Virus record (IMG/VR): IMGVR_UViG_3300008952_000003
Location: 96,001 to 160,000 of that record
Direction: 5' to 3' (one strand)
Length of the DNA stretch: 64,000 nucleotides
DNA from: a virus
The notes below the pieces were generated by a model. That model saw only the letters and a list, made by a program, of their open reading frames with translations. It was not told where the DNA came from and did not search any database. The translations under genes were made by a program, and so were the position numbers. Positions 1 through 64,000 of the stretch are shown here, in pieces (within the stretch, counting starts at the first letter, position 1; each line of letters starts with the position of its first letter).

Positions 1-1
1 T

Positions 2-913
2 GTCTTTGAAATTTGGGATGGTGCAGCCTGGGCGGATGTGGATTACATGTGTACTTCAGTAGATGAGGGATACAGGTATGCTAATAATCCTTTTATGAGG
101 CCCTCAAGTAGAGAATTCATAAGAACAGGCGTTACTCCCGAGACAACCTGGGCAACATCTTCAATCGACGGAATCGACGCTTATTGGTCGAGATGCAGGA
201 TAACAACTTCTGCCAGTTTGCCAACTTTCGAAAGATGGTGGCTGACCCCCTCACACTTCATGGTTAGCACCGAGGGCGTTAGGCAATCACACGGCTCGGC
301 AGCTTGGAAAGAAACTCTTGTAGGTGCAGGTAATATCTTTGGAGAATCCGGAGGAGTGGTCACGGCAAATCCTGCAGTCGGATCGGGAGTAGTCCCGAAT
401 GCTTGGAATCACAACATGCCAAACTCCCTCTTAAACTCACCAGGGGGTGATGCAATCTATACTCAGTTTGCCCTGCCAGCGGGAATTGATACATCATTCC
501 CCTTGACTTTCAAAGTCCTATACTCCCTAGATGACTCCTCCCCCGCTGTCGATTTCCCAACGGGAATTTTATCCGCAATACCATTTGGGGTCACGGGAAT
601 AGCGATTGCCGACCCGACTGGAGGGAAGATTCCAACCGCTCGCCAATTTGACAACACAGAAACCTTAACGTCCAAAGCGGCTCCTCTCGCTCTATCTTCG
701 TCTATGCAGCCACCCGGCGCCGTGTTAGGCGATGATCTCAGTAATAAAATCTTTTCTATCGAATATTCATCATTATCTATTGAGGAATACTACGAGGACG
801 ACATAATCGCAATCCGCTTTGAGTTGGACGACGACGGAGATCCAGCCTACAATGTTGCCATTTGGGCAGTTATTGTGGAAGGGCACAAATTCACAGATGG
901 GAAAGCAATCTAA
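2..913 (+). CDS. Virion structural / tail-fibre-associated protein, 5'-truncated by window edge
   Basis: Frame is open from position 2 (VFEIWDGAAW...) to TAA 911-913. Beta-rich G/S/T/D composition, adjacent to tail fibre gene. Function inferred from context. Confidence 0.5.
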   Translation, partial: VFEIWDGAAWADVDYMCTSVDEGYRYANNPFMRPSSREFIRTGVTPETTWATSSIDGIDAYWSRCRITTSASLPTFERWWLTPSHFMVSTEGVRQSHGSAAWKETLVGAGNIFGESGGVVTANPAVGSGVVPNAWNHNMPNSLLNSPGGDAIYTQFALPAGIDTSFPLTFKVLYSLDDSSPAVDFPTGILSAIPFGVTGIAIADPTGGKIPTARQFDNTETLTSKAAPLALSSSMQPPGAVLGDDLSNKIFSIEYSSLSIEEYYEDDIIAIRFELDDDGDPAYNVAIWAVIVEGHKFTDGKAI

Positions 914-1956
914 TGGCGGGAAATTTTAATTTATTATATACACAATCTTTTACGGCGACAGACACAATCGTTGTCAATCACTCTCTCAATAGATATCAGA
1001 TGGGTGTCATAATTACCATTGCCGGCTCAGCAGATAGTTCGGCACTTATTTCCTCTATTGATCTCGACCCCGTGGATCCGAGAAACTCCCTAACAATTAC
1101 TTTGACTTCTGCTCAAACCGGATTTGTCAAGATTATAGACACAGATTATTCTTGGGCGAACATGCTGACCCCAGAAGAGAGTGCAGAACTTCCAGATGCT
1201 ATAATTTCTGGTTCTGCCGCTGCCGGCGATCTTTCTGGAGCATATCCAGATCCAAGTGTTGCGACCGTTGGCGGAACACTAGCAGCAACTATTGGCTCAC
1301 ATCCATCAGACACAGCAAATCCCCACGCAACAGACGTTGCTAATCTTGGCGCCGGAACTTTAGCAGAATTAAATACGGTAATCTCCGATGCAACTTTGGA
1401 TGATTCTTCGGCCAGTCGTCCACCAAGCGGAAGCGCTGGTGGAGATCTTGCGGGAACATATCCAAACCCCAGTTTATCTACCACGGCCGTCTCCGCAGGA
1501 TCGTATACTTCGGCTGATATTACTGTTGATGCCCAAGGTAGATTGACTGCGGCCTCTAATGGGTCTGGTGGGGGAGTTTTCGGACAAGATTATCAAACAG
1601 CAATTTCTGTTGCAAGAGATACTACCACCTCAACTACATTTCAGATAAAGGTTACTTTGACAACGCCGATACTGACGGGGACATATCGAGTTGGGTGGCA
1701 TTCAGTGATCGACCTTGCTCGAACCGACAGAGATGGCGAATTTCAGTTATATAATGCAACAGACGCTTCGACAGTAGGGGTAGTACAACAACTGGAAGTC
1801 AAAGACATCGACAATAAAACCGTTGTTGGTGGATTCGCCGAAGTCGTATTTAGTAGTGAATCCAAGTCTTTTGAGATTCAATATAGAAGATCTTCATCGG
1901 GATCAACAACAGTGGGAATCGAAGACGCGAGAATTGAGTTTTGGAGGGTTAGTTGA
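913..1956 (+). CDS. Tail fibre / receptor-binding protein
   Basis: ATG 913 overlaps upstream stop (TAATG). Two copies of GDL(S/A)G(A/T)YP(D/N)PS and an AGSYTSADITVDAQGRLTAASNG motif typical of phage fibres; G/S/T/A-rich. Confidence 0.6.
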   Translation: MAGNFNLLYTQSFTATDTIVVNHSLNRYQMGVIITIAGSADSSALISSIDLDPVDPRNSLTITLTSAQTGFVKIIDTDYSWANMLTPEESAELPDAIISGSAAAGDLSGAYPDPSVATVGGTLAATIGSHPSDTANPHATDVANLGAGTLAELNTVISDATLDDSSASRPPSGSAGGDLAGTYPNPSLSTTAVSAGSYTSADITVDAQGRLTAASNGSGGGVFGQDYQTAISVARDTTTSTTFQIKVTLTTPILTGTYRVGWHSVIDLARTDRDGEFQLYNATDASTVGVVQQLEVKDIDNKTVVGGFAEVVFSSESKSFEIQYRRSSSGSTTVGIEDARIEFWRVS

Positions 1957-2039
1957 TGTCATTTCCTAATTATGTGGCGCCACCGAGTGTTGAAATTCAT
2001 AAAGGCACTACTACTTATAATGTCCGGAGGCAAAGTTAA
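1956..2039 (+). CDS. Putative 27-aa micro-ORF (MSFPNYVAPPSVEIHKGTTTYNVRRQS)
   Basis: TGATG overlap with upstream stop and GGAGG at 1943-1947; exactly fills the gap to the next ATG at 2040. Confidence 0.3.
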   Translation: MSFPNYVAPPSVEIHKGTTTYNVRRQS

Positions 2040-2597
2040 ATGAACTATTTTTATTCACTATCCGCAGATTTCCCACAAGGCATAGATGGCGAAAAACTAC
2101 ACGATGAAATAGGGGGATCTATCGATATCAGCACAACAATAAATGGCATCACTATTTCTGGCGATACTGTGAAAATATCGTTTGATGAAGAGATCACCCT
2201 GGGCGAGAAAAACGACCTAGATCACATCGTAGCGACTTGCACGCCACCATCCTCTATAGATACAGCAAGAGAGGAGAAGCATTTCGAGATTGATCAAAAA
2301 ACTCATGAAATTATAGAAAGAGGGTTTCAGTTTGATGGGAAGGTGTTCAGTCTCGATATCAGATCTCAGATGGAGTGGGTTTTCTTGAAGTTGATGGAGG
2401 TGGAACAAATTTGGCCCGCAAGGATTCAAACTATTGATGGAGAGATATACTATTTGCAACAAGCAGATTTACACAACTTCGCCCTGGCCGCTTTTGATAA
2501 AATACGGCAAACATTCGACAGTTCGACAGCCCTAAAAGATGATATAAATATGTACTCGACAGAAGAAGAAATTCTCAGCATCGAAGATACGAGATAA
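2040..2597 (+). CDS. DUF4376-like tail fibre assembly/accessory protein
   Basis: C-terminal half (IDQKTHEIIERGFQFDGKVFSLD...W..IDGE) resembles DUF4376. SD GGAGG 2026-2030; follows fibre gene. Confidence 0.5.
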   Translation: MNYFYSLSADFPQGIDGEKLHDEIGGSIDISTTINGITISGDTVKISFDEEITLGEKNDLDHIVATCTPPSSIDTAREEKHFEIDQKTHEIIERGFQFDGKVFSLDIRSQMEWVFLKLMEVEQIWPARIQTIDGEIYYLQQADLHNFALAAFDKIRQTFDSSTALKDDINMYSTEEEILSIEDTR

Positions 2598-2608
2598 TTG
2601 GAGTAAAA

Positions 2609-2887
2609 ATGTCTAGATCTAAGCCATCTAATTTGACAGAAAGGCCGAGAGGAAAGCACGATAATGATTTGCGAATGATTCGCAGATTTATGAAAAAGAT
2701 TAAAAAGTTCAGAATATTAGATGATTATAAAGAGACTCTGGTATTTGAAAAAGATTCTACAAAAAAGAGAAAAGCAAGAAAGAGAAGAAGAAAGGTTCTC
2801 GACAAATTGAGAGATGAGGAAAAGAAATCAATGGAAATCAATGATGAACTTCCCAAACTACCAAAAAAAAGAAAAACAAGAAGATAG
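2609..2887 (+). CDS. rpsU: Ribosomal protein bS21-like protein
   Basis: Basic 92 aa. RMIRRFMKKIKKFRILDDYKETLVFEKDSTKKRK aligns by eye with the bS21 core ALRRFKR...K.G.L.E.RKREFYEKPSVKRK. Confidence 0.65.
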   Translation: MSRSKPSNLTERPRGKHDNDLRMIRRFMKKIKKFRILDDYKETLVFEKDSTKKRKARKRRRKVLDKLRDEEKKSMEINDELPKLPKKRKTRR

Positions 2888-2898
2888 AATTTTTAAAA

Positions 2899-2906
2899 AC
2901 TATTTA
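2899..2906 (+). promoter_or_regulatory. Putative late promoter motif ACTATTTA
   Basis: Recurrent intergenic motif; upstream of ORF 2940. Confidence 0.55.
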
Positions 2907-2939
2907 TATTATTAAAAGAAACAATGGGAGTTTATTTAA

Positions 2940-3338
2940 ATGAGTGTATATCAATATAGAGCGGGATTGAATAATGTTGGATCCTACCAAGTTGGCGGAA
3001 CTCCGTATCTGACTGGCTCAACATTGGATGGCGGTGGCGCCGAAACTAAAATAGAATTTCCCAATGTAACAAAGAATATTTTGGTAGTCAATACTTCTGC
3101 CTCTGTTCCGATTAGAGTCCACTTTAATTCTCTTTCTGACGGAAATGTAGACGGCGGACATCACTTTTTTACACTTGAGGATAAAAAAGACAATGTAACC
3201 CTAAATAGCAAGTGTAAAGAGATATTCATATCAGTATTGGCGCCTGGATTTGACGGGTCTTTCGAGTTGGTTGCCGATCTAACCGGGATTAAATCTACTG
3301 AAATGTTCGTCCTAACTGGATCCGGACTTACAGAGTAG
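2940..3338 (+). CDS. Hypothetical, probably structural protein
   Basis: Clean 132-aa beta-rich ORF behind a late motif, upstream of the head genes. Confidence 0.5.
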   Translation: MSVYQYRAGLNNVGSYQVGGTPYLTGSTLDGGGAETKIEFPNVTKNILVVNTSASVPIRVHFNSLSDGNVDGGHHFFTLEDKKDNVTLNSKCKEIFISVLAPGFDGSFELVADLTGIKSTEMFVLTGSGLTE

Positions 3339-3404
3339 AAAAGATTTCAATTTATTTTTTATAAAACAAACTCTTTATAAAAAGGTCTTTTTATGTTTTA
3401 AAAG

Positions 3405-3412
3405 ACTATTTA
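3405..3412 (+). promoter_or_regulatory. Putative late promoter motif ACTATTTA
   Basis: Upstream of the scaffold/major capsid genes. Confidence 0.6.
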
Positions 3413-3445
3413 TCTGTGAGGTAATTTTTTTTAAGGAGTTCACAA

Positions 3446-4411
3446 ATGTCTTCACTTTTGGAACAAGCAATAATTGACGCATCGGCGCTAAAAGAAGCTG
3501 CTGTAAAAAATGCAGAAACAGCAATATTGAATAAATATTCAAGCGATATCAAGGAGGCCGTTGAGAGCCTCTTGGAGCAAGAAGATGAGGAGGTGCTAGA
3601 TCCCATAGATCCCGAGACACCAGACATTCCTCTTGCTGGTGCTCCCGCCGATAGCGCCGAAGAAGTTATTACTTTGGATTTTGAAGAATTGAAGGAAATG
3701 GCGGAAACCTTAGCGGAAAAAGATCAAGAACTGATTGGCTCGGAGTACGCACATTCTGCAGCTAGCGATGAGGAGGGACAATTGTCACCTCCCGAGACGG
3801 AAGTCGATAAAGTCGATGTAGATGTCGCGCTAGAAGAAGATATTGACCTGGCAGATTTGGATAATATCCTAGAAGAACTGGTTGTCGATATTGATCCTCG
3901 TAAATCCGGCTGGGCCGGAACTCCCGAAGAGGTTATGAATTATAAAGAAGAAATGGAACTCGCACACAGATCTTCAACTGCGGCTAAAGAAAAAGCCGAA
4001 GAACTTCAGTCTGCTGTCGAGAGACTTTCCGAAGAAAAACAAATTTTAAAAGATAAAAACACAAAGATTATTGAAGCCATAAAGGCTTTAAAAGAGAATT
4101 TTGATAAAGTAAATTTATCAAATGCAAGATTACTCTATACAAATCGCATTTTGACAAACGACTCCTTGAATGAGCGACAAAAACATAAAATTGTCGAAGC
4201 TTTGTCGAATGCTATTTCTATTGAGGAAGCAAAGGTTATTTTCGAGACTCTAGAAAGCGCAGTGGGTAGTGTATCAGGTAAAGCGCGACCACAATCACTC
4301 CGCGAGACTATTGAACGACCTTCTGCCACTTTACCTAGAAGAGCACCAGCTAGGAACATAGAAACTCCAGTAATGGAGAGAATGAAAATTCTAGCAGGTA
4401 TTAAAAACTAG
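3446..4411 (+). CDS. Prohead core scaffolding protein (T4 gp22-like)
   Basis: Acidic coiled-coil protein immediately upstream of the MCP; AAGGAG SD; many [LI]xE motifs. Confidence 0.75.
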   Translation: MSSLLEQAIIDASALKEAAVKNAETAILNKYSSDIKEAVESLLEQEDEEVLDPIDPETPDIPLAGAPADSAEEVITLDFEELKEMAETLAEKDQELIGSEYAHSAASDEEGQLSPPETEVDKVDVDVALEEDIDLADLDNILEELVVDIDPRKSGWAGTPEEVMNYKEEMELAHRSSTAAKEKAEELQSAVERLSEEKQILKDKNTKIIEAIKALKENFDKVNLSNARLLYTNRILTNDSLNERQKHKIVEALSNAISIEEAKVIFETLESAVGSVSGKARPQSLRETIERPSATLPRRAPARNIETPVMERMKILAGIKN

Positions 4412-4436
4412 ATAACAATTAGGAGAATATAAAAAA

Positions 4437-6176
4437 ATGTCTATTTTAAATAAATTAACTGAAGGTATCGTTCGACGCGATCTTTCTAAAGAAGGTGCCG
4501 CTCTTCTCTCCAAGTGGGAAAAGACTGGTCTTCTTGAGGGGATTTCTAATGAGCGTGCCAAACACGGAATGGCTTCGTTGCTCGAAAACCAAGCTAAAGA
4601 ACTTCTTCGCGAAGCCTCCACCATGGCAGGTGCCGGCGGCGGTGACGTTGAGGGTTTCGCTTCCGTAGCTTTCCCCATCGTCCGCCGCGTCTTCGGTGGT
4701 TTGATCGCAAACGATCTCGTCTCGGTTCAGCCGATGAGCTTGCCTTCTGGCCTCATCTTCTTCCTTGACTTCACACTTCACCCTCGTGATGGTGCCCGCC
4801 TTGATTCTGTTATTGGCGAGTCCGTTTACGGTGGTGGTGTTGTTGCTTCACAAATCACTGGTGGCGTCTCGCTCGCCGGTAACGAAGCAGAGCAGAGCTT
4901 TTATGCTCTGAACAATGGTTACTCCAGCCCGACTGGATCAGTTAGACCACTCGTACTAACTGATCTTGGAGCCGCTTCAGGTACTGTTGGCTCCGGCATT
5001 CCAGGTGACTGGACAGGTACGGGCCCCGGAGGCGCAGCCCTTGCTTCCCTCGGTGACCGCCTCGTCCGCTTCGATCCGGATATCGCTTCCGGCACTGCAG
5101 CATGCGTTGTTTCTGTGCCCCTCGCGACATTCACCGCTGGCCAGTTGAATATCAAGGATTATGTCACAATCACCCTTGATGATAACGCAGGCACAGTCGA
5201 TGCAACCCAGGTCCGCAGATTGACCCGCGACGATCCCAATACTGCAGCAAATATTCTGCTTGTAACATCAGATGGTACAAATACTATAACACTCTCTGGT
5301 ACTATGACCACTGCACCCAAAGGAGCTTCTTTTGTCATTGACGATGCGTTCCAGGCAGCAGGTGCTATTGGTTCTGTCGAAGGTATCGACGTCTGGGGTC
5401 TTGAGAATGAAGAACGTATCCCAGAAATCGACATCAAAGTCGATTCTGTGGCTGTGACCGCAAAGACCAAAAAGCTCAAAGCTAAGTGGACGCCTGAATT
5501 GGCACAAGACTTGAACGCTTATCATAATCTCGATGCAGAGGTTGAGTTGACTAGTATTCTGTCTGAGCACATTGCTCTTGAGATTGACCAAGAAATCTTG
5601 GAAGACCTTATCAAAGGTGCTACTGCTGAAACCCTGTTTTGGTCGCGACTTCCTGGAAAATTCGTGAATCGTGTCACTGGCGGCGCTCTGGATTCCGTAA
5701 CTAACGGCTTCCCAGACTTCACCGGCAACGTTAGCGAATGGTATGAGACCCTCGTCGAGACCATCAATGACGTCTCCGCACAGATCCACAGAAAGACACT
5801 TCGTGGTGGTGCCAACTTCATCGTTGTTTCGCCTGAAGTTGCAAACCTCCTCGAATTCACTGCTGGATTCCGTGGATCCGTCACTCACGATGATGATCGT
5901 GGGCAAGTTGGTGCAGTCAGAGTTGGCTCCTTGAGCAAGAAGTTTGACGTATATGTTGATCCTTACTTCCCGAGAAACGTTGTTCTCGCGGGTCGCAAAG
6001 GCTCCTCATTCCTCGAAAGTGGATACGTTTACGCTCCGTATGTGCCGCTCCAGATGACTCCTACCATTTTTGGTACTGAGGATTTCGTGCCGCGCAAAGG
6101 CGTCATGACTCGTTATGCCAAGAAAATGGTTCGTCCTGATATGTATGGACTTGTCATTGTTCAAGATCTTGTATAA
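4437..6176 (+). CDS. gp23: Major capsid protein (T4 gp23 family)
   Basis: Motifs VSVQPMSLPSGLIFFLD, KTKKLKAKWTPELAQDLNAYHNLDAEVELTSILSEHIALEIDQE, GYVYAPYVP, PRKGVMTRY. Confidence 0.95.
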   Translation: MSILNKLTEGIVRRDLSKEGAALLSKWEKTGLLEGISNERAKHGMASLLENQAKELLREASTMAGAGGGDVEGFASVAFPIVRRVFGGLIANDLVSVQPMSLPSGLIFFLDFTLHPRDGARLDSVIGESVYGGGVVASQITGGVSLAGNEAEQSFYALNNGYSSPTGSVRPLVLTDLGAASGTVGSGIPGDWTGTGPGGAALASLGDRLVRFDPDIASGTAACVVSVPLATFTAGQLNIKDYVTITLDDNAGTVDATQVRRLTRDDPNTAANILLVTSDGTNTITLSGTMTTAPKGASFVIDDAFQAAGAIGSVEGIDVWGLENEERIPEIDIKVDSVAVTAKTKKLKAKWTPELAQDLNAYHNLDAEVELTSILSEHIALEIDQEILEDLIKGATAETLFWSRLPGKFVNRVTGGALDSVTNGFPDFTGNVSEWYETLVETINDVSAQIHRKTLRGGANFIVVSPEVANLLEFTAGFRGSVTHDDDRGQVGAVRVGSLSKKFDVYVDPYFPRNVVLAGRKGSSFLESGYVYAPYVPLQMTPTIFGTEDFVPRKGVMTRYAKKMVRPDMYGLVIVQDLV

Positions 6177-6208
6177 TAGCCGAATAGCTACACAATAAGA
6201 GAATTAAT

Positions 6209-6240
6209 GCCCTCCCACTTTTTGTGGGGGGGTTTTGTTT
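6209..6240 (+). terminator. Intrinsic terminator after MCP
   Basis: CCCTCCCAC-TTTTT-GTGGGGGGG stem followed by TTTTGTTT. Confidence 0.75.
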
Positions 6241-6248
6241 ATCTAGAA

Positions 6249-6256
6249 ACTACTTA
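6249..6256 (+). promoter_or_regulatory. Late motif variant ACTACTTA
   Basis: Sits between the terminator and the AGGAGG SD of the neck gene. Confidence 0.5.
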
Positions 6257-6274
6257 ATCTAGGAGGAAACAACT

Positions 6275-7543
6275 ATGGCGCTACCGACATTAACCCCCGC
6301 AAGCCAGATGAGTAAAGCGATCTTGCCCCCCACGGGCAATGTGAATAACGTTTCCGCCGCTGTACCATATGGAATGTACACCGGATCGGCTGATTTTCTG
6401 TCCGGCGCCTCTGATCAGGTTGCTTATACTTATAAGAAACTGGGCGGCGATGTTTTGGATATCGAATTGAAGGCGGCAAATGTATATGCGAATTATGAAG
6501 AGGCGGTCTTAGAATATAGCTACCTGATAAATCTACATCAGACAAGAAATGTTCTTTCCGATGTCCTCGGCCAGGCAACTGGAACATTCGATCACCATGG
6601 CGAATCAAAAACGGGCCCAGAAAACGTAAATTTAAAATATCCACGAGTCATGTTCGAATACGCCAGGAGAGTTGGTGATGGAATATCTTTTGAAGCTAAC
6701 GTTGGTGGAACTATTCCGATATACTCGGCCTCCTTTAAATTAAAGGAAAATCAGCAGGACTACAATTTGCAATCAATAATCTCATCCTCAGCCGCCTCTG
6801 GCGTAGATCCAACCGGAAATGCCGTTCCATTTGCTGGAATAGTGGGAGATAAAAGAGTTATTGTAAAGAAAGTTTATTATAAGACGCCTCACGCTATGTG
6901 GAGGTTTTTTGGCTATTTTGGGGGCCTCAATGTGGTTGGAAATCTAAATTATTATGGACAGTTTACAGATGATTCATCATTCGAATTGGTGCCGACTTGG
7001 CAAAACAAACTTCAGGCAATGGCCTTTGAAGATAACTTATGGACAAGACTATCTCATTATTCATATGAACTGAAAAATAACCGATTAAGAATATATCCGA
7101 TTCCTCAAATATTGAGTACTTATTTGTATATGTGGGTCGAATTTTCAGTTATACCAAATAGCTGGGATGAGTCACCAGACTATGATTCTGGTACAGATGG
7201 AATTAACAATTTAAATACGGTTCCTTTTGACAACTTACCTTATAAGAATATCAATGCCATCGGAAAGCAGTGGATCAGGCGCTTCGCTCTTGCACTCTCG
7301 AAGGAGACCCTGGGCCAGATAAGAGGAAAGTTTCAGACAATACCAATTCCAGGAGAATCAGTAACTCTCAATGCTACTGATTTGTTATCGCAGGCAAAGG
7401 ATGAGCAAGAAAAATTGAGAACAGAGTTGAAGGAGATTATGGATCAACTGACATATGTGGAGATGGCAAAAAGTGATGCTGAGAAGGTCGAAGCAGTGGG
7501 ATCAATTCAGAAAACAATCCCAAGGCTGATATATCAAGGATAA
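6275..7543 (+). CDS. Neck / head-completion protein (T4 gp13-like)
   Basis: Directly follows the MCP. C-terminal WIRRFALALSKETLGQIRGKF..IP.PG..V.LN...L...A..E matches gp13-like adaptors. Confidence 0.65.
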   Translation: MALPTLTPASQMSKAILPPTGNVNNVSAAVPYGMYTGSADFLSGASDQVAYTYKKLGGDVLDIELKAANVYANYEEAVLEYSYLINLHQTRNVLSDVLGQATGTFDHHGESKTGPENVNLKYPRVMFEYARRVGDGISFEANVGGTIPIYSASFKLKENQQDYNLQSIISSSAASGVDPTGNAVPFAGIVGDKRVIVKKVYYKTPHAMWRFFGYFGGLNVVGNLNYYGQFTDDSSFELVPTWQNKLQAMAFEDNLWTRLSHYSYELKNNRLRIYPIPQILSTYLYMWVEFSVIPNSWDESPDYDSGTDGINNLNTVPFDNLPYKNINAIGKQWIRRFALALSKETLGQIRGKFQTIPIPGESVTLNATDLLSQAKDEQEKLRTELKEIMDQLTYVEMAKSDAEKVEAVGSIQKTIPRLIYQG

Positions 7544-7546
7544 AAC

Positions 7547-8422
7547 ATGAGCAGTGAAAAAGAAAAGTTTCAGGGTTTTCGTCCTTATTTTAAGGAAGAC
7601 CTCTTAGATGACAGTCGAGTTCCATTGAAGGAGATCTCCCTGATGCCATCAACAGTGGAAACTATTGATCTGGCCCTTTTTGATTGGGTTAGTGAAACAA
7701 TGGATTTATATTGCACGACCAATGAGGGATGGAAGAAAGTTCCTATTATATGGTCGATGCCCGAGAGATCATTTCAGATAAAAGACAATAAAGATTTGAG
7801 AAATTCTAATAATATCTTCACGCTCCCCGTGATATCAATCGAGAGAAAATCTTTAATAAAGGATCCAAGCATGAAAGGCGTTGCATGGGCCCATTTACCA
7901 CAATATAATGATCCTCGCGGAGGAACTATAGAGGTATCCAGGAGAATTCAGCAAGATAAGACGTCGAACTTTGCTAATGCCACATCGCAAAGAAAGTTTA
8001 AACAGCAAAATTTCCCATTTAATAACAAGAAAGTAGTCTACGAAACGGTCACAATGCCAATTCCCACATATGTGGTAGCAACTTATTCTTTGGTCATTAG
8101 CACTGAATATCAGCAACAAATGAACGAGATTTTTACTCCATTTTTAACGACCACTGGACAAATTAACAATTTCTTTATACATAGAGACGGGCACAAGTTC
8201 GAAGGATTCATTCAGAATGATCCATCTCTGGATAACAATTTATCAGACTTAGCAGAAAAAGAAAGAAAGTTTAAAACTACGATTGATTTAAAAGTATTGG
8301 GGTATTTGTTGAGCGCCGGCAAGAACGACGAACGCCCCAAAATTACGATCAGGGAGAATGCGGTAGAGGTTCGTATGCCGAGAGAGAGAGTTATATTTGG
8401 GGATAAAAAGGAATATAAATAA
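7547..8422 (+). CDS. Neck / tail-terminator-like virion protein (gp15-like)
   Basis: Lies between two neck genes; LPVISIER...Y...I..EYQQQMNEI pattern. Assignment mainly by synteny. Confidence 0.5.
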   Translation: MSSEKEKFQGFRPYFKEDLLDDSRVPLKEISLMPSTVETIDLALFDWVSETMDLYCTTNEGWKKVPIIWSMPERSFQIKDNKDLRNSNNIFTLPVISIERKSLIKDPSMKGVAWAHLPQYNDPRGGTIEVSRRIQQDKTSNFANATSQRKFKQQNFPFNNKKVVYETVTMPIPTYVVATYSLVISTEYQQQMNEIFTPFLTTTGQINNFFIHRDGHKFEGFIQNDPSLDNNLSDLAEKERKFKTTIDLKVLGYLLSAGKNDERPKITIRENAVEVRMPRERVIFGDKKEYK

Positions 8423-9255
8423 TGGCGGATGATGAAAAAAAGTGGAGCAGACCGTCGAACCCGCCACCGCCTCTTTTTTTGGGCGAGAGCGAAAGAAACT
8501 TAGTTAAGCAAGTTAACGATGAACTGATAGAGCGAGTCATCGGCCAGGCTATCACTTACCTCCCTATTTCCATGGAGAGGACAAATTTTCATCCACTTTA
8601 CGGCGAAGCGATAGAAAAAAGTTTCATGCCCCCAGTTAGAGTCTACGCGCTTGTGGAATTTCCGGGAATAACCACAACAACTGATCACTATGGGTTGGAT
8701 AAGGAATATCCAATAACGGTTAGATTTCACGAAAGAAGGCTTTTTGAAGATCAGGATTTGTACATCCGAGAAGGTGATTATATTCAATATGGAACATCAT
8801 TTTTTGAAATTGTATCTCTGAAGGAGGACCGCCAGCTTTTTGGCCAGGTTGAACATCTTTTCCAGATCGAGGCCAAATGTATAAAGACCAGAAAAGGACT
8901 CATAGATCTGGATGTGCTCCCACCTGAGACGATTTCTGCAATCATTGAAAGTTCGGACTCTGAATCTGCATCAACCTCTGGCGGCGGCCCATCATCAACA
9001 CCCACCCAGGTCGTGAGAGTGTGCTATGTGAATGATGCTACAGTGCTCCTAGCGGCAGATACGTCGCTCAATGGGTTTCTGGGCGTGGGAGAATTGTCAC
9101 TTACCACCGCAGCAGTATATGAAGACGGCCTGCGTCAAAAATTAACAGGACTCCCGGCAACTGGTGATTATTATATCGATGATGGCACCTTGTATAGTGT
9201 TATGGATATTGAGATCGACCAACGTGTTTTATTGGAGGTCTTGACTTTGGTATGA
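8422..9255 (+). CDS. Neck protein (T4 gp14-like) with appended C-terminal domain
   Basis: ELIERVIGQAITYLP...HPLYGEA...F..P resembles the gp14 N-terminus. Ser/Gly linker then an extra ~80-aa domain. Confidence 0.65.
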   Translation: MADDEKKWSRPSNPPPPLFLGESERNLVKQVNDELIERVIGQAITYLPISMERTNFHPLYGEAIEKSFMPPVRVYALVEFPGITTTTDHYGLDKEYPITVRFHERRLFEDQDLYIREGDYIQYGTSFFEIVSLKEDRQLFGQVEHLFQIEAKCIKTRKGLIDLDVLPPETISAIIESSDSESASTSGGGPSSTPTQVVRVCYVNDATVLLAADTSLNGFLGVGELSLTTAAVYEDGLRQKLTGLPATGDYYIDDGTLYSVMDIEIDQRVLLEVLTLV

Positions 9256-10460
9256 GTACTTTTCGTGAACATAAATCAGTTGCAGACCGGTCGGCATCGG
9301 ACAGGAAGAGACACAAACATAAGATCGAGAAAGCACTCCGAGAGGGAATCAAGGATGTAGTCGCCGATGAATCCATTATCGGCCAGGACGGCAAAAAGAG
9401 AATAAAGATTCCAGTAAAAGGAATCAAGGAATATCAATTTATATATGGTGAGAATAAAGACAATAATAAAGCCGGCTCAGCCGGCGATAAACAAGTCAAA
9501 AAGGGTCAAATTTTAAGAAAAAAGCCACGAAAGGGAAAAGGCAAAGCCCCCGGTAAGAAAGGCAGTGACGAGCCGGGAGAAGAATATTACGAAGTAGAAA
9601 TAACTCTAGAAGAGTTGGCAGAATATTTATTTGATAATTTGGATTTGCCTGATTTACAAAAAAAGAAGTTTAGGTTTATTAAAGATAAAAAACTCAAAAG
9701 ACGCGGCTACCGAAAGAAGGGAATCAGAACTAGACTATCGAAGAAAGAAACGATAAAAAGAAAGATAAGAAGAAAAAAGAGAGCCATAGCTTCCGGAGCC
9801 TTTGATCCCGAGGGTGAAGAGAGATTCCCATTCCACCAGGATGACTTGAAATATAAACATATGAAAATAAAGAATGTTGAGAATAGCTCAGCAGTCGTCT
9901 TCTTTCTTATGGATGTATCAGGGTCTATGGACAAAAATAAGAAATATTTAGCACGAAGTTTTTATTTCCTACTGTATCAGTTCTTGAGATATCGATATGA
10001 GAATATTGATGTGGTTTTTATATCTCATTCAACAGAAGCTAAGGAAGTTGGCGAATCGGAATTCTTTGAAAGGGCCACTTCCGGAGGAACTCTAATGTCT
10101 TCAGCCCTCCAGATGGAAAAAGACATCATAGAGAAAAGATATCATCCGTCTTCATGGAATATTTATACTTTTTATTGCGGCGACGGAGAAAATTGGACCA
10201 TTGATAATGCAAAATCAATAGACTTGATAAAGTCGTTGGCAGAGGTTAATCAAATGGTGTGCTATGCAGAAATTAATCCGTTCTTCGCTTCCGGGTCAGA
10301 TAATGATACATTTTTTGTGTTACGCCCGGAAAATGACCCTAATAGTATTTGGTCACGCTTAGGAGTACTTGAAGGTGGGAACATAAAGATGGTAAGAATG
10401 GCCACTCCCGAAGATATCTGGCCATCTTTTCAGAAACTGTTTGGGGGTGATATTTCATGA
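9252..10460 (+). CDS. yeaH: YeaH/YhbH family (DUF444) VWA protein
   Basis: DRKRHKHKIEKALRE...KRIKIPVKGIKEYQF N-terminus, EITLEELAEYLF..L.LP.L, MIDAS DVSGSM, GGT, DGENW. Confidence 0.92.
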   Translation: MSTFREHKSVADRSASDRKRHKHKIEKALREGIKDVVADESIIGQDGKKRIKIPVKGIKEYQFIYGENKDNNKAGSAGDKQVKKGQILRKKPRKGKGKAPGKKGSDEPGEEYYEVEITLEELAEYLFDNLDLPDLQKKKFRFIKDKKLKRRGYRKKGIRTRLSKKETIKRKIRRKKRAIASGAFDPEGEERFPFHQDDLKYKHMKIKNVENSSAVVFFLMDVSGSMDKNKKYLARSFYFLLYQFLRYRYENIDVVFISHSTEAKEVGESEFFERATSGGTLMSSALQMEKDIIEKRYHPSSWNIYTFYCGDGENWTIDNAKSIDLIKSLAEVNQMVCYAEINPFFASGSDNDTFFVLRPENDPNSIWSRLGVLEGGNIKMVRMATPEDIWPSFQKLFGGDIS

Positions 10461-11758
10461 GGGACTGGACTGTAAAAGAATTACAAAAATGGGATAAAGA
10501 AATTTGCAAAATAGCAAAAGAAAAATATGATCTTGATTGGTTCCCAATAGAATATGAGATATTGGATTATCATGAGATGTTGAGTTCTATGGCGTACAGT
10601 GGCCTGCCGACTCACTATCGACATTGGTCATTCGGAAAAGCGTTCGAGAGGACCTCTACTCGCTACAACTTGGGAATGGAGGGTCTGCCATACGAGATGA
10701 TCATTAATAGCGATCCTAGCATTGCCTATTTGATGCTTGAGAATCCAATGAGTATACATTTACTAACAATGGCACACTGTGTGGGTCATTCTGATTTTTT
10801 TAAAAATAATCGCATGTTTAAAGATACGGATCCTGCAAATATCATATCTAAATTTAAATCAGCATCAAAAAGAGTAAGGGATTATATCGAAGATCCAAGT
10901 ATTGGAATTGATAAAGTAGAGGCAATGTTGGATGCATGCCACTCAATACAGTATCAAGTACAAAGGACTCCTGGAATAATAAGAGATGCGGATACTGACA
11001 AAAAAGAAACAGAAAATAATAGTAAAAAAATAATAAATGAATTATTTCATTTCGAAAACTTGAAGGATTATAATTTGCTTGGCTTCATAAAAGAGAACTC
11101 TCGCAATTTGGAGGACTGGCAAAGAGATTTGGTGGGGATGGTTGAGAGGAGGTCTCAATATTTTATTCCACAAGCGAAAACAAAGATCATGAACGAAGGC
11201 TGGGCAGTCACAATTCATGAAAAGATCATGAACGATTTAAAACTACCAGACAAATATCAAATAGCTTTTTTGAAATCGCATAATCAAGTTGTGAGGCCGG
11301 TAGTTGGCAGAATTAATCCATATCACCTTGGATATAGCATGTTCAAGAAGATAGAGAAGCAGCGCGGATTTGAGGAGTGTAAGCTGGTTCGAGAGACGCA
11401 TGACGACGAGGCTTTTATAAGGAAATACTTAGATGAAGAATTGTGCAGAGAGCTAAATCTATTCAGTTATTCCTACAATAGACTGGGAAGAAAATACTCA
11501 ATTAGTGATATTTCTGACAAAGAAGGGTGGAAAAGCGTGAGAGACGCCCTAATTAGCAATGTGGGACTTAACAGCGTGCCCGTTGTTTATGTCGATAAGT
11601 TTAATAAGAAAATGAATATCCTTTATTTGAAACACGAGCATGACGGCAGAGATCTGGAGATCAAATATGCAAACAAGGTGTATGATCATATTAGATTTTT
11701 GTGGGATGATGATATAATATTTACTTCCATTTTGGAAGGTGAACTATGGGAATTTTAA
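10457..11758 (+). CDS. spoVR: SpoVR / YcgB family protein
   Basis: GLP.HYRHWSFGK, GLPYEMIINSDP, AHCVGHSDFFKNN, PQAKTKIMNEGWA, NPYHLG. Confidence 0.93.
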   Translation: MRDWTVKELQKWDKEICKIAKEKYDLDWFPIEYEILDYHEMLSSMAYSGLPTHYRHWSFGKAFERTSTRYNLGMEGLPYEMIINSDPSIAYLMLENPMSIHLLTMAHCVGHSDFFKNNRMFKDTDPANIISKFKSASKRVRDYIEDPSIGIDKVEAMLDACHSIQYQVQRTPGIIRDADTDKKETENNSKKIINELFHFENLKDYNLLGFIKENSRNLEDWQRDLVGMVERRSQYFIPQAKTKIMNEGWAVTIHEKIMNDLKLPDKYQIAFLKSHNQVVRPVVGRINPYHLGYSMFKKIEKQRGFEECKLVRETHDDEAFIRKYLDEELCRELNLFSYSYNRLGRKYSISDISDKEGWKSVRDALISNVGLNSVPVVYVDKFNKKMNILYLKHEHDGRDLEIKYANKVYDHIRFLWDDDIIFTSILEGELWEF

Positions 11759-11759
11759 G

Positions 11760-13694
11760 ATGACAAAAACAAATGAATTTTTAGATATCGTTGAGAAGAG
11801 AAGCAAGGAAAAAAAGAGAAGTAAGTTTTCTGGTGCTTTTTCCGACTATTTGGATTTGGTGGAAGAAGACAGAGGAATTTCCATCTTGGCTCACAGAAGG
11901 CTATATGATACAATAAAATCCTACGGAATAACAAGAATGACGCCAGATGACGGCCGCTGCGCAAATCTATTTAATGGCGAAAAAATAAGAACCTACGACT
12001 ATTTTCAGTCCAATTTCTTTGGTATGGAGAGGTCCTTGGCTAAAATTATGAGATATTTGCACTCTGCGGCCATGCGAGGCGAGGAGAGCAAGCAAGTTCT
12101 TCTTCTGCTGGGCCCAGTTGGGGCTGGAAAATCTGCTCTAATCGAACATATCAAACGCGCTTTGGAGTCTGCAGGCTCATTTTATCAAATAGGTGGTTGT
12201 CCGATTCAAGAGGAGCCGCTACATTTGGTTCCGAGGAGCTTGAGGGAGGAATTTAAGAATATTTATGGGATCTCGATTGAGGGAGATTTGTGTCCCGTCT
12301 GTCGACATAATTTGCTAAATGAGTACGACGGTGATTATTTAAACATGCCAGTGGTTGAGACGACTTTCTCAATAAGGGGTCGCAGAGGTATCGGAGTTGT
12401 TCCGCCGATGGACGCAAATACTCAAGATACCAGCATCTTGATAGGCTCTGAGGATATTTCTAAGTTAGATTTGTATCCCGAAGACGACCCGAGAGCCCTG
12501 AGTTTTAATGGGGCCTTTAATGTCGGAAATCGAGGGATTGTTGAGTTTGTAGAGGTATTCAAAAATGAGATAGAATTTCTCCACACCATGATCACAGCAA
12601 CGCAAGAGAAGGCTATTCCAAGCCCCGGAAAGGGCGCCATGATTTATTTCGATGGGGTTATATTAGCTCACTGCAATGAGGCAGAATGGAATAAGTTTAA
12701 ATCAGAGAACACCAATGAGGCTATTCTAGATAGAATTGTTAGAGTGAATGTTCCATATTGCCTTGAGGTCACAGAAGAACAGAAGATATATCAAAAAATG
12801 CTCGATGAGTCTGATTTTGATGCACATATTGCACCACACACGCTTGAAATTGCAGCAATGTTCGCTGTACTATCCCGTCTAAAGATCTCCAACAAGGTTG
12901 ATCCCATTACAAAGATGAAGATTTACAATGGGGAGGAAATTGTTGAGAAGGGATATATTAAGAAAATCGATATTAATGATCTCAGAGAAGAGGCGAGAGA
13001 TGAGGGAATGACTGGCCTCTCAACTAGATTCATAATGAAATCAATCGACGCCGCTTTGGCCGATTCGGATAGAAATATGGTTACTCCTATATCAATTCGA
13101 GATGCTCTGGTGAAACAAGTCAAAGAACAAGTTGTCGTCGAAGAGCTAAGAGAAAAGTATCTATCATTTCTCCAGAAAGAGCTTCACGATGAATATTTGA
13201 GAATACTAGAAAAAGAAATAACCAAAGCTTTTGTTTCTGCGTATAAAGAGCAGGCTGAATCACTCTTTGACAATTATCTTGATCATGCTGAAGCGTATGT
13301 CAACGCCACAAAGGTGAAGGATAACATCACCGGAGAGGAGATGGTCGCTGATGAGGAATTTTTGTGCTCCATTGAAGAGCAAATTGGTATTGTCGGCTCG
13401 GCACGAGAAAACTTCAGAGCAGATATAACTGCTTATATGTTTGCCAAGTTGAGAAGAAAAGAGAAAATTGACTGGAGAGCATACGGCCCGCTTAAAGAAG
13501 CAATCGAGAACAAACTATTGGATTCGGTGAGAGACATATCCAGAATTGTGACTAAATCAAAGTCCAGAGACAATAAGCAGAAAAAGAAATACAATGAGAT
13601 GGTCAAGACTCTCATTGAGGACTATGGATATAGCGAAGATTCTGCAAATGAAATTATTAAATATGCCTCGAATAATCTCTGGCGCGATAGCTAA
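11760..13694 (+). CDS. prkA: PrkA / YeaG family AAA+ protein (serine kinase/ATPase)
   Basis: Walker A GPVGAGKS, FNGAFNVGNRGIVEFVEVFK, AHCNEAEW, NEAILDRI..V.VPYCL. Start ATG 11760 preferred over GTG 11739. Confidence 0.93.
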   Translation: MTKTNEFLDIVEKRSKEKKRSKFSGAFSDYLDLVEEDRGISILAHRRLYDTIKSYGITRMTPDDGRCANLFNGEKIRTYDYFQSNFFGMERSLAKIMRYLHSAAMRGEESKQVLLLLGPVGAGKSALIEHIKRALESAGSFYQIGGCPIQEEPLHLVPRSLREEFKNIYGISIEGDLCPVCRHNLLNEYDGDYLNMPVVETTFSIRGRRGIGVVPPMDANTQDTSILIGSEDISKLDLYPEDDPRALSFNGAFNVGNRGIVEFVEVFKNEIEFLHTMITATQEKAIPSPGKGAMIYFDGVILAHCNEAEWNKFKSENTNEAILDRIVRVNVPYCLEVTEEQKIYQKMLDESDFDAHIAPHTLEIAAMFAVLSRLKISNKVDPITKMKIYNGEEIVEKGYIKKIDINDLREEARDEGMTGLSTRFIMKSIDAALADSDRNMVTPISIRDALVKQVKEQVVVEELREKYLSFLQKELHDEYLRILEKEITKAFVSAYKEQAESLFDNYLDHAEAYVNATKVKDNITGEEMVADEEFLCSIEEQIGIVGSARENFRADITAYMFAKLRRKEKIDWRAYGPLKEAIENKLLDSVRDISRIVTKSKSRDNKQKKKYNEMVKTLIEDYGYSEDSANEIIKYASNNLWRDS

Positions 13695-13721
13695 GATATT
13701 TTAAAAAATAGTATTTAAAAT

Positions 13722-13757
13722 AAGCCCCTTATTTCATTTAGAAAAGGGGCTTCTTTG
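13722..13757 (+). terminator. Terminator-like hairpin after prkA
   Basis: AAGCCCCTT...AAGGGGCTT inverted repeat followed by CTTT. Confidence 0.65.
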
Positions 13758-13889
13758 TGTCTTTTCGATATCGGACTCTCTATGTATTCCCGGACAAGGA
13801 TATAAATCACTCTCGTCCCTGGTTTCTTTAACAATGTTTATCGAAACTGGCATATTTTAATTTCAAAACAATAAGGAGAAAATAACAAT

Positions 13890-15020
13890 ATGGCTAAAAC
13901 AAGAATTAATGTCCGTCAGGTCGACCTGGAACTTGCAGGTGGAGCCTCGGACTATGAAACAATGGCAGAAGCAGTCGCCGCAGAGGGCGCAGCCCTCGTT
14001 GGTAAGCTGGTTCCTGCTAAGTTTGACCCAAAATATTTGGGTGTTAGTCTTTCTGTCGCCGATTATGACGGTGCAGCATCTGACTATACAATCGTAAACA
14101 AGGGAGTACTGACCTCCCTGTCAGCCTCAATCACGGCTACCACAGACCTCCACATGAGCTACCTGAACGCCGATTATAATGCCCTCCTGACGGCTTCGGC
14201 TGAACGTGCAGCACTTCAGGCTGATATTGATCAGAACGAAGCAGACGCAGACGCAGCAATCGCAGCACTTCAAGCTGACGTTGATCAGAACGAAACAGAC
14301 GGCGATACCGATCGCGCAGCAATTCGCTCTGAATTCGCAGCAGCAGATGCAATCCAGTGGAAGAACGTGCTAGGCGCCGTAGGCGCAGTTCAAGCTGACG
14401 TTGATCAGAACGAAACAGACGGCGATACCGATCGCGCAGCAATTCGCTCTGAATTCGCAGCAGCAGATACAGCAATTCTGCTCCAAATCGCTACGAACCT
14501 AACAAACGGTACCGCAGCCCTCGCAGCAGTTCAAGCTGACGTTGACGGTAACGAAGCAGACGCTGACGCAGCAGACGCAGTTCTCCAGGGTCAGATTACA
14601 TCTAACGATGCCGACATCGCTACGAACGCCGCCGACATCGCAACAGAGACAGCACGCGCTCTTGCAGCAGAAGCAGTTAATGCTGGCTTGATTAGTGCAG
14701 AAGCGACTCGCGCTACTGCAGCAGAAGGTGTACTCACCACAGATGTGTTGGAACTCAACGCTGATGTCCTCGCACTTCACGGAAGACACTTCAGAGCAAG
14801 TAGTGTTGTAGTTGCAGGAGGCGCCCATGGTGTTTCTGTTTCTCCAGCAGACGCAGGCTCGTTGCAAGTATTTGTTAACGGTCTACTTAAAGTGGCTGGA
14901 GACGATTACACTGTAACTGCAGACGGAAACGGTTCTGTTACTGACGTTAGTGTTCTTGGTTGTGAAGCAGGTGATGATGTCACCGTCATGGGTCAAGGAT
15001 ACGTGTCTCTAACATCGTAA
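13890..15020 (+). CDS. Fibrous coiled-coil virion protein (whisker/head or tail fibre-like)
   Basis: Ala/Asp-rich heptad-like repeats (LQADVDQNE...), C-terminal VFVNGLLKVAGDDYTV domain, strong AAGGAG SD, own terminator. Confidence 0.55.
   Translation: MAKTRINVRQVDLELAGGASDYETMAEAVAAEGAALVGKLVPAKFDPKYLGVSLSVADYDGAASDYTIVNKGVLTSLSASITATTDLHMSYLNADYNALLTASAERAALQADIDQNEADADAAIAALQADVDQNETDGDTDRAAIRSEFAAADAIQWKNVLGAVGAVQADVDQNETDGDTDRAAIRSEFAAADTAILLQIATNLTNGTAALAAVQADVDGNEADADAADAVLQGQITSNDADIATNAADIATETARALAAEAVNAGLISAEATRATAAEGVLTTDVLELNADVLALHGRHFRASSVVVAGGAHGVSVSPADAGSLQVFVNGLLKVAGDDYTVTADGNGSVTDVSVLGCEAGDDVTVMGQGYVSLTS
14269..14468 (+). repeat. 80-bp exact direct repeat (14269-14348 and 14389-14468), period 120 nt, in frame
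   Basis: Read directly; encodes QADVDQNETDGDTDRAAIRSEFAAAD twice. Confidence 0.95.
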
Positions 15021-15065
15021 TCTAAATCATTAATGTGATATTCCAATTTTATTGAAATATTGCTT

Positions 15066-15099
15066 GGCCCTCCCAAATTAATGGGAGGGCCTTTTTTTT
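15066..15099 (+). terminator. Strong intrinsic terminator
   Basis: GGCCCTCCCA-AATTAA-TGGGAGGGCC followed by T8. Confidence 0.9.
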
Positions 15100-15102
15100 A
15101 AA

Positions 15103-15110
15103 ACTATTTA
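15103..15110 (+). promoter_or_regulatory. Putative late promoter motif ACTATTTA
   Basis: Immediately after the terminator, upstream of ORF 15141. Confidence 0.55.
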
Positions 15111-15140
15111 AAATTGATTGCATGTCAAGGAGTCACAAAC

Positions 15141-15515
15141 ATGTTCGAGAAAATAAGAAACTTTTTTAACCCTGCTAGTAAGGCTGAATCGGAAGAAGAA
15201 GTCTCCGAAGAGTTAATCCAGGAGCCCAAGCCAGAAATACCAGATACGCTTGAGGTCCCATGGGAAGACATAGTTCAATTGAAGAATATCGATATCGCCA
15301 GAAAGAAGGTCTATAGCCAGTTAAAAGAGTTATTATATAATGCGAAGCTTGCTGAAAGAAACGCTTTTCAGACCTTGGACGCCTATCGAGACATCGAGAA
15401 AGAAAAGCTAGAAAAACTGCATGAAAAATACAAAATCCCAGCAGATGGGAGCTACGACTTCGAATTACCAGAGGTAACGGGCAAGCGAGGATACTTTAAG
15501 AAAAGAAATAAGTAG
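15141..15515 (+). CDS. Hypothetical protein
   Basis: ATG 15141 with AAGGAG SD preferred over TTG 15114. Confidence 0.6.
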   Translation: MFEKIRNFFNPASKAESEEEVSEELIQEPKPEIPDTLEVPWEDIVQLKNIDIARKKVYSQLKELLYNAKLAERNAFQTLDAYRDIEKEKLEKLHEKYKIPADGSYDFELPEVTGKRGYFKKRNK

Positions 15516-15557
15516 ACTCATTCTAGAATATTTAATATGACTTTGAAAAAATAATAA

Positions 15558-15565
15558 ACTATTTA
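15558..15565 (+). promoter_or_regulatory. Putative late promoter motif ACTATTTA
   Basis: Upstream of the sheath gene. Confidence 0.6.
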
Positions 15566-15605
15566 TAGTATAACAGGATTTTATTTCCCGTAGGAGAAAA
15601 TTTAA

Positions 15606-18461
15606 ATGTCAGTCAAAAAGTTCAAATTTGTATCGCCAGGTGTGTTTTTAAGCGAAGTTGACAATTCGCAACTACCTGCTGCAGAGCGAGAAATCGGACC
15701 ACTTCTTGTAGGCCGAACCCAATTCGGACCAGCCATGAGGCCCGTCACGGTCCAGTCTTTTTCGGAATATGTAGAGACTTTTGGAAATCCAGTGCCAGGG
15801 TCATCCGGCGGGGATGTCTGGAGAGATGGTAACCAGCAGGGCCCCACCTATGCGGCTTACGCAGCCCAAGCTTATCTTAAGGCGGACGTGGGCCCAGTGA
15901 CAATGGTTCGTTTGTTGGGTTCGGACAATCCAGACTTCATCGGAAGTCCGGTCGCATCAAATCGCGCCGCCGCAGGTTGGGCGACAGAAGGCACAATTGA
16001 CCCAGGAAACGACGGTGGCGCCTATGCCCTGGTTGTTTGCAATAGTTCTTCTACACCCACTGGAGAAGTCCAAACAGCAACGATAGGGGCTATCTGGTAC
16101 ATCAATGACGGCACAATATCCCTAAGCGGAACTCTCGCCGGCCCTGGAGGGGCAACCAGCCAAACTGGCTCATATGCACTCTTCAGAAACAATGGGTCAG
16201 CATTCAATCCAGAATATACAGCTATCATAAAGGACTCGGGAGGAAATATAGTCCACAAGACTGCATTCAATGGAGATCCTGATTCTGCCAAGTATATTCG
16301 CAATGTTTTTAATACAAATCCACAACTGTTAAACTCGGATGTGGTGGACACAAGTGCCTTTTCTCATGGAGAGGATCTATATTGGCTTGGTGAAACATTC
16401 GAGGGTGCTTTATCAACAAAGAATTTAAGTAATCCGGACGCAATGATCGTTGCTCTAGGAAATGATATAGGAACTGTCAGCAGATCCGATATGAAAGAGA
16501 ACTACCGAGAGGCATCTACTGGCTGGTTCATTTCTCAGGATTTAACAACAGATACCGGATCTTACAGCCCCAGAACTCAAGACACTCTCTTCAGAATTGT
16601 CGCGAGAGATGCGGGCGAGAGCATACAAAATACTTTAAAAATATCAATACAAAATGTCAAAGCATCTACGAGTCTTCTTGATCAATATGGAACCTTCGAT
16701 GTTGTCGTGAGAAGAGCCAACGATTCGGACAATGTTGTAAAGTATGTTGAAAGATATACCAATCTGTCCCTCAATCCTGCTTCTGATAATTACATCGGTG
16801 TCAAGATAGGTGACAAATACACAGAATATGATGATGACCAAAAGAGACTTAGAGAATATGGCGAATATAATAATCAATCAAAATACATTCGAGTGGACAT
16901 TAGAGATGACGTAGCATCAGGTCTAACTGATGCAAAATATCTTCCATTTGGAGTGCAGGGCCCCAGAATCCCCGCCCCCGTTACTATGAGTAGCGGCTCC
17001 ACAACTATGACCGTGCCGCTAGGTCTCGGGTCAATAATAGTCACCGGATCATTAGCGGCCGATACGAAGGCATCAGCAACATCGATGTATGATGCTGGGG
17101 GATACATCCAACATACCTGTTCTGTGGAGTGGCCCCTGGTTACCTTAAGACACTCCGCTTCTGACGGGGGGATTGGAAATCCAAAGGACGCATTCTTTGG
17201 TGCCCAATCATCAACACAGGTCTCCCTCAATGACAATATTAACTTCGATCAAGGCTACGGCGACCTTCTACGGGCTTTTCCAACAGCCCTCGAAGGTACT
17301 ATGGCAGCCGGCTGGGTATTCTCTCTGGATGATGTAGTCATCAGTGGATCTGCCACAGCATTTTATCAAGAAAACTCCAGAGTAAACGGCAATTCGGCAA
17401 CAGCCCAGGGTGACTACAAGTCTATCTTGGAGGCTGGATATGATAGTTTTACTGCTCCTCTTTATGGTGGGTTTGATGGATTAAACATCACGGAAATTGA
17501 GCCATTTAGAAATAGCGCAATGACTTCCGCAGATAATGAGTTCACCAACTATGCTTTCAACTCAATACAACAGGCGCTTAATAGCGTGGCAGACCCAGAG
17601 GTGGCTGAATACAACCTCCTCGCTGTTCCTGGATTGACGAATACAAAGTTAACACAGCACATGATCAACACTTGTGAAGACCGCGCAGACGCGCTAGCAG
17701 TTGTTGACTTAGGGAGTGTTTATGAGCCCTTTACTGAGACAACCGACTCCTTTAAAGAAAGAATAAGCACGCCAAAGGATGCCGTAGACGCACTTAGGTT
17801 GAGGCAAATTGATTCTTCATACGCTTGCACCTATTTTCCATGGGTCCAGGTTAGGGATACGATCGCCTCACGCCTCTTGTGGGTACCACCTTCAGTAATC
17901 GGCCTTGGAGTCATGGCTAACTCGGAAGCAAAATCAGAAGTCTGGTTCGCCCCGGCTGGCTTTAATCGCGGAGGACTCACAGAGGGATCTGCAGGCCTCC
18001 CAGTCGCGGGATTGACATATAAGTTGACTTCGAAAGATAGGGATCTTCTCTACGATGCGAGCGTTAATCCAATCGCCTCATTTCCTTCCGAAGGAATCGT
18101 GGTCTTTGGACAAAAGACTATGCAAGTTCAGAGATCTGCACTCGATAGAATCAATGTCAGAAGACTAATGATTTTCATCAAGAAGCAGGTTTCCAGAATC
18201 TCTTCAGGTCTCTTGTTTGATCAAAATGTTAGCGTGACGTGGGAAAGGTTCTTGAATCAAGTCAACCCTCTGTTGGCTAGTATCCAATCCAGACTCGGCT
18301 TAACTGAGTTTAAGGTGGTCTTGGATGAAACAACTACGACCCCGGATTTGATAGATCAAAACATCATGTATGCCAAGATATTCTTGAAGCCCGCAAGAGC
18401 TATTGAATTCATCGCAGTTGATTTTGTGATCACAAGATCCGGCGCATCTTTTGATGATTAA
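15606..18461 (+). CDS. gp18: Tail sheath protein (T4 gp18-like)
   Basis: N-terminal FVSPGVFLSEVD; C-terminal WFAPAGFNRG, RDLLYDASVNPIA, LDRINVRRL, KIFLKPARAIEFIAVDF. Confidence 0.93.
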   Translation: MSVKKFKFVSPGVFLSEVDNSQLPAAEREIGPLLVGRTQFGPAMRPVTVQSFSEYVETFGNPVPGSSGGDVWRDGNQQGPTYAAYAAQAYLKADVGPVTMVRLLGSDNPDFIGSPVASNRAAAGWATEGTIDPGNDGGAYALVVCNSSSTPTGEVQTATIGAIWYINDGTISLSGTLAGPGGATSQTGSYALFRNNGSAFNPEYTAIIKDSGGNIVHKTAFNGDPDSAKYIRNVFNTNPQLLNSDVVDTSAFSHGEDLYWLGETFEGALSTKNLSNPDAMIVALGNDIGTVSRSDMKENYREASTGWFISQDLTTDTGSYSPRTQDTLFRIVARDAGESIQNTLKISIQNVKASTSLLDQYGTFDVVVRRANDSDNVVKYVERYTNLSLNPASDNYIGVKIGDKYTEYDDDQKRLREYGEYNNQSKYIRVDIRDDVASGLTDAKYLPFGVQGPRIPAPVTMSSGSTTMTVPLGLGSIIVTGSLAADTKASATSMYDAGGYIQHTCSVEWPLVTLRHSASDGGIGNPKDAFFGAQSSTQVSLNDNINFDQGYGDLLRAFPTALEGTMAAGWVFSLDDVVISGSATAFYQENSRVNGNSATAQGDYKSILEAGYDSFTAPLYGGFDGLNITEIEPFRNSAMTSADNEFTNYAFNSIQQALNSVADPEVAEYNLLAVPGLTNTKLTQHMINTCEDRADALAVVDLGSVYEPFTETTDSFKERISTPKDAVDALRLRQIDSSYACTYFPWVQVRDTIASRLLWVPPSVIGLGVMANSEAKSEVWFAPAGFNRGGLTEGSAGLPVAGLTYKLTSKDRDLLYDASVNPIASFPSEGIVVFGQKTMQVQRSALDRINVRRLMIFIKKQVSRISSGLLFDQNVSVTWERFLNQVNPLLASIQSRLGLTEFKVVLDETTTTPDLIDQNIMYAKIFLKPARAIEFIAVDFVITRSGASFDD

Positions 18462-18474
18462 AAGAAAACTAATA

Positions 18475-18482
18475 ACTATTTA
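18475..18482 (+). promoter_or_regulatory. Putative late promoter motif ACTATTTA
   Basis: Upstream of the tail tube gene. Confidence 0.6.
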
Positions 18483-18518
18483 AGATATAATACACATCAT
18501 AAAGGAGTATTTTAAGAC

Positions 18519-19103
18519 ATGGCATTCTGGACAGACGCACAAAATAAAGATCCAAAAAGAGCATTTAGATTTATGGTCCAAATTGGCGGCATGGAAAATG
18601 GCGCTACTTGGTATGCTAAGGCAGTGACGAAGCCAAAAATAACTGTTGAAGAGGCAGATCACACTTTTCTAAATCACAAATTTTACTATCCTGGGAGAAC
18701 AAGCTGGGATTCCGTAGAAATTACCCTGGTCGACCCCGTTAGTCCGGACGCCGCTGCAAATACTGCAGCCATCATTCGTGCTTCTGGCTATACTCCACCA
18801 AAAGATGTCAATGACGTTACCACTATGTCAAAAGCAGCAGCAGTTAAAGCTCTCAACGGCGTAGTGATCAAACAGATTGATTCTGTTGGCGAGACTCTTG
18901 AAAAATGGACTCTTTGGAATGCTTTTCTTACTAACGTTACTTATGGTGATCTGACTTATGATGAAGATGGCCTTACGGAAATCACAATGACAGTCCGCTT
19001 TGATTGGGCCGTACTAGAGACACTCAACGAATCAAAAACTGGAAGAACCACACCTGAAGGCGCTTCAGCCGATGGAAAAACATTCTTCAAACCAGGAAGC
19101 TGA
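18519..19103 (+). CDS. gp19: Tail tube protein (T4 gp19-like)
   Basis: DPKRAFRFMVQI, KFYYPGRTSWDSVEITLVDP, WTLWNAF...V.YGDL.YD...TEITMTVRFDWA; follows the sheath. Confidence 0.88.
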   Translation: MAFWTDAQNKDPKRAFRFMVQIGGMENGATWYAKAVTKPKITVEEADHTFLNHKFYYPGRTSWDSVEITLVDPVSPDAAANTAAIIRASGYTPPKDVNDVTTMSKAAAVKALNGVVIKQIDSVGETLEKWTLWNAFLTNVTYGDLTYDEDGLTEITMTVRFDWAVLETLNESKTGRTTPEGASADGKTFFKPGS

Positions 19104-19128
19104 TAAATAATTTTAAGAGAGGTGTATA

Positions 19129-19986
19129 TTGGCTAGAAATAAGGACCGCCTTGGTCTGGGAAAAGAAGTAGAGAGCAGTGATCCCCTCGCATCTCCATCC
19201 CCGACAAACTCAGATGGCCCGCTCATATTTGAGACTCCATCCGAATTCGTCGAATTGCCGACAAAGGGGAGGTTTTATTCAGAAAACCATCCGCTTTATA
19301 ACCAAGAGCATATTGAGATAAAGCATATGACCGCAAGAGAGGAGGATATTCTATCTTCTAAATCTCTCTTGAAAAAGGGAATAGCTTTAGATAGATTTGT
19401 TCAGAGTGTGATAAAGGATAAGAGGATAAAAGTAGAGAATCTCTATATTGGAGATAGAAACGCTATTCTTATCGCAGCCAGGGTTACTGGCTATGGTGAG
19501 GAGTATGCAACTCAGATTACGTGCCCATCCTGTATGAGTGTCGAGAGACATTCTTTTGATCTGGACCAGAGGACCCTGACTGAGGGGGTTATCTCTGAGG
19601 GTTCTGACGCAGAATTTACAGATACGGGAACAATAACTACGAGATTGCCTATTTTTAAGGTCAAGACTGAACTCCGACTTCTAACTGTGAAAGAGGAAAA
19701 TTATTTAAGTCGCTTGACAAATAACAAAAAAGATAAGAATCTTCCTGATACGAAATTAACTGACATGTTGAAGATGATCATTGTATCTGTTGAGGGAAAA
19801 GACGATTCAGCCACAATTGCTTCTCTGGTGGATAACCTTCCAGCTAGAGATTCTAAACACTTGAGAGATATCTACACTAAAGCTATCCCAAATGTTAGCA
19901 TGAGACAGAGTTTTGAATGCTCTTCATGTTCTTACGAAGGTGAAACGGAGGTTCCGCTTAATGCGGAGTTCTTTTGGCCTAAGTAA
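19129..19986 (+). CDS. Baseplate hub / tail assembly chaperone (T4 gp26-like)
   Basis: VELPTKGRFY, MTAREEDIL, GDRNAIL, two CxxC pairs (CPSC, CSSC); ends FFWPK. TTG start with GAGG SD. Confidence 0.8.
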   Translation: MARNKDRLGLGKEVESSDPLASPSPTNSDGPLIFETPSEFVELPTKGRFYSENHPLYNQEHIEIKHMTAREEDILSSKSLLKKGIALDRFVQSVIKDKRIKVENLYIGDRNAILIAARVTGYGEEYATQITCPSCMSVERHSFDLDQRTLTEGVISEGSDAEFTDTGTITTRLPIFKVKTELRLLTVKEENYLSRLTNNKKDKNLPDTKLTDMLKMIIVSVEGKDDSATIASLVDNLPARDSKHLRDIYTKAIPNVSMRQSFECSSCSYEGETEVPLNAEFFWPK

Positions 19987-20158
19987 CGAATACATAGAAA
20001 GCGTATACGAAGAGATTTTCACTTTGAAATATCACGGTGCTTGGTCATTTTATGAAGCCTATAGTCTGCCGATTCAGATAAGACGATGGTTCTTGAATCG
20101 CCTGGTTAGGCAATTTGAAATGGAAAGACAACAGATGGAGAAATCTTCAAAGAAATAA
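19961..20158 (+). CDS. gp51-like / tail chaperone C-terminal segment (own ATG or reached by +1 frameshift)
   Basis: +1 frame overlapping the end of the gp26-like gene; IFTLKYHGAWSFYEAYSLPIQIRRWF resembles T4 gp51-like segments. Confidence 0.65.
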   Translation: MRSSFGLSNEYIESVYEEIFTLKYHGAWSFYEAYSLPIQIRRWFLNRLVRQFEMERQQMEKSSKK

Positions 20159-20190
20159 AAGCCGAATTTTTAGTTTTCGGCTTTTATTTT
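20153..20190. terminator. Bidirectional-type intrinsic terminator
   Basis: Perfect 14-bp stem AAATAAAAGCCGAA / TTCGGCTTTTATTT with a 9-nt loop. Confidence 0.8.
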
Positions 20191-20198
20191 GGTAAATA

Positions 20199-20206
20199 AC
20201 TATTTA
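20199..20206 (+). promoter_or_regulatory. Putative late promoter motif ACTATTTA
   Basis: 5 nt upstream of GTG 20212. Confidence 0.55.
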
Positions 20207-20211
20207 ATACA

Positions 20212-20583
20212 GTGGGGGAGTTTATCTTGGATAATATTCTGAACGAAGACAAGATCGTCAAAATTAAGATAGATTTTGATGAACTTAGAAAGAATGAAAT
20301 AAATGAAAGCTTTTTGGCCATGTTCGCCGGAACCATCAAAAGTATAATGAAGTATATATTTGCATCTCCAGGCGGCCACGTCCCAAGGGATTTTTTTGAA
20401 TTCAAAGGCAGAAGGGGAGATATCAGTTCTTTTGCTCGGACACTCGGAAATGAAAAGAAGTATCTAGAAGCATTTAAGAAGAATGGTTTAGATCACCCGG
20501 ACACCTATAAATCAAAAAGCGCTTTAGATAGATCCATAAAAAACTTCGAGAAGAGCACTGGCTTAAAGTGGCCCTATAAATAA
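20212..20583 (+). CDS. Hypothetical tail-region protein
   Basis: 123-aa ORF between the chaperone and tape measure genes; GTG start without SD. Confidence 0.6.
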   Translation: MGEFILDNILNEDKIVKIKIDFDELRKNEINESFLAMFAGTIKSIMKYIFASPGGHVPRDFFEFKGRRGDISSFARTLGNEKKYLEAFKKNGLDHPDTYKSKSALDRSIKNFEKSTGLKWPYK

Positions 20584-20600
20584 GAGGAGTACTTAGATAG

Positions 20601-22844
20601 ATGGCTGAAGAAGATGGTGATTTAGGTGATCTAGCTGCCACTGCAACAACAGTTGCTAACTTATTGCAACAGCTTGGCAAATTAAAGGAAGTTAAGGAAA
20701 CCACGACCGATATTCGCGCCCAAAGAGAGGCCATGTATGAGATAGCCAAGCTCGAATTGAAGTTGCGAGGAGAAGAAGTTTCTCTTGCGGCCCTCGCCCT
20801 AGATAATCAAAAAGAATCAGCAGAAGCCTGGGATCAGACATTCCAGAACATGCTCGGTGTGAGTGATAAGTGGAAATCTTCTAATCTCGGAAGACTTATG
20901 CAGCCAGGTGGACTCGATGGCTTTATTAACAGTATGAAAACTACTTTTACTTGGAGCAATCTTGCTGTTAGTTCACTGACGAAGACCGTGGAAATCGCCG
21001 GCGCTCTTGTCGCCATGAGTTGGTCATTGGCAAAAAGTCAAGATGAGGCTATGGTAGCTTTCAACAAGACTACTGGCGCCTCTAGACTTTATGGGGAAGA
21101 ACTATTGAGATTGGAGTCCTCCATGTATCACCACGGCGTGACCATGGAAGAGGCAGGAGCCGCCTATGCCTCAATGACAACTAACGTTAAGAATCTCAAG
21201 GGCATGTCAGAAATATCAAGAAAGGATCTTGCAGAAACAACAGTAGTACTTGCTCAGCTTGGCGTGAATGCCGACACCACAACTGCAAACTTCCAATTTC
21301 TAACAGCAGCTATGGGATATTCCGCCTCAGAAGCAAATAACTTATCAAGAGAAATGTTTGTACTTGCCCAAGAGATAGGCATGCCCCCAGAGGAGATGGC
21401 CCAAGGACTACAGGGCGCCGCCCCAGCCATGGCTAAATTCGGCTCTCAAAGTGGTGAGATGTATAAGAAGCTCGCCGTTAATGCTCGTGCTGCAAATATG
21501 GAAGTTCCGCAGTTGTTGGGAATTATTGAAAAATTTGATACTTTTGAGGGAGCAGCCCAATCGGTTGGGCAACTCAATGCAATCCTCGGAGGCCCATTCT
21601 TGAATTCTTTGGAAATGGTACAAACAACGGACCCAGTAGAGAGAATGAAACTCCTGAGTGACGCAGCAAATCAGGCTGGGACAAGCTTTGATGACATGAG
21701 TTATTACCAGAGAATAGCCCTGACTGAAGCAATGGGACTAAAAGACGTTTCAGAATTGGCCCTTGTTATGGCAGGTAGCTTCGACGAAGCAGTGCCAGCA
21801 ATGAAAAAAACGCAAGCCGAATTGGCAGAGATTGCAAAACAATCGAACGAGTTCAATACTTTGGCAGAAGAGTGGAGTCAGATACTGAGGATGTTGACAG
21901 TAGATCTTTTTGGCGGCGTGATACCAGCACTCAAGGGGTTCTTGCAGGGAATTCAAGACGCTAACCAAGCAATGGGAGGTCTCCTGATACCAGCACTAGC
22001 AGGCATGATATTGGGAACTGGCGCCGCAGCTACGATAGTTTTCGGGCTCGCTGCAGCAGTTCAAGCATCTCTTCCGTTCGTCCTGTTACTGGGCCCAGGC
22101 CTTGGTGCCACAGGTGCAGGAGGCACCGCCGCCGCAGCAGGAGTAGCTTCATTCTCCGGTGCCCTCGCGGCATCAACTCCAGTTATAATGTCGTCCGCAT
22201 CTGCTGTTGGGTCATTTACTCCAATAATCCTTGGCCTCGGCGCCGCAGCATTTATGGCTGGCGCCGGAATATACTTGGCCCTCTCTGGCGTGACTGGCTT
22301 GATGAGCGCGATAGACGCCGATACTGTGATGCAAAAGGTTCTTTCATTAAATAGCTTGTCTTTCGCGCTTGGTAGTTTGGTCCTTTCTTCTGCCCTCATG
22401 CCATTTGTCGCAGGCAATTTGTGGCAATTAATCGCCACCCTAAATGCTATCGATGGAGATAATCTTATTCCAGTGGCAGAAATGTTTAGCAGCATTAACT
22501 CGATTCTCGACAGGGACCTAGAAGGCTTAACGAAGGTAGAGCAAACTATTGCCAGGGTTGCTGCTTCCATAAATTCAATCGATAGCTCTGAAAAAGTATT
22601 TGCAGTGAAACAACTGATTGATTCTGTCAATGCTGCTACGGCCCGGCCCGCAGCAGCCGCAACAACGACGGCCCTCGCGGCCCAATCCGCGGCCCGGCCC
22701 GCAGCAGCCGCAACAACGACGGCCCTCGCGGCCCAATCCGCAGGTGCTCTAAATAGGCCGATTCAAATCTCACTAAATGTCGCAGGCAGAGAGTGGCTAA
22801 GCTTGCAGACAGATACTCTAGATAAGCTGTTAAACCAATATTGA
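20601..22844 (+). CDS. Tape measure protein
   Basis: 747 aa, alpha-helical, Ala/Gly-rich with a hydrophobic central/C-terminal stretch; canonical position after tube and chaperone genes. Confidence 0.8.
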   Translation: MAEEDGDLGDLAATATTVANLLQQLGKLKEVKETTTDIRAQREAMYEIAKLELKLRGEEVSLAALALDNQKESAEAWDQTFQNMLGVSDKWKSSNLGRLMQPGGLDGFINSMKTTFTWSNLAVSSLTKTVEIAGALVAMSWSLAKSQDEAMVAFNKTTGASRLYGEELLRLESSMYHHGVTMEEAGAAYASMTTNVKNLKGMSEISRKDLAETTVVLAQLGVNADTTTANFQFLTAAMGYSASEANNLSREMFVLAQEIGMPPEEMAQGLQGAAPAMAKFGSQSGEMYKKLAVNARAANMEVPQLLGIIEKFDTFEGAAQSVGQLNAILGGPFLNSLEMVQTTDPVERMKLLSDAANQAGTSFDDMSYYQRIALTEAMGLKDVSELALVMAGSFDEAVPAMKKTQAELAEIAKQSNEFNTLAEEWSQILRMLTVDLFGGVIPALKGFLQGIQDANQAMGGLLIPALAGMILGTGAAATIVFGLAAAVQASLPFVLLLGPGLGATGAGGTAAAAGVASFSGALAASTPVIMSSASAVGSFTPIILGLGAAAFMAGAGIYLALSGVTGLMSAIDADTVMQKVLSLNSLSFALGSLVLSSALMPFVAGNLWQLIATLNAIDGDNLIPVAEMFSSINSILDRDLEGLTKVEQTIARVAASINSIDSSEKVFAVKQLIDSVNAATARPAAAATTTALAAQSAARPAAAATTTALAAQSAGALNRPIQISLNVAGREWLSLQTDTLDKLLNQY
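22640..22741 (+). repeat. Exact 2 x 51-bp tandem duplication (ARPAAAATTTALAAQSA)
   Basis: Read directly; GC-rich and in frame near the TMP C-terminus. Confidence 0.95.
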
Positions 22845-22877
22845 GATATTTAATGGTTGTATCTTTTTGGTTAACAC

Positions 22878-22885
22878 TCTATTTA
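22878..22885 (+). promoter_or_regulatory. Late motif variant TCTATTTA
   Basis: Upstream of the baseplate genes. Confidence 0.5.
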
Positions 22886-22910
22886 ATAAGCAGAAGGAAT
22901 ACATTTTGTA

Positions 22911-23858
22911 ATGGCTAATTTTGGAAAAAATAGAAAAGATTTAACTTTTCAAGACCCGAGTGATTTATATGCAAATCAAAAAGAACTATTTATTGAGTTT
23001 GAATATATTTTCGGAAATCCAGAAGCCAACAAAGTTGCATTCAAAGCATTTATAACAGATTACTCAGACGAATTTGTGTCAGAGTGGAATTCGGAAGCAG
23101 TCTATGGAAGACCAGACCCGATTCACACTTTCTCAAACACCTCCAGGAAGATTACAATTGGGTGGAAAGTCCCGTCTGCAGATCTTACAGAGGCCAGAGA
23201 AAATATGGCTAAAGCATCACAAATGATGAGATTTCTTTATCCCACATATCTTACTCCAGGTAACGCATCTACCATATTTAAGCCACCATTATTGCGCTTT
23301 AGGTTTGTAAATTTGGCAAAGAAAAATGGCTCTCAGGGCCTCCTGGGGAAGCCAAATGGATTTACTTTTTCTCCCGACATGGAGGAGGGGTGGTATGACG
23401 CCGATTTTAACTTGGGCGCCTCCGGGATGACCAATCTGTTGTATCCCAAATTATTAACTTTTCAATGCACGTTTGACGTGATTCACGAGCACCATCTTGG
23501 CTGGCATGAAGGAAATTGGGAAGTCCTCCCGGCCATACCATTTGCCCTGGATGTCGAGAGGGATTCATTTCCGTTTCTTTCTACTGCAACGAGTGCGAAT
23601 ACCATCTTGGGAGTTCCCATCGCAGAAGAGAAGATAGGGGATGTGCAAGATAACTATGCAGATTCCGGCGCCGTAGCCCTCCCTCCTGCTGATTCAACAT
23701 CGCGCGCCCAAGAAGAGGGCGGATCATCAGATTCTGACGAGGTAAATGCAGCAAGCCAAACAGCGCCAGAACCTCTCCCAACTAATCTGACACCAGAAGT
23801 AACTGAGGAGCAAATAGCGCTTGAAAATGAATATTTTGATCCCCAATCTATCTCGTAG
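22911..23858 (+). CDS. Baseplate tail-tube initiator/cap-like protein (gp48/gp54-like)
   Basis: FKAFITDYSDEF.SEWNSEAVYGRPDPIHTF.NT.RKIT pattern; follows the TMP. Confidence 0.65.
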   Translation: MANFGKNRKDLTFQDPSDLYANQKELFIEFEYIFGNPEANKVAFKAFITDYSDEFVSEWNSEAVYGRPDPIHTFSNTSRKITIGWKVPSADLTEARENMAKASQMMRFLYPTYLTPGNASTIFKPPLLRFRFVNLAKKNGSQGLLGKPNGFTFSPDMEEGWYDADFNLGASGMTNLLYPKLLTFQCTFDVIHEHHLGWHEGNWEVLPAIPFALDVERDSFPFLSTATSANTILGVPIAEEKIGDVQDNYADSGAVALPPADSTSRAQEEGGSSDSDEVNAASQTAPEPLPTNLTPEVTEEQIALENEYFDPQSIS

Positions 23859-23869
23859 GAAAATATAGT

Positions 23870-24220
23870 ATGTCCAATAGAAATAATAATAGAGTAATCA
23901 GAACAAACGGCGCACAGATTTATAAAGAGAAGCTGAAGAAGAAGGGTCTAAAAAAGATCCAACAATATACAACTCCAATTTTTAATGAACTAACTGCAAA
24001 GAAGAGGGGCTCTCTAGAGAGAGTGAGGCACATATGGTCTCGTGGCGATCGATTATATAAGCTTGCTTCGAAATACTACGGAGATCCAGAATTGTGGTGG
24101 CTCATCGCTTGGTACAATCAAAAGCCAACTGAAAGCCACTTTAAGCTTGGTCAGACTGTCCTGATACCGCTCCCCCTCGAAGATATTTTGGGATACTATT
24201 ATCAAAGTGATGTGAGATAA
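23870..24220 (+). CDS. LysM-like baseplate wedge protein (gp53-like)
   Basis: HIWSRGDRLYKLASKYYGDPELWWLIAWYN...G..VLIP. Confidence 0.8.
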   Translation: MSNRNNNRVIRTNGAQIYKEKLKKKGLKKIQQYTTPIFNELTAKKRGSLERVRHIWSRGDRLYKLASKYYGDPELWWLIAWYNQKPTESHFKLGQTVLIPLPLEDILGYYYQSDVR

Positions 24221-24223
24221 GAA

Positions 24224-27200
24224 ATGGGACACTTGGGACACTATCATGATTTAATAACCTCACTTACGTTTGAGACTGAATCTGGGATAGAATCAGGCAC
24301 AATCGGTGCAATCAAGATCAAGGAGCTTATTCGCGGTGATACTTGGGGTGCAATCAAAGCCACTGGGCCCCCTGGCCTGCTCGTGGAAACCGCCACTTCC
24401 ATCGCAGGTACCCTAACTCCAAACGTGACTTCGACAGCCAAGCTACAAGAAGAGTTGAATAATTTCAAATACAACAGCGAAATCACATTCAAAGTCTTTA
24501 TAGAGTCTACTGGGGTTAGCCCTGCTGCTTTCGGGGCATCCGAGAGCGATGACAGAAAAGACGTTATAGAGGACAATGTTGGAATCAGTGCCCTCGATAT
24601 TTTGGCATACAATCTTCTTGAGTCGGACACCTATACGACTTTATTGGCCCTACAAGAAGATAACTTGAGATCGGGCCGCTCCGAAGATCTGGTTAGTACC
24701 GACTCCGAGTTGCTCGGCGCCGCCGCCATCGATCTAGCCATAGGCCCTTCAGGGAGATTGGCCTACGAAGCCGCGTCCGCGGCCCTCTCTTTGATCAAGG
24801 AGGAAGAAGACCTCCAAGCCTTGGAGGAAAGACACAACCAGTTCCTAAAGGGTGGCGCGGAGGCAAAAGAAGCGTCAAAAGAAGATATAGAGAAATCAGC
24901 ACAGGATGTCAAAATTCACATGCAGTCACTATTGGCATCCCACTTGACAACGCTCGCAGCCTTCAACAAGGGCGCCCGCGCAGAATTGATGCCACGCTAT
25001 GAGAAGACATTTTTGTTGGACGGCCCTCCTTCCCAACTGGTGAACAAACTAACATATGTTCCGGGCTCAGAGGCGTTTGCCAATATAACGGTTCCGGAAG
25101 CATCTTCTCTGGTTCCAATGATTAGATTATTTAAGGTTTTGTATAATTCGAAGGGCGAACTCGACAGAGAGAGGCCAGAGATTGAGTTAATTTTCAAAAC
25201 GTTTACTGATGTCGATAGCGATTTCATGTCGGGCAACGGCGCCGGAAGATCCGGAGTGGGAATAAAATCGTTTGATTGGCAATACAATGGAACAAATCCA
25301 GCAACCGTCAAGAACGATATAACTGCGAAACTAGTGCTATACTTTCAGAACTTTAATGATCTCTTAAAGGAGCAAGAAAATGGATTTAAATATGTTGATT
25401 TGTTGATACGCAGTAGCCCGACTGGAGAAGCAGATAAAGATAAATCAATAGAAGATCCAAATGAAACTGGGATCGTAGAAAATAAATCTACAACAACCGG
25501 CGATTCAAAGAACTTTGAAATAAAAGCTCAAGTCGGATGGTCTCCAAATCCACAATACGCCGAAGAGGTGAGCGTAAATCCAGATTTGGCAAAGAGTATA
25601 AAAAATCAACAGGTAAGTCTGTTCCTTACCCTCGTAGAGCACGAGTTTAGCATCAGACAGGATGGAACTTTTGAGTTGACAATCGATTATCGAGGAAGAA
25701 TAGACGGAATTATGATGGAAAAGCGAGCAGACGTCATCCTCGATGGAGAGGTTCAGAGGCAAATGTGCGAACTTACCAACAAGTTAGAGGAGGCAAAGTC
25801 CGGCTGCTTTCAGGACGAAATCGAAGGCCTCGAAGAGCAGATAGAAGAAGTAAAAACTAGAGCTAAATTTGAATCACACACTAAGATATTTACAGATTTA
25901 CTAAGCACTGGAAGACTTTACTATGCCAAAATTGATAAAAACGCTTGGGAGGAAGCTGATAAAAAAATAGTAAATTTGCAGCCAGGAGACATTGGGATAT
26001 CCACGGATGAAGCAAGCGTTCTTTATCAGGCGGACGCAGATATATTGAAGAAAGAGATGCAAATCGCTTTTGGCGAGCGCCCCGATGTTAATGTCGGAGG
26101 CTGCACCTCTTTGAGTGAAAGGTCCGCACAATTGCTCTCCCCCTTTACTGTCGTTAACGACGCGGCATGGAATTTCGGCCTTGATCTGGTGGGCATAGAT
26201 CCTCTTGGTCACGACGGTTCGGCCTACAGCCTAGCTCCTGATGATAGTGAATTTTGGCAGTGTTTCAAGGACCAATATAACTATGTATCTGGCCAAGAGA
26301 CCCCAGGGGGAGAGTTGCAGGTCGCCGATGAGGTGGAATTTAAAAATGGCCAACTTGGTGAGAAATACGGTCTCCGCGAAGACGATGGCGCACTAATCAT
26401 TCCCTACTTCTTTCTTGGGGATCTAATCGATATTGCGGCCCGCAAGGCCCTCGGGAGCCAAAACGAGACATCTGACGAATCAGAGTGTAATACCTATTTT
26501 CACCCAAACAGGGTTGATCACTTGGGAATAATATTGGGATGCTTAGAGATAGCTCCCCACGGAAATCAAACGGGCTGGCAGCAAATTAATATTGGAGACA
26601 TTCCTATATGTCTTCCTTATTTTAGAGATTGGTGGGCTCGCCATACTACAAAATCCTCAAAAAATAACTATCCATTGATTAAATTCATTCGCGATTGTCT
26701 CAAGGATTTCGCGCTGGAAGCCCTCGGAGACGATCTTTTCGACGGAATGAGATCCCAAAAACTCCTAATAAGAGACGCGTCAATTAATATCCCAGCACAT
26801 ACGCCAGGAATAAATCCCATAAGGCAGAGAATTAGAGAATCGATAAGCGAGCCAGCATATCACGATAAACTTATAGCATCCAGATTAGATCTTAGTATGA
26901 TACCAAACTCTAGACCTATGCAGCTTGTCAATTCGCCAAATTTGACACCGAATGACATGTATTTTTACAAGGTATTTTATTTGGTGAATGACTCTCCGGA
27001 TTATCTGAAGGGAAATAAGGCCGAAGATCTAGAAAGAGGCATACAGCACGTAGTAATGGGTTCCAGATCTGGACTCCTCAAGGAAGCTAACTTTTCAAGA
27101 TCTACGGCAGCAGGACTTCGAGAACAAAGAGTGGTAGAAGAATCAGAGTTTAATCCCCTCTCTCATTTAGCGGATGTCTATAACATCGATGTGAGAATGA

Positions 27201-27547
27201 TAGGGAATACCATGTTTTTTCCTGGTCAATACGTCTACTTAAATCCAATAGGTTTTGGCACCAAGCTGGGAAACCCTTCGGATCCTGGCTCGCCATCGCG
27301 AGCTATGGGATTGGGAGGATATCACTTGATTACACAAGTTTCTAGTTTCATTGATGCTGGAAAATTTGAGACATCCATTGAGGCTCTTTGGGAAACCAGT
27401 GGAGGCGAAGGATCTCGCAGAAACGAGAGAGGACAAAGAACCGAGACAACAAAGTGTTCTTCAAAGGTCGGTACTTTAAACGACGCCCTTGCATCCGCTA
27501 TAGCAGGATCCACAGGAACTGATAGCACCATAGAACTTCCAGAATAA
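24224..27547 (+). CDS. Large baseplate hub protein (gp27/late-control-D-like)
   Basis: 1107 aa; C-terminal IDVRMIGNTMFFPGQYVYL...LGLGGYHLITQVSS.I..GKFETSIE hub motif. Confidence 0.6.
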   Translation: MGHLGHYHDLITSLTFETESGIESGTIGAIKIKELIRGDTWGAIKATGPPGLLVETATSIAGTLTPNVTSTAKLQEELNNFKYNSEITFKVFIESTGVSPAAFGASESDDRKDVIEDNVGISALDILAYNLLESDTYTTLLALQEDNLRSGRSEDLVSTDSELLGAAAIDLAIGPSGRLAYEAASAALSLIKEEEDLQALEERHNQFLKGGAEAKEASKEDIEKSAQDVKIHMQSLLASHLTTLAAFNKGARAELMPRYEKTFLLDGPPSQLVNKLTYVPGSEAFANITVPEASSLVPMIRLFKVLYNSKGELDRERPEIELIFKTFTDVDSDFMSGNGAGRSGVGIKSFDWQYNGTNPATVKNDITAKLVLYFQNFNDLLKEQENGFKYVDLLIRSSPTGEADKDKSIEDPNETGIVENKSTTTGDSKNFEIKAQVGWSPNPQYAEEVSVNPDLAKSIKNQQVSLFLTLVEHEFSIRQDGTFELTIDYRGRIDGIMMEKRADVILDGEVQRQMCELTNKLEEAKSGCFQDEIEGLEEQIEEVKTRAKFESHTKIFTDLLSTGRLYYAKIDKNAWEEADKKIVNLQPGDIGISTDEASVLYQADADILKKEMQIAFGERPDVNVGGCTSLSERSAQLLSPFTVVNDAAWNFGLDLVGIDPLGHDGSAYSLAPDDSEFWQCFKDQYNYVSGQETPGGELQVADEVEFKNGQLGEKYGLREDDGALIIPYFFLGDLIDIAARKALGSQNETSDESECNTYFHPNRVDHLGIILGCLEIAPHGNQTGWQQINIGDIPICLPYFRDWWARHTTKSSKNNYPLIKFIRDCLKDFALEALGDDLFDGMRSQKLLIRDASINIPAHTPGINPIRQRIRESISEPAYHDKLIASRLDLSMIPNSRPMQLVNSPNLTPNDMYFYKVFYLVNDSPDYLKGNKAEDLERGIQHVVMGSRSGLLKEANFSRSTAAGLREQRVVEESEFNPLSHLADVYNIDVRMIGNTMFFPGQYVYLNPIGFGTKLGNPSDPGSPSRAMGLGGYHLITQVSSFIDAGKFETSIEALWETSGGEGSRRNERGQRTETTKCSSKVGTLNDALASAIAGSTGTDSTIELPE

Positions 27548-27562
27548 AAGGTAACAATAGAG

Positions 27563-28849
27563 ATGGCTAACAATTTTTTAATCAATAACGACATTTTTTT
27601 TGGTAAAAATGATTTAGATTCGCAAGATTATTTTTATTCTAGAATGGCCTACTCAGTATATGCTTTTCGTGATCACGAGGAAATGAAAAAGAAGGGGGTG
27701 ATTAGGGATTTTTGGTTCGCAGAGAATATGTTATATGGAAAAGTTAATTCCTCTTTTTTTGCCATCGAGCCCAGACATGAGGTATTGGTACCCATCCAGG
27801 GAACTGACGATCAGTTTACTCTCCCTTTCATCGCTGATGCCTTTAATGAGTTTGAAAAAGAGATTCGAAATGCGATTTTGTCTGGAAAGATTAGCAATAT
27901 GCCGTTCTTGAGGCAACTTAAGGTCTACAAATCAACCGAATCGATAAATCGACTATATTCTGGATTGACAACAATTATGACAAGCAAGATTGTTAGGCTC
28001 TTGACAAAGACCAGAAAATCTGATAATATAATAAACTTTGAAGATTTTATGGTACACTTTGAAGATTTTATGCTGGAATACAGCAATAACAATATCGTAA
28101 CCAAATCATCCTTCGTGATGTCCAATGACGTCGGCCTCCCGCATACTGCCTTGGCTCTGGAGCTTGCAGAAGCAGAATACGCATCAGATTTCGAAAAAGC
28201 CAACGACTTCATCAATGACCCAGAATACGCCTATTATCTTAAAGTAGCTGAGAAATACGGGTTTTATGTTGACAAGAATGTTCCTTGGCGACTTGTAGCA
28301 AACCTATCTTCTCGCGCCATGCAACTCTTCATAGAGGAGTCTGGAAGCTCCAGCGGACTGGATTCGATCTTGGCATCAAATTTTCGAAAAGCGTACATCA
28401 ATGATCTTGGTGCTTTGAAGTTCTGTGCCTACAATGCTTACAGCACAATTGTATCTTCGAGACCAAACATTTCCAAGACATTTCAAGAAAATAGAAAGCT
28501 GTTCACCTCATTTGAAAAAAGAATTCCAGTCACCCCCGAAGAGGTAGATGTCTTATATCCCGATGAAAGGTGGCTGCAGCTATATATTAAGATCAAGAAC
28601 AATGAAAAGAAGCTTGATTTTAACGAGCAAGAAATCAAGAGAATAACAAAAAATTCAATTAGTTTAAAGAATTTGCTTGACACGAGGGAAGCAATGGGGT
28701 ATATTAATAGAGTGTTTCGAGATATTCCGTCATTAGAGGGATCATTCAATGATCTTCAGAATAAGAACTTTTTTAAAAATGTAAAAGATCGCCCATTTTC
28801 AGATTATAGAAATTTCCTAACAAAAACGACCAAAATAAAAAAGAGGTAA
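27563..28849 (+). CDS. Hypothetical protein, possible degenerate M15/VanY-like peptidase fold
   Basis: ADAFNEF..., PHTALALE and AEKYGF......PWR echo M15 motifs; catalytic residues altered. Confidence 0.4.
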   Translation: MANNFLINNDIFFGKNDLDSQDYFYSRMAYSVYAFRDHEEMKKKGVIRDFWFAENMLYGKVNSSFFAIEPRHEVLVPIQGTDDQFTLPFIADAFNEFEKEIRNAILSGKISNMPFLRQLKVYKSTESINRLYSGLTTIMTSKIVRLLTKTRKSDNIINFEDFMVHFEDFMLEYSNNNIVTKSSFVMSNDVGLPHTALALELAEAEYASDFEKANDFINDPEYAYYLKVAEKYGFYVDKNVPWRLVANLSSRAMQLFIEESGSSSGLDSILASNFRKAYINDLGALKFCAYNAYSTIVSSRPNISKTFQENRKLFTSFEKRIPVTPEEVDVLYPDERWLQLYIKIKNNEKKLDFNEQEIKRITKNSISLKNLLDTREAMGYINRVFRDIPSLEGSFNDLQNKNFFKNVKDRPFSDYRNFLTKTTKIKKR

Positions 28850-28851
28850 GA

Positions 28852-30036
28852 TTGCTATTTCAGACACTTGACGATAAGAGAGAGTGTGTCGGTATATATT
28901 ATGAAGGCGATCTTTTGTTCAATCAGTCCCTCCCGACAGACCTGACTCACACTTGGTCATATTCCAGTTTTCTGGCAGATCGAGATATTGAGTATGCTAA
29001 GATTTATTGTGGGGGATTATCCCTGCGAGAAGCTTGTCCTGACCACCTAGCAGAGCGCTGGAGCCACGTAGAAGAGAAGCTTAGATCTTTCCTTAAATCT
29101 TTTCATACAGCCCGTGTATCGCTCGATAAGAACTGTTTTTTTGATTTAGTGCCTAGAAAGTTCCTTTTGGAGATGAGCTATGTAAAGAACATGATTTGTG
29201 AATATATTTTTGCGAATTATGAAAAGCCCAAAGACTACGATTATCTCTTATCCCTGACTAAGGATATCGAAGAGATAAGACATAGGAAGTTGAACATAAA
29301 CTCAAAAAATCTATCACTGTACAAATCAAAGCATAGAAAATTTGCACGAAAACTAAACGAACTGGAGCCTTACTGCAAGTTCAATATTAATGGCACGAAA
29401 ACGGGGCGCCTAACGAGCAACCCTGCAGGCTTCCCCATCCTCACTCTGGCCAAAGAACTTCGTTGTGTGATTGAACCCAAGAATGACTATTTCGTCGAGC
29501 TTGATTTCAATGCTGCCGAATTGAGAACTCTCATGGCGCTACAAGGAAAGAGCCAGCCAAAAGGAGATATTCATATGTGGAATATTAAAAATGTTTTTCG
29601 AGGCATTGGAACGAGAGAAGAAGCCAAAAGGAGAATATTTGCGTGGCTATACAATCCGGAAAGTCACGACTATCTGTGTGAAAGGTTCTATGATAGAGAG
29701 TCGATAGTTAAAAAATATTTTACCCAAGGACAAGTAACCACCTTTTTCGATAAGAGAATAGTCTCAGAGAAGAGAACTGCCCTAAACTACATCATTCAGA
29801 GTACGTGTGCAGAAAATGTTTTGAGGCAAATGATTAAAGTATCTAATTACTTAAAAGGGTCGAATTCACATCTGGCTTTTCCGATTCACGACTCCGTAGT
29901 CCTAGACATGACAAAAGAAGATTTAAGCAACTTGCCAAAAATCATAGATATCTTTTCAGACACAGAACTGGGGAAATTCAAGGTTAATGTCAGTAAGGGT
30001 GTGAACTTCGGCCAACTAGTGAAAGTGAGGGCCTAA
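28852..30036 (+). CDS. polA: Minimal family A DNA polymerase
   Basis: TKTGRLTS, motif A LDFNAAELR, motif B REEAKRRIFAWLY, motif C IHDSVV. Only 394 aa; TTG start. Confidence 0.8.
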   Translation: MLFQTLDDKRECVGIYYEGDLLFNQSLPTDLTHTWSYSSFLADRDIEYAKIYCGGLSLREACPDHLAERWSHVEEKLRSFLKSFHTARVSLDKNCFFDLVPRKFLLEMSYVKNMICEYIFANYEKPKDYDYLLSLTKDIEEIRHRKLNINSKNLSLYKSKHRKFARKLNELEPYCKFNINGTKTGRLTSNPAGFPILTLAKELRCVIEPKNDYFVELDFNAAELRTLMALQGKSQPKGDIHMWNIKNVFRGIGTREEAKRRIFAWLYNPESHDYLCERFYDRESIVKKYFTQGQVTTFFDKRIVSEKRTALNYIIQSTCAENVLRQMIKVSNYLKGSNSHLAFPIHDSVVLDMTKEDLSNLPKIIDIFSDTELGKFKVNVSKGVNFGQLVKVRA

Positions 30037-30038
30037 TT

Positions 30039-30878
30039 TTGAATATCGTAGGCATAGGATCCGCAGGATGCAACATAGCAAGCCACTTCGGCGAATATCC
30101 ACAATATGAAATATACAAGATTGATGTTGGCATCGAAGGGGAGAGATGCTACAGCGTCCCGCACTGTGAGACTGCCGAAGAGTACGAGGCAGTAAAACTA
30201 CCAAGAATGAAGACATTCTTTAAGGGTATGAAAGGCGAAACACTTGTTGTGGTTGGTGGCTCGGGAAAAATTTCTTGTGCGTCTCTTCGTATCTTGGAGA
30301 ACATTAAAAAACTACCAATTTCAATTTTATATATAAAGCCAGATATGACATTATTGAATGGCTCCTCCCTTCTACGCGAACGTGTTGTATTTGGGGTCTT
30401 GCAGGAATATACAAGATCGGGAGTTTTTGAAAAGATGTATCTCGTATCAAACGAGATGCTAGATGAGATACTTGATGGCGCTCCGATTATAGGATATCAT
30501 GAGAGGCTCAATGAAATCCTGGTTCCAACATTTCATATGCTAAACGTATTCAGCAACAATGAACCGATCATCGGAAAGATAGAGAAGCCGAAAATCACAC
30601 ATAGAATTGTGACCCTCGGCCTATACGATCCCGACCAAAATCAGGAAAAAAAGTTTTTTTCGCTTGACAATGTGAGAGAAAAATGCTATATTTATGGTAT
30701 CAACGAAGAGAAGCTTAAGAATGACGGAAAGTTATTCAAGAAGATAATGAGTCAAGTGAAATCGAAATCAGAAGAAAATGTTAAGATATCCTACGCCGTG
30801 TATTCTACGAATTATGACTATGATATCGCGTATGTTATCGAAAGAACTCCATACGTTCAGGCTCAAAATAATGAATAA
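30039..30878 (+). CDS. Tubulin/FtsZ-family GTPase-like protein (PhuZ/TubZ-like)
   Basis: N-terminal IVGIGSAGCNIA Rossmann loop, degenerate GGSG signature, IxP.....R and LVSN elements. Confidence 0.65.
   Translation: MNIVGIGSAGCNIASHFGEYPQYEIYKIDVGIEGERCYSVPHCETAEEYEAVKLPRMKTFFKGMKGETLVVVGGSGKISCASLRILENIKKLPISILYIKPDMTLLNGSSLLRERVVFGVLQEYTRSGVFEKMYLVSNEMLDEILDGAPIIGYHERLNEILVPTFHMLNVFSNNEPIIGKIEKPKITHRIVTLGLYDPDQNQEKKFFSLDNVREKCYIYGINEEKLKNDGKLFKKIMSQVKSKSEENVKISYAVYSTNYDYDIAYVIERTPYVQAQNNE
30664..30692 (+). promoter_or_regulatory. Sigma70-type promoter inside the tubulin gene
   Basis: TTGACA-17-TATATT with extended TG. Confidence 0.7.
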
Positions 30879-30893
30879 ATTTTAATAAAGTTC

Positions 30894-30922
30894 TTGACAA
30901 TCTGGAAGGATTGTGTTATATT
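30894..30922 (+). promoter_or_regulatory. Sigma70-type promoter for the SSB gene
   Basis: TTGACA-17-TATATT with extended TG. Confidence 0.85.
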
Positions 30923-30928
30923 AATACT

Positions 30929-31035
30929 AATGATAACGTTACTGTTGTTATTGATTTAAGACAAAAAAATAGCAGAATAAGAGATTTGTTATTCTGACTT
31001 TAGCCGAATGGCACACTACACTAGGAGAAAATTAA
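30929..31035 (+). promoter_or_regulatory. Structured 5' leader of the SSB gene
   Basis: Hairpins 30929-30952 (9 bp incl. G-U) and 30973-30996 (8 bp) precede the AGGAG SD. Confidence 0.45.
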
Positions 31036-31815
31036 ATGGGATTAGATTTAACAAAAATTCGAGCACGACTCGATACTGTAAAGAGCAATGGAAAGGCAGG
31101 CGGTTCTTTTTGGCGTCCACAGGATGGACAACAAGTTATTCGAATTGTTCCGACTTCCGACGGAGACCCCTTCAAGGATTATTGGTTTCACTATAATCTC
31201 GGCCCCGAGCAGCGCGGCGGACTATTATGCCCGAAGAAGAATCACGATGAGGCATGCCCCATCTGTGATTTCAAAGATCAACTTTGGAAGGAATATAACG
31301 CCACTCAAGACACGGATACTCTTAAGTTGGCAAAAGACATGACTCCTCGACAGAGGTTTTTCTCTCCCGTTATGGTGCGAGGGGAGGAATCAGAAGGTAT
31401 TCGAATTTGGGGATATGGTAAAGAGGCTTATACCTCCTTGCTCAACCTGGTTCTAAATCCAGAATATGGCGACATCACTGACGTCGATGATGGAACCGAC
31501 CTGACTTTGACCTACGGAAAGCCTCCTGGGGCGAATTTTCCAAAAACAACTTTGACCCCCCGACGCCGCACTTCGCCACTTTGCGACGAAGCTGTCGGTG
31601 GAGATGATGAGTGCTCTCGTTTGTTGGAAAACATTCCTAAATTCGATAACCTGTTTCAGGTAAAGACGCCAGAAGAGGTTCAGGAGACTCTTGATACGTT
31701 TGCTAGCTCGCTCGGCGAAGCTTCAGATACGCCCGAGAAATCTGAAATTTATGAACCATCTTCTTCTGACACCCCAGAAGTTTTGGCAGCCTTTAACGAG
31801 TTGACAGGAAATTAA
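31036..31815 (+). CDS. Single-stranded DNA-binding protein (T4 gp32-like)
   Basis: FWRP..G...IRIVP...DPF....HY, CP......CPIC zinc ligands, IWGYG, DITD...G.D, acidic C-tail. Confidence 0.8.
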   Translation: MGLDLTKIRARLDTVKSNGKAGGSFWRPQDGQQVIRIVPTSDGDPFKDYWFHYNLGPEQRGGLLCPKKNHDEACPICDFKDQLWKEYNATQDTDTLKLAKDMTPRQRFFSPVMVRGEESEGIRIWGYGKEAYTSLLNLVLNPEYGDITDVDDGTDLTLTYGKPPGANFPKTTLTPRRRTSPLCDEAVGGDDECSRLLENIPKFDNLFQVKTPEEVQETLDTFASSLGEASDTPEKSEIYEPSSSDTPEVLAAFNELTGN

Positions 31816-31830
31816 AATACATGCCGCAGG

Positions 31831-31856
31831 TGGGGCACGGGCTTACAGGTGTCCCA
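31831..31856 (+). other. GC-rich hairpin without U-tract between SSB and slyD
   Basis: TGGGGCAC / GTGTCCCA 8-bp stem with a 10-nt loop. Confidence 0.45.
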
Positions 31857-31878
31857 AATTTATAAATAAAGGATTATT

Positions 31879-32322
31879 ATGTCTACAGTAAAAAATGGTG
31901 ATCACGTTTTGGTCAATTATCGTGGAACGCTTGCCGATGGAGAAGAGTTTGACAACTCGTATACACGAGGGGCCCCGCTCCCCGTAGAAGTCGGAGATAA
32001 AAAATTGATTCGCGGCTTTAGCGATGCTATTGTTGGAATGTCAGCAGGGGAAAAGAAGACGGTGGCTCTCCACCCGGACGAGGCCTACGGTGACCCCAAT
32101 CCGGCGGCTATCACCCACATTGATCTTACAGCATTCCCGCCAGATTTAGAATTGAGCATCGGCATGCCGATCCCACTCGCATCCCCTGATGGCCACCAGG
32201 CAATCGGCCATGTTGTGCAGATTAATGAACAGGCAGTTACGGTTGATTTAAATCACCCCCTTGCTGGCCAGATTCTGACATTTGAAATTGAGTTGGTTGA
32301 GATTGTAGAAGAGGGTTCGTAA
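31879..32322 (+). CDS. slyD: FKBP-type peptidyl-prolyl isomerase (SlyD/SlpA-like)
   Basis: V.V.YRGTLADGEEFDNS, LIRGFSDA..GM..GEKK.V...P.EAYG, VDLNHPLAGQ.LTFEIE; no His-rich tail. Confidence 0.92.
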   Translation: MSTVKNGDHVLVNYRGTLADGEEFDNSYTRGAPLPVEVGDKKLIRGFSDAIVGMSAGEKKTVALHPDEAYGDPNPAAITHIDLTAFPPDLELSIGMPIPLASPDGHQAIGHVVQINEQAVTVDLNHPLAGQILTFEIELVEIVEEGS

Positions 32323-33438
32323 TTGGCAAAGAAAACAACATCCGGTAGGCTCTCTGTGAGCGAGATGCGAAAGCTTGTTAATAAAAGGGCTGGCATGCCC
32401 GTCGCCCACAATTTAAAGGAAGCGAATCCGACCGAGGTCACCCAATGGATTCCTACTGGTTCTCGCTGGCTTGATTCTATCATTAGTCGAGGAAAACTAG
32501 CAGGCATCCCGGTTGGAAAAGTTGTTGAAATCGCCGGCCTGGAGTCAACTGGGAAGTCATACATGGCGGCTCAAATTGCAGCAAATGCCCAAAAGATGGG
32601 GATGGATGTTGTCTATTTCGACTCCGAGTCTGCCATTGATCCAGCTTTTTTAGAGAATACAGGTTGCGATTTAGAGAAGCTCCTTTATATCCAGGCCACG
32701 TCAGTCGAATTCGTCCTAGAGACGATCCAAGAGCTACTCGGCGCCGATAATCAGATTTTGTTTATTTGGGATTCGCTAGCTTTGACACCAGCCATTTCAG
32801 ACGTGGAGGGGGATTTTAATCCCCAGTCTTCCATGGCAGTGAAAGCCAGGATCCTTGGTAAAGCGATGTCAAAGCTCACTGTTCCGATCGCAAACACCAA
32901 GTCCACTTTTCTTGTTTTGAATCAGTTGAAGACAAATATCACTCGTTCGCCAAGTGAGGCGATGACGACGCCATATGTGACTCCGGGCGGAAAAGCCATG
33001 ATTTATGCATATTCTTTGCGTATCTGGCTTACCGGAAGAAAGGCAAAGGCGAGTTTCGTCACTGATGAAAATGGATTTCGTATTGGCTCAGAGGTTAAGG
33101 TAAAACTTGAGAAATCTCGATTTGGAACCCAGGGCCGCCGATGCAATTTTAGAATTTTGTGGGGAGGCGACAGGGTTGCCATCCAGGATGATGAGTCTTT
33201 GTTCGAGGCCATAAAGGGATCCGACAACATCCTCCAGTCCGGAGCGTGGTTCACCATGGTTCACGAAGATGGATCAATGGAGAAATTCCAAGCCTCAAAG
33301 TGGGTTGAGAAGATGGAAGGTGATAAATTCCGACAGAGAGTTTATCAAATAATGGACGAAGAAGTTATCATGAAATTCGATACCCGTGAAGGAAAAGCGG
33401 AAGATTTTTATGAAACCGAAGAGATTATAGAAATTTAA
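32323..33438 (+). CDS. recA: RecA/UvsX-like recombinase
   Basis: IPTGS..LD, Walker A GLESTGKS, DSESA, WDSLA, NQLK, TPGGKA...AY. Confidence 0.92.
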   Translation: MAKKTTSGRLSVSEMRKLVNKRAGMPVAHNLKEANPTEVTQWIPTGSRWLDSIISRGKLAGIPVGKVVEIAGLESTGKSYMAAQIAANAQKMGMDVVYFDSESAIDPAFLENTGCDLEKLLYIQATSVEFVLETIQELLGADNQILFIWDSLALTPAISDVEGDFNPQSSMAVKARILGKAMSKLTVPIANTKSTFLVLNQLKTNITRSPSEAMTTPYVTPGGKAMIYAYSLRIWLTGRKAKASFVTDENGFRIGSEVKVKLEKSRFGTQGRRCNFRILWGGDRVAIQDDESLFEAIKGSDNILQSGAWFTMVHEDGSMEKFQASKWVEKMEGDKFRQRVYQIMDEEVIMKFDTREGKAEDFYETEEIIEI

Positions 33439-33463
33439 CAGAATTGAAAAGTAGGAGGAAGAG

Positions 33464-33769
33464 ATGAAACAATTATTTAAAATCGCACTGCTGGCAATGG
33501 CAATCGTGATCCCGCTCGATGATGCAGAGGCATGTGAAAGGTGTGAATCAACTAAGGTGTGGGTAGACGCTTATCGCGATAGCCATGGCCATTATCACGA
33601 GAGTCACTGGAGGATCGTTGAATTGTGCCGACAACCCCCGCCACCACGCCCTCGGGTGATTATCCGAGTCCCAACAGTGACATTGCGTCCTGGACATGTT
33701 CATCATCGCCATCACACGGCGACACGACGTACACACTCGGTCCATTATCGCGGTCATCATCATCGATAG
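33464..33769 (+). CDS. Small secreted His/Arg-rich protein
   Basis: Signal peptide (MKQLFKIALLAMAIVIPLDDAEA), WVDAYRDSHGHYHESHW, poly-Pro and His-rich tail; AGGAGG SD. Confidence 0.6.
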   Translation: MKQLFKIALLAMAIVIPLDDAEACERCESTKVWVDAYRDSHGHYHESHWRIVELCRQPPPPRPRVIIRVPTVTLRPGHVHHRHHTATRRTHSVHYRGHHHR

Positions 33770-33789
33770 TCTGCGCGTGTAACCTCTTT

Positions 33790-33819
33790 TTGTCTATTGG
33801 GGGGCCAACTTACTATATT
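33790..33819 (+). promoter_or_regulatory. Possible sigma70 promoter for a leaderless J-domain gene
   Basis: TTGTCT-18-TATATT; ATG 33825 lies 5 nt downstream with no SD. Confidence 0.35.
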
Positions 33820-33824
33820 ATAGT

Positions 33825-34475
33825 ATGCCAGCCCACAAAGACAAACTGAGGAATCATAAATTATTATTCGAATTGAAATTTCTCTACGCAGACCTAGAGT
33901 ACCACAGGGTAGCTGTGGACGAAGCAGGAAGAGATTTTCAGAAAGAATTAGTAAAGAAATATGAAGGCGATGGCGGATTGAATGCGACCCCGCAGGCCGA
34001 ACCTCACTCCGAGGAGTCCGGTGTTCAGGAAGCTGTATCAGAAGGTATTAGCGATATATACCAGATAGATAAAAAAGATATCGATAAAGAAGTCAAAGAT
34101 TTGTACAAAAAGATAGTCACAATAACTCATCCCGACAAGCTAACCTCACTTTCCAAGTCGGAGAGGGAGCACAAGAGGGGGTTGTTCTTGAAGGCATCCG
34201 AAGCTGCAGAAGAAAACCGACTTTTTGCTTTGCAACAAATAGCTCTAGACCTTGGTATCGACATCGGCGACCTGAGTGATGATCAGGTGAGGATACTCAA
34301 ACTAGAGTCGAAAAAGATAAAAAAAGAAATTGATAAAATGACGAATTCTTATGCTTGGGTTTGGTATAATGAGGACTCTGAAGAGATAAAAGACGAACTG
34401 ATAACAAGATATGGCGAAATCATAAAGTCGCTATCGAAAGAGACTGAAAGCGAAAATTCGGAGAAAGAAGAGTGA
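33825..34475 (+). CDS. J-domain (DnaJ-like) protein
   Basis: KEVKDLYKKIVTITHPDKL...LFLKASEA: helix II-HPD-helix III, flanked by coiled coils. Confidence 0.7.
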   Translation: MPAHKDKLRNHKLLFELKFLYADLEYHRVAVDEAGRDFQKELVKKYEGDGGLNATPQAEPHSEESGVQEAVSEGISDIYQIDKKDIDKEVKDLYKKIVTITHPDKLTSLSKSEREHKRGLFLKASEAAEENRLFALQQIALDLGIDIGDLSDDQVRILKLESKKIKKEIDKMTNSYAWVWYNEDSEEIKDELITRYGEIIKSLSKETESENSEKEE

Positions 34476-35428
34476 AAAGATTATTAGTCATTGATGCACT
34501 CAATGCATATTTCAGGGCCTATATCGTAGACCCGAGCTTATCTGCCAATGGTCAGCCAATTGGTGGATATAAGGGCTTCATCAAGATTTTACAAAAACTA
34601 TGCCGAGAAATGAAGCCTGATGAAATTATCATAGCTTGGGATGGTGCAGGCGGATCCCAGAGAAGGAAGGCTGTTAACAAGAATTATAAAGAGGGCCGCA
34701 AGCCAATTCGCCTGAATAGGGACATTCGAAACTTAACCGAAGACGAAGAAATGAAAAATAAGGTCTGGCAACAGCACAGGCTCATGGAGATACTCAACGA
34801 GATGCCCGTTATCCAGTTGATGAATGATGGCGTCGAAGCAGATGATATTATCTCTTACGTTGTTCAACTTCCGCACTACGAGGGGTGGCAAAAGATTATT
34901 GTTTCTAGTGATAAGGACTTTTTCCAACTTTGCGATGACGAGACTATCCTCTATAGGCCAATCCAAAAAAAGTTTGTCAATAAGCCAAGAATCCTAGAAG
35001 AGTACTCAATACACCCAGACAACTTTGCGCTAGCTAGAGCAATCGCAGGCGACAAGTCCGACAATCTGCCTGGGGCAAAGGGTGTAGGCCTCGCTACCAT
35101 TTCAAAGAGGTTTCCCTTTTTCGCAGAAGAGTCAGGCGCAAATTTTGAAAAACTATTTGAATTTTGTGAAAATGACAATACGAACTTGAGAGTTTTCTCT
35201 TCTATTCTCGATAATAGGGAGATCATTGTAGAGAATTATAAGATCATGCAATTGTATTCTCCATCAATATCTATCGACGGAAAAAACAGGATAAAGCATA
35301 TCGTTGATAATTATGAACCTCAGTTCAACAAAACCGAGGTGATAAAGAGGATGGCCACCGATGGCTTCGGGGAGTGGAATACATCATCACTATTCGCTAC
35401 TTTTAAAAGAATCACAAGTAATGTTTGA
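34472..35428 (+). CDS. 5'-3' exonuclease / RNase H (T4 Rnh, PolI N-terminal family)
   Basis: LLVIDALN, WDG.GGS..R......YK..R, EADD, SSDKDF.QL, GDKSDNLPG.KGVG. Confidence 0.92.
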   Translation: MKRLLVIDALNAYFRAYIVDPSLSANGQPIGGYKGFIKILQKLCREMKPDEIIIAWDGAGGSQRRKAVNKNYKEGRKPIRLNRDIRNLTEDEEMKNKVWQQHRLMEILNEMPVIQLMNDGVEADDIISYVVQLPHYEGWQKIIVSSDKDFFQLCDDETILYRPIQKKFVNKPRILEEYSIHPDNFALARAIAGDKSDNLPGAKGVGLATISKRFPFFAEESGANFEKLFEFCENDNTNLRVFSSILDNREIIVENYKIMQLYSPSISIDGKNRIKHIVDNYEPQFNKTEVIKRMATDGFGEWNTSSLFATFKRITSNV

Positions 35429-35453
35429 CAAATGCGATATTTGATGTTATATT
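35425..35453 (+). promoter_or_regulatory. Sigma70-type promoter for dnaB
   Basis: TTGACA-17-TATATT with extended TG. Confidence 0.8.
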
Positions 35454-35473
35454 AACATTAGATAGGGGGGCGA

Positions 35474-36829
35474 ATGTCCAAAGAAGATTTTAGTCAATAT
35501 GGTAAAGATTTTCAAGAAATGCTATGCCATTTGATTTTGATCGATAGGCCATTCGCCGATCAGATGTTTGAGGTCATAGATGTAAATTTCCTAGAGTTAA
35601 AATATCTTCAGGAGTTTATAAATCTGATCTCCTCTTATCGAGATAAATTTTCAGTACACCCAACTGAAAAAATAATGACCTCGATTTTGAGGACAGAGAT
35701 AGGAAATTTAAATGAATCCGTCCAGCAACAAGTCAGGAATTTTTTTGCTAGAATATCCAAGTTGGACATCCACGATGCTACATACATTAAAGAGACTTCT
35801 TTGGATTTTTGTCGCAAGCAAAAGCTCAAAGAAGCTATGCTTAGGTCTGTTAAGCTTTTACGGAAATCTTCGTTTGATGAAATTGCGGAAGTCATCAATG
35901 AGGCCCTCCGCTTAGGGTCGGATTCAAATTTCGGACATGATTATCTGAAGGATTTCGAACAAAGATTCATCCTTAAGGCCCGCAATCCAGTCCCGACGGG
36001 TTGGGACGAGATTGATAGCATAACCCACCAAGGTCTCGGCGCCGGCGAGCTAGGAGTCGTCATCGCTCCGACCGGAGCAGGCAAATCTATGGCCCTTGTT
36101 CACATTGGGTCGCAAGCTCTCATCGCCGGAAAGAATGTGATTTATTATACCCTGGAGCTTTCAGACACAGTAGTGGGCTCCAGATTTGATTCTTGTATAA
36201 CCAAGGTTCCGTTGGGGAGCCTCCACTCTTTTAAAGAAGAGATATATGAAAAGATTCAAGATTTAGAGGGAAAACTAATTGTCAAGGAATACCCAACGAA
36301 ATCTTCAAGCGTCAATACCTTGAAGCACCATTTAGAAAAATTAAAAAATCGTGGATTTGTTCCCGACGTCATAATCGTGGATTATGCGGATCTTTTAAGG
36401 CCTGCATCAAATTTAAGAGAGAAAAGGCATGAACTGGAGACTATTTATGAGCAGTTGAGAGCTTTGGCACAAGTACACAAATGTTGCGTATGGACTGCCT
36501 CGCAAACAAACCGATCTGGATTGAATGCTGAAGTGATCACGATGGAATCTATATCAGAGGCTTTTAATAAATGTTTTGTTGCAGATTTTATATTTTCAAT
36601 CTCTCGAACTGCCGAGGACAAATTGAATAACGAAGGCCGCGTGTTTATCGCAAAGAATAGGAATGGGGTCGACGGAGTGGTGTATCCAATTTATATGAAT
36701 ACTTCAAATATCACGATTAAGATTCATCCAAGTACTGGCGAGACGATAGGAGAGGTCAAGCTCGAAGCCAAGAAAAGGCAAGAAAAGAAAATGAAAGAGA
36801 AATATGCCAAATGGAAGGGGAAAAAATAA
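35474..36829 (+). CDS. dnaB: Replicative DNA helicase (DnaB / T4 gp41-like)
   Basis: Walker A APTGAGKS, YTLELS, IIVDYADLL, WTASQTNRSG, KNRNG. Confidence 0.93.
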   Translation: MSKEDFSQYGKDFQEMLCHLILIDRPFADQMFEVIDVNFLELKYLQEFINLISSYRDKFSVHPTEKIMTSILRTEIGNLNESVQQQVRNFFARISKLDIHDATYIKETSLDFCRKQKLKEAMLRSVKLLRKSSFDEIAEVINEALRLGSDSNFGHDYLKDFEQRFILKARNPVPTGWDEIDSITHQGLGAGELGVVIAPTGAGKSMALVHIGSQALIAGKNVIYYTLELSDTVVGSRFDSCITKVPLGSLHSFKEEIYEKIQDLEGKLIVKEYPTKSSSVNTLKHHLEKLKNRGFVPDVIIVDYADLLRPASNLREKRHELETIYEQLRALAQVHKCCVWTASQTNRSGLNAEVITMESISEAFNKCFVADFIFSISRTAEDKLNNEGRVFIAKNRNGVDGVVYPIYMNTSNITIKIHPSTGETIGEVKLEAKKRQEKKMKEKYAKWKGKK

Positions 36830-39067
36830 GTGTCGATAAATATGCTCCAAGAATATACAAGAATAGCGAAATATGCCAAATATTTGTCCGAAGAGAACCG
36901 AAGGGAAACCTGGAAAGAACAGGTCTCGCGAGTCTTTGACATGCACAGGGAAGTATTCGACGACTTCCCAGACGTCATTCCATATGTAGATGAAGCTGAG
37001 GGGGCAGTTCTCAGGAAGGAGATCCTCGGGTCGCAAAGAATCCTACAGTTTGGGGGTACTCCAATCATAAAACATAATGCTAGGGTCTATAACTGTGCAT
37101 TTGGGCATATAAGCCGGACAGCGACCTTTTCCGAACTGATGTACCTCTTATTGTGTGGCTGCGGGGTAGGTTTTTCGGTTCAAAGGCATCACGTAGCGCA
37201 GCTACCACCGATCGCAAGACCAAACAAGAATCACAAAAAGATATTCGTAATTCCGGACTCAATTGAGGGCTGGGCGGATGCTATCGCCGTCCTCATGAGT
37301 AGTTATTTCGGATCTGACAAGAGATTCGATGAATATATCGGCACAAATGTTGAATTTGATTATAGCCAGATCCGCCCACAGGGGTCTAAACTAAGTTCTG
37401 GAGCAAAAGCCCCAGGCCCCGCCGGGCTCAGGCGATCAATCGGGAAAATTCGAGAAGTTTTTGAAAATAGGCTTGGGAATTGTAATCGAGTCACCGTTAG
37501 GCCTATTGACGTATATGATGTCATAATGCACTCTGCAGATGCAGTCATCTCAGGAGGAGTCCGCCGCTCAGCAACAATCGCCCTGTTCTCTCCAGATGAT
37601 GAGGACATGGCGAAAGCTAAGACAGGTAACTGGTTTTTGGAAAATCCCCAAAGAGGACGATCGAACAATAGCGCGCTCTTGATTAGGAACGAGACTTCGA
37701 AGTCTGATTTTAAGAGATTAATTAACTGGGTGAAGGAATTTGGAGAGCCAGGATTTGTATGGGCCGACAACAAGGAGATGGGATTCAATCCGTGCGTCGA
37801 AATCGGACTATACCCCATCGATGAGTCTACGGGAGAATCAGGGTGGCAATTTTGTAATTTGGCAGAGATTAATGGAAAAAAGGCATCGACTCCTGAAAAA
37901 TTTTATGATGCATGTCGCGCTGCAGCAATCATAGGCACACTCCAAGCTGCCTATACCCAGTTCCCATATCTCAGCGAAGCTACCGAAAGAATAACCAGGA
38001 GAGAGGCACTTCTTGGGGTTTCTGTTACGGGAATGATGGATAACCCAGACGTACTTTTCGACCCACAAATCCAGCGCAATGGCGCGAAAATCGTCAAAGA
38101 AATCAATAAAACCGTTGCAGACATAATTGGCATTAATGCTGCAGCAAGGACCACCTGTGTGAAACCAGCCGGCTCCACTTCTTGTATATTAGGGACTGCA
38201 TCTGGCATACACCCCCACCATGCAAAGAGATATTTTCGCAGAGTACAGGCAAACGTGCAAGAAAATCCAGTTCGACACTTTAAACAATTTAATCCACGAG
38301 CAGTAGAAAAGTCAGTGTGGGATCCAAATGGGGTGACCGAAGTTATTACTTTTCTCTGCGAGGTTCCAGTTGGGGCAAAGACGAAGAATCAAATTGATGC
38401 ATCAAGGTTGCTAGAGAGCGTCAAGCTGACTCAGCAGAATTGGGTTAGGTATGGTACGAACAGGGAACTATGCGTAAAGCCCTGGCTCTCTCACAATGTT
38501 TCCAACACTATTCACGTTAGAGAGGATGAGTGGGACGACATCACGGACTATATTTATAAAAACAGAAAATACTTTGCAGGAATCTCTCTGATCCCAAGCT
38601 CAGGAGATAAAGATTATCCACAGGCGCCCTTTTGTGCGGTTCCATACCCTTCTGACATCTTGAGAATCTACGGTCCAGGTTCTTTTTTTGCTTCTGGCAT
38701 CATTGAGGGCGCCCTTTATGCTTTTGATGATGATTTGTGGGCCGCAAGTGATTGTATTTTGGGGGTCGGCATGCCACTGCACGAGGTCGACCTTGTGAAA
38801 AGGGACTGGGCTCAGTCTGCCATTAAATTCGCAGATAGTCATTTTTCTGGCGATGTCAGGAAGATGACATATTGCCTAAAAGACATTTATAATCTCAAAC
38901 TTTGGGAGAAATTATCCCAAGAATATCGCGATGTCGACTGGACTCTCATGAGAGAGGACCGTGATAACGTAGATTTTCAACAAGATTCTGCTTGTGCTGG
39001 TGGATCATGTGAGATGCCAGCCGAGTATTTAGAAGCCATAAGAATTCACACAAATACAGGAGAGTAA
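36830..39067 (+). CDS. nrdJ: Class II (adenosylcobalamin-dependent) ribonucleotide reductase, monomeric RTPR type
   Basis: NCAF, LLLCGCGVGFS, GGVRRSA, RGRSNNS, NPCVEI, FCNLAEIN, TCVKPAGSTS, C-terminal CAGGSC. Confidence 0.9.
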   Translation: MSINMLQEYTRIAKYAKYLSEENRRETWKEQVSRVFDMHREVFDDFPDVIPYVDEAEGAVLRKEILGSQRILQFGGTPIIKHNARVYNCAFGHISRTATFSELMYLLLCGCGVGFSVQRHHVAQLPPIARPNKNHKKIFVIPDSIEGWADAIAVLMSSYFGSDKRFDEYIGTNVEFDYSQIRPQGSKLSSGAKAPGPAGLRRSIGKIREVFENRLGNCNRVTVRPIDVYDVIMHSADAVISGGVRRSATIALFSPDDEDMAKAKTGNWFLENPQRGRSNNSALLIRNETSKSDFKRLINWVKEFGEPGFVWADNKEMGFNPCVEIGLYPIDESTGESGWQFCNLAEINGKKASTPEKFYDACRAAAIIGTLQAAYTQFPYLSEATERITRREALLGVSVTGMMDNPDVLFDPQIQRNGAKIVKEINKTVADIIGINAAARTTCVKPAGSTSCILGTASGIHPHHAKRYFRRVQANVQENPVRHFKQFNPRAVEKSVWDPNGVTEVITFLCEVPVGAKTKNQIDASRLLESVKLTQQNWVRYGTNRELCVKPWLSHNVSNTIHVREDEWDDITDYIYKNRKYFAGISLIPSSGDKDYPQAPFCAVPYPSDILRIYGPGSFFASGIIEGALYAFDDDLWAASDCILGVGMPLHEVDLVKRDWAQSAIKFADSHFSGDVRKMTYCLKDIYNLKLWEKLSQEYRDVDWTLMREDRDNVDFQQDSACAGGSCEMPAEYLEAIRIHTNTGE

Positions 39068-39070
39068 AAA

Positions 39071-39340
39071 ATGTTCCAGCCATGTAATCGTTATCTGATG
39101 ATAGAGAGAGAAAGCAAGCAAGAGAGTGAAAATTTAATAACACTTCCGGAGGGCGTCTTTAAGACGGAGATCTCCCATGAAAAAGTAAGAGTTAAGGCCA
39201 TTTCAGCCGACGTTCGCCCTCCACTTTCAGCCGATCAGGAAGTGGTAGTTTTGAGCCAGATGATAGAAGAAGTGGAATTTGACAATAAAACTATCTATTT
39301 AGTATTAGAAAATTATGTATTGGGTATCGTTGGAGGATAA
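39071..39340 (+). CDS. groES: GroES-like co-chaperonin
   Basis: QPCNRYLMIER, ITLPE, V.V.AIS, YLVLENYVLGIV. Confidence 0.7.
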   Translation: MFQPCNRYLMIERESKQESENLITLPEGVFKTEISHEKVRVKAISADVRPPLSADQEVVVLSQMIEEVEFDNKTIYLVLENYVLGIVGG

Positions 39341-39346
39341 TACGAA

Positions 39347-39508
39347 ATGACTATAAGTAATAAGAGTTTTCTTATTTTGATCAAAGATCTTATTAAGGAA
39401 GAAATGGAAAAGAAGCAGACTTTATTGGAGGCCCCATACTCCAAGAAGATGGATGAAGTTTTGGTTGAAAAGCTAAACCTCATTTTTAATAAGAATAAAA
39501 ATAAATAA
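39347..39508 (+). CDS. 53-aa hypothetical protein not in the ORF track
   Basis: ATG 39347 with GGAGG SD; MTISNKSFLILIKDLIKEEMEKKQTLLE...; TCTATTTA at 39294-39301 upstream. Confidence 0.5.
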   Translation: MTISNKSFLILIKDLIKEEMEKKQTLLEAPYSKKMDEVLVEKLNLIFNKNKNK

Positions 39509-39583
39509 TTTTGAAACACAGGTGTCAATATCACCGTTGAGTTATCATCCAGAATAGACAAGCACATTTACCACCACGACAAG

Positions 39584-40438
39584 ATGGTCGTCGGCGGTGG
39601 GCTAAACGCACTGCTGTATTCTTTTTTTAGCGGGTACCCGTGTATCTACGCCAAGGAAGCTCCTCCCTTTAGATTTGATTTCGATACGAAGCTAAGAGAC
39701 TCGGAATTTTTCCAAACCAAAACAGGCAATCTTCGCGAAGTTTGGGAGAGGCTGATTATGATTCTATCCCTCGGCGGGCAGCTTCCGATGGGAGATAAGA
39801 CATATTCAATAAATATTCACGACAATCTCATCAAGGCATACACTCACGGCTCAAGGCTTGGAAGATTTAAGTTTGAAAAGTTAATAATATTCGACGACCA
39901 TCGCATGTTCGGTTTACCACCAGTCAAAAAGCAAGACATAGGAAAGTCGAGGGTTTTGGATTGGTATGATGTCAGGACTGGCATGGAGCATGAGCATGAT
40001 ATTTTCCACACCCCGGATGATTTCGTAAATAAAGTATATTTTTACCCTTCCGATAGATTTGGAAATCAAAAATCTGGTCGCGTTAGGAAGGATCTAGTCG
40101 CAGTATCTTATCTTACCGAGGATCAAATAGGAGATTTTGAATTCTCAGATACGATGGCAAAATTTAAAATTTTGAAACTTATGAAAGAAAACGGAATTAG
40201 GGGAGCCAGAAACGGCCGAGACATGAATAATCCAAACATATATCGGTATTATTCTCCAAAGATAGAATCAGTCCAGCGCCAAGTGATTTCAAATATAAGA
40301 AGTCATTATGAGAAAGATGAAAGATTCGAGTTTCGTTATGACACCCCGGCAGAGATTCTCGCAGCCTTCGAGAATCCTCCAGATACATATTCTTTTAAAA
40401 TAAGTGAGTTTTCTATTGACAAATATATAAATTCGTGA
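39584..40438 (+). CDS. Hypothetical protein with FAD/NAD-binding-like N-terminus
   Basis: (HDK)MVVGGGLNALLYS dinucleotide-binding-like motif; true start may be slightly upstream. Confidence 0.5.
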   Translation: MVVGGGLNALLYSFFSGYPCIYAKEAPPFRFDFDTKLRDSEFFQTKTGNLREVWERLIMILSLGGQLPMGDKTYSINIHDNLIKAYTHGSRLGRFKFEKLIIFDDHRMFGLPPVKKQDIGKSRVLDWYDVRTGMEHEHDIFHTPDDFVNKVYFYPSDRFGNQKSGRVRKDLVAVSYLTEDQIGDFEFSDTMAKFKILKLMKENGIRGARNGRDMNNPNIYRYYSPKIESVQRQVISNIRSHYEKDERFEFRYDTPAEILAAFENPPDTYSFKISEFSIDKYINS

Positions 40439-40444
40439 TATGAT
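40416..40444 (+). promoter_or_regulatory. Sigma70-type promoter
   Basis: TTGACA-17-TATGAT. Confidence 0.7.
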
Positions 40445-40460
40445 TTATTTATAGCTGGAG

Positions 40461-40961
40461 GTGAGTTTGAGAAAGTTTGGAAATTTTATAAGTAATATAT
40501 TTGCTTTTCGATCCGCTAAGAAAACTGATATTTTGTTGTCCATATTTCTGGCCCTGATAGTCGGAACAGTATCTACAAAGTTAGTTAATTTCTTGATTCG
40601 CCAAATGCCAGACAAGGTTCCAGAGGGACTTGAGTTAACGAACGAAATATTGAGAAGCGCAGATGGGTATTTGTTATTGTCGTTTTTATTCGGGGTTTGT
40701 ATCTTCGCCCCGGTTGTAGAAGAGGTGATCTTTAGAGGTATCCTGTGGTGGCCAATTGAGAAGCTTTTCTCAAGCAATGTTGCACTGATTGTGACTTCCG
40801 TATTATTTTCGTTGGCTCATGCAGACCTCTTGCATATAATCGCAGTGTTCCCATTGGGAGTTCTTTTTGGTATCTTAAGGAAGAGGACAGGGAGTATTTG
40901 GCCTTCGATAATCGCCCACGCCGCGAATAATACGATGGCCTCTATAAGTTTAATTTTTTAA
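40461..40961 (+). CDS. CPBP / CAAX-protease-like intramembrane glutamic endopeptidase (Abi family)
   Basis: APVVEEVIFRG, FSLAH, HAANN motifs; multiple TM helices. Confidence 0.88.
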   Translation: MSLRKFGNFISNIFAFRSAKKTDILLSIFLALIVGTVSTKLVNFLIRQMPDKVPEGLELTNEILRSADGYLLLSFLFGVCIFAPVVEEVIFRGILWWPIEKLFSSNVALIVTSVLFSLAHADLLHIIAVFPLGVLFGILRKRTGSIWPSIIAHAANNTMASISLIF

Positions 40962-40971
40962 ATGAAAAGGT

Positions 40972-40979
40972 ACTATTTA
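40972..40979 (+). promoter_or_regulatory. Putative late promoter motif ACTATTTA
   Basis: 5 nt upstream of GTG 40985. Confidence 0.5.
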
Positions 40980-40984
40980 GTAAT

Positions 40985-41185
40985 GTGGGACACCTTAAAG
41001 ACATCAATGAAACATATCTTGAGCACTTTCGCCATGCGTTTGAGATCGGGTCTGTTTTGCTTTTATCTTCTTTCTCCCAGCTTTTTCATTCTATTATTCC
41101 TGATTTTCATCCTCCTTATGGATCTGATGTTGAGTCATTGATCAGGTTTCTGGAGTCGAAAAAGGCAGGAAACCGCCATGATTAA
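40985..41185 (+). CDS. DUF6356-like small protein
   Basis: HL..INETY.EHF..A.......L......HS.IP pattern. Confidence 0.55.
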   Translation: MGHLKDINETYLEHFRHAFEIGSVLLLSSFSQLFHSIIPDFHPPYGSDVESLIRFLESKKAGNRHD

Positions 41186-41525
41186 AAAACCAATTATAGT
41201 AAGAAATAGCAAAATCCCAGCTTTATTGAGTTGGGTAATCAAAATATATGCAATCACATTATTTCCATTTGTTTTTATTCGAGACCACGGAGACGAGGTT
41301 ACGATTACTCACGAAACAATCCACCATCATCAGTACTTGGAAACTCTCATTATAGGTTTCCCGATCATTTATCTTGCCGATTGGCTCGTTGGCCTCATAA
41401 AGTACCGTGATTCAGAGAAAGCATATTGCCAGATTCGATTTGAACAAGAAGCGTACAACAATGATCTTTACGAGGATTATCTAGAAAAAAGAAAGTTGTT
41501 TTCTTGGTTGAAATATAAAATTTAA
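41178..41525 (+). CDS. Hypothetical membrane-associated protein with HExxH motif
   Basis: AITLFPFVFIR, HETIH..Q..E, AY..IRFEQEAY. Confidence 0.6.
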   Translation: MIKKPIIVRNSKIPALLSWVIKIYAITLFPFVFIRDHGDEVTITHETIHHHQYLETLIIGFPIIYLADWLVGLIKYRDSEKAYCQIRFEQEAYNNDLYEDYLEKRKLFSWLKYKI

Positions 41526-41544
41526 TTTACACAAGAGGTGAGAA

Positions 41545-42063
41545 ATGATTAAAAAGACTTTAGCTTCCCTAGCGTTGCTGACTGTTTTAGTTAGTGATTC
41601 TAGTGCTGCGGACAAATCCCATTCTTTGGGTTTTGCTGCTGGATCAACATATGGGATTGGATTATCTTATTCCCACGATTGGGACAAGAATGGGATACAA
41701 GTCACAGCGCTTCCATACTGGAATAACGACAAAGGAATGATTGCAAGTGGCATAAACTTTAAGAGAAATTTTGATGAGAATGGAAAAATCGGTATCTATG
41801 GGAGTTTTGGCCTCGCTGCTTCCGTGCAAAAGGAAACCTACACCGAGTGCCGCTGGGATGATGTCCTAGAGGAAGAAGTTTGCGAACCACCAGTTGTCGA
41901 AATAAGTCACAATTATGCAACTGGCCCAGGCGTAGGTATGCAGTTTTATTTTTGGCAAAATGGAGTTTTTCGATTCGAACTGCCAATCGCAGTTAGGTTT
42001 GGTACCAATGGCTTCGGAATCTTGCCAATTCCAAACGTGGCCCTGATGTATCGATGGCAGTAA
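41545..42063 (+). CDS. Secreted outer-membrane beta-barrel-like protein
   Basis: Signal peptide ending SSAA, alternating Gly/aromatic beta-strands, C-terminal ALMYRWQ. Confidence 0.55.
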   Translation: MIKKTLASLALLTVLVSDSSAADKSHSLGFAAGSTYGIGLSYSHDWDKNGIQVTALPYWNNDKGMIASGINFKRNFDENGKIGIYGSFGLAASVQKETYTECRWDDVLEEEVCEPPVVEISHNYATGPGVGMQFYFWQNGVFRFELPIAVRFGTNGFGILPIPNVALMYRWQ

Positions 42064-42064
42064 A

Positions 42065-42955
42065 TTGCCTTCTTACCACTTGTCTGGAATAGTTCCGGTT
42101 GCTGGCCAGCCATTAGATTTCAAGATGGACTGGCACGACTCTATGATGCCCATCGCTCCGGATTATTTAGCGGTCGAGCGCGCTGTATATGAGTGTGCTT
42201 GGGCAGGCTGCGAAACTATTTGGATTGTGTGCAATGATGACATGTCGCCCCTGATTCGTCACCGAATTGGAGAATGGGTGCAGGACCCTGTTTGGATTGG
42301 GAGAAGACTCGATCCTTATCCATCCCAAACAAGAAAACAAATTCCAATATTTTACGTGCCAGTCCGCGCAAAGGATATTGGAAAGAGAGACTGCTTGGCT
42401 TGGAGTATATTGCATGGCGCAGTCACGGCTTTTGAAATTTCTGCTCGATTGAGCAAGTGGGTGATACCAACAAGAAATTATGTTGCTTTCCCATACGGTG
42501 TCTACGACCCAGAGATCCTCCGAGAATACAGAAAAAACATCTCCAGCGCCAGACCATTCATGTTAGCTCGTAATGGCAAGACCGTTCAGGATGGAGAATA
42601 TCTTGGTTTTACCTTTGATAAGGACGATTTTGTGTCATCGCGCCGAAAGATTCGCGAGGGCACCGGGAAATATAATTCTAAAGTCCTAGAAGACGGTCTA
42701 TATCCCAGGGAGAAGCTGCCAAAAGAAGAAAGATACTCTGCGCGCTATTTTTCCCTTGACAAAATTTTTAAATCTGTTATAATAGATATAGAAAACAAAG
42801 TAGAAGTCCCATGGTATTATAACATAGATTCTTGGGACGGATACTGTAGCTATTTGGGATCAGAAGAGCGAAAGCTGGTTGAAAGACCTCACCCAATCTT
42901 TATGAAATACCACGAATGGAATGAAATAGGAGTTGATGATGAAACTAATGAGTAA
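42065..42955 (+). CDS. Nucleotidyltransferase-like protein (NTP_transferase fold, divergent)
   Basis: GIVPVAG......W...MMPI......ERAVYEC..AGCETIWIV; W.NIDSW.GY near the C-terminus. Confidence 0.6.
   Translation: MPSYHLSGIVPVAGQPLDFKMDWHDSMMPIAPDYLAVERAVYECAWAGCETIWIVCNDDMSPLIRHRIGEWVQDPVWIGRRLDPYPSQTRKQIPIFYVPVRAKDIGKRDCLAWSILHGAVTAFEISARLSKWVIPTRNYVAFPYGVYDPEILREYRKNISSARPFMLARNGKTVQDGEYLGFTFDKDDFVSSRRKIREGTGKYNSKVLEDGLYPREKLPKEERYSARYFSLDKIFKSVIIDIENKVEVPWYYNIDSWDGYCSYLGSEERKLVERPHPIFMKYHEWNEIGVDDETNE
42756..42783 (+). promoter_or_regulatory. Sigma70-type promoter upstream of dnaE, inside the NTP-transferase CDS
   Basis: TTGACA-16-TATAAT with extended TG. Confidence 0.7.
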
Positions 42956-43124
42956 CACAAAAAAGCAGTTAGTGATTTTGCTAGAGGGGCACCAACACAA
43001 GTTGTCTGTCATTCAGAGATCCGCAGGACGCTTGCGAAAGGAGATTTTTGATTTGAATCTCGATGCAGAAACACGCAATAAGATTGTCGCCAAAATTGAT
43101 AAACATATTGACAACCTTGTCTAG
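42939..43124 (+). CDS. Small hypothetical protein
   Basis: AGGAG SD; fills the gap before dnaE. Confidence 0.45.
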   Translation: MKLMSNTKKQLVILLEGHQHKLSVIQRSAGRLRKEIFDLNLDAETRNKIVAKIDKHIDNLV

Positions 43125-43133
43125 GGGACACAA

Positions 43134-46100
43134 ATGAAGAGAAAAAGTAGTAGCATCCCCTTTGTTGGGTTGCACGCTCATTCCGTCGCCGGAAGCATCT
43201 TTGATGCCCTTGGGTATCCACAAGAGCACATGGATTTCGCTTTCGAGAATGGTATGAGCGCCCTGGCCCTCACCGACCATGGGAACATGAATGGTCTCCC
43301 CCACCAGGTTCTCCACGCGAAGAAGATGAGAGAGGGTGGTAGGGAGTTTAAGCCCATTTTTGGAATTGAGGCATATTTCATCCCCTCTTTAGACGAGTGG
43401 AGGGAGGATTACGACGCGGCCAAAGAAGATAAAAAGAGGCGCAAGACATTAAGTAAAGATGTAACAGCGACGACCGTCGAAGATGAAGACGCATCTAAAA
43501 AGGCCGTCAGAAACGTCTTGAATCGCCGACGACACCTTATCCTGCTCGCCCAGAATCAAGAGGGCTTGAATAACCTTTTCGCAATGATTTCAGAATCGTT
43601 TGGTCCGAACAATTATTATCGCTACCCGCGCGTTGATTATAAAACTCTAAAAAAGTATTCTGAGGGCGTCATAGGCGCGTCTGCTTGCCTTGGTGGGGTA
43701 TATGCCGGTAATTACTGGGAGAACCGCGAGAATGGGGAAGAATCGGTCCTGGAGGCCATGCGTGAAACGACAAAACAAATGGTCGATATTTTCGGAGATC
43801 GGTGGTATGGAGAACTTCAGTGGAATAATATTGAAGAGCAGCACGTACTGAATAAGTATATTATCAAAATGCACGAAGAGTTTGGAATTAAATTGATTTC
43901 CACTTCCGATTCGCACTACCCAAATCCGAAGGCATGGAAAGATCGCGAGCTTTATCGAAAGCTCGGTTGGCTGGGAAAGCCACGACCAGGATATGAGTCT
44001 GCCGAACTTCCGGCTGGAGTAGAAGAGATCGGATATGAACTTTATCCACGGAATGGGGATCAGATGTGGGAAGCATACAAGAAATACTCCGAGGAGTGCG
44101 GAGTGGAGTATGATGATGACCTGATTCTAAAATCGATAACTGAAACTCACGATATCGCTCATCAGCGCATCGAAGATTTTATGCCAGATAATACCGTGCG
44201 TCTTCCTGACTTTGTTATCCCACCTGGCGAAACAGCAGATTCTGCATTGCAGAAGTTTTGCTTTGAGGGGCTCCGAAGCCTCGGCCTTCATACCAAGGAG
44301 GAATATACCGATCGATTACGCATGGAGCTTGGGGTCATTTCTGATCGAGGCTTCTCTAAGTATTTTCTGACAATGAACCAGATTAGTCAAAAGGCTAATG
44401 AGGTAATGCTCACCGGCCCTGGTCGCGGTTCGGCTGCTGGATCTCTCGTTGCGTATGTGTTGAATATCACACAAGTCGATCCTCTAAAATATGGGCTGCA
44501 GTTTTCCCGCTTTATGCGAGCAGACGCAACCGACTATCCAGATATTGACTATGATGTAGCTGATAGCATGGGCCTGAAAGAGATGTTAATCAATGATTGG
44601 GGGGAGGATAAGGTGGCTCCAATTTCAAACTGGAACACACTGCAGCTTAAAAGCCTCATTAAGGACATTTCAAAATTCTATGGCATACCCTTTAAAGAGG
44701 TCAATGACGTCACTTCTGTTATGATGGTGGAGGCTATTGGCCCCGCTAAACTGAAGCACGGAATCAAGACGGGAATTTATAATCCCACTTTTGAAGAAGT
44801 CATGGAATTTAGCGAGACTCTTAGGGGATTCTTGGCTCGCTATCCGCATGTCAAGACACACGTTGAAGTTCTTTATGGTCAGGTCCGATCGTGTTCCCGG
44901 CATGCCGGCGGAGTCGTCGTAGGGGAAGACCTAAACTCCAGAATGCCACTTATCAATTCTGGAGGAGTTCGTCAAACTCCCTGGTCTGAAGGTCAAAACG
45001 TCCGACATCTTGAGCCGATGGGATTTATCAAGTTTGATGTTCTTGGGCTCTCAACTCTCAAGATGATTGATGGCGCTATCTATCACATTCTTCGAAGGCA
45101 TCACGGAATCGAAAATCCAACATTCGAGGACATCAAAGATTTTTATAATAAAAACCTCCATCCAGATGTAATCGACTTTGATGATCAGGAGGTTTACAAG
45201 AATATATTTCATGCTGGAAAGTGGGCGGGAGTATTTCAATTTACTGAAGTGGGAGCCCAGAGATTCTGCCAACAGGCGAAACCAGCAAATCTGATCGACC
45301 TAGCGGCAATAACCTCCATTTATCGACCAGGCCCACTAGGAGCTAATGTACACAATGATTATGTGGAGGCCAGAGAGAACGCTCATCGACTCAAGTTTAT
45401 TAATGACGAACATCGAGAAGTTACAGAAGAAACGTTCGGGTTTCTAATCTTTCAGGAGCAGATTGCTGAGCTTGCTCATAGGTTGGGGAAAGGTCTCTCT
45501 CTAGATGAGGGCAATGCATTGCGAAAAGTCTTGACCAAGAAGGGCACAGGCAAGGAAGCGAAAGTAAAAAAAGCTCTTCACTCAAAATTTGTAAATGGCT
45601 GTACGGAAAAGGGGATCCAAAGGGCAACTGCGGAAAGGCTATGGGAGACTTTCGAGTATTTCTCCGGATACGGCTTCAATAAGTCTCACGCAGTTTCATA
45701 TTGCATTTTGTCTTTCCAGTGTGCGTGGCTATTGAACTATTATCAAGTTGAGTGGCTCGCAGCATTCCTGGACAAGGAGCCGGAAACTAGAAAAGAGCGC
45801 GCCATTAATGTAGCAAAATCTTTCGGCCTCGGCATTAAGAGTTTAGATGTAAATTCTTCTGGTCGAGTTTGGGAGATTTCTGAAGATGGCAAAATGCTAA
45901 TTCAGCCACTATCTTCGATCAAGGGCTTGGGAGACGCAGCAATAGATCAAATTGTTGGAAATAGGCCATTCGAAAATATCGAAGCTTTCTTGTTCAATGA
46001 AAAGATCATTTATTCAAAACTTAATAAAAAGAGCCTGGATGTTCTTTGCAGGAGCGGAGCCCTGCAGGGACTAGCTGATGAACGCTTCACTGGTGGAAAA

Positions 46101-46565
46101 CACTTCTGGACCGCCATATGTATTGATCGACCACGAAAGGAAAAACACCTAGCTGAGAATATAAAAGAGTACGCTCCAGAGGGAGATTTTTCTGACGAGG
46201 AGAAGATCGGGTATCTAGTTGAGCTAACTGGGGTATTTCCTTTCAACAAGGTCATGAAACCAGAAATATATAAACAATTAAATGAAGCATTTATTCCGCC
46301 CATCGCGAATTACGATCCAGAGCTTTGCGAAGTGGTGTGGTTTATTCCCCGAACAGTGACAACGAAGAGGACAAAAAATGGAAAGCCGTATTGGATTCTT
46401 GAAGTTGTCGATGATACGAACACCCTAACTCGCATTCGATGTTGGGGAGTACAGCAGTATGATAGGATCCACATCAATAAGCCATACATGGCAAAATTAG
46501 AGTATAACGAGAAGTGGGGATTTTCAACCAGAAGTCTCCGAAGAAATTTTAGGATTTTAGCTTGA
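43134..46565 (+). CDS. dnaE: DNA polymerase III alpha subunit (family C)
   Basis: PHP domain LHAHS/TDHG/DSHY, GRGSAAGS, PDIDYD, HAGGVV, KFDVLGL, FQEQ, YGFNKSHA; no intein. Confidence 0.96.
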   Translation: MKRKSSSIPFVGLHAHSVAGSIFDALGYPQEHMDFAFENGMSALALTDHGNMNGLPHQVLHAKKMREGGREFKPIFGIEAYFIPSLDEWREDYDAAKEDKKRRKTLSKDVTATTVEDEDASKKAVRNVLNRRRHLILLAQNQEGLNNLFAMISESFGPNNYYRYPRVDYKTLKKYSEGVIGASACLGGVYAGNYWENRENGEESVLEAMRETTKQMVDIFGDRWYGELQWNNIEEQHVLNKYIIKMHEEFGIKLISTSDSHYPNPKAWKDRELYRKLGWLGKPRPGYESAELPAGVEEIGYELYPRNGDQMWEAYKKYSEECGVEYDDDLILKSITETHDIAHQRIEDFMPDNTVRLPDFVIPPGETADSALQKFCFEGLRSLGLHTKEEYTDRLRMELGVISDRGFSKYFLTMNQISQKANEVMLTGPGRGSAAGSLVAYVLNITQVDPLKYGLQFSRFMRADATDYPDIDYDVADSMGLKEMLINDWGEDKVAPISNWNTLQLKSLIKDISKFYGIPFKEVNDVTSVMMVEAIGPAKLKHGIKTGIYNPTFEEVMEFSETLRGFLARYPHVKTHVEVLYGQVRSCSRHAGGVVVGEDLNSRMPLINSGGVRQTPWSEGQNVRHLEPMGFIKFDVLGLSTLKMIDGAIYHILRRHHGIENPTFEDIKDFYNKNLHPDVIDFDDQEVYKNIFHAGKWAGVFQFTEVGAQRFCQQAKPANLIDLAAITSIYRPGPLGANVHNDYVEARENAHRLKFINDEHREVTEETFGFLIFQEQIAELAHRLGKGLSLDEGNALRKVLTKKGTGKEAKVKKALHSKFVNGCTEKGIQRATAERLWETFEYFSGYGFNKSHAVSYCILSFQCAWLLNYYQVEWLAAFLDKEPETRKERAINVAKSFGLGIKSLDVNSSGRVWEISEDGKMLIQPLSSIKGLGDAAIDQIVGNRPFENIEAFLFNEKIIYSKLNKKSLDVLCRSGALQGLADERFTGGKHFWTAICIDRPRKEKHLAENIKEYAPEGDFSDEEKIGYLVELTGVFPFNKVMKPEIYKQLNEAFIPPIANYDPELCEVVWFIPRTVTTKRTKNGKPYWILEVVDDTNTLTRIRCWGVQQYDRIHINKPYMAKLEYNEKWGFSTRSLRRNFRILA

Positions 46566-46590
46566 CACGAGAAGGAATGTGTGCTATATT
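46562..46590 (+). promoter_or_regulatory. Sigma70-type promoter
   Basis: TTGACA-17-TATATT with extended TG. Confidence 0.85.
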
Positions 46591-46615
46591 GATAGAGTAG
46601 GCAGAGGAGAATACT

Positions 46616-46801
46616 ATGAAGTTTACGAATGTAATTACTAAGATTGAATTTAGCAAAGAGGATATCCGCACCGCGCTAGCTGACTATGTTGATTTAAATC
46701 ATCATCGACCTGGCTTGGCAGATAGCATTCGCAAGAACAATTTCAAAGTCACGACATCCCCCAATGGAAACTTCAGTATCAAGGTGCTCTCTGTAAAATA
46801 A
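46616..46801 (+). CDS. Small hypothetical protein
   Basis: GAGGAG SD directly behind the promoter. Confidence 0.55.
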   Translation: MKFTNVITKIEFSKEDIRTALADYVDLNHHRPGLADSIRKNNFKVTTSPNGNFSIKVLSVK

Positions 46802-46820
46802 GTTTTAATTTGGAGATTGA

Positions 46821-47822
46821 ATGTTACAAGTTGATATTATTCTGGGAGTGCAGCACGGCGATGAGGGAAAGGGAAAAGTTACCCATCACTTATTGAGAGA
46901 GGGAGACTACACCCACTGTCTTCGCTATAACGGCGGCTGCAATGCGGGGCATACAATTTATCATAACGGACAAAAGTTCGTCACACACCACATCCCAGCC
47001 GGTGTCTTCTTTGGGGTGAAGAGTATCATCGGCCCAGGGTGTATTGTTGACATTGATAAATTCTTCGAAGAGATCCAGATGCTGAGGGATGGAGGAATCG
47101 ACGTCGATAGCAAAATATTTATTGCTAAAAATGCACACGTCATACAGAGAAAGCACACCGACGCCGACGCAAATGAGATTCGCTTAGGCACCACCAGGAC
47201 TGGTAATGGTCCGTGCTATAGCGACAAATATGCCAGGGTTGGCTCTCGTGCAGAATCGTTTGCTCGCCTTGTGCCATACCTCGTCGATATGTACGAGGAA
47301 TTTTATATTGCGAACAGTAGCGCCACAGTCTTGTGCGAAGGAGCCCAAGGCTTCGCCCTGGACGTTGACTGGGGAGACTACCCGCATGTCACCAGCAGCC
47401 ACTGCACCACTGCTGGCGCCATGTTGAACGGCTTTCCTCCTAAATCAATACGAAATGTTTATGGTGTTGCAAAGGTATACGAAACGTATGTCGGCTCAAA
47501 GAAATTCCAACCTACCGGCGAGGTTTTTGAAAAAATCCAAGAAGCTGGGCAAGAGTATGGGGCCACCACCGGCCGCAAGCGCCAATGCAACTGGATGAAT
47601 TTAAGTTCCTTAAACCGAGCCTTGAAGATAAACGGAGTAGATCACCTAATAATCAATAAGGTCGATGTACTGGAAGAGGTTGGAGAGTGGTCCGTGGAAA
47701 TCGGATATCCAGAAAACAGTTCTATGTTATCTTTCTGCAATAAAGACCAGTTCTGTGATTACATTACCCGATATTTTGACGGAGTGGATATCACATTTTC
47801 CTCAAGTCCCGAGCAGATCTGA
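46821..47822 (+). CDS. purA: Adenylosuccinate synthetase (short form)
   Basis: GDEGKGK (catalytic Asp kept), GGCNAGHT, GTTRTGNGP.Y.DK, EGAQG..LD.D.G.YP.VTSS, GATTGRKR, NKVDVL. Confidence 0.93.
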   Translation: MLQVDIILGVQHGDEGKGKVTHHLLREGDYTHCLRYNGGCNAGHTIYHNGQKFVTHHIPAGVFFGVKSIIGPGCIVDIDKFFEEIQMLRDGGIDVDSKIFIAKNAHVIQRKHTDADANEIRLGTTRTGNGPCYSDKYARVGSRAESFARLVPYLVDMYEEFYIANSSATVLCEGAQGFALDVDWGDYPHVTSSHCTTAGAMLNGFPPKSIRNVYGVAKVYETYVGSKKFQPTGEVFEKIQEAGQEYGATTGRKRQCNWMNLSSLNRALKINGVDHLIINKVDVLEEVGEWSVEIGYPENSSMLSFCNKDQFCDYITRYFDGVDITFSSSPEQI

Positions 47823-48062
47823 GTGAAAGTAAAATATCCGATACTCGATCTCCATGGTGAGGAACACGACCGCGCAGACTTCTTAATTGAAAAGTTCATC
47901 ACAGACAATATTGATGAACTTCCGCTGAAGGTCATCACTGGGTATTCTGAGTTTTTTATCGATAAGACAAAAGAAATTGTCAAGAAGCTAAATCTTTTCT
48001 GCTACAAAGAGAACTATACAAATGATGGTTGCTGGATTATTCTTCGCAGTCCGTGGTTTTGA
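47823..48062 (+). CDS. Stand-alone Smr/MutS2-like domain protein
   Basis: LDLHG, VITG and N.G motifs in 79 aa. Confidence 0.7.
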   Translation: MKVKYPILDLHGEEHDRADFLIEKFITDNIDELPLKVITGYSEFFIDKTKEIVKKLNLFCYKENYTNDGCWIILRSPWF

Positions 48063-48072
48063 GAGAAAGTGC

Positions 48073-48101
48073 TTGACAAATGTTAGCAATCATGCTATAT
48101 T
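48073..48101 (+). promoter_or_regulatory. Sigma70-type promoter for the R-M operon
   Basis: TTGACA-17-TATATT with extended TG. Confidence 0.85.
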
Positions 48102-48124
48102 AATATTATAACTTAGGAGGAAAC

Positions 48125-48631
48125 ATGGCAGGAGGCATTCAGCCGGGAACATCAGCCACTACAACGGAATCAGTGTTGTCGGAACAAAAACATATTGATC
48201 TTGTTTTATACGCAATTTCTTTGCGTCCGAATCTTTCGCTTAAAAAATCTGTATTGATTGAGGACATTGCTGATCATCCGGCAGAGTATTCTAGGTGCGC
48301 CAATGGTAAATCTCAACGATGGGATGCTGATGGCGGCTTTATCACAACAAACGACGGTCAGGTTATCGGTGTTTGTGAAAACAAATATCAGGGTACCCGA
48401 CAAAACGCGTGCGAGAGGGTTTGTAAATATCTAACATTTCTAGACGCCCACCAGATGTTTGTTTCTTGCGATGGTCCGGGTTTCGAAAAGAAGAATGGCG
48501 AAGGATCTACTGGTCCACTCGTTGATATGCTTAAGCATGCTGGTGCAGTCGTACTAGAAAACGAAACCCATGAAAAGTTCTTGGAAGCCATCAATGGCTG
48601 GCTCGATTCATTAGAGGCAAGATATTTATGA
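48125..48631 (+). CDS. EcoRI/MunI-like PD-(D/E)xK restriction endonuclease
   Basis: DADGG...ENKYQG...NACERVCK resembles EcoRI PDGG/EAKHQG/GNAIER and MunI GNAHERSCK; coupled to an MTase. Confidence 0.6.
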   Translation: MAGGIQPGTSATTTESVLSEQKHIDLVLYAISLRPNLSLKKSVLIEDIADHPAEYSRCANGKSQRWDADGGFITTNDGQVIGVCENKYQGTRQNACERVCKYLTFLDAHQMFVSCDGPGFEKKNGEGSTGPLVDMLKHAGAVVLENETHEKFLEAINGWLDSLEARYL

Positions 48632-49674
48632 AGCCACTGTTTATGTGGGCTGGAGGCAAGAAAAAGCTTCTCAAGAAATACGAACCACACTTGCCTGACA
48701 ATTTTGAATCTTATCACGAACCTTTCTTTGGTGGTGGTGCGATGTTTGTCTGGGCATACGAAAAGAATCCTAATGCAAACTTCTACATCAATGACATCAA
48801 TAAACATATTATTGGTATCTATAAGGCCGTTCGAGACGATGTGGAAACGTTCTGCGCGCATTTAGACGAGCTTCAAAGGGAGTATCTTGAACTGCCTGGC
48901 CCAAAAGAGCAGGGCGGAGAGACGAACAAGACCCTGCAGAAAAAGTACGCTCGCCCAGATAAGGGACGAGGCCGTAGAGACTGGGAGTCAATTTACAGAG
49001 AGCAAAAGTCTCGAAGGCATTATTATTTCAAAGTTCGAGACGAGTATGCTTGGGATCACAAGAAATTAACTCCAGTCAATGAAGCTGCCATGCTGTATTT
49101 TCTAATGAAGACTGGGTTTAACGGCGTCTGGCAACTGAACAAGAACACTAACGGCAGATTCGGCACACCTTGTGGCCTAATGAAGCATACTGATAAAGTG
49201 TACGACAAAGAGAATGTCATGGAGTGGCACAGAGCCCTCCAGAATTGTGAAATAACTTCTGGCGACTACAAGCAAACTTTAAGAGATGTTGGTCCCGGCT
49301 CTTATATCTTCTTGGATCCTCCTTATCGTGGGGGCTTTGCGGACTATGGAACAGAAAAAGACGATAACTTCCAGCAAGAAGTCGTAAATTATCTTAACGC
49401 TGCTGCAGCCAGAAAGGCATACTGTATGCTATCCAATCGTGACATGGGTGACGGATTCTTCGAGGATCGAAAAGGAAACAATCAAATTGAATATTTTGAT
49501 GTAACTTACACGGTTGGGCGAAGAAAGAAAGTAGGCGTGGATGAGAATGGAAAAGATATATTCGAGGCTGTAAAGGCAAAAGAAATTTTAATGATTGGAC
49601 TTGACAAAGAAAGTCAAACGTGCTATATTAATAATACAAACAAACTAGGAGTGTTAAATGGGAACTGGATTTGA
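48628..49674 (+). CDS. Dam-family (D12 class) N6-adenine DNA methyltransferase
   Basis: KPLFMWAGGK, EPFFGGGA, NDIN, DPPY, SN; ATGA overlap with the endonuclease. Confidence 0.93.
   Translation: MKPLFMWAGGKKKLLKKYEPHLPDNFESYHEPFFGGGAMFVWAYEKNPNANFYINDINKHIIGIYKAVRDDVETFCAHLDELQREYLELPGPKEQGGETNKTLQKKYARPDKGRGRRDWESIYREQKSRRHYYFKVRDEYAWDHKKLTPVNEAAMLYFLMKTGFNGVWQLNKNTNGRFGTPCGLMKHTDKVYDKENVMEWHRALQNCEITSGDYKQTLRDVGPGSYIFLDPPYRGGFADYGTEKDDNFQQEVVNYLNAAAARKAYCMLSNRDMGDGFFEDRKGNNQIEYFDVTYTVGRRKKVGVDENGKDIFEAVKAKEILMIGLDKESQTCYINNTNKLGVLNGNWI
49601..49629 (+). promoter_or_regulatory. Sigma70-type promoter inside the MTase 3' end
   Basis: TTGACA-17-TATATT with extended TG. Confidence 0.8.
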
Positions 49675-49969
49675 AATTTTTGAAAACGTAGTGGAGATTC
49701 ATCAAGAAGTTGAGGATGTCGATATGTCAACAAAAGAAGAAAAGATGTTGGAGTATGTTCAAGAACTTCAGAAGATTGAAGATCAGATGGAGCCACTGAA
49801 AGAGATGAAGCGCCAACTTAAAGCAGACTTTAAAGAAGCTGATTGGCTCACTGGAGACGAGATCTCCATGACAGTCAAGGCTTATCGAATGCTCAAGACA
49901 AAAGACTTTGACTTCGATGAGTTTAGCAACGTTTATGAATCACTTGCGAAGATTGCTGGGAAGGTATGA
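49658..49969 (+). CDS. Hypothetical coiled-coil protein, weak GapR/DUF2312-like resemblance
   Basis: MLEYVQELQKIEDQMEPLKEMKRQLKADFK helical pattern; AGGAG SD. Confidence 0.4.
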   Translation: MGTGFEIFENVVEIHQEVEDVDMSTKEEKMLEYVQELQKIEDQMEPLKEMKRQLKADFKEADWLTGDEISMTVKAYRMLKTKDFDFDEFSNVYESLAKIAGKV

Positions 49970-51093
49970 TGGGAAATATAATACGAAACAAATTCACAGG
50001 GACTGATAAAAACAATAAATTAGACCTTCGACAGTTTCCGTCAAAGAAGATGTATTGCCCAGTCGCTCAATCAGAAAAGGCATGCTATTATGTTCCTTTG
50101 AGTATGGTTGATTCTTTGGGTCACAACCCAGGTAGAATAAAGGGGACTCAAAACGATAATGTTCAGCGCATTGCAGAATCATTTCGCACAAATCCAGATG
50201 GACAAGAAGAGCCGGTTTGTCTTAGATGGTCGGGCATCCATGCAAACTTCGAGAGGGTTTACGGAGTTCATCGATGCGAAGCGGCCAATATTGTTCAAAA
50301 TGAGGACAATATGACAATCGCCAATCATCCACCAAATACTGAACCCGGCATCTGGGCTTGGGTTTTTACTGGAACTGACGCCGAAAAAACACTAGTTCAA
50401 ATGAAGGAGAATGGAAATAAGAAGCCTCAAAGTCCTGCCACCAAAGAAGAAATCGCCGGAATGTTAAAAAAGTGTATTGATCAGGGGGGCCTAGATTATT
50501 CTGAAGGAGGAAGATTTGCATCCCTTAGTGATGAAGACAAACGCAAGCGTGCAAAGGACTTGCTGCTCAAGGAAGTTCCCCAATGGGGCGGAAGAAAGTT
50601 CCAAGGAGTGTGGAATGTTATCCTTGGTAGTGATGCACACTCATCGTATTCTAGTTTAAAAACTTGGACCAAAGAAAGAATTAGGGAATATTTTGCATAT
50701 CACAATAAATATAATTTACCTATAGACGAAGTATTAAATACAAAGAAGAAGTCGCCGATCATCGACGCGGGTGGAGTAAGATATAATATCAGATTTGTGG
50801 CAGATGTCCAAGAAATCACCGGAGCGCTCCCGACTCATGCAGCAAAGGCAAGGGAGAAAAAGAAAATAGATAAGACTATAGTTGTCGCTGGACTTGGAAG
50901 AACTACAGTAAAAAAGATTGAAACCGACAGAAAGCGTCTTATCAAGGAAGCAAAATATTGGAACGAAAATATTTATTATTCTTTTGATGAATTATTATTT
51001 GTTCCCCAGACAACAGAAGAAACGGACAAGCATCTCCATAAGGGTGAATATGCTCTCGAAGTTGATCTTACAGAAAGCCAAGAAGAGGAATAA
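49966..51093 (+). CDS. ParB/Srx N-terminal-domain protein
   Basis: NPGR....NVQRIAESF....GQEEPV.....YGVHRCEAA (GxHR motif). Confidence 0.5.
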   Translation: MMGNIIRNKFTGTDKNNKLDLRQFPSKKMYCPVAQSEKACYYVPLSMVDSLGHNPGRIKGTQNDNVQRIAESFRTNPDGQEEPVCLRWSGIHANFERVYGVHRCEAANIVQNEDNMTIANHPPNTEPGIWAWVFTGTDAEKTLVQMKENGNKKPQSPATKEEIAGMLKKCIDQGGLDYSEGGRFASLSDEDKRKRAKDLLLKEVPQWGGRKFQGVWNVILGSDAHSSYSSLKTWTKERIREYFAYHNKYNLPIDEVLNTKKKSPIIDAGGVRYNIRFVADVQEITGALPTHAAKAREKKKIDKTIVVAGLGRTTVKKIETDRKRLIKEAKYWNENIYYSFDELLFVPQTTEETDKHLHKGEYALEVDLTESQEEE

Positions 51094-51627
51094 ATGATTT
51101 TAGAGTATTACCGCACACGACCGAATGCTATTCCTCCAACCCGCGCAAATCCATCAGACGCGGGATTGGATGTGTATTATAATCCAGAACACCCCCAGGA
51201 ATTGGGGTTGAATCTGCGCCCAGGCGAGAGTAAGTTGTTTCCCACTGGTCTTAAATTCGGAGTGCCTCACGGCTATATGCTGGAGGTAAAGAATCGCAGT
51301 GGAAATGCATCGAAACGAAGTTTACTTGTTGGTGCCTGTGTTATAGATTCTGGATATGATGGCGAGGTTTTTGTGAATCTCCATAATGTGGGGACGGAGA
51401 CTCAATTTGTGAAAAGAGGAACGAAGGTTGCTCAAATCGTAATGGTACCGGTTGTACACTTCCGAGCGCTTGAGACAAATCGAGACAATCTATACGATTG
51501 GTATCCGATTACGATGAGTGGTCGCGGCGATGGTGCCCTTGGCTCAACGGATAATGAGAGCCCCCCACAAAACTCAATCGATTCTCGTGACACCCCCGGA
51601 AGCTGGGAACTTGGAGATCCTACATGA
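51094..51627 (+). CDS. dut: Trimeric dUTPase
   Basis: AGLDV, RSG, GACVIDSGYDGE, AQIV, RGDGALGST. Confidence 0.93.
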   Translation: MILEYYRTRPNAIPPTRANPSDAGLDVYYNPEHPQELGLNLRPGESKLFPTGLKFGVPHGYMLEVKNRSGNASKRSLLVGACVIDSGYDGEVFVNLHNVGTETQFVKRGTKVAQIVMVPVVHFRALETNRDNLYDWYPITMSGRGDGALGSTDNESPPQNSIDSRDTPGSWELGDPT

Positions 51628-52664
51628 AGATGAGAAAATGCTTATCATACGATGACGTGTTGCTCGTGCCTCAGTATTCTGATATAGTGTCACGATCCGA
51701 GGTAGACATTACAACGAGCCTATCTCCTGATTTAATCTTTGAATTTCCGGTGATCTCTTCGCCTATGGATACGATCACAGAAGATGATATGGCGGCTACC
51801 ATGTCATCATTGGGAGGCCTGGGAGTTATCCATCGATATAACACGATAGAAGCCCAGTGTGATTTGGTGAGATCGGTAAAAGTCTCCTCCCCTGGCGCCA
51901 CCGTATCCGCAGCTATTGGGGTGACTGGAGACTATATGGAGAGGGCCCAGTCGCTCGTCCGTGCTGGAGCAAGCATTCTTTGTTTGGATGTTGCTCACGG
52001 TCACCACATTCTTATGAAAGATGCACTTACGAGCGTTAGATCAATCTTTAATGAGCGCCTGCACATAATGGCTGGAAATGTCGCGACCAGGAAGGCCGCC
52101 GAGGATCTAGCAAAGTGGGGAGCAGATTCGATTAGGTGCAATATAGGTGGCGGTTCAATTTGTTCCACGCGAGTTCAGACTGGTCACGGCCTTCCCGGAT
52201 TTCAAACAATCGTAGATTGCTTTGATGCTACCTTTAATCGCGATATCAAAATTATCGCTGATGGGGGAATTCGAAATAGTGGGGATATTGTAAAGGCCCT
52301 CGCCGCTGGCGCCGACTTTGTGATGGTCGGGTCTCTGTTTTCTGGCACGTCGGAGACCCCAGGGAAAATAATCAGAGATAAGGAAGGAAATAGCTTTAAG
52401 GCATATCGCGGAATGGCATCCTCAGAGGCACAAAGAAACTGGCGAGGACACACCAGTTCTCTGGAGGGTGTCTCCGCATTGGTTCCGTTTCGTGGCTCCG
52501 TCGAGAACATAGTAGATGAACTAAAGGTCGGAATCCGCAGTGGCCTCTCCTATTCTGGAGCTAGGAATATCGACGAATTGCAGTCAACCGCCGAGTTCGT
52601 TGTGCAGACATCTTCCGGCTTGGTGGAGAGTGGCACCCACATTAATGGCAGGTTCAGTGGCTGA
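51624..52664 (+). CDS. guaB: IMP dehydrogenase / GMP reductase family protein (no CBS domains)
   Basis: LSYDDVLLVP, SSPMDT, GGLGVIHR, DVAHGH, AGNVAT, GGGSICSTR, IIADGGI, YRGMAS, EGVS. Confidence 0.85.
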   Translation: MKMRKCLSYDDVLLVPQYSDIVSRSEVDITTSLSPDLIFEFPVISSPMDTITEDDMAATMSSLGGLGVIHRYNTIEAQCDLVRSVKVSSPGATVSAAIGVTGDYMERAQSLVRAGASILCLDVAHGHHILMKDALTSVRSIFNERLHIMAGNVATRKAAEDLAKWGADSIRCNIGGGSICSTRVQTGHGLPGFQTIVDCFDATFNRDIKIIADGGIRNSGDIVKALAAGADFVMVGSLFSGTSETPGKIIRDKEGNSFKAYRGMASSEAQRNWRGHTSSLEGVSALVPFRGSVENIVDELKVGIRSGLSYSGARNIDELQSTAEFVVQTSSGLVESGTHINGRFSG

Positions 52665-52986
52665 TTACGGAAAAAGGGAGAAGCGAATAAGTTTCATGGA
52701 TACGGATAAACGAAATGCAGATTTGCTTATTAGGTTAAAGAATGATGGACTGACAAAGACAAAGTTTTTTCGAGCAATCCTTTCTGGGTATTTAGAGAGG
52801 GATCACGCCATTGTTGAGTTTGTGGAGAGGTTCAAGCTATCAGCGGGCCACCAAAGCCGCTCCAAAGCCGCAGTTGTTAAAGATTTAGAGGGAAAAGGAA
52901 AAAAGAATAAGGCAAAATATGGTCTTGAGGATAGAGAGATACAAAATATTTTCGATATCCTTGAAAAAGAACATCCCGAATTATAA
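52657..52986 (+). CDS. Hypothetical protein, possible ribbon-helix-helix DNA-binding domain
   Basis: GTG 52657 start preferred; KRISFMDTDKRNADLLIRLKNDGLTKTKFFRAIL beta-alpha-alpha pattern. Confidence 0.45.
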   Translation: MADYGKREKRISFMDTDKRNADLLIRLKNDGLTKTKFFRAILSGYLERDHAIVEFVERFKLSAGHQSRSKAAVVKDLEGKGKKNKAKYGLEDREIQNIFDILEKEHPEL

Positions 52987-53013
52987 ACTTTTGGGTTTTT
53001 TAAAAAACAAAAT

Positions 53014-53021
53014 ACTATTTA
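53014..53021 (+). promoter_or_regulatory. Putative late promoter motif ACTATTTA
   Basis: Preceded by the palindrome GTTTTTTAAAAAAC; upstream of acidic ORF 53070. Confidence 0.55.
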
Positions 53022-53069
53022 TTAATGATTATAATATACTGCTCTTGGTATATCTAAGGAGATCTTAAA

Positions 53070-53750
53070 ATGAGCAAAAAACTTTTGAACGAGTCAACTA
53101 TTCGTCGCTTCGGCCAGTTGGCCAACATGAATTCTTCTCTCGTTTCCAATTTCATTCAGGAAATGGTGGAAGAAGAGACACCTCCCTATATTGGGGAAGA
53201 AGAGGAAGAAGACGGTGATCTAGGCCTCGATGGCGAAGTTGATATGGAGCTTCCCCCGGAAGAGCCAGTCATGGACTATCCCGAAGATGAGGCCCTGGGC
53301 GAAGAACCAGCAGATCTTGCATCGAAAGTGATTCAAGCTGTTGCCGACGCACTAGATATCCAGGTTGACATTGTGGGTGGCGCCGCAGACGATCTTGGAC
53401 TTGAAGACGATCTCGCCGCAGACGATCTTGGACTTGAAGACGATCTCGCCGCAGACGATCTTGGACTTGAAGATGATTTGGAGGAGAGTGATGTCGGACA
53501 GAAATCTTTCGACGCTCTCGTCGCAGCAGTTCTCCAGGAAATAGAGAATGTCAAGAGTACAGACGAGACTGAAATCACTGAAGCCGAAGAGGCAGACGAG
53601 ACTGAAATCACTGAAGCCGAAGAGGCAGACGAGACTGAAATCACTGAAGCCGACGAAGCTGATAAAGCCGAAATTGACGAAGAGGTGGTTCAGGAAGTTT
53701 TGCGTAGAGTCAAGAGTCGCATTGCAAGCCTTCGCAATAAAAAATCTTAA
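53070..53750 (+). CDS. Highly acidic repeat protein, candidate prohead core / internal head protein
   Basis: Very D/E-rich; LLNE and repeated EITEA motifs; behind a late motif. Confidence 0.55.
   Translation: MSKKLLNESTIRRFGQLANMNSSLVSNFIQEMVEEETPPYIGEEEEEDGDLGLDGEVDMELPPEEPVMDYPEDEALGEEPADLASKVIQAVADALDIQVDIVGGAADDLGLEDDLAADDLGLEDDLAADDLGLEDDLEESDVGQKSFDALVAAVLQEIENVKSTDETEITEAEEADETEITEAEEADETEITEADEADKAEIDEEVVQEVLRRVKSRIASLRNKKS
53381..53479 (+). repeat. 3 x 33-bp in-frame tandem repeat (AADDLGLEDDL)
   Basis: Unit CGCCGCAGACGATCTTGGACTTGAAGACGATCT; third copy slightly diverged. Confidence 0.95.
53560..53653 (+). repeat. ~2.85 x 33-bp in-frame tandem repeat (DETEITEAEEA)
   Basis: Unit CAGACGAGACTGAAATCACTGAAGCCGAAGAGG. 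Confidence 0.95.
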
Positions 53751-53768
53751 AACACTTTAGTGTGCCCT

Positions 53769-53811
53769 AAATGCCATGATCCTTATTTTTCTTAAATAAG
53801 CCATGGCATTT
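53769..53811. terminator. Long interrupted hairpin (terminator or processing site)
   Basis: AAATGCCATG/CATGGCATTT outer stem plus CTTATTT/AAATAAG inner stem. Confidence 0.55.
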
Positions 53812-53830
53812 TATATTTGAGAGTGGATAA

Positions 53831-54223
53831 ATGGAAAATATTTTAATATTTGCCTTTGGGTTGGTGGCTGGAGCCATCTTTTATCGAGCAGCAGCAATTC
53901 TGCGAGTGGCGTGGATAAACCTTTTAATGTTCCGTATGGTAGAGTTACAATGCCTTCAGATGCTGGCAATGTCTCTTGAGGACGCCGCGTTCATGAAGGA
54001 AGCGCGCCGACAAATGATGCAAAAGGTCCGTATATATGACAAGAACCAGATAAGAATAATAGAGAATGAAGATCAATACAACCTTCAGAATTGGAAGGAC
54101 AACTCAATCGATCGTTTAATTAATCGATACCCAAAGAATTACAAGAAGACTTTAAAGTATCATGATTGGGGGACTGCAATGAAATATCTAAATGCTCATG
54201 TGGAGAAAGTGCTTGACAGATAA
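53831..54223 (+). CDS. Hypothetical protein with N-terminal TM segment
   Basis: Hydrophobic N-terminus; 130 aa. Confidence 0.6.
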   Translation: MENILIFAFGLVAGAIFYRAAAILRVAWINLLMFRMVELQCLQMLAMSLEDAAFMKEARRQMMQKVRIYDKNQIRIIENEDQYNLQNWKDNSIDRLINRYPKNYKKTLKYHDWGTAMKYLNAHVEKVLDR

Positions 54224-54241
54224 ATTGTTTTGTGTTATACT
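54213..54241 (+). promoter_or_regulatory. Sigma70-type promoter
   Basis: TTGACA-17-TATACT with extended TG. Confidence 0.8.
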
Positions 54242-54269
54242 TATTTATAGATAGAGGAGAAAAGGTCTC

Positions 54270-54593
54270 ATGGAAGCAGTTGCATGGAAACACTTTAGAA
54301 GCGGTAATAATTATTACTATGTGATTCAACTAAATAATATAAGGGGTATACGCCAAAAGAGAGAAATTGAAAAACACCTTAGAGATTGGAAATTTCACGG
54401 AGAAGGGTTTGATCCCAAAAACAAAGAAATGACACTGTTGTTTAGGAGGAGTTTCGATAGCGACGAGAGTTGGAAATCCTGGGCTCAGTTATTTCCATAC
54501 GTCTTGATTGAAGTAGGAAAGAGCGGAAAGAATAAGCCATACAAACTGGGATTAGATTACATGAATTCCCCCAGGAGAAAAAAGAATGCCTGA
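54270..54593 (+). CDS. Hypothetical protein
   Basis: GAGGAG SD; 107 aa. Confidence 0.6.
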   Translation: MEAVAWKHFRSGNNYYYVIQLNNIRGIRQKREIEKHLRDWKFHGEGFDPKNKEMTLLFRRSFDSDESWKSWAQLFPYVLIEVGKSGKNKPYKLGLDYMNSPRRKKNA

Positions 54594-55176
54594 TGAAGAT
54601 AGTCCTCTGAATGAGGACACAGACACAGACACAGACGCGGAAGCGGAAGAGGTACCACAACCACCACCAGAGCTTCGCGTTATTGGGCTCTTTGGTGAAG
54701 TGTCGGAGAAAAAAGCCGAAGAAATAATCTATGGACTAATGCTGTTAGCGCACGAGGCGCCTGAAGACATCGATTTGTGCATCTCCTCCACTGGAGGCGC
54801 CGCAATTGATATGTTCGCCATATATGATGTAATGAGGGTGCTGAGAGAGGGTGTAGATATCAGTACGATCGGCCTGGGAAAGATAATGTCTGCTGCAGTT
54901 CTATTGTTGGCCGCCGGCACCAAGGGAAAGAGGAAGATAGGCAGATATTGTCGAGTCATGATTCACTCTGTAATTTCTGGGACACACGGAAGCCTCCATG
55001 ATTTAAATAATGAAATGAGAGAGATAGAATATACTCAGGATCAATATATCGAAGTTCTGTGCAAGGAAACCAACCTCACCGAAGAGAAAATTAGAGAGAT
55101 GTTTTCTAAGAATGTTAATATATATCTTACGGCTGAAGAGGCAGTTGAGTATGGAATTGCCGATGAGATAATTTAA
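54586..55176 (+). CDS. clpP: ClpP-family serine protease subunit
   Basis: I.L.ISSTGG, G.IMSAA (Ser), RVMIH (His), YLTAEEAVEYGIADEII; acidic N-terminal extension. Confidence 0.88.
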   Translation: MPDEDSPLNEDTDTDTDAEAEEVPQPPPELRVIGLFGEVSEKKAEEIIYGLMLLAHEAPEDIDLCISSTGGAAIDMFAIYDVMRVLREGVDISTIGLGKIMSAAVLLLAAGTKGKRKIGRYCRVMIHSVISGTHGSLHDLNNEMREIEYTQDQYIEVLCKETNLTEEKIREMFSKNVNIYLTAEEAVEYGIADEII

Positions 55177-55186
55177 GGAGAACAGA

Positions 55187-55828
55187 ATGTCCACCATCAA
55201 GGGCTTGCATGCCAAAATAATTGCCGAGAACATAAAAGGGATTATGAAGAAAAAAGGATATGCCTTCTTTGAAAAGGGGTCTTACAACGTTAATATTGTT
55301 GGCGTAAGATCAAAAGAGAGAAAATCAAATAATTTTGATGATACGATCCTCTTAGTTTATAAAAATAAGAAAGAACAGTGGGAGGTAATATCTTCTGTAG
55401 CTACCACCGATCCTGGAAAATACTACCTTGTTGATAGCCCAGTAAATGATCGCGGTACTGCGATATTGGTCCCGAATCAATATAGGGGGATTTATCGCGT
55501 AGATATCCATGCAGCAAGTAATAAAAACTTTGCTCACGAGGCTCTGTGCCAGAGAGGCGGCGTGCTATCTGTGTGGCGTGATAATAATTTTGATGACATC
55601 TTGGATCACGACCCGGAGTCGATTGAGGAAGGTTGGTTTGGTGTGAATATTCATCGCAGCAAGTCTTCTGGTGCGGCAAATTATGTGGGCGCCTACTCCG
55701 CAGGATGCCAGGTTTTTAAAAATAGTACAAATTTTGATAACTTCATGAGTGTTGTTAATAAATCTAAAGATAAATATGGCAACAGTTTTACTTACACTCT
55801 TTTGGAAGAAGAGGATTTTGAGGACTAA
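55187..55828 (+). CDS. YkuD/L,D-transpeptidase-like cysteine peptidase, candidate endolysin
   Basis: TTDPG, GVNIHR-x11-YSAGCQVF (His...SxGC catalytic pattern). Confidence 0.55.
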   Translation: MSTIKGLHAKIIAENIKGIMKKKGYAFFEKGSYNVNIVGVRSKERKSNNFDDTILLVYKNKKEQWEVISSVATTDPGKYYLVDSPVNDRGTAILVPNQYRGIYRVDIHAASNKNFAHEALCQRGGVLSVWRDNNFDDILDHDPESIEEGWFGVNIHRSKSSGAANYVGAYSAGCQVFKNSTNFDNFMSVVNKSKDKYGNSFTYTLLEEEDFED

Positions 55829-55831
55829 TTA
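55824..55831 (+). promoter_or_regulatory. Late motif variant ACTAATTA
   Basis: 5 nt upstream of ATG 55837, no SD. Confidence 0.4.
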
Positions 55832-55836
55832 GTAGT

Positions 55837-57153
55837 ATGGACGAACTAGATCTATTAATCAAGAAAAGATATAAAAAACAAGACAGAATGGGTTCAGAAG
55901 AATTTGTTAAGTTTGTCGAAGAGACACTTGATAAATTCTATGATAGCTTGCCTCGCGCCACTATTCTGGCGGAAGGCGCCATCAATGAGGAATTCGAGAA
56001 GGGAAAAGAATTTCTATTGACTCTTCCAAAATTCGCACCCAATGAAAATTGGGGAAAGCCAGGGTCTGCCGACCGAGAGGCAGTCAATCGAATCTTTAAT
56101 GCTATCGGTGGTGACGCCACCCTCGAAGCAAAGTTGAATTTTTTAGCAACTATCGGAAAAGAAGAGTCGGGAATAACATCTCCACGTCGAATAATATCGA
56201 GCCTGATAATCCTAGAGTCTCTATCGTCTATATTGACAAGTTTCCAGCCATCACCAGCCGGCTTTGTATTTGAGGCTTTCCTGGCAGCACTTCTGAGAGG
56301 AGCACAAATCCCAGCAGCCAACGCCGACACGATCGCCGACTTGGAGGCATTCACTCATATCCCTTCTTCGGGCAATGCTCCAGCAAAAGTGCGAAAAGGA
56401 TTGTCGATAAGCCTTAAGTTGCTTGCTCCTGGGACGGCAATCGAGGGAAGCTACACTGACCTCATAGACTCCCTGAATAAAGCGGGCTCAATGACGTATG
56501 TGATCGCGAGGAAGGTAGGGGGAGTTCTTAAAATTGAATCTTTCGTATTCACTAGGGATAATTTCCTTAAAGCCATCAGCACGATGCAGAAGGGCACTAA
56601 ACTTAAGTCAACTGCTGGGCTCTTTACTCTTCCTGGAAAAACTGGCAAAGAATCTCTCGAATATCTTAACAGTCTGGACTGGCCCGAGAAGTACAGGGAG
56701 CTTCAAAAAACACCAGGTTACCGTGGCAAAGTTACCCCAACAGAGGAGAAGCCAGATAGAGATCCCGCGATCGAACCAACAGACAATCCCGACACTCAGT
56801 CTGTCACTACAGAGTCGCAAGAGCTTTTAGCCGAGTCATTGACCCAGTGGAGCGTTACCGGTGGTCAGCTTGACACGCTGGGCAAAGCCGTGGTCTATGG
56901 ACACCTGGCCGACCTGCCATATGCGCCAGAAAAGATTTATAAAATTGCTGAAATGAGAATGAAGGCTCTCGATGCTACATTGTTGGATCTCTTTTCCGCA
57001 ACAAAAAGCTTGTCCGATAATGTAAATTTGTATTTCTCCGAAGAGCATCGCAATAATGCGATCAGTGCTGGACAGTCTGCTATATCGGACACTACCAGAA
57101 TTGCTGAGAACTTGAAATCTGGAATTGCAAAAGATAAAAAAGAAGTAAATTAG
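55837..57153 (+). CDS. Hypothetical protein with possible PD-(D/E)xK nuclease core
   Basis: GFVFEAFLAALL...IAD...SISLKLL pattern (E, D, SxK). Confidence 0.45.
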   Translation: MDELDLLIKKRYKKQDRMGSEEFVKFVEETLDKFYDSLPRATILAEGAINEEFEKGKEFLLTLPKFAPNENWGKPGSADREAVNRIFNAIGGDATLEAKLNFLATIGKEESGITSPRRIISSLIILESLSSILTSFQPSPAGFVFEAFLAALLRGAQIPAANADTIADLEAFTHIPSSGNAPAKVRKGLSISLKLLAPGTAIEGSYTDLIDSLNKAGSMTYVIARKVGGVLKIESFVFTRDNFLKAISTMQKGTKLKSTAGLFTLPGKTGKESLEYLNSLDWPEKYRELQKTPGYRGKVTPTEEKPDRDPAIEPTDNPDTQSVTTESQELLAESLTQWSVTGGQLDTLGKAVVYGHLADLPYAPEKIYKIAEMRMKALDATLLDLFSATKSLSDNVNLYFSEEHRNNAISAGQSAISDTTRIAENLKSGIAKDKKEVN

Positions 57154-57156
57154 TCC

Positions 57157-57185
57157 TTGACATTTAGTTCAAATGTGTTTATAAT
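57157..57185 (+). promoter_or_regulatory. Sigma70-type promoter for groEL
   Basis: TTGACA-17-TATAAT. Confidence 0.85.
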
Positions 57186-57215
57186 ATAGTATACAAGACT
57201 TTTACGAGGTGTGAT

Positions 57216-58784
57216 TTGAAAAAACATTATGATTCTGGTTCCGAGATGAGTCAGCGTATCTTGGCTGGCGTCAATAAGCTAGCAGATAACGTGGCTTCCA
57301 CTCTGGGCCCAAGAGGCAGAAACGTCATATTGCAAGAAAAGAATAAGCGCCCCATTATCACAAAAGATGGCGTTACGGTCGCAGGCTTTGTTGACCTTGA
57401 AGATCCTATCGAGAATGTGGGCGCCCAGATAATCAAGCAGGCAGCAGAACAAACCAACTCTGATGCTGGTGACGGAACTACTACTGCCACGGTTCTTTCG
57501 AGAGCAATATTGAACGGGGCACAAAAGTATATATCATCTGGAGTACCTCCCATCGAGCTTCAGAGAGGAATAGAGAGGGCTGTACAGTCGATGGTGGAAA
57601 ACCTCGACGCCGCCAGCCGCCCGATTATGTCCGAGGATGATATTGCCCACGTGGCCACGATATCTGCAAATAACGATAAGCAAATTGGAAAACTCATAGC
57701 CCAGGCTGTATCTGCCGCTGGTAAGGACGGTGCGATAACTGTCGAAGAGGCCAGATCGTTTCAGACTAGTTTGGATTTGGTCGAGGGATTCAGGATGGAT
57801 GCTGGCTATGCAGCCAGTGCCTTCATTACTGATGAGCGCCGCCGCGCAGTCCTATACGAGGATCCAATGATCCTGGTTACAGATGAAAAAATTGATAATG
57901 TACATGATATTCTTCCCATTTTGGAACTCGCCGCACGCGAAGCTCGTCCTCTAATCTTTGTTGCTAGCGAGGTAGAGGGGCAAGCTCTCGCCGCGATGAT
58001 CGTTAATGCCCTCAAGGGCACACTAAAGGTCGCCGCGATAAAGGCCCCAAGATACGGAGAGGAACGCAAGAATATCTTAAGTGATCTGGCGCTCTCTACG
58101 GGAGCAACCTTGATCACACGGTCAAGCGGGAAAAGATTAAAAGATGCTAAACTAGTGGACTTTGGAAGTGCATCGAGAGTGGACATCACCAGGGCGCAAA
58201 CGACGATCGTCGGCGGAAATGGTGATCCAACTATGACTGAGATTAGAATTAATAGCCTTAAGGAAGAGTTGGTTGGTGAAGATAATCTGCATGAGTGCGA
58301 GAAGATACAGGACCGGATTTCACGTTTGGCCAGTGGTATCGCTATAATAAGAGTTGGTGCGTCTACGGAGATTGAAATGGTTGAGAAGAAGCACCGCATC
58401 GAAGATGCTCTTGAGGCAGTTCGCTCGGCCCAGATGGAGGGGATCGTAGAGGGTGGCGGCATCGCACTTCTCCGCGCCTCCACTGCGTTGAATGTGGAGG
58501 TCGAGAACCCGGACCAGGCGCTCGGTATTGAGATTATTAAGCAAGCTTCGCAGGCCCCGCTTCGGCAGATGGCAACTAATGCAGGCAGATCACCCGACAT
58601 CATTTGTCAACTTGTTTTGGAGTCGAACATCGGCGACGGCTACGATTTTATAACTGACTCCATCGTACATATGATTGATTCTGGAATAATAGATCCAGTG
58701 AGGGTTACTAAGAAAGCCCTTCAGAACGCGGCATCTGTATCTGGAACCCTGATAACAACAAATTGTGCTGTGATTGAGGAGTGA
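57216..58784 (+). CDS. groEL: Chaperonin GroEL
   Basis: STLGPRGRNV, ITKDGVTVA, GDGTTTATVL, EEA, KAPRYGEERK, RLASGIAIIRVG, GIIDPVRVT; no GGM tail. Confidence 0.95.
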   Translation: MKKHYDSGSEMSQRILAGVNKLADNVASTLGPRGRNVILQEKNKRPIITKDGVTVAGFVDLEDPIENVGAQIIKQAAEQTNSDAGDGTTTATVLSRAILNGAQKYISSGVPPIELQRGIERAVQSMVENLDAASRPIMSEDDIAHVATISANNDKQIGKLIAQAVSAAGKDGAITVEEARSFQTSLDLVEGFRMDAGYAASAFITDERRRAVLYEDPMILVTDEKIDNVHDILPILELAAREARPLIFVASEVEGQALAAMIVNALKGTLKVAAIKAPRYGEERKNILSDLALSTGATLITRSSGKRLKDAKLVDFGSASRVDITRAQTTIVGGNGDPTMTEIRINSLKEELVGEDNLHECEKIQDRISRLASGIAIIRVGASTEIEMVEKKHRIEDALEAVRSAQMEGIVEGGGIALLRASTALNVEVENPDQALGIEIIKQASQAPLRQMATNAGRSPDIICQLVLESNIGDGYDFITDSIVHMIDSGIIDPVRVTKKALQNAASVSGTLITTNCAVIEE

Positions 58785-58820
58785 GCCGCTAGTTAATACA
58801 ATCAAGCGGAGGAACGCAGA

Positions 58821-59093
58821 ATGTCAGAAGAAGAAATTAAAATAGATATTGTTGAGCTAGGCGGAAAGATAGATAGAATGATAGATAACTTGCACGCCGT
58901 TCGCGAAAGGTGTGACGAGATAGCAGTGTGTGTGAACAAGGTAAAGAAAGCGGTATACGAGCCAGATCAGGGATTGTATGCCAGACTAAGAGAGTTAGAG
59001 CAGTGGAAAGACCAGGCATCTAGGTTCCTCTGGGTCATCACGACATCTTTGATTGGTTTGATTACCGCGACAGTTTATAAAGCACTTTTTTAG
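58821..59093 (+). CDS. Holin/XhlA-like protein (coiled coil plus single C-terminal TM)
   Basis: GLYARLRELEQWK followed by FLWVITTSLIGLITATVY; GCTAGTTA late-like motif at 58788-58795. Confidence 0.45.
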   Translation: MSEEEIKIDIVELGGKIDRMIDNLHAVRERCDEIAVCVNKVKKAVYEPDQGLYARLRELEQWKDQASRFLWVITTSLIGLITATVYKALF

Positions 59094-59110
59094 GATACAA
59101 ATGAGAGGTA

Positions 59111-59413
59111 GTGATGAGGGTTAATATAACTTATTCTGTAGATTTGGAGGACATTCCAATCGAAATAGATAAATTATTGCAAGAGAATAGGGAATTGTTA
59201 AATAAAATAATTGAGGATTTAGAATCTGTTTCTGGAAAGAATCCTCTTGAAATCATAGAACTAATTAATACTTCGCGAGAATCCCTTGCGGTAGTTGACG
59301 TAAGATTGTCGGAGTGCAATAACATCTTGTCGGGATTTATAGACATTCGAGCAAGGGGAGTTAACCAACAATTTATAGAAGTCGAGGAGGGCTCCCCAGA
59401 TGGCCCCATTTAA
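59111..59413 (+). CDS. Hypothetical protein
   Basis: GAGG SD; 100 aa. Confidence 0.6.
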   Translation: MMRVNITYSVDLEDIPIEIDKLLQENRELLNKIIEDLESVSGKNPLEIIELINTSRESLAVVDVRLSECNNILSGFIDIRARGVNQQFIEVEEGSPDGPI

Positions 59414-59642
59414 AGAAGGGGAGTATGTTCACATCCCTGCAGGAGTGGTGGCTTACAATTTAGACGACACTGGCGATGTTGTGTCCTATTTTAAATCACA
59501 AGAGCCGCTCGTGTTGATGTATCTGGGCCACCGCCTCGATCCGAAATTCACGGGCTCCGAAATGTGTGATGTTTTTTACGAGGGGAAGGTTTACTCTGTT
59601 ATAGAGGAAAATGTCTATGAAGTGAGGGGGGAAAGTGAGTAA
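59400..59642 (+). CDS. Hypothetical protein
   Basis: Overlaps neighbours in operon fashion; GGAGG SD. Confidence 0.55.
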   Translation: MAPFKEGEYVHIPAGVVAYNLDDTGDVVSYFKSQEPLVLMYLGHRLDPKFTGSEMCDVFYEGKVYSVIEENVYEVRGESE

Positions 59643-59934
59643 TACTGTTAAATTTATTGAAATTTATAATCGATCGGGCGGAGGCACAATCCGAGATTAT
59701 AGTCTGAGAACAATTTATATTAATCCTGATCACGTGATCTCCCTAGTGGAGGACAGTAGGACTGCTAGGCTACTCCACGAGGGCGCCCTCCCCGACGATC
59801 TTGATCAAAGGCAGCAATTTACTAATATATCTTTGAATGTTGGGGTCAGCGGGCAATCCATTGTAGTCGTAGGGCCTATTAGTGAGATCCACCATAAACT
59901 TTATGAAAGCAATAAAACACTACTGAAAGGATAA
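59635..59934 (+). CDS. Hypothetical protein (weak FlbD-like IYINPDHVISL motif)
   Basis: Operon packing; motif resemblance only. Confidence 0.5.
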   Translation: MSNTVKFIEIYNRSGGGTIRDYSLRTIYINPDHVISLVEDSRTARLLHEGALPDDLDQRQQFTNISLNVGVSGQSIVVVGPISEIHHKLYESNKTLLKG

Positions 59935-59937
59935 AAA

Positions 59938-60360
59938 ATGGAAATCCCTTGTAAGTTCGAGTCGGTCACTCAATGGCATGGCACCTCGTTGGGCGGCGAA
60001 ACAAAACTAGGTCGATATGACGGAACAAACCTGAATATCAAAGGCCTTGGGTATGAGAAGTGGGCCTTGGTTGCCAATATCTTAATGGACAAGCCAATCC
60101 AGGAATATTTAGAGCGTGGCTTGACCGAAAAACAAGTCGTCGATGGATGCTTGGAGTTCTTGAACAAGCCTCCCACAAAGCGAGCCCGCAAGCCAAAGTA
60201 TGGCAGGTTGGATTGTCGCTATTTTAAGGTCTTGAGTGACAAGATAACCATGTCACTGACGACAACAGAAAGAAATAGCAAATACTTCTGGGGTCGCGGC
60301 TCTAAGTCCCAAGAACCCAGGAAGATGTCTAAGCGCGGCCGACCAAGGAATCGCAAGTGA
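59938..60360 (+). CDS. Hypothetical basic protein
   Basis: 140 aa; operon packing. Confidence 0.55.
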   Translation: MEIPCKFESVTQWHGTSLGGETKLGRYDGTNLNIKGLGYEKWALVANILMDKPIQEYLERGLTEKQVVDGCLEFLNKPPTKRARKPKYGRLDCRYFKVLSDKITMSLTTTERNSKYFWGRGSKSQEPRKMSKRGRPRNRK

Positions 60361-60806
60361 GCAATAGTAAAATGGTGCGATCACACTTGAGGCAGCTTGA
60401 GTGGTATTTGCTAGACAGATATGACGTTCACGTATCATTCGAGAAGGACGGAACGGATGAGTATTGGTACGATCCAGAAAATCTTGAAGAAGACAAGGGG
60501 GTGATATCCATAAATTCATCAAAGACTCTGATGCACCAGCTTTATGTTTTACTCCACGAGTCGGGTCATGTAATTTTGAGAGCAGATCCGACCGCCTTCA
60601 AGGAGGAGTTCCCTGATTCCTGTAGGAACACGCTTCCGGGCCGTCTGGAGATATTGAGAGAGGAAGTTCTTGCTTGGGACAAGGCAGGGGAAGTTGCCGA
60701 GCGGTTGGATATAAAGATCAATCAATGCACCTGGAAGGAGAACTACCGGGATGCTTTAGAGAAGTATGTTAGATGGGTATTGGATGGAGATGATGATGAG
60801 AAATAG
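60357..60806 (+). CDS. HExxH metallopeptidase (ImmA/IrrE-like)
   Basis: LYVLLHESGH followed by EEVLAW..A. Confidence 0.6.
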   Translation: MSNSKMVRSHLRQLEWYLLDRYDVHVSFEKDGTDEYWYDPENLEEDKGVISINSSKTLMHQLYVLLHESGHVILRADPTAFKEEFPDSCRNTLPGRLEILREEVLAWDKAGEVAERLDIKINQCTWKENYRDALEKYVRWVLDGDDDEK

Positions 60807-63459
60807 ATTTGTTGAGTTGTTTATGTTGCTAGCCTTGGTGCTAAGCTCGGCCTGTAGCGAATATGAAATAGAGGTAATAGAGACAGAGGTTATCCCTGGT
60901 CCGCCACATTTCACAGACCCGCCAGATGGCAAGTGGTTACCCCCTCAGAAGGATTTTGAAATCCCAGATGGGCCCCTGGAGCTTGGAGACCCACTGCTCC
61001 CCGATATTGACCTGAGCTTCATTCAGTATGATTTTGGCACACACGAGTTATCGGACCCCCCAGTCTCAATCGGTCTTGAAATTAGGAACCTCGGGGACTA
61101 TCCCTTGCGGATAGGCAGTATCGATCAGACATCTATTTCAAAATCTTTCACTCTTTCATCGCTATTGAATAATGAGATACAACCTGGCGCCATGGAGGTT
61201 CTCGACATCACATATGATGGAGAAAAGCATGGCCCCGACGGTGATATGATAAAGATAGAATCAAACGATCCAGATGAGCCCTCCGTGGTTGTCCTGGTCG
61301 CAGCTAACGGTGCAACTCCTATTTTAGAGATTGATCCATTAGCGTTTGATTTTGGCCCAGTAGACCCCCTCAATTCTCCCGTCACGACATTCATAGACTT
61401 GACAAATGTCGGCGACGGCGTTTTGGAAATATCAAAGATAGAGGAGTTAAAGTCAAATTTGGACATCAGTATCACTTCCTATCCATCCACTAAACTATCC
61501 CCAGGCCAAGCCACATCCATGCAGGTGTCATATTATCCTATCGACTCTGGAAAGGATATTGAAAAGATAAAAATTACAAGCAATGATCCGAACGATCCTG
61601 TTCAAAAAATCACACTCAAAGGCGAATCAGCCGACCCAGATATCGATGCCCCCTCTCAGGTAGATTTTGGAACCCTGGAGTTGTCGAACTCCCTGGTAAA
61701 GACGGTCGATATTAAAAATGTCGGAGCAGGGATACTTCGTGTCACCGGAATTTCTTTTCCGCAAAGTACCGCAGCCTTCTCCATTATAAAGGGTTTTTCT
61801 GGTGATATCCTCCCAGGAAATTCCGAACCGATAGAGGTTCAATACTCACCAGATGATTATCTTTCTGATGCGTCCAGTTTGCAGATCTCTTCCAATGACC
61901 CGGCGACACCAGCGCATTCGATATCTCTGATTGGGTCTGTAGGCGTACCGGAAATAGAAATTGACCCATTCAGTATCGATTTTGGCAATGTAAACGTCTA
62001 TGGGGTTCCCCCGACAGAGAAAATTAAAATATCCAATGTCGGAACTGGAAATTTATCACTGGCACCAGTGTCGCTGAAGGGTGGCCTCCCATTTTCGTGG
62101 ACGCTAATAAGCAATTCTCTAGCCCCTGGAATGTCTGTTGACTTGGAGGTGACGTATAGTCCATCATCTTATTCTCCGTCCTCGGACGAATTGTTGATAG
62201 GCTCCAATGACCCCACCCAACCTCTAACAACTGTCCCTTTGATCGGCTGGGGCTCTGCTCCACAGTTGGAGATATATCCAGACCCGTATGATTTTGGATC
62301 CTCATATCTTGAGTGTGGCATTGAGAAAGTCATAGATTTAAAGAACGTGGGTGATGCAGACTTAGAGATCTCAAAGGTAGAATACTTCACGTCGTTCCCT
62401 AGCCACTTTACTATTGATTATGATTACGCAGCAAACGGCCAGTTTCCATGGGTTGTCTCTCCTGGGTCATTCTATTCTGTGTATATTGAGTATCTACCAA
62501 TGGCTGCAGCAACGACCGATTCTTCTTTCGTAAAAGTTCACTCCAACGATCCCCAGAATCCACAAATGCTCTCTTATCAATATGGGGTGGGAGATTATTA
62601 TTCTTCTGTGATGGACACCTACACCCAGGACACAGTTATGATGTCTGATATTCTATTTATAATAGATAATTCCTGTTCTATGTCAACGTGGCAGACACAT
62701 GTGGCTACAAATTTTGATTCTTTTATAACTGTGTTTAAAAATTCTGGAGTTGATTATCATATAGCCATCATAACTACTGATGATCCCTCTTTCACAGGGC
62801 CCATCATCGACAACTCCACGATTGATCCGATCGCAGAGTTTAAAACCCAGGCACAAGTGGGGACATATGGCTCCGGTCACGAGCGCGGCCTCGATATGGC
62901 TTATGGCGCCTTACAACCCGGAGGTGACGCCGCACCCGGCTCTTCTTTCGAACGCACCGATGCGAAGATGTCGCTTATCTTTGTTTCCGATGAGCCGGAT
63001 TACTCTTATGAACTTTCCACGCCCCTTGATTATTCATCCTATTTTACAGGAGTAAAGCTCAACTCTTCGAAGATCGTGTCCCATGCTGTGAGTGGGGACT
63101 GTCCAAGCGGCTGCTCGATGCCCTATACTTCTTCGACTGGGTACACGTACAATAAATATGCATCCTGTAATTACGATTATATTGATGTTGTCAGTGATAT
63201 GGGGGGCACACAACTATCATTGTGTGATACAGACTGGGGCCTGAAGATGGAGACGTTGGCAAAAGACTCCATCATTAAATCCTCTTTTGAATTATCGGAT
63301 ATCCCTATTGCGACCACTATTGAGGTATTGGTCGACGGCTCACTCACGGGAAACTGGACATACGACCCGCTCATCAACAGCGTCATATTTGATCCAGGAA
63401 GTATTCCAGTTGCAGGAAGCATCATTGATATTAGTTACAATATTTTAGGAGGTTGTTGA
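60796..63459 (+). CDS. Lipoprotein with five tandem Ig-like (choice-of-anchor D/Hydin-type) domains and a C-terminal VWA domain
   Basis: Lipobox SSAC; five xSNDP-ending repeats with F(D/G)FG and I.N.G...L; MIDAS DNSCSM, TTD, SDEPD. Start probably ATG 60796. Confidence 0.75.
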   Translation: MRNRFVELFMLLALVLSSACSEYEIEVIETEVIPGPPHFTDPPDGKWLPPQKDFEIPDGPLELGDPLLPDIDLSFIQYDFGTHELSDPPVSIGLEIRNLGDYPLRIGSIDQTSISKSFTLSSLLNNEIQPGAMEVLDITYDGEKHGPDGDMIKIESNDPDEPSVVVLVAANGATPILEIDPLAFDFGPVDPLNSPVTTFIDLTNVGDGVLEISKIEELKSNLDISITSYPSTKLSPGQATSMQVSYYPIDSGKDIEKIKITSNDPNDPVQKITLKGESADPDIDAPSQVDFGTLELSNSLVKTVDIKNVGAGILRVTGISFPQSTAAFSIIKGFSGDILPGNSEPIEVQYSPDDYLSDASSLQISSNDPATPAHSISLIGSVGVPEIEIDPFSIDFGNVNVYGVPPTEKIKISNVGTGNLSLAPVSLKGGLPFSWTLISNSLAPGMSVDLEVTYSPSSYSPSSDELLIGSNDPTQPLTTVPLIGWGSAPQLEIYPDPYDFGSSYLECGIEKVIDLKNVGDADLEISKVEYFTSFPSHFTIDYDYAANGQFPWVVSPGSFYSVYIEYLPMAAATTDSSFVKVHSNDPQNPQMLSYQYGVGDYYSSVMDTYTQDTVMMSDILFIIDNSCSMSTWQTHVATNFDSFITVFKNSGVDYHIAIITTDDPSFTGPIIDNSTIDPIAEFKTQAQVGTYGSGHERGLDMAYGALQPGGDAAPGSSFERTDAKMSLIFVSDEPDYSYELSTPLDYSSYFTGVKLNSSKIVSHAVSGDCPSGCSMPYTSSTGYTYNKYASCNYDYIDVVSDMGGTQLSLCDTDWGLKMETLAKDSIIKSSFELSDIPIATTIEVLVDGSLTGNWTYDPLINSVIFDPGSIPVAGSIIDISYNILGGC

Positions 63460-63461
63460 TA

Positions 63462-63797
63462 ATGGAGAAAATAGAAAAACCATGGGGATTTGAAATAATC
63501 TGGGCCAAGACTGATAGTTATGTTGGAAAATTGCTACACATAACTTCCGGCTCACGACTGTCCAGGCAGTACCATGTCGAGAAGGAAGAGACGATTTACG
63601 TTTTGACGGGAGTTTTGTATAATTACGATAGAGACGGAAACGTCCAAAGAATACTTCCAGGGGAATCGTTTCACGTTCGCCCACGACAAATTCATAGATT
63701 CGCCGCAATGGAAGAATCGAACGTAGAGTTGATTGAGGTCAGCACGAATCATCTCGATGATGTGGTCCGACTCGCCGATGATTACAAGAGGGTCTAG
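63462..63797 (+). CDS. Cupin-domain protein (mannose-6-phosphate isomerase C-terminal-like)
   Basis: EKPWG, LSRQYH..K.ET.YVL.G, HRF, EVST; AGGAGG SD. Confidence 0.8.
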   Translation: MEKIEKPWGFEIIWAKTDSYVGKLLHITSGSRLSRQYHVEKEETIYVLTGVLYNYDRDGNVQRILPGESFHVRPRQIHRFAAMEESNVELIEVSTNHLDDVVRLADDYKRV

Positions 63798-64000
63798 TGA
63801 CCTATAAGCTTCTGTTTGCGTGTCTATTGATCCTAATGGGTCACACAGTATCTTGGTATGCGACATACTCACAATTCATATGGGATTGGTGCAAGAATAA
63901 TGTGATTTTGCTGCCATTGATTTTCTCAATTCCAACAGGGTACTTGTTCACTTATGGTATGAGGTTCGCAGTCCAGGAGATGGGCGAAGCCTGGGGCCCC
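63797..64000 (+). CDS. Membrane protein, 3'-truncated by window edge
   Basis: GTG overlapping the upstream TAG; MTYKLLFACLLILMGHTVSWY...ILLPLIFSIPTGYLF, open to the end. Confidence 0.55.
   Translation, partial: MTYKLLFACLLILMGHTVSWYATYSQFIWDWCKNNVILLPLIFSIPTGYLFTYGMRFAVQEMGEAWGP

Follow-up and report, generated by a model that had tools for sequence, protein, structure and literature searches.

The locus described here raises the question of why an uncultured marine T4-like phage of 193 kb should keep three intact genes of a cellular type within its neck-gene operon, and what their products might do during infection. In cells, the corresponding trio of PrkA/YeaG (SpdA), YeaH/YhbH and SpoVR/YcgB is widespread yet poorly understood. 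Cofitness of yeaG, yeaH and ycgB has been reported in six bacteria (10.1101/072470), and a tie between YeaG and bulk proteolysis under starvation has been drawn only recently: in E. coli, YeaG is needed for the global starvation-induced proteolysis that yields amino acids and ATP (PMC13684143). The role of cellular PrkA is disputed, with proposals that it is itself a protease, a kinase or a regulator. We analyzed the phage genes within a stretch of 64,000 nucleotides of the phage record (the window) and compared them with viral and bacterial homologues.

Gene content and motifs of the cassette

All three genes lie on the plus strand. The first (9252-10460) encodes a protein of 402 aa of the DUF444/YeaH/YhbH family with a VWA domain (PF04285, E=2.5e-109, 366.6 bits). 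It is followed by a SpoVR/YcgB gene (10457-11758) whose product of 433 aa covers profile positions 1-405 of 407 (PF04293, E=1.2e-118, 396.9 bits), and by a gene for the AAA+ protein PrkA/YeaG (SpdA) at 11760-13694. In the latter, both Pfam domains were matched over their full length, namely AAA_PrkA (PF08298, E=5.5e-144, 480 bits) and the C-terminal PrkA domain (PF06798, E=5.7e-79, 266 bits), and residues 25-645 match PDB entry 9xip (E=1.1e-99). Although an alternative GTG at 11739 would give an open reading frame of 651 aa (11739-13694), the start is most likely the ATG at 11760, 1 nt past the SpoVR stop codon, because the homologues mostly have 644-647 aa. The genes are thus all present, adjacent and co-oriented, with 4-nt overlaps and a 1-nt gap; the ATGA overlaps noted in a preliminary description of this DNA (9252-9255 and 10457-10460) were both found in the sequence.

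Motif conservation was judged from about 160 homologues of viral and bacterial origin. In the DUF444 protein, the MIDAS residues D221-x-S223-x-S225, T280 and D311 are intact, each of them being kept in at least 97% of 159 sequences. The SpoVR protein retains H107 and H111 within HCVGHSDFFKNN, NEGWA at 246-250, H254 and H275, all of which are conserved. In PrkA, the Walker A motif GPVGAGKS is invariant across 11 diverse sequences and NRGIVEFVE is also intact; the Walker A lysine (K108 in B. subtilis PrkA) is required for ATPase and protease activity (PMC9512850). Together with the very strong Pfam matches, these motifs bear out the preliminary description of three intact genes, and no inactivated Walker A or MIDAS residue was found.

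Unlike the Bacillota module used for comparison, the phage proteins score below the NCBIfam equivalog cut-offs. This applies to PrkA (408.9 bits vs 576 for NF011999), to SpoVR (276.2 bits vs 679 for NF008737) and to DUF444 (383.6 bits vs 467.95 for TIGR02877, spore_yhbH, which is nevertheless its best-scoring model). PrkA thus belongs to the family, but its score does not make it an equivalog under the proteobacterial model. Sequence searches of the PDB with DUF444 and SpoVR gave no relative, and a literature search for a PrkA cryo-EM paper gave nothing relevant.

For SpoVR, the predicted fold (AF2 model, pLDDT 84.7) shows a tentative resemblance to zincin metallopeptidases. Nearly all of the top 50 VIA-align rows are zincins (M1, M3, M4, M32, M61, LTA4H), with Z of 6-11.2 over 170-215 residues at an rmsd of 3.6-5, values that helical models often reach by chance; the match is only middling for a helical protein. 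A Foldseek search of the model against the PDB gave nothing at E<=1e-3. The protein keeps the histidine spacing of HExxH, but the motif with its catalytic glutamate is absent: position 2 is not Glu, the sequence being H-C-V-G-H here and H-A-Y-G-H in E. coli. The NEGWA motif resembles the third-ligand motif of M1 peptidases.

The neck operon and its transcription signals

The upstream edge of the unit is formed by an intrinsic terminator on the plus strand after the major capsid gene (6209-6233), comprising a 10-pair stem with 7 GC pairs followed by TTTGTTT. Behind it, CTACTTAA (6250-6257, plus strand) is a copy of the recurring motif CTAYTTAW, a candidate late promoter element. This motif occurs in 18 copies against 9.3 expected; 16 are on the plus strand and nine lie in spacers preceding structural genes, and no copy was found ahead of DUF444 or SpoVR. 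A sigma-70 scan gave weak matches only. Enrichment was also seen for the T4 late promoter TATAAATA (11 copies vs 3 expected), which was nevertheless set aside as a promoter signal because its copies are not confined to one strand and, on the minus strand, several are simply CTATTTAT sites read in reverse.

Three neck-region genes on the plus strand precede the cassette. The first (6275-7543) shows weak similarity to the head-tail adaptor Ad2 (gp13-like; phrog_211, E=1.9e-11) and is conserved in 11 related contigs. The second (7547-8422) is a conserved neck-block gene (cluster c25, present in 12 loci) that matches neither Pfam nor PHROG families. The third (8422-9255), whose stop codon overlaps the DUF444 start, encodes a candidate gp14-like neck protein. 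Its product has no Pfam match (E<=0.01) or PHROG match; its nearest Atlas clusters include PF11649 T4_neck-protein with a score of 0.92, and in these clusters 11% of the members carry PF11649. When phages were searched with tblastn, the only matches were genes lacking annotation in phages of Flavobacterium and Microcystis and in huge phages. Since the AF2 model (pLDDT 56) is too poor for a structure search, membership in gp14 remains a lead.

Downstream of PrkA, the unit is closed by a hairpin terminator (13722-13750, plus strand) with a 9-bp stem, AAGCCCCTT...AAGGGGCTT, and a T-rich run, as had been proposed. The terminator scan left it out owing to its 13-nt loop. Hairpins of differing sequence stand at the same place after PrkA in seven relatives, which marks a structurally conserved terminator. 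The next gene (13890-15020, plus strand) lies in a variable hot-spot that separates PrkA from the sheath gene; homologues of its product vary in length between 376 and 2031 aa, the gene is absent from two related loci (L006 and L017), and only weak fibre-like structural rows were obtained for it. The trio therefore does have the position ascribed to it, between a supposed gp14-like gene and a supposed fibre gene, with the former assignment being a lead only and the latter plausible but unproven.

From the terminator at 6209-6233 to that at 13722, the three neck-region genes and the trio follow each other with gaps of 3 nt or less, and this layout supports their assignment to a single neck-gene transcription unit. 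As the last part of the neck operon, the cassette would be expressed late in this phage. The preliminary description had postulated late expression from a motif at 6249; a motif does precede the unit, at 6250, and the motifs would point to late co-transcription. No tRNAs that could hint at the host were found.

Relatives in phages and bacteria

The source record is a metagenome assembly and the genes are of a cellular type, which would fit an assembly chimera, a bacterial contamination or a recent functionless capture. However, the same junctions and layout recur in 10-11 independent metagenome contigs from different samples, and the tight junction seen here is also present in related contigs; a chimera at either boundary (9250 or 13700), raised earlier as a concern, is rejected on this ground. 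Phage homologues, whose absence had also been raised as a concern, are numerous, as at least 277 viral contigs in IMG/VR carry a relative. In the fetched IMG/VR loci that reach far enough upstream, the order is DUF444-SpoVR-PrkA without exception (80/80). The viral sequences form one clade in each of the three trees (SH-aLRT 100, 93 and 98), with the same nearest neighbours, a long stem and deep internal diversity.

Furthermore, the three genes are under strong purifying selection. In comparison with the related locus L005, PrkA has a dN of 0.049, the lowest of eight genes compared (capsid gene 0.097; dS is saturated), and across relatives it keeps 83-92% identity, whereas sheath and neck genes drop to about 50%. 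Recurrence, clade depth and selection have thus already refuted an artefact or a mere passenger. The trio is inherited as one cassette inside a phage-only clade, with a gene order rotated relative to bacteria. A large clade of abundant ocean phages conserves these genes more tightly than the capsid gene, and the tight conservation of all three argues that the proteins form a working unit whose use does not depend on host regulators. A megablast search of the region against deposited phages gave no match.

The nearest cellular relatives found are Bacillota, with identities of 58-63% for PrkA, about 43% for DUF444 and about 42% for SpoVR. A recent transfer from a single bacterial genus was considered and rejected since all sampled Bacillota lie at much the same distance (53-64%) from the viral clade; in a representative search with cluster look-up, Epulonipiscium was the only name among the nearest clusters. 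The Bacillota module (operons in Clostridia and Negativicutes; prkA-yhbH and spoVR in B. subtilis) shares the three Pfam families and key motifs and, like the phage trio, comprises three adjacent co-oriented genes. It differs in its order, which is PrkA-DUF444-SpoVR in 76 of 76 loci, in its place outside the phage-only clade, and in its control by a starvation or sporulation sigma factor, where the phage cassette is apparently driven from a structural operon. The E. coli proteins YeaG (SpdA), YeaH and YcgB have the same families and motifs and offer a functional model through starvation-induced global proteolysis, but they are only about 29-33% identical, sit on a very long tree branch and are encoded in two separate operons.

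Phage copies of the trio have been annotated since 2006, PHROG families exist for all three proteins, and spoVR has already appeared in a count of viral auxiliary genes (PMC8940887). Carriers include several huge phages, Ralstonia phage RsoM2USA and the Thermus phages phiYS40, TMA, phiLo, MN1 and Lalka8/27a/27b. In the Thermus phages, the trio has the same order (vWA-SpoVR-PrkA) beside morphogenesis genes, with an extra gene separating SpoVR and PrkA in phiYS40, but the proteins are only 24-34% identical and show very long branches relative to the marine clade. RsoM2USA has a complete phage-borne trio (ORF30-28) in bacterial order that groups with E. coli YeaG and, according to its authors, shows 56% identity to Vibrio; it is an independent, more recent capture. 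The claim of an undescribed system is therefore not supported, and the phage studied here is a good example of a known arrangement, not a new kind of system.

Proposed function of the cassette

The preliminary description had suggested that the trio blocks or exploits host dormancy. A kinase-type pathway of this sort would block or trigger a stationary-phase, dormancy or sporulation programme of the host so that infection can be completed. YeaG has been reported as a kinase, it has been proposed that the trio forms a single signalling pathway whose outputs differ between species, prkA and spoVR mutants show sporulation defects, and the nearest cellular relatives are spore-forming Bacillota. 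We nevertheless regard such control as unlikely, given that kinase activity was not detected for B. subtilis PrkA, that the marine T4-like clade shows no sign of a spore-forming host, and that late expression would be poor timing for preventing dormancy. In the light of the recent work on YeaG and PrkA, the idea is better recast in terms of protein turnover.

Taking E. coli YeaG/SpdA and B. subtilis PrkA as guides, we lean towards the view that in this cassette the phage lineage has its own form of the cellular PrkA/YeaG(SpdA)-YeaH/YhbH-SpoVR/YcgB module, which would be read late and drive the turnover of host proteins, by breakdown or remodelling. PrkA would act as a Lon-like AAA+ ATPase; its AAA+ region is weakly similar to Lon (E ~1e-3), although PrkA has no Lon protease domain. 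Together with the VWA/MIDAS partner and the zincin-like SpoVR, it might carry out ATP-dependent turnover of host cytoplasmic proteins without requiring host starvation signals. Virion synthesis could thereby be supplied with amino acids and energy, or certain host proteins could be eliminated. The parallel drawn earlier with MoxR-type AAA+/VWA pairs holds for the architecture, an AAA+ ATPase with a VWA/MIDAS partner, and does not extend to family membership: among Pfam families, the trio matched no MoxR family, with only AAA_PrkA and weak sub-threshold AAA_16 and AAA_5 matches. With PADLOC, neither the trio nor the neighbouring genes matched a defence system (E<=0.01).

A bolder proposal, which we put forward as a rather doubtful possibility, is that the cassette is a self-contained three-part ATP-dependent protease, with PrkA as unfoldase ring, the VWA/MIDAS protein as adaptor and SpoVR as zincin-like subunit. 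By this means, ocean T4-like phages would draw the amino acids and ATP needed for virions from the host proteome, an activity hard-wired to late structural expression in this lineage. If host-proteome recycling of this kind takes place, marine viruses would have a major source of nitrogen and energy that has so far gone uncounted, and a three-part protease would be the protein-level counterpart of phage-driven recycling of host DNA. The label "sporulation gene" given to viral spoVR in virome studies would then have to be corrected. In any case, the phage trio provides compact, diverse sequences for biochemistry and structural work.

The position of the genes also invites the idea, put forward in the preliminary description, that the AAA+/VWA/metallo-protein trio serves the assembly of neck, head or tail as a chaperone or remodelling machine. 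Here the trio is part of the neck operon, with neck genes on one side and the sheath gene on the other, and in the Thermus phages it lies between portal/minor head and terminase genes; these sites could hint at morphogenesis and to that extent speak against protein turnover. In 63 of 80 related contigs, however, the cassette is flanked by non-structural genes (helicase, PhoH, glycosyltransferases, PALP enzyme, peptidase), and in other phage lineages its neighbours are PIN-PhoH, metabolic genes and a trypsin-like peptidase. Genes 12-14 of Lalka27a form a separate middle-class unit with its own promoter, whereas the flanking genes (portal, minor head, TerL) belong to the late class. The predominance of non-structural neighbours and the middle-class transcription in Lalka27a make a dedicated assembly role quite improbable, and the cellular homologues function without any virion. 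The virion table of Lalka27a omits gp12-14, yet it omits the portal protein as well and so is uninformative on this point. The cassette also adjoins the variable hot-spot behind PrkA, a location typical of accessory cargo.

The cassette and its predicted transcription unit

The window phage is a distant T4-like phage with an IMG/VR genome record of 193,157 bp (completeness 100%, CheckV), of which the window covers bases 96001-160000, and the closest deposited relatives of its capsid protein belong to an uncultured huge phage, Flavobacterium phage immuto, Microcystis phage Mel-JY01 and Rhodothermus phage RM378. Every large ORF of the window is located on the plus strand. There, the gp23-type major capsid gene (4437-6176) is followed by three neck-region genes (6275-7543, 7547-8422 and 8422-9255), the trio of DUF444/YeaH (9252-10460), SpoVR/YcgB (10457-11758) and PrkA/YeaG (11760-13694), a variable gene (13890-15020), a small gene (15114-15515) and the genes for tail sheath (15606-18461), tail tube (18519-19103) and baseplate hub (19129-19986).

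As the preliminary description had proposed, the three genes are complete and their motifs intact. Their Pfam matches are very strong (DUF444, E=2.5e-109; SpoVR, E=1.2e-118; for PrkA, AAA_PrkA with E=5.5e-144 and the C-terminal PrkA domain with E=5.7e-79). Across about 160 aligned homologues of viral and bacterial origin, the DUF444 MIDAS (D221xS223xS225, T280, D311) is conserved, as are H107, H111, NEGWA at 246-250, H254 and H275 in SpoVR and the Walker A motif GPVGAGKS and NRGIVEFVE in PrkA. All three proteins score under the NCBIfam equivalog cut-offs, the best-scoring DUF444 model being the sporulation YhbH type. The ATGA overlaps at 9252-9255 and 10457-10460 were both found in the sequence. 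The longest PrkA ORF begins with GTG at 11739, overlapping SpoVR; the start is probably ATG 11760 instead, 1 nt past the SpoVR stop and matched by most PrkA homologues, because these are mostly 644-647 aa long.

The trio had also been described as wired into the neck operon. Judged by sequence features, this placement is well supported for the lineage of the window because of terminators, motif distribution, tight spacing and the junctions in related contigs. Strong terminators are located 3′ of the capsid gene (6209-6233, plus strand) and at 15066-15091, and the terminator claimed at 13722 is a hairpin with T-run 3′ of PrkA (13722-13750), which recurs in seven related contigs, alike in form and different in sequence. 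Spacing is at most 3 nt between all six genes from 6275 to 13694, and in 10 of 11 related contigs DUF444 overlaps the neck gene or is at most 1 nt away from it. An assembly chimera is ruled out, as this junction recurs across independent assemblies. CTAYTTAW (core AACTATTTA), a motif that is a candidate for a late promoter element in the phage, occurs in 18 copies (9.3 expected), a number reached in 0 of 100 shuffles. Sixteen copies are on the plus strand, and nine lie in spacers directly 5′ of structural genes (2011, 2900, 3406, 6250, 15104, 15559, 18476, 20200 and 22879, all plus strand). No copy was found 5′ of DUF444 or SpoVR, the sole one inside the unit being at 11967 within PrkA. A T4-type TATAAATA at 8414-8421, immediately 5′ of the ATG of the neck gene 8422-9255 and spanning the stop/start overlap, is probably a coincidence.

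Among eight genes compared with those of the closest relative, contig L005 (dS saturated), PrkA had the lowest dN (0.049); values were 0.078 for SpoVR, 0.097 for the capsid gene and 0.106 for DUF444.

Distribution, gene context and origin

Exact peptides of the window protein matched 152 IMG/VR contigs, and two family-wide peptides matched 277. A search of 5.8 billion proteins gave more than 7,800 matches at E<=1e-10, the best 120 of which have at least 75% identity, many from Tara or other marine samples. Deposited phages include only 17 records with PrkA relatives, whose identities all fall in the range of about 31-34%; besides Thermus phages and Ralstonia RsoM2USA, they comprise one Enterobacter record and four huge uncultured phages. 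In the 30.8-kb record MN688132.1 (Enterobacter phage LAU1), a YeaG-annotated gene stands at the start (bases 58-1878) and may represent the bacterial flank of a prophage, not a phage gene.

The order DUF444-SpoVR-PrkA was present in every one of 80 fetched loci reaching far enough upstream. Capsid-neck and sheath flanks as in the window occur in only about 17 of 80 loci; the remainder fall into several context groups, with flanking genes for DNA helicase, trypsin-like peptidase, PIN-PhoH, glycosyltransferases, a PALP enzyme or a weakly GroEL-like protein. Even within the lineage of the window (also in L005, L009 and L014), the stretch from PrkA to sheath (13700-15600) is a variable hot-spot, holding nothing in the related contigs L006 and L017 and up to about 9 kb elsewhere; homologues of 13890-15020, a possibly fibre-like gene family, vary in length between 376 and 2031 aa. 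In other lineages, PIN-PhoH and the trio are a few genes apart, and in the genome of the window PhoH is about 80 kb away. The latter PhoH-family protein is encoded outside the window at G000:C1:23688-24290 of the whole phage record (open frame 446 aa).

One genome per GTDB species was scanned, and the best cellular relatives were 76 Bacillota loci (Clostridia, Negativicutes), with identities of 58-63% for PrkA, about 43% for DUF444 and about 42% for SpoVR. All 76 show the order PrkA-DUF444-SpoVR, in contrast to the phage cassette, whose order is shared by the Thermus phage trios. The viral order was also detected in four MAG contigs, three of which carry phage flanks and are placed within the viral sequences in the trees. 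The GTDB contigs L085, L086 and L087, labelled Luteolibacter, Legionellales and Halobacteriovorax, are flanked by helicase and PhoH just as IMG/VR phage contigs are; given these flanks and the placement, they are probably of phage origin and were assigned to bacterial MAGs by a binning error. For all three proteins, the sequences with viral order group as a single clade in maximum-likelihood trees (SH-aLRT 100 for PrkA, 93 for DUF444 and 98 for SpoVR), with a stem of 0.77 in the PrkA tree. The nearest neighbours of the window are identical in all three trees, and a very long branch carries E. coli and RsoM2USA. When 1.84 billion representatives were searched exhaustively, three near clusters at 49-55% identity were found, of which only Epulonipiscium has a name, followed by matches at 41% or less. 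Cellular relatives, gene orders and the single clade argue that the cassette of the viral clade (Thermus phage trios aside) was acquired in a single event from an ancestor of Bacillota type, underwent rotation of its gene order and later diversified in phages.

Previous annotation and predicted role

The earlier suggestion of an undescribed system does not hold for the trio, since phage copies are already annotated in phiYS40 ("SpoVR" and "serine kinase", the earliest phage annotation named), the trio is listed for RsoM2USA and PHROG families exist. In an oxygen-minimum-zone virome, spoVR was the most abundant "sporulation" auxiliary gene and was interpreted as sporulation-related (PMC8940887). 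Our literature search found no paper handling the phage trio as one unit; the window provides a well-supported example with an unusually clear operon context.

PrkA of B. subtilis degrades casein in an ATP- and Walker A-dependent manner, kinase activity being absent (PMC9512850). In carbon starvation, E. coli YeaG, renamed SpdA, is needed for the breakdown of cytoplasmic protein, a global and largely non-specific process that yields amino acids and ATP (PMC13684143). By analogy, the most likely role of the trio would be phage-controlled turnover of protein in the host, which in the window phage would be timed with structural gene expression. Experimentally, genes 12-14 of Lalka27a (vWA, SpoVR-like, PrkA-like) belong to the middle class and have a promoter of their own, P12-M; the adjoining genes for portal, minor head and TerL are of the late class (10.64898/2026.04.20.719267).

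Modelled with AlphaFold (pLDDT 84.7), the phage SpoVR aligned almost solely with zincin metallopeptidases (Z 6-11.2) in a Foldseek-independent search; the His-x3-His spacing is retained and the catalytic Glu is absent, so that the likeness of the model is suggestive, not conclusive. For the PDB entries 9xip, 9xiq and 9xir, a literature search found no paper; these three entries (30 chains) hold a solved 692-aa "serine protein kinase" of the PrkA family, which matches the phage PrkA with E=1.1e-99.

Follow-up and report, generated by a model that had tools for sequence, protein, structure and literature searches.

A probable early gene cassette of a large marine T4-like phage encodes a lipid-anchored, integrin-like adhesin

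A 193-kb marine myophage almost certainly encodes an exported, lipid-anchored, integrin-like adhesin, an 887-residue lipoprotein in which a tether and a stalk of five Ig-like domains carry a VWA head with a MIDAS. Gene content and genomic context suggest that phages carrying this adhesin family may re-tool the envelope of the cells they infect. The window analyzed here is a 64,000-nucleotide stretch (positions 96,001 to 160,000) of IMG/VR record IMGVR_UViG_3300008952_000003, and coordinates refer to it unless stated otherwise. The record is CheckV-complete, with T4-type capsid and sheath, which bears out the claim of a first-pass annotation that the gene is phage encoded. The GC content of the lipoprotein gene is in line with that of the T4-like phage genome (41.7%).

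Results

The open reading frame on the plus strand ends at 63459 and could start at 60766 or 60796; the latter, which the first-pass annotation also used, is the better start, as its ATG follows a GGAG at a distance of 6 nt. What that annotation had observed in 60796-63459, a lipobox, five repeats, a VWA head, and a MIDAS, held up overall. The gene and its parts are as follows.

60796..63459, +, whole lipoprotein gene including the stop codon (887 aa, five Ig domains and MIDAS VWA head)
60796..60855, +, predicted lipoprotein signal peptide, MRNRFVELFMLLALVLSSAC, whose last residue is the lipobox Cys20 (codon 60853-60855)
60856..60990, +, Pro-rich tether predicted from pLDDT to be disordered, residues 21-65, starting with a conserved C-x-E-Y
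60991..62583, +, stalk of five tandem choice-of-anchor-D/HYDIN-VesB-type Ig-like domains, residues 66-596 (PF22544, NF012200)
62584..63456, +, VWA (integrin I-like) head with a small beta-sandwich, residues 597-887 (model, Foldseek, VIA)
62665..62679, +, MIDAS DxSxS motif, D624-N-S626-C-S628 (alignment A1, 66 phage homologs)
62773-62781, +, further metal-site residues T660, T661, and D662
62989-62994, +, further metal-site residues D732 and E733

With its positively charged n-region, hydrophobic core, and lipobox ending in Cys, the N terminus is a predicted SPII substrate, and the AlphaFold model places a helix at residues 4-15 of the signal. Cys20 is invariant in the 21 full-length homologs of alignment A1, and a lipobox is present in nearly all of the approximately 160 homologs from phage and cell loci, upholding the earlier description of the product as a lipoprotein. 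Only four credible lipoprotein open reading frames were found in the 193-kb genome, three of them within the adhesin cassette. The tether that follows is about 45 aa long; its E22 is nearly invariant in alignment A1, and pLDDT is <50 over residues 7-65 of the full-length model.

The stalk consists of repeat units at residues 66-173, 174-280, 281-384, 385-487, and 488-596, which end in IESNDP, ITSNDP, ISSNDP, IGSNDP, and VHSNDP, respectively, and share 22-36% pairwise identity. Pfam PF22544 matched five stretches (E 1.4e-39, 134.7 bits against a cut-off of 25.5), and the NCBIfam choice-of-anchor D family NF012200, which covers HYDIN-VesB-CFA65 Ig-like domains, also passed (E 2.8e-45, 153 bits against a cut-off of 45). 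Five all-beta domains appear in the full-length AlphaFold model with pLDDT of about 85 to 94, so that the five repeats seen in the first-pass annotation are confirmed as Ig-like. A PHROGs search returned only phrog_18474, over the Ig region, and the nonsignificant phrog_7371. Across phages the stalk varies, with 0, 1, 2, 5, or 6 Ig domains. The same phage also encodes a 507-aa LamG protein that lacks a signal peptide and has two Ig domains of the type found in the adhesin.

Recognition of the head depended on structure. Its AlphaFold model has a pLDDT of 90.7, Foldseek matched it to integrin beta headpieces (E ~2e-7), and VIA aligned about 180 residues with the I domains of integrin alpha1, alpha2, and alphaM at Z 16-17 and ~3 Å rmsd. 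The Pfam VWA profile did not match the 887-aa lipoprotein, sequence searches of the PDB gave integrin matches only below threshold (E 0.07-0.8), and BFVD returned only generic viral VWA proteins with 8-17% identity to the head. The MIDAS set, comprising D624-x-S626-x-S628, T660/T661/D662, E696, and D732/E733, is intact and invariant, with each residue conserved in 66 of 66 phage homologs (100%); we infer the distal metal ligand from among these residues. One subthreshold PDB profile match aligned the head motif with the DGSGS and TDG of integrin alpha-M, and from this subthreshold match we take DxSxS and D732 to correspond to alpha-M D140-S144 and D242. The model, the VIA scores, and the invariant residues together agree with the earlier report of a VWA domain with an intact MIDAS, but calling that domain Cys-rich overstated the case, as only 6 Cys occur in the 291 head residues. 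Sequence comparison indicates that the adhesin gene is under strong purifying selection: against a 71%-identical homolog, pS was 0.85 (saturated) and pN was 0.18, with a pN of 0.09 in the head.

The genes around the adhesin form a compact cassette, the distal part of which lies outside the window.

57157..57185, +, perfect sigma-70-type promoter, TTGACA-17-TATAAT (12/12 consensus matches), heading the adhesin cassette
57216..58784, +, phage GroEL (Cpn60), first gene of the cassette (Pfam PF00118, E 1.3e-63)
60357..60806, +, M78/IrrE-like HExxH peptidase-domain protein (PF06114, E 7e-7; HESGH in the translation)
63453..63797, +, cupin/mannose-6-phosphate-isomerase-type gene overlapping the adhesin stop (PF07883, E 3.6e-9; PF01050, E 7e-9)
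63797..64000, +, small multipass membrane protein, running past the window to ~64144 in window numbering
G000:160640-161461, downstream and outside the window, exported Trypsin_2 lipoprotein
G000:161451-162413, downstream and outside the window, stalk-less MIDAS lipoprotein
L004:2318-2346, outside the window, next perfect sigma-70 promoter, just past the second MIDAS gene

The last 11 nt of the M78/IrrE-like gene are shared with the beginning of the adhesin gene. The stalk-less MIDAS paralog matched Pfam VWA just under the cut-off. Adhesin, exported protease, and stalk-less paralog thus fall within one 9.2-kb cassette with perfect sigma-70 promoters on either side. No convincing terminator was found inside the cassette, and the T4 late-promoter motif TATAAATA did not occur on the plus strand within 6 kb of the adhesin gene. 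Because these genes lie between two perfect sigma-70 promoters, we infer that the cassette is probably expressed early, a timing read from promoter consensus only.

Members of the VWA head family occur on at least 80 IMG/VR contigs, a count that is a lower bound, and the relatives reside in large marine phages. In three of the five large records tested, a capsid gene was 50-64% identical to that of the source phage. Of 80 related phage loci, 16 have a GroEL gene no more than 8 kb from the adhesin. A trypsin-like protease is found within the same distance in 43 of 80 phage loci versus 0 of 80 cell loci, and 42 of those 43 proteases have a signal peptide or membrane anchor; judged from this genomic record, the protease linkage appears specific to phages. 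A stalk-less MIDAS lipoprotein paralog frequently adjoins the phage adhesin as well. From the breadth of the head family and the related capsid genes, the adhesin is an old gene family in a clade of large marine phages and not a recent capture from a host. When the full-length protein was searched by tblastn against INPHARED (50,697 deposited phage genomes), no match was returned, so no cultured phage names a host, and a literature search found no description of phage-encoded MIDAS/VWA lipoproteins.

Cellular relatives belong almost entirely to the Myxococcota or Bdellovibrionota, and this strong enrichment is what the first-pass annotation had proposed; homologs were not scattered over unrelated hosts. 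More broadly, its interpretation stood where it described a phage-encoded Ig/MIDAS lipoprotein with relatives concentrated in these phyla; the likeness to the gliding adhesin CglB, which it named as an example, does not extend to orthology. Adhesion, motility, kin contact, and receptor masking, which it suggested as roles, are candidate functions. The nearest relatives are encoded by high-GC marine Myxococcota-like metagenome-assembled genomes (MAGs) that carry 7-43 paralogs per genome, numbers that suggest surface adhesin repertoires. A deltaproteobacterial-type host, also hinted at earlier, is plausible from these relatives, but the hint is weak, given a GC content of 66-72% in the nearest cellular lineage versus 41.7% in the phage. 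No direct host link for the 193-kb phage was found.

In the FastTree phylogeny, the phage and marine MAG clades were sisters (support 96); IQ-TREE did not resolve this relation, and we therefore claim no donor. We rejected three NCBI labels on best-matching MAGs: "Rickettsiales," "Klebsiella," and "Methylococcaceae TMED69." In one "Rickettsiales" MAG, RpoB shares 68-76% identity with that of named Myxococcota, and the TMED69 contig is probably misbinned phage, because it has 39% GC and contains other genes of the source-phage type. The phage PrkA was also considered as a host marker, but its identity of 34-39% does not separate Myxococcota-like MAGs, Myxococcus, and Bdellovibrionota from one another.

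Discussion

In the course of events that we favor, host sigma-70 RNA polymerase would transcribe the 9.2-kb early cassette in the order GroEL, small open reading frames, M78-like gene, adhesin, cupin, membrane protein, exported trypsin-like protease, and stalk-less MIDAS lipoprotein. The adhesin precursor would be exported, lipidated at Cys20 by host machinery, and, by analogy with its distant relatives CglB and Bd0875, sorted to the outer membrane, where it would probably face outward. Its flexible tether and five Ig domains could then hold the VWA head some 20 nm off the membrane, where the MIDAS metal ion would clamp an acidic residue of a ligand. Acting with the exported protease and the stalk-less paralog, the adhesin would bind and alter a surface component of the infected cell and thereby mask or remove the phage receptor, a role that we put at a probability of about 0.4. 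Superinfection would then be excluded and progeny protected from debris. Against receptor masking, known exclusion lipoproteins are small, and a stalk of this length would suit an adhesin that reaches outward better than a plug for a receptor.

A role in adhesion or behavior seems rather unlikely but has several observations on its side. The infected cell would stick to particles, prey, or neighboring host cells, or competition with the host's paralogous adhesins would change gliding or contact behavior; either would favor phage production and spread rather than block other phages. The relatives that have been characterized do serve as adhesins, in gliding and in contact with prey (PMC9946355, PMC11003981), the variable number of Ig domains is expected if heads must reach past surface layers, and the nearest cellular lineage has many paralogs per genome. 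Such a role nevertheless leaves the co-conserved exported protease unexplained, and stickiness has no demonstrated benefit to a lytic T4-like phage. The phage genome also yielded no gliding-machine genes: no Glt gene was found in it, CglF/GltF (NF033764) included, a weak negative in that the control genomes were also silent. We consider it improbable that the stalk instead spans the periplasm toward the other membrane or the cell wall and organizes or stabilizes the envelope during infection or prepares lysis. At an estimated ~4 nm per Ig domain, stalk length approximates the Gram-negative periplasm, the majority of lipoproteins are not surface exposed, and the partner protease also has an export signal. 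However, phage stalks of 0 to 6 Ig domains are at odds with a fixed spacing, the gene lies outside any recognizable lysis cassette, and the relatives that have been studied are surface exposed (PMC9946355, PMC11003981).

Two further explanations appear very improbable. Were the protein to decorate the capsid or tail, or to serve the virion as a receptor-binding adhesin, its signal peptide would be incidental; Ig-like domains are common as virion decoration, the LamG protein with the same Ig type is encoded in the same phage, and VWA proteins are labeled "virion structural proteins" in some phages. Against this, the lipobox Cys is invariant across phage and cell homologs, and the sigma-70-promoter cassette stands apart from the structural genes. 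Tailed phages, moreover, assemble in the cytoplasm, where a protein that has crossed the inner membrane would be unavailable. The gene might also be a passenger acquired from a Myxococcota-like cell and play no part in infection, as the existence of cellular proteins with the same architecture, such as a 991-aa open reading frame in Myxococcus sp. Y35, would allow. Its presence on at least 80 phage contigs, its deep phage clade, phage-like GC content, phage-specific gene linkage, and strong purifying selection all speak against neutrality.

Integrin-like MIDAS lipoproteins have so far been known as adhesins of predatory bacteria, with CglB and CglD serving in gliding and Bd0875 in prey invasion. 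Here, a related family proves to be a conserved and probably early gene of large marine phages, tied to an exported protease in a phage-specific manner. A bolder and more doubtful proposal is that long-stalk and stalk-less MIDAS lipoproteins and an exported serine protease form an early "envelope take-over module" in a clade of large marine T4-like phages, one that would stem from the adhesins of uncultured marine Myxococcota and would seize or disable the host's adhesion or gliding surface machinery. If so, phages carrying this module would be viruses of marine myxobacteria. These findings raise the questions of how large lytic phages remodel the envelopes of their hosts, what ligands the phage adhesin heads bind, and which uncultured marine bacteria, possibly large-genome Myxococcota, are hosts to abundant jumbo phages.

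Comparison with known systems

The closest likeness is to Myxococcota lipoproteins of the choice-of-anchor D plus MIDAS type, which combine a lipobox, two to six Ig domains, a MIDAS VWA head, and a C-terminal beta-sandwich, and whose heads are 30-42% identical to the phage head. Examples are the Myxococcus sp. Y35 protein (NZ_CP143624.1, locus L032) and two-Ig forms in marine Myxococcota-like MAGs (loci L007-L017). Unlike the phage gene, these have a GC content of 66-72% and no adjoining trypsin-like protease.

Bd0875 of Bdellovibrio bacteriovorus is a surface-exposed MIDAS lipoprotein whose MIDAS is needed for function (PMC11003981). Its MIDAS VWA domain, like that of the phage protein, is embedded in a small beta domain; in Bd0875 the beta domain is built from N- and C-terminal segments. 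Bd0875 differs in lacking an Ig stalk and in being a predator's invasion adhesin, not a phage gene. Each of the 30 aligned heads matched the Bd0875 family profile NF052240, but at 42-65 bits they fell far below its cut-off of 700, and the phage protein, at 42-46 bits over the MIDAS region only, likewise failed. CglD is a beta-integrin-like gliding lipoprotein of Myxococcus xanthus (bioRxiv 10.1101/2023.10.19.562135). The phage protein, also a lipoprotein with an integrin-like VWA domain, matched its profile NF033765 weakly over the MIDAS region (30-35 bits; 30-49 bits across the head family) and fell short of the cut-off of 400. CglD reportedly has Cys/Asp calcium-binding repeats where the phage protein has its Ig stalk. 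Because these curated cut-offs were missed, we regard the phage protein as a distant relative of Bd0875 and CglD and not as an ortholog.

CglB, the gliding adhesin of M. xanthus, is another surface-exposed lipoprotein that needs its MIDAS for function and has 16 Cys besides the lipobox Cys (PMC9946355). Like the phage protein, it has DxSxS...T...D in its VWA domain and resembles the integrin CR3 I domain in structure (1JLM is among the phage head's matches); in both proteins, by happenstance, the lipobox Cys is residue 20. Apart from its extra Cys residues, CglB differs in having a beta-jellyroll domain, in lacking an Ig stalk, and in co-occurring with the Agl-Glt machinery. Orthology to CglB was rejected, as the phage head has only its 6 Cys and an NCBIfam scan up to E 1 gave no CglB-specific match. 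With integrin alpha-I and beta-I domains and the pilus-tip adhesins RrgA and SpaC, the head shares the VWA fold and MIDAS geometry, but at 10-15% identity the similarity is at fold level only.

That phage lipoproteins can exclude superinfection is established (PMC9586334, PMC3952083). Like Llp of T5, Cor, and Ltp, the adhesin would be a phage-encoded lipoprotein acting in the host envelope, and the analogy is one of function. Llp, Cor, and Ltp are small, are not known to be related to the adhesin in sequence, and lack VWA and Ig domains. The role we favor would thus be functionally analogous to theirs but built on an adhesin scaffold of the Myxococcota/Bdellovibrionota type.

Domain anatomy of the adhesin

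The first-pass annotation described the phage adhesin as a lipoprotein with tandem repeats and a MIDAS-bearing VWA head, and this was confirmed. Within the open frame 60766..63459, the annotated ATG at 60796 is the best start because GGAG lies 6 nt upstream, giving an 887-aa protein with the N-terminus MRNRFVELFMLLALVLSSAC. The lipobox held up across an alignment of 21 full-length homologues, in which Cys20 never varies and E22 hardly does. All five proposed Ig-like repeats (residues 66-173, 174-280, 281-384, 385-487, and 488-596; pairwise identity 22-36%) carry their SNDP ends, in order IESNDP, ITSNDP, ISSNDP, IGSNDP, and VHSNDP, and match both HYDIN/VesB/CFA65-like Ig domains in Pfam (5 stretches, E 1.4e-39) and choice-of-anchor D in NCBIfam (153 bits versus a cut-off of 45). 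A full-length AlphaFold model (pLDDT 84) begins with a signal helix, is disordered as far as residue 65, and then forms five all-beta domains followed by a head of mixed alpha/beta structure.

Because the Pfam VWA profile gave no match to the head, residues 590-887 were modelled with 30 homologues in the alignment (pLDDT 90.7, pTM 0.84). Top Foldseek matches in the PDB were headpieces of integrin beta3 and beta1 (E about 2e-7), 4fx5, which is a bacterial VWA protein, and two pilus adhesins, RrgA and SpaC. VIA-align (Z 16-17, about 3 A, with about 180 residues aligned) returned integrin alpha1/alpha2/alphaM I domains, TFIIH p44, and VWA domains of collagen VI. No substitution occurs at the metal-site residues D624-x-S626-x-S628, T660/T661/D662, E696, and D732/E733, either across the 21 aligned sequences or in any of the 66 long-form phage copies examined; in a sub-threshold profile match, DxSxS and D732 pair with metal ligands of integrin alpha-M. 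Model, structural matches, and invariant residues thus support an integrin-like VWA domain with an intact MIDAS, although calling it Cys-rich was an overstatement for a head with six cysteines.

Matches of the head to the curated models for the Bd0875 family (NF052240, 42-46 bits against a cut-off of 700) and CglD (NF033765, 30-35 bits against 400) were weak, as they also were for all 30 head-alignment members and for the Bdellovibrio and Myxococcus homologues compared. Since these scores fall far under the cut-offs across all members, sequence comparison assigns the adhesin to a separate, unnamed MIDAS-lipoprotein family distantly related to Bd0875 and CglD. Orthology to CglB, CglD, or Bd0875 was rejected.

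Genome context and the lipoprotein cassette

The IMG/VR record is 193,157 bp long (the window is bases 96001-160000), has 41.7% GC, carries every gene on the + strand, and is rated 100% complete by CheckV. PHROGs matches include a T4-type major head protein, tail sheath, ribonucleotide reductase, DNA polymerase, and DnaB helicase, and the closest deposited capsid relatives are Microcystis phage Mel-JY01 (37%), Rhodothermus phage RM378, and uncultured huge phages. On recognised gene content, capsid relatives, and completeness, the element is classified as a lytic-type, distant-T4 myophage. Its features follow; plain coordinates use window numbering, G000 the whole genome, and L003 and L004 loci within it.

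Selected features of the phage genome (genes all on the + strand)
G000:4493-4569, 5509-5584, 20597-20834, 166303-166378: tRNAs, six in all
L003:808-2331 = G000:12990-14513: 507-aa protein without signal peptide, with two C-terminal choice-of-anchor-D-type Ig domains
57157-57185: perfect TTGACA-17-TATAAT sigma-70 promoter ahead of phage GroEL
60357-60806: M78/IrrE-like HExxH peptidase-domain gene, overlapping the adhesin start
60796-63459: adhesin
63453-63797: cupin/mannose-6-phosphate-isomerase-type gene, flanking the lipoprotein genes
G000:160640-161461 = L004:534-1355, just past the window end: exported Trypsin_2 protease lipoprotein, 273 aa (Pfam E 2e-15)
G000:161451-162413 = L004:1345-2307, just past the window end: stalk-less MIDAS/VWA lipoprotein paralogue, 320 aa
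L004:2318-2346 = G000:162424-162452: next perfect sigma-70 promoter, with extended -10 TG, after the stalk-less MIDAS gene's stop
L004:2675-3400: eukaryotic-type phosphomannomutase, flanking the lipoprotein genes
G000:182155-182625: 156-aa lipoprotein
G000:188256-188595: tmRNA, tag ANNNNHFQAVALAA

Only four credible lipoprotein ORFs occur in the genome, and the adhesin, the protease, and the stalk-less paralogue form a cluster; the fourth, of 156 aa, could be a putative spanin-type lysis protein. Genes between the two promoters abut or overlap. Because there is also no convincing terminator between these promoters and no T4-type late motif near the adhesin gene, we infer that they bracket a unit of 9.2 kb, transcribed early by host polymerase, from GroEL to the stalk-less MIDAS lipoprotein. 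In 43 of 80 phage loci, and in 0 of 80 cellular loci, a protease homologue is encoded no more than 8 kb from the adhesin; 42 of these 43 linked proteases carry a signal or anchor at the N-terminus, and the GxSG motif is retained. The M78/IrrE-like gene is probably unrelated to this module, as it neighbours the adhesin in just 3 of 80 phage loci. Elsewhere, the 507-aa protein may decorate the virion or serve as a fibre, and its unannotated N-terminal part gives the impression that it may be lectin/LamG-like.

Phage and cellular relatives

Scanning IMG/VR for the head recovered at least 80 contigs. Many of them span 100-316 kb, and their heads show 28-84% identity. Among five large records tested, two had direct terminal repeats, four were at least 94% complete, and three carried a capsid gene 50-64% identical to that of the present phage. 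A lipobox is present in nearly every phage copy. These proteins typically measure about 520-560 aa and contain two Ig domains; there are five in the subclade of the present phage and six in some relatives. Long-form phage proteins fall into one supported clade in head trees, together with the high-GC cellular loci L005 and L068 and the low-GC "MAG" contig L006. A separate long branch holds the stalk-less phage paralogues, and three phage sequences group within the named Myxococcota. FastTree made a marine MAG clade sister to the phage clade (support 96); IQ-TREE left the relation unresolved.

The adhesin gene matches the phage in GC, and against a 71%-identical homologue pS is 0.85 (saturated) versus a pN of 0.18, or 0.09 within the head. 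Given this pS/pN pattern, the GC match, the phage clade, and the spread over at least 80 phage contigs, the sequences mark the adhesin as an old, selected phage gene, and recent capture was rejected.

L006 (NHDW01000006.1, "Methylococcaceae bacterium TMED69") is a 305-kb contig of 39% GC that also matches other genes of the present phage; the N-terminus of its adhesin is almost the same as at L129 and L133, both phage loci. The contig is therefore probably the genome of a jumbo phage that was assigned to a MAG in error.

In cells, scanning one genome per species found 290 head relatives. Labels of the best 80 are overwhelmingly Myxococcota (Myxococcus, Archangium, Corallococcus, Pyxidicoccus, Bradymonadia), Bdellovibrionota, or "Deltaproteobacteria," and ESM Atlas clusters for the head are from Uroviricota, Myxococcota, and Bdellovibrionota, so the predicted Myxococcota-like enrichment was found. 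Myxococcaceae proteins of roughly 990 aa show the same architecture of lipobox, Ig domains (here six), and MIDAS. The closest cellular matches (34-42% identity) come from oddly labelled MAGs, such as "uncultured Rickettsiales" genomes of 4.5-10 Mb and about 70% GC, whose adhesin loci have 66-72% GC. RpoB from one is 68-76% identical to that of named Myxococcota, Polyangia, and Haliangium, and we read these MAGs as an apparent uncultured marine Myxococcota-like lineage. Each carries 7-43 MIDAS-lipoprotein paralogues of the adhesin family, a large, uncharacterised expansion. Immediately after the lipobox Cys (residues +2 to +4, window 60856-60864), their clade and the phage clade share C-[SQNT]-[DE]-[YH], which Myxococcus and Bdellovibrio homologues lack and which may direct sorting or export to the surface.

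Host and proposed role

The earlier suggestion of a deltaproteobacterial-type host stands only as a hint. The cellular relatives are Myxococcota and Bdellovibrionota, the nearest being the marine Myxococcota-like MAGs, and four of six tRNAs (Thr-TGT, Ala-TGC, Arg-TCT, Ile-TAT) read A-ending codons, which we interpret as the pattern of low-GC phages in higher-GC hosts. However, phage and nearest cellular lineage differ by 25-30 GC points, no direct phage-host link was found, CglF/GltF was not found in the phage genome, and PrkA did not discriminate as a second host marker, all of which count against such a host.

The domain architecture, the conservation, the linkage of the genes, and the match to promoter consensus were observed directly; beyond these, we propose that the adhesin would be exported, lipidated, and placed in the outer membrane or on the surface, where a stalk of about 20 nm would present a metal-dependent binding head. 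Together with the protease and short paralogue, it would act on the infected cell's envelope. Our best guess for its role, at a probability of about 40%, is masking or removal of receptors, which would bring superinfection exclusion and protect progeny. The main rival, somewhat less probable, is that the adhesin changes adhesion or contact behaviour of the infected cell. Less likely readings are that the protein bridges the periplasm, belongs to the virion, or is a neutral passenger.

No paper was found on phage-encoded MIDAS/VWA lipoproteins. Bd0875 (PMC11003981) and CglB (PMC9946355) are cell surface lipoproteins whose MIDAS residues are required for function, and any functional analogy with the adhesin would lie solely in that exposure and that requirement. 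For receptor masking or removal, the proposed functional analogues are T5 Llp, Cor, and Ltp (PMC9586334, PMC3952083), whose exclusion role the adhesin may share.
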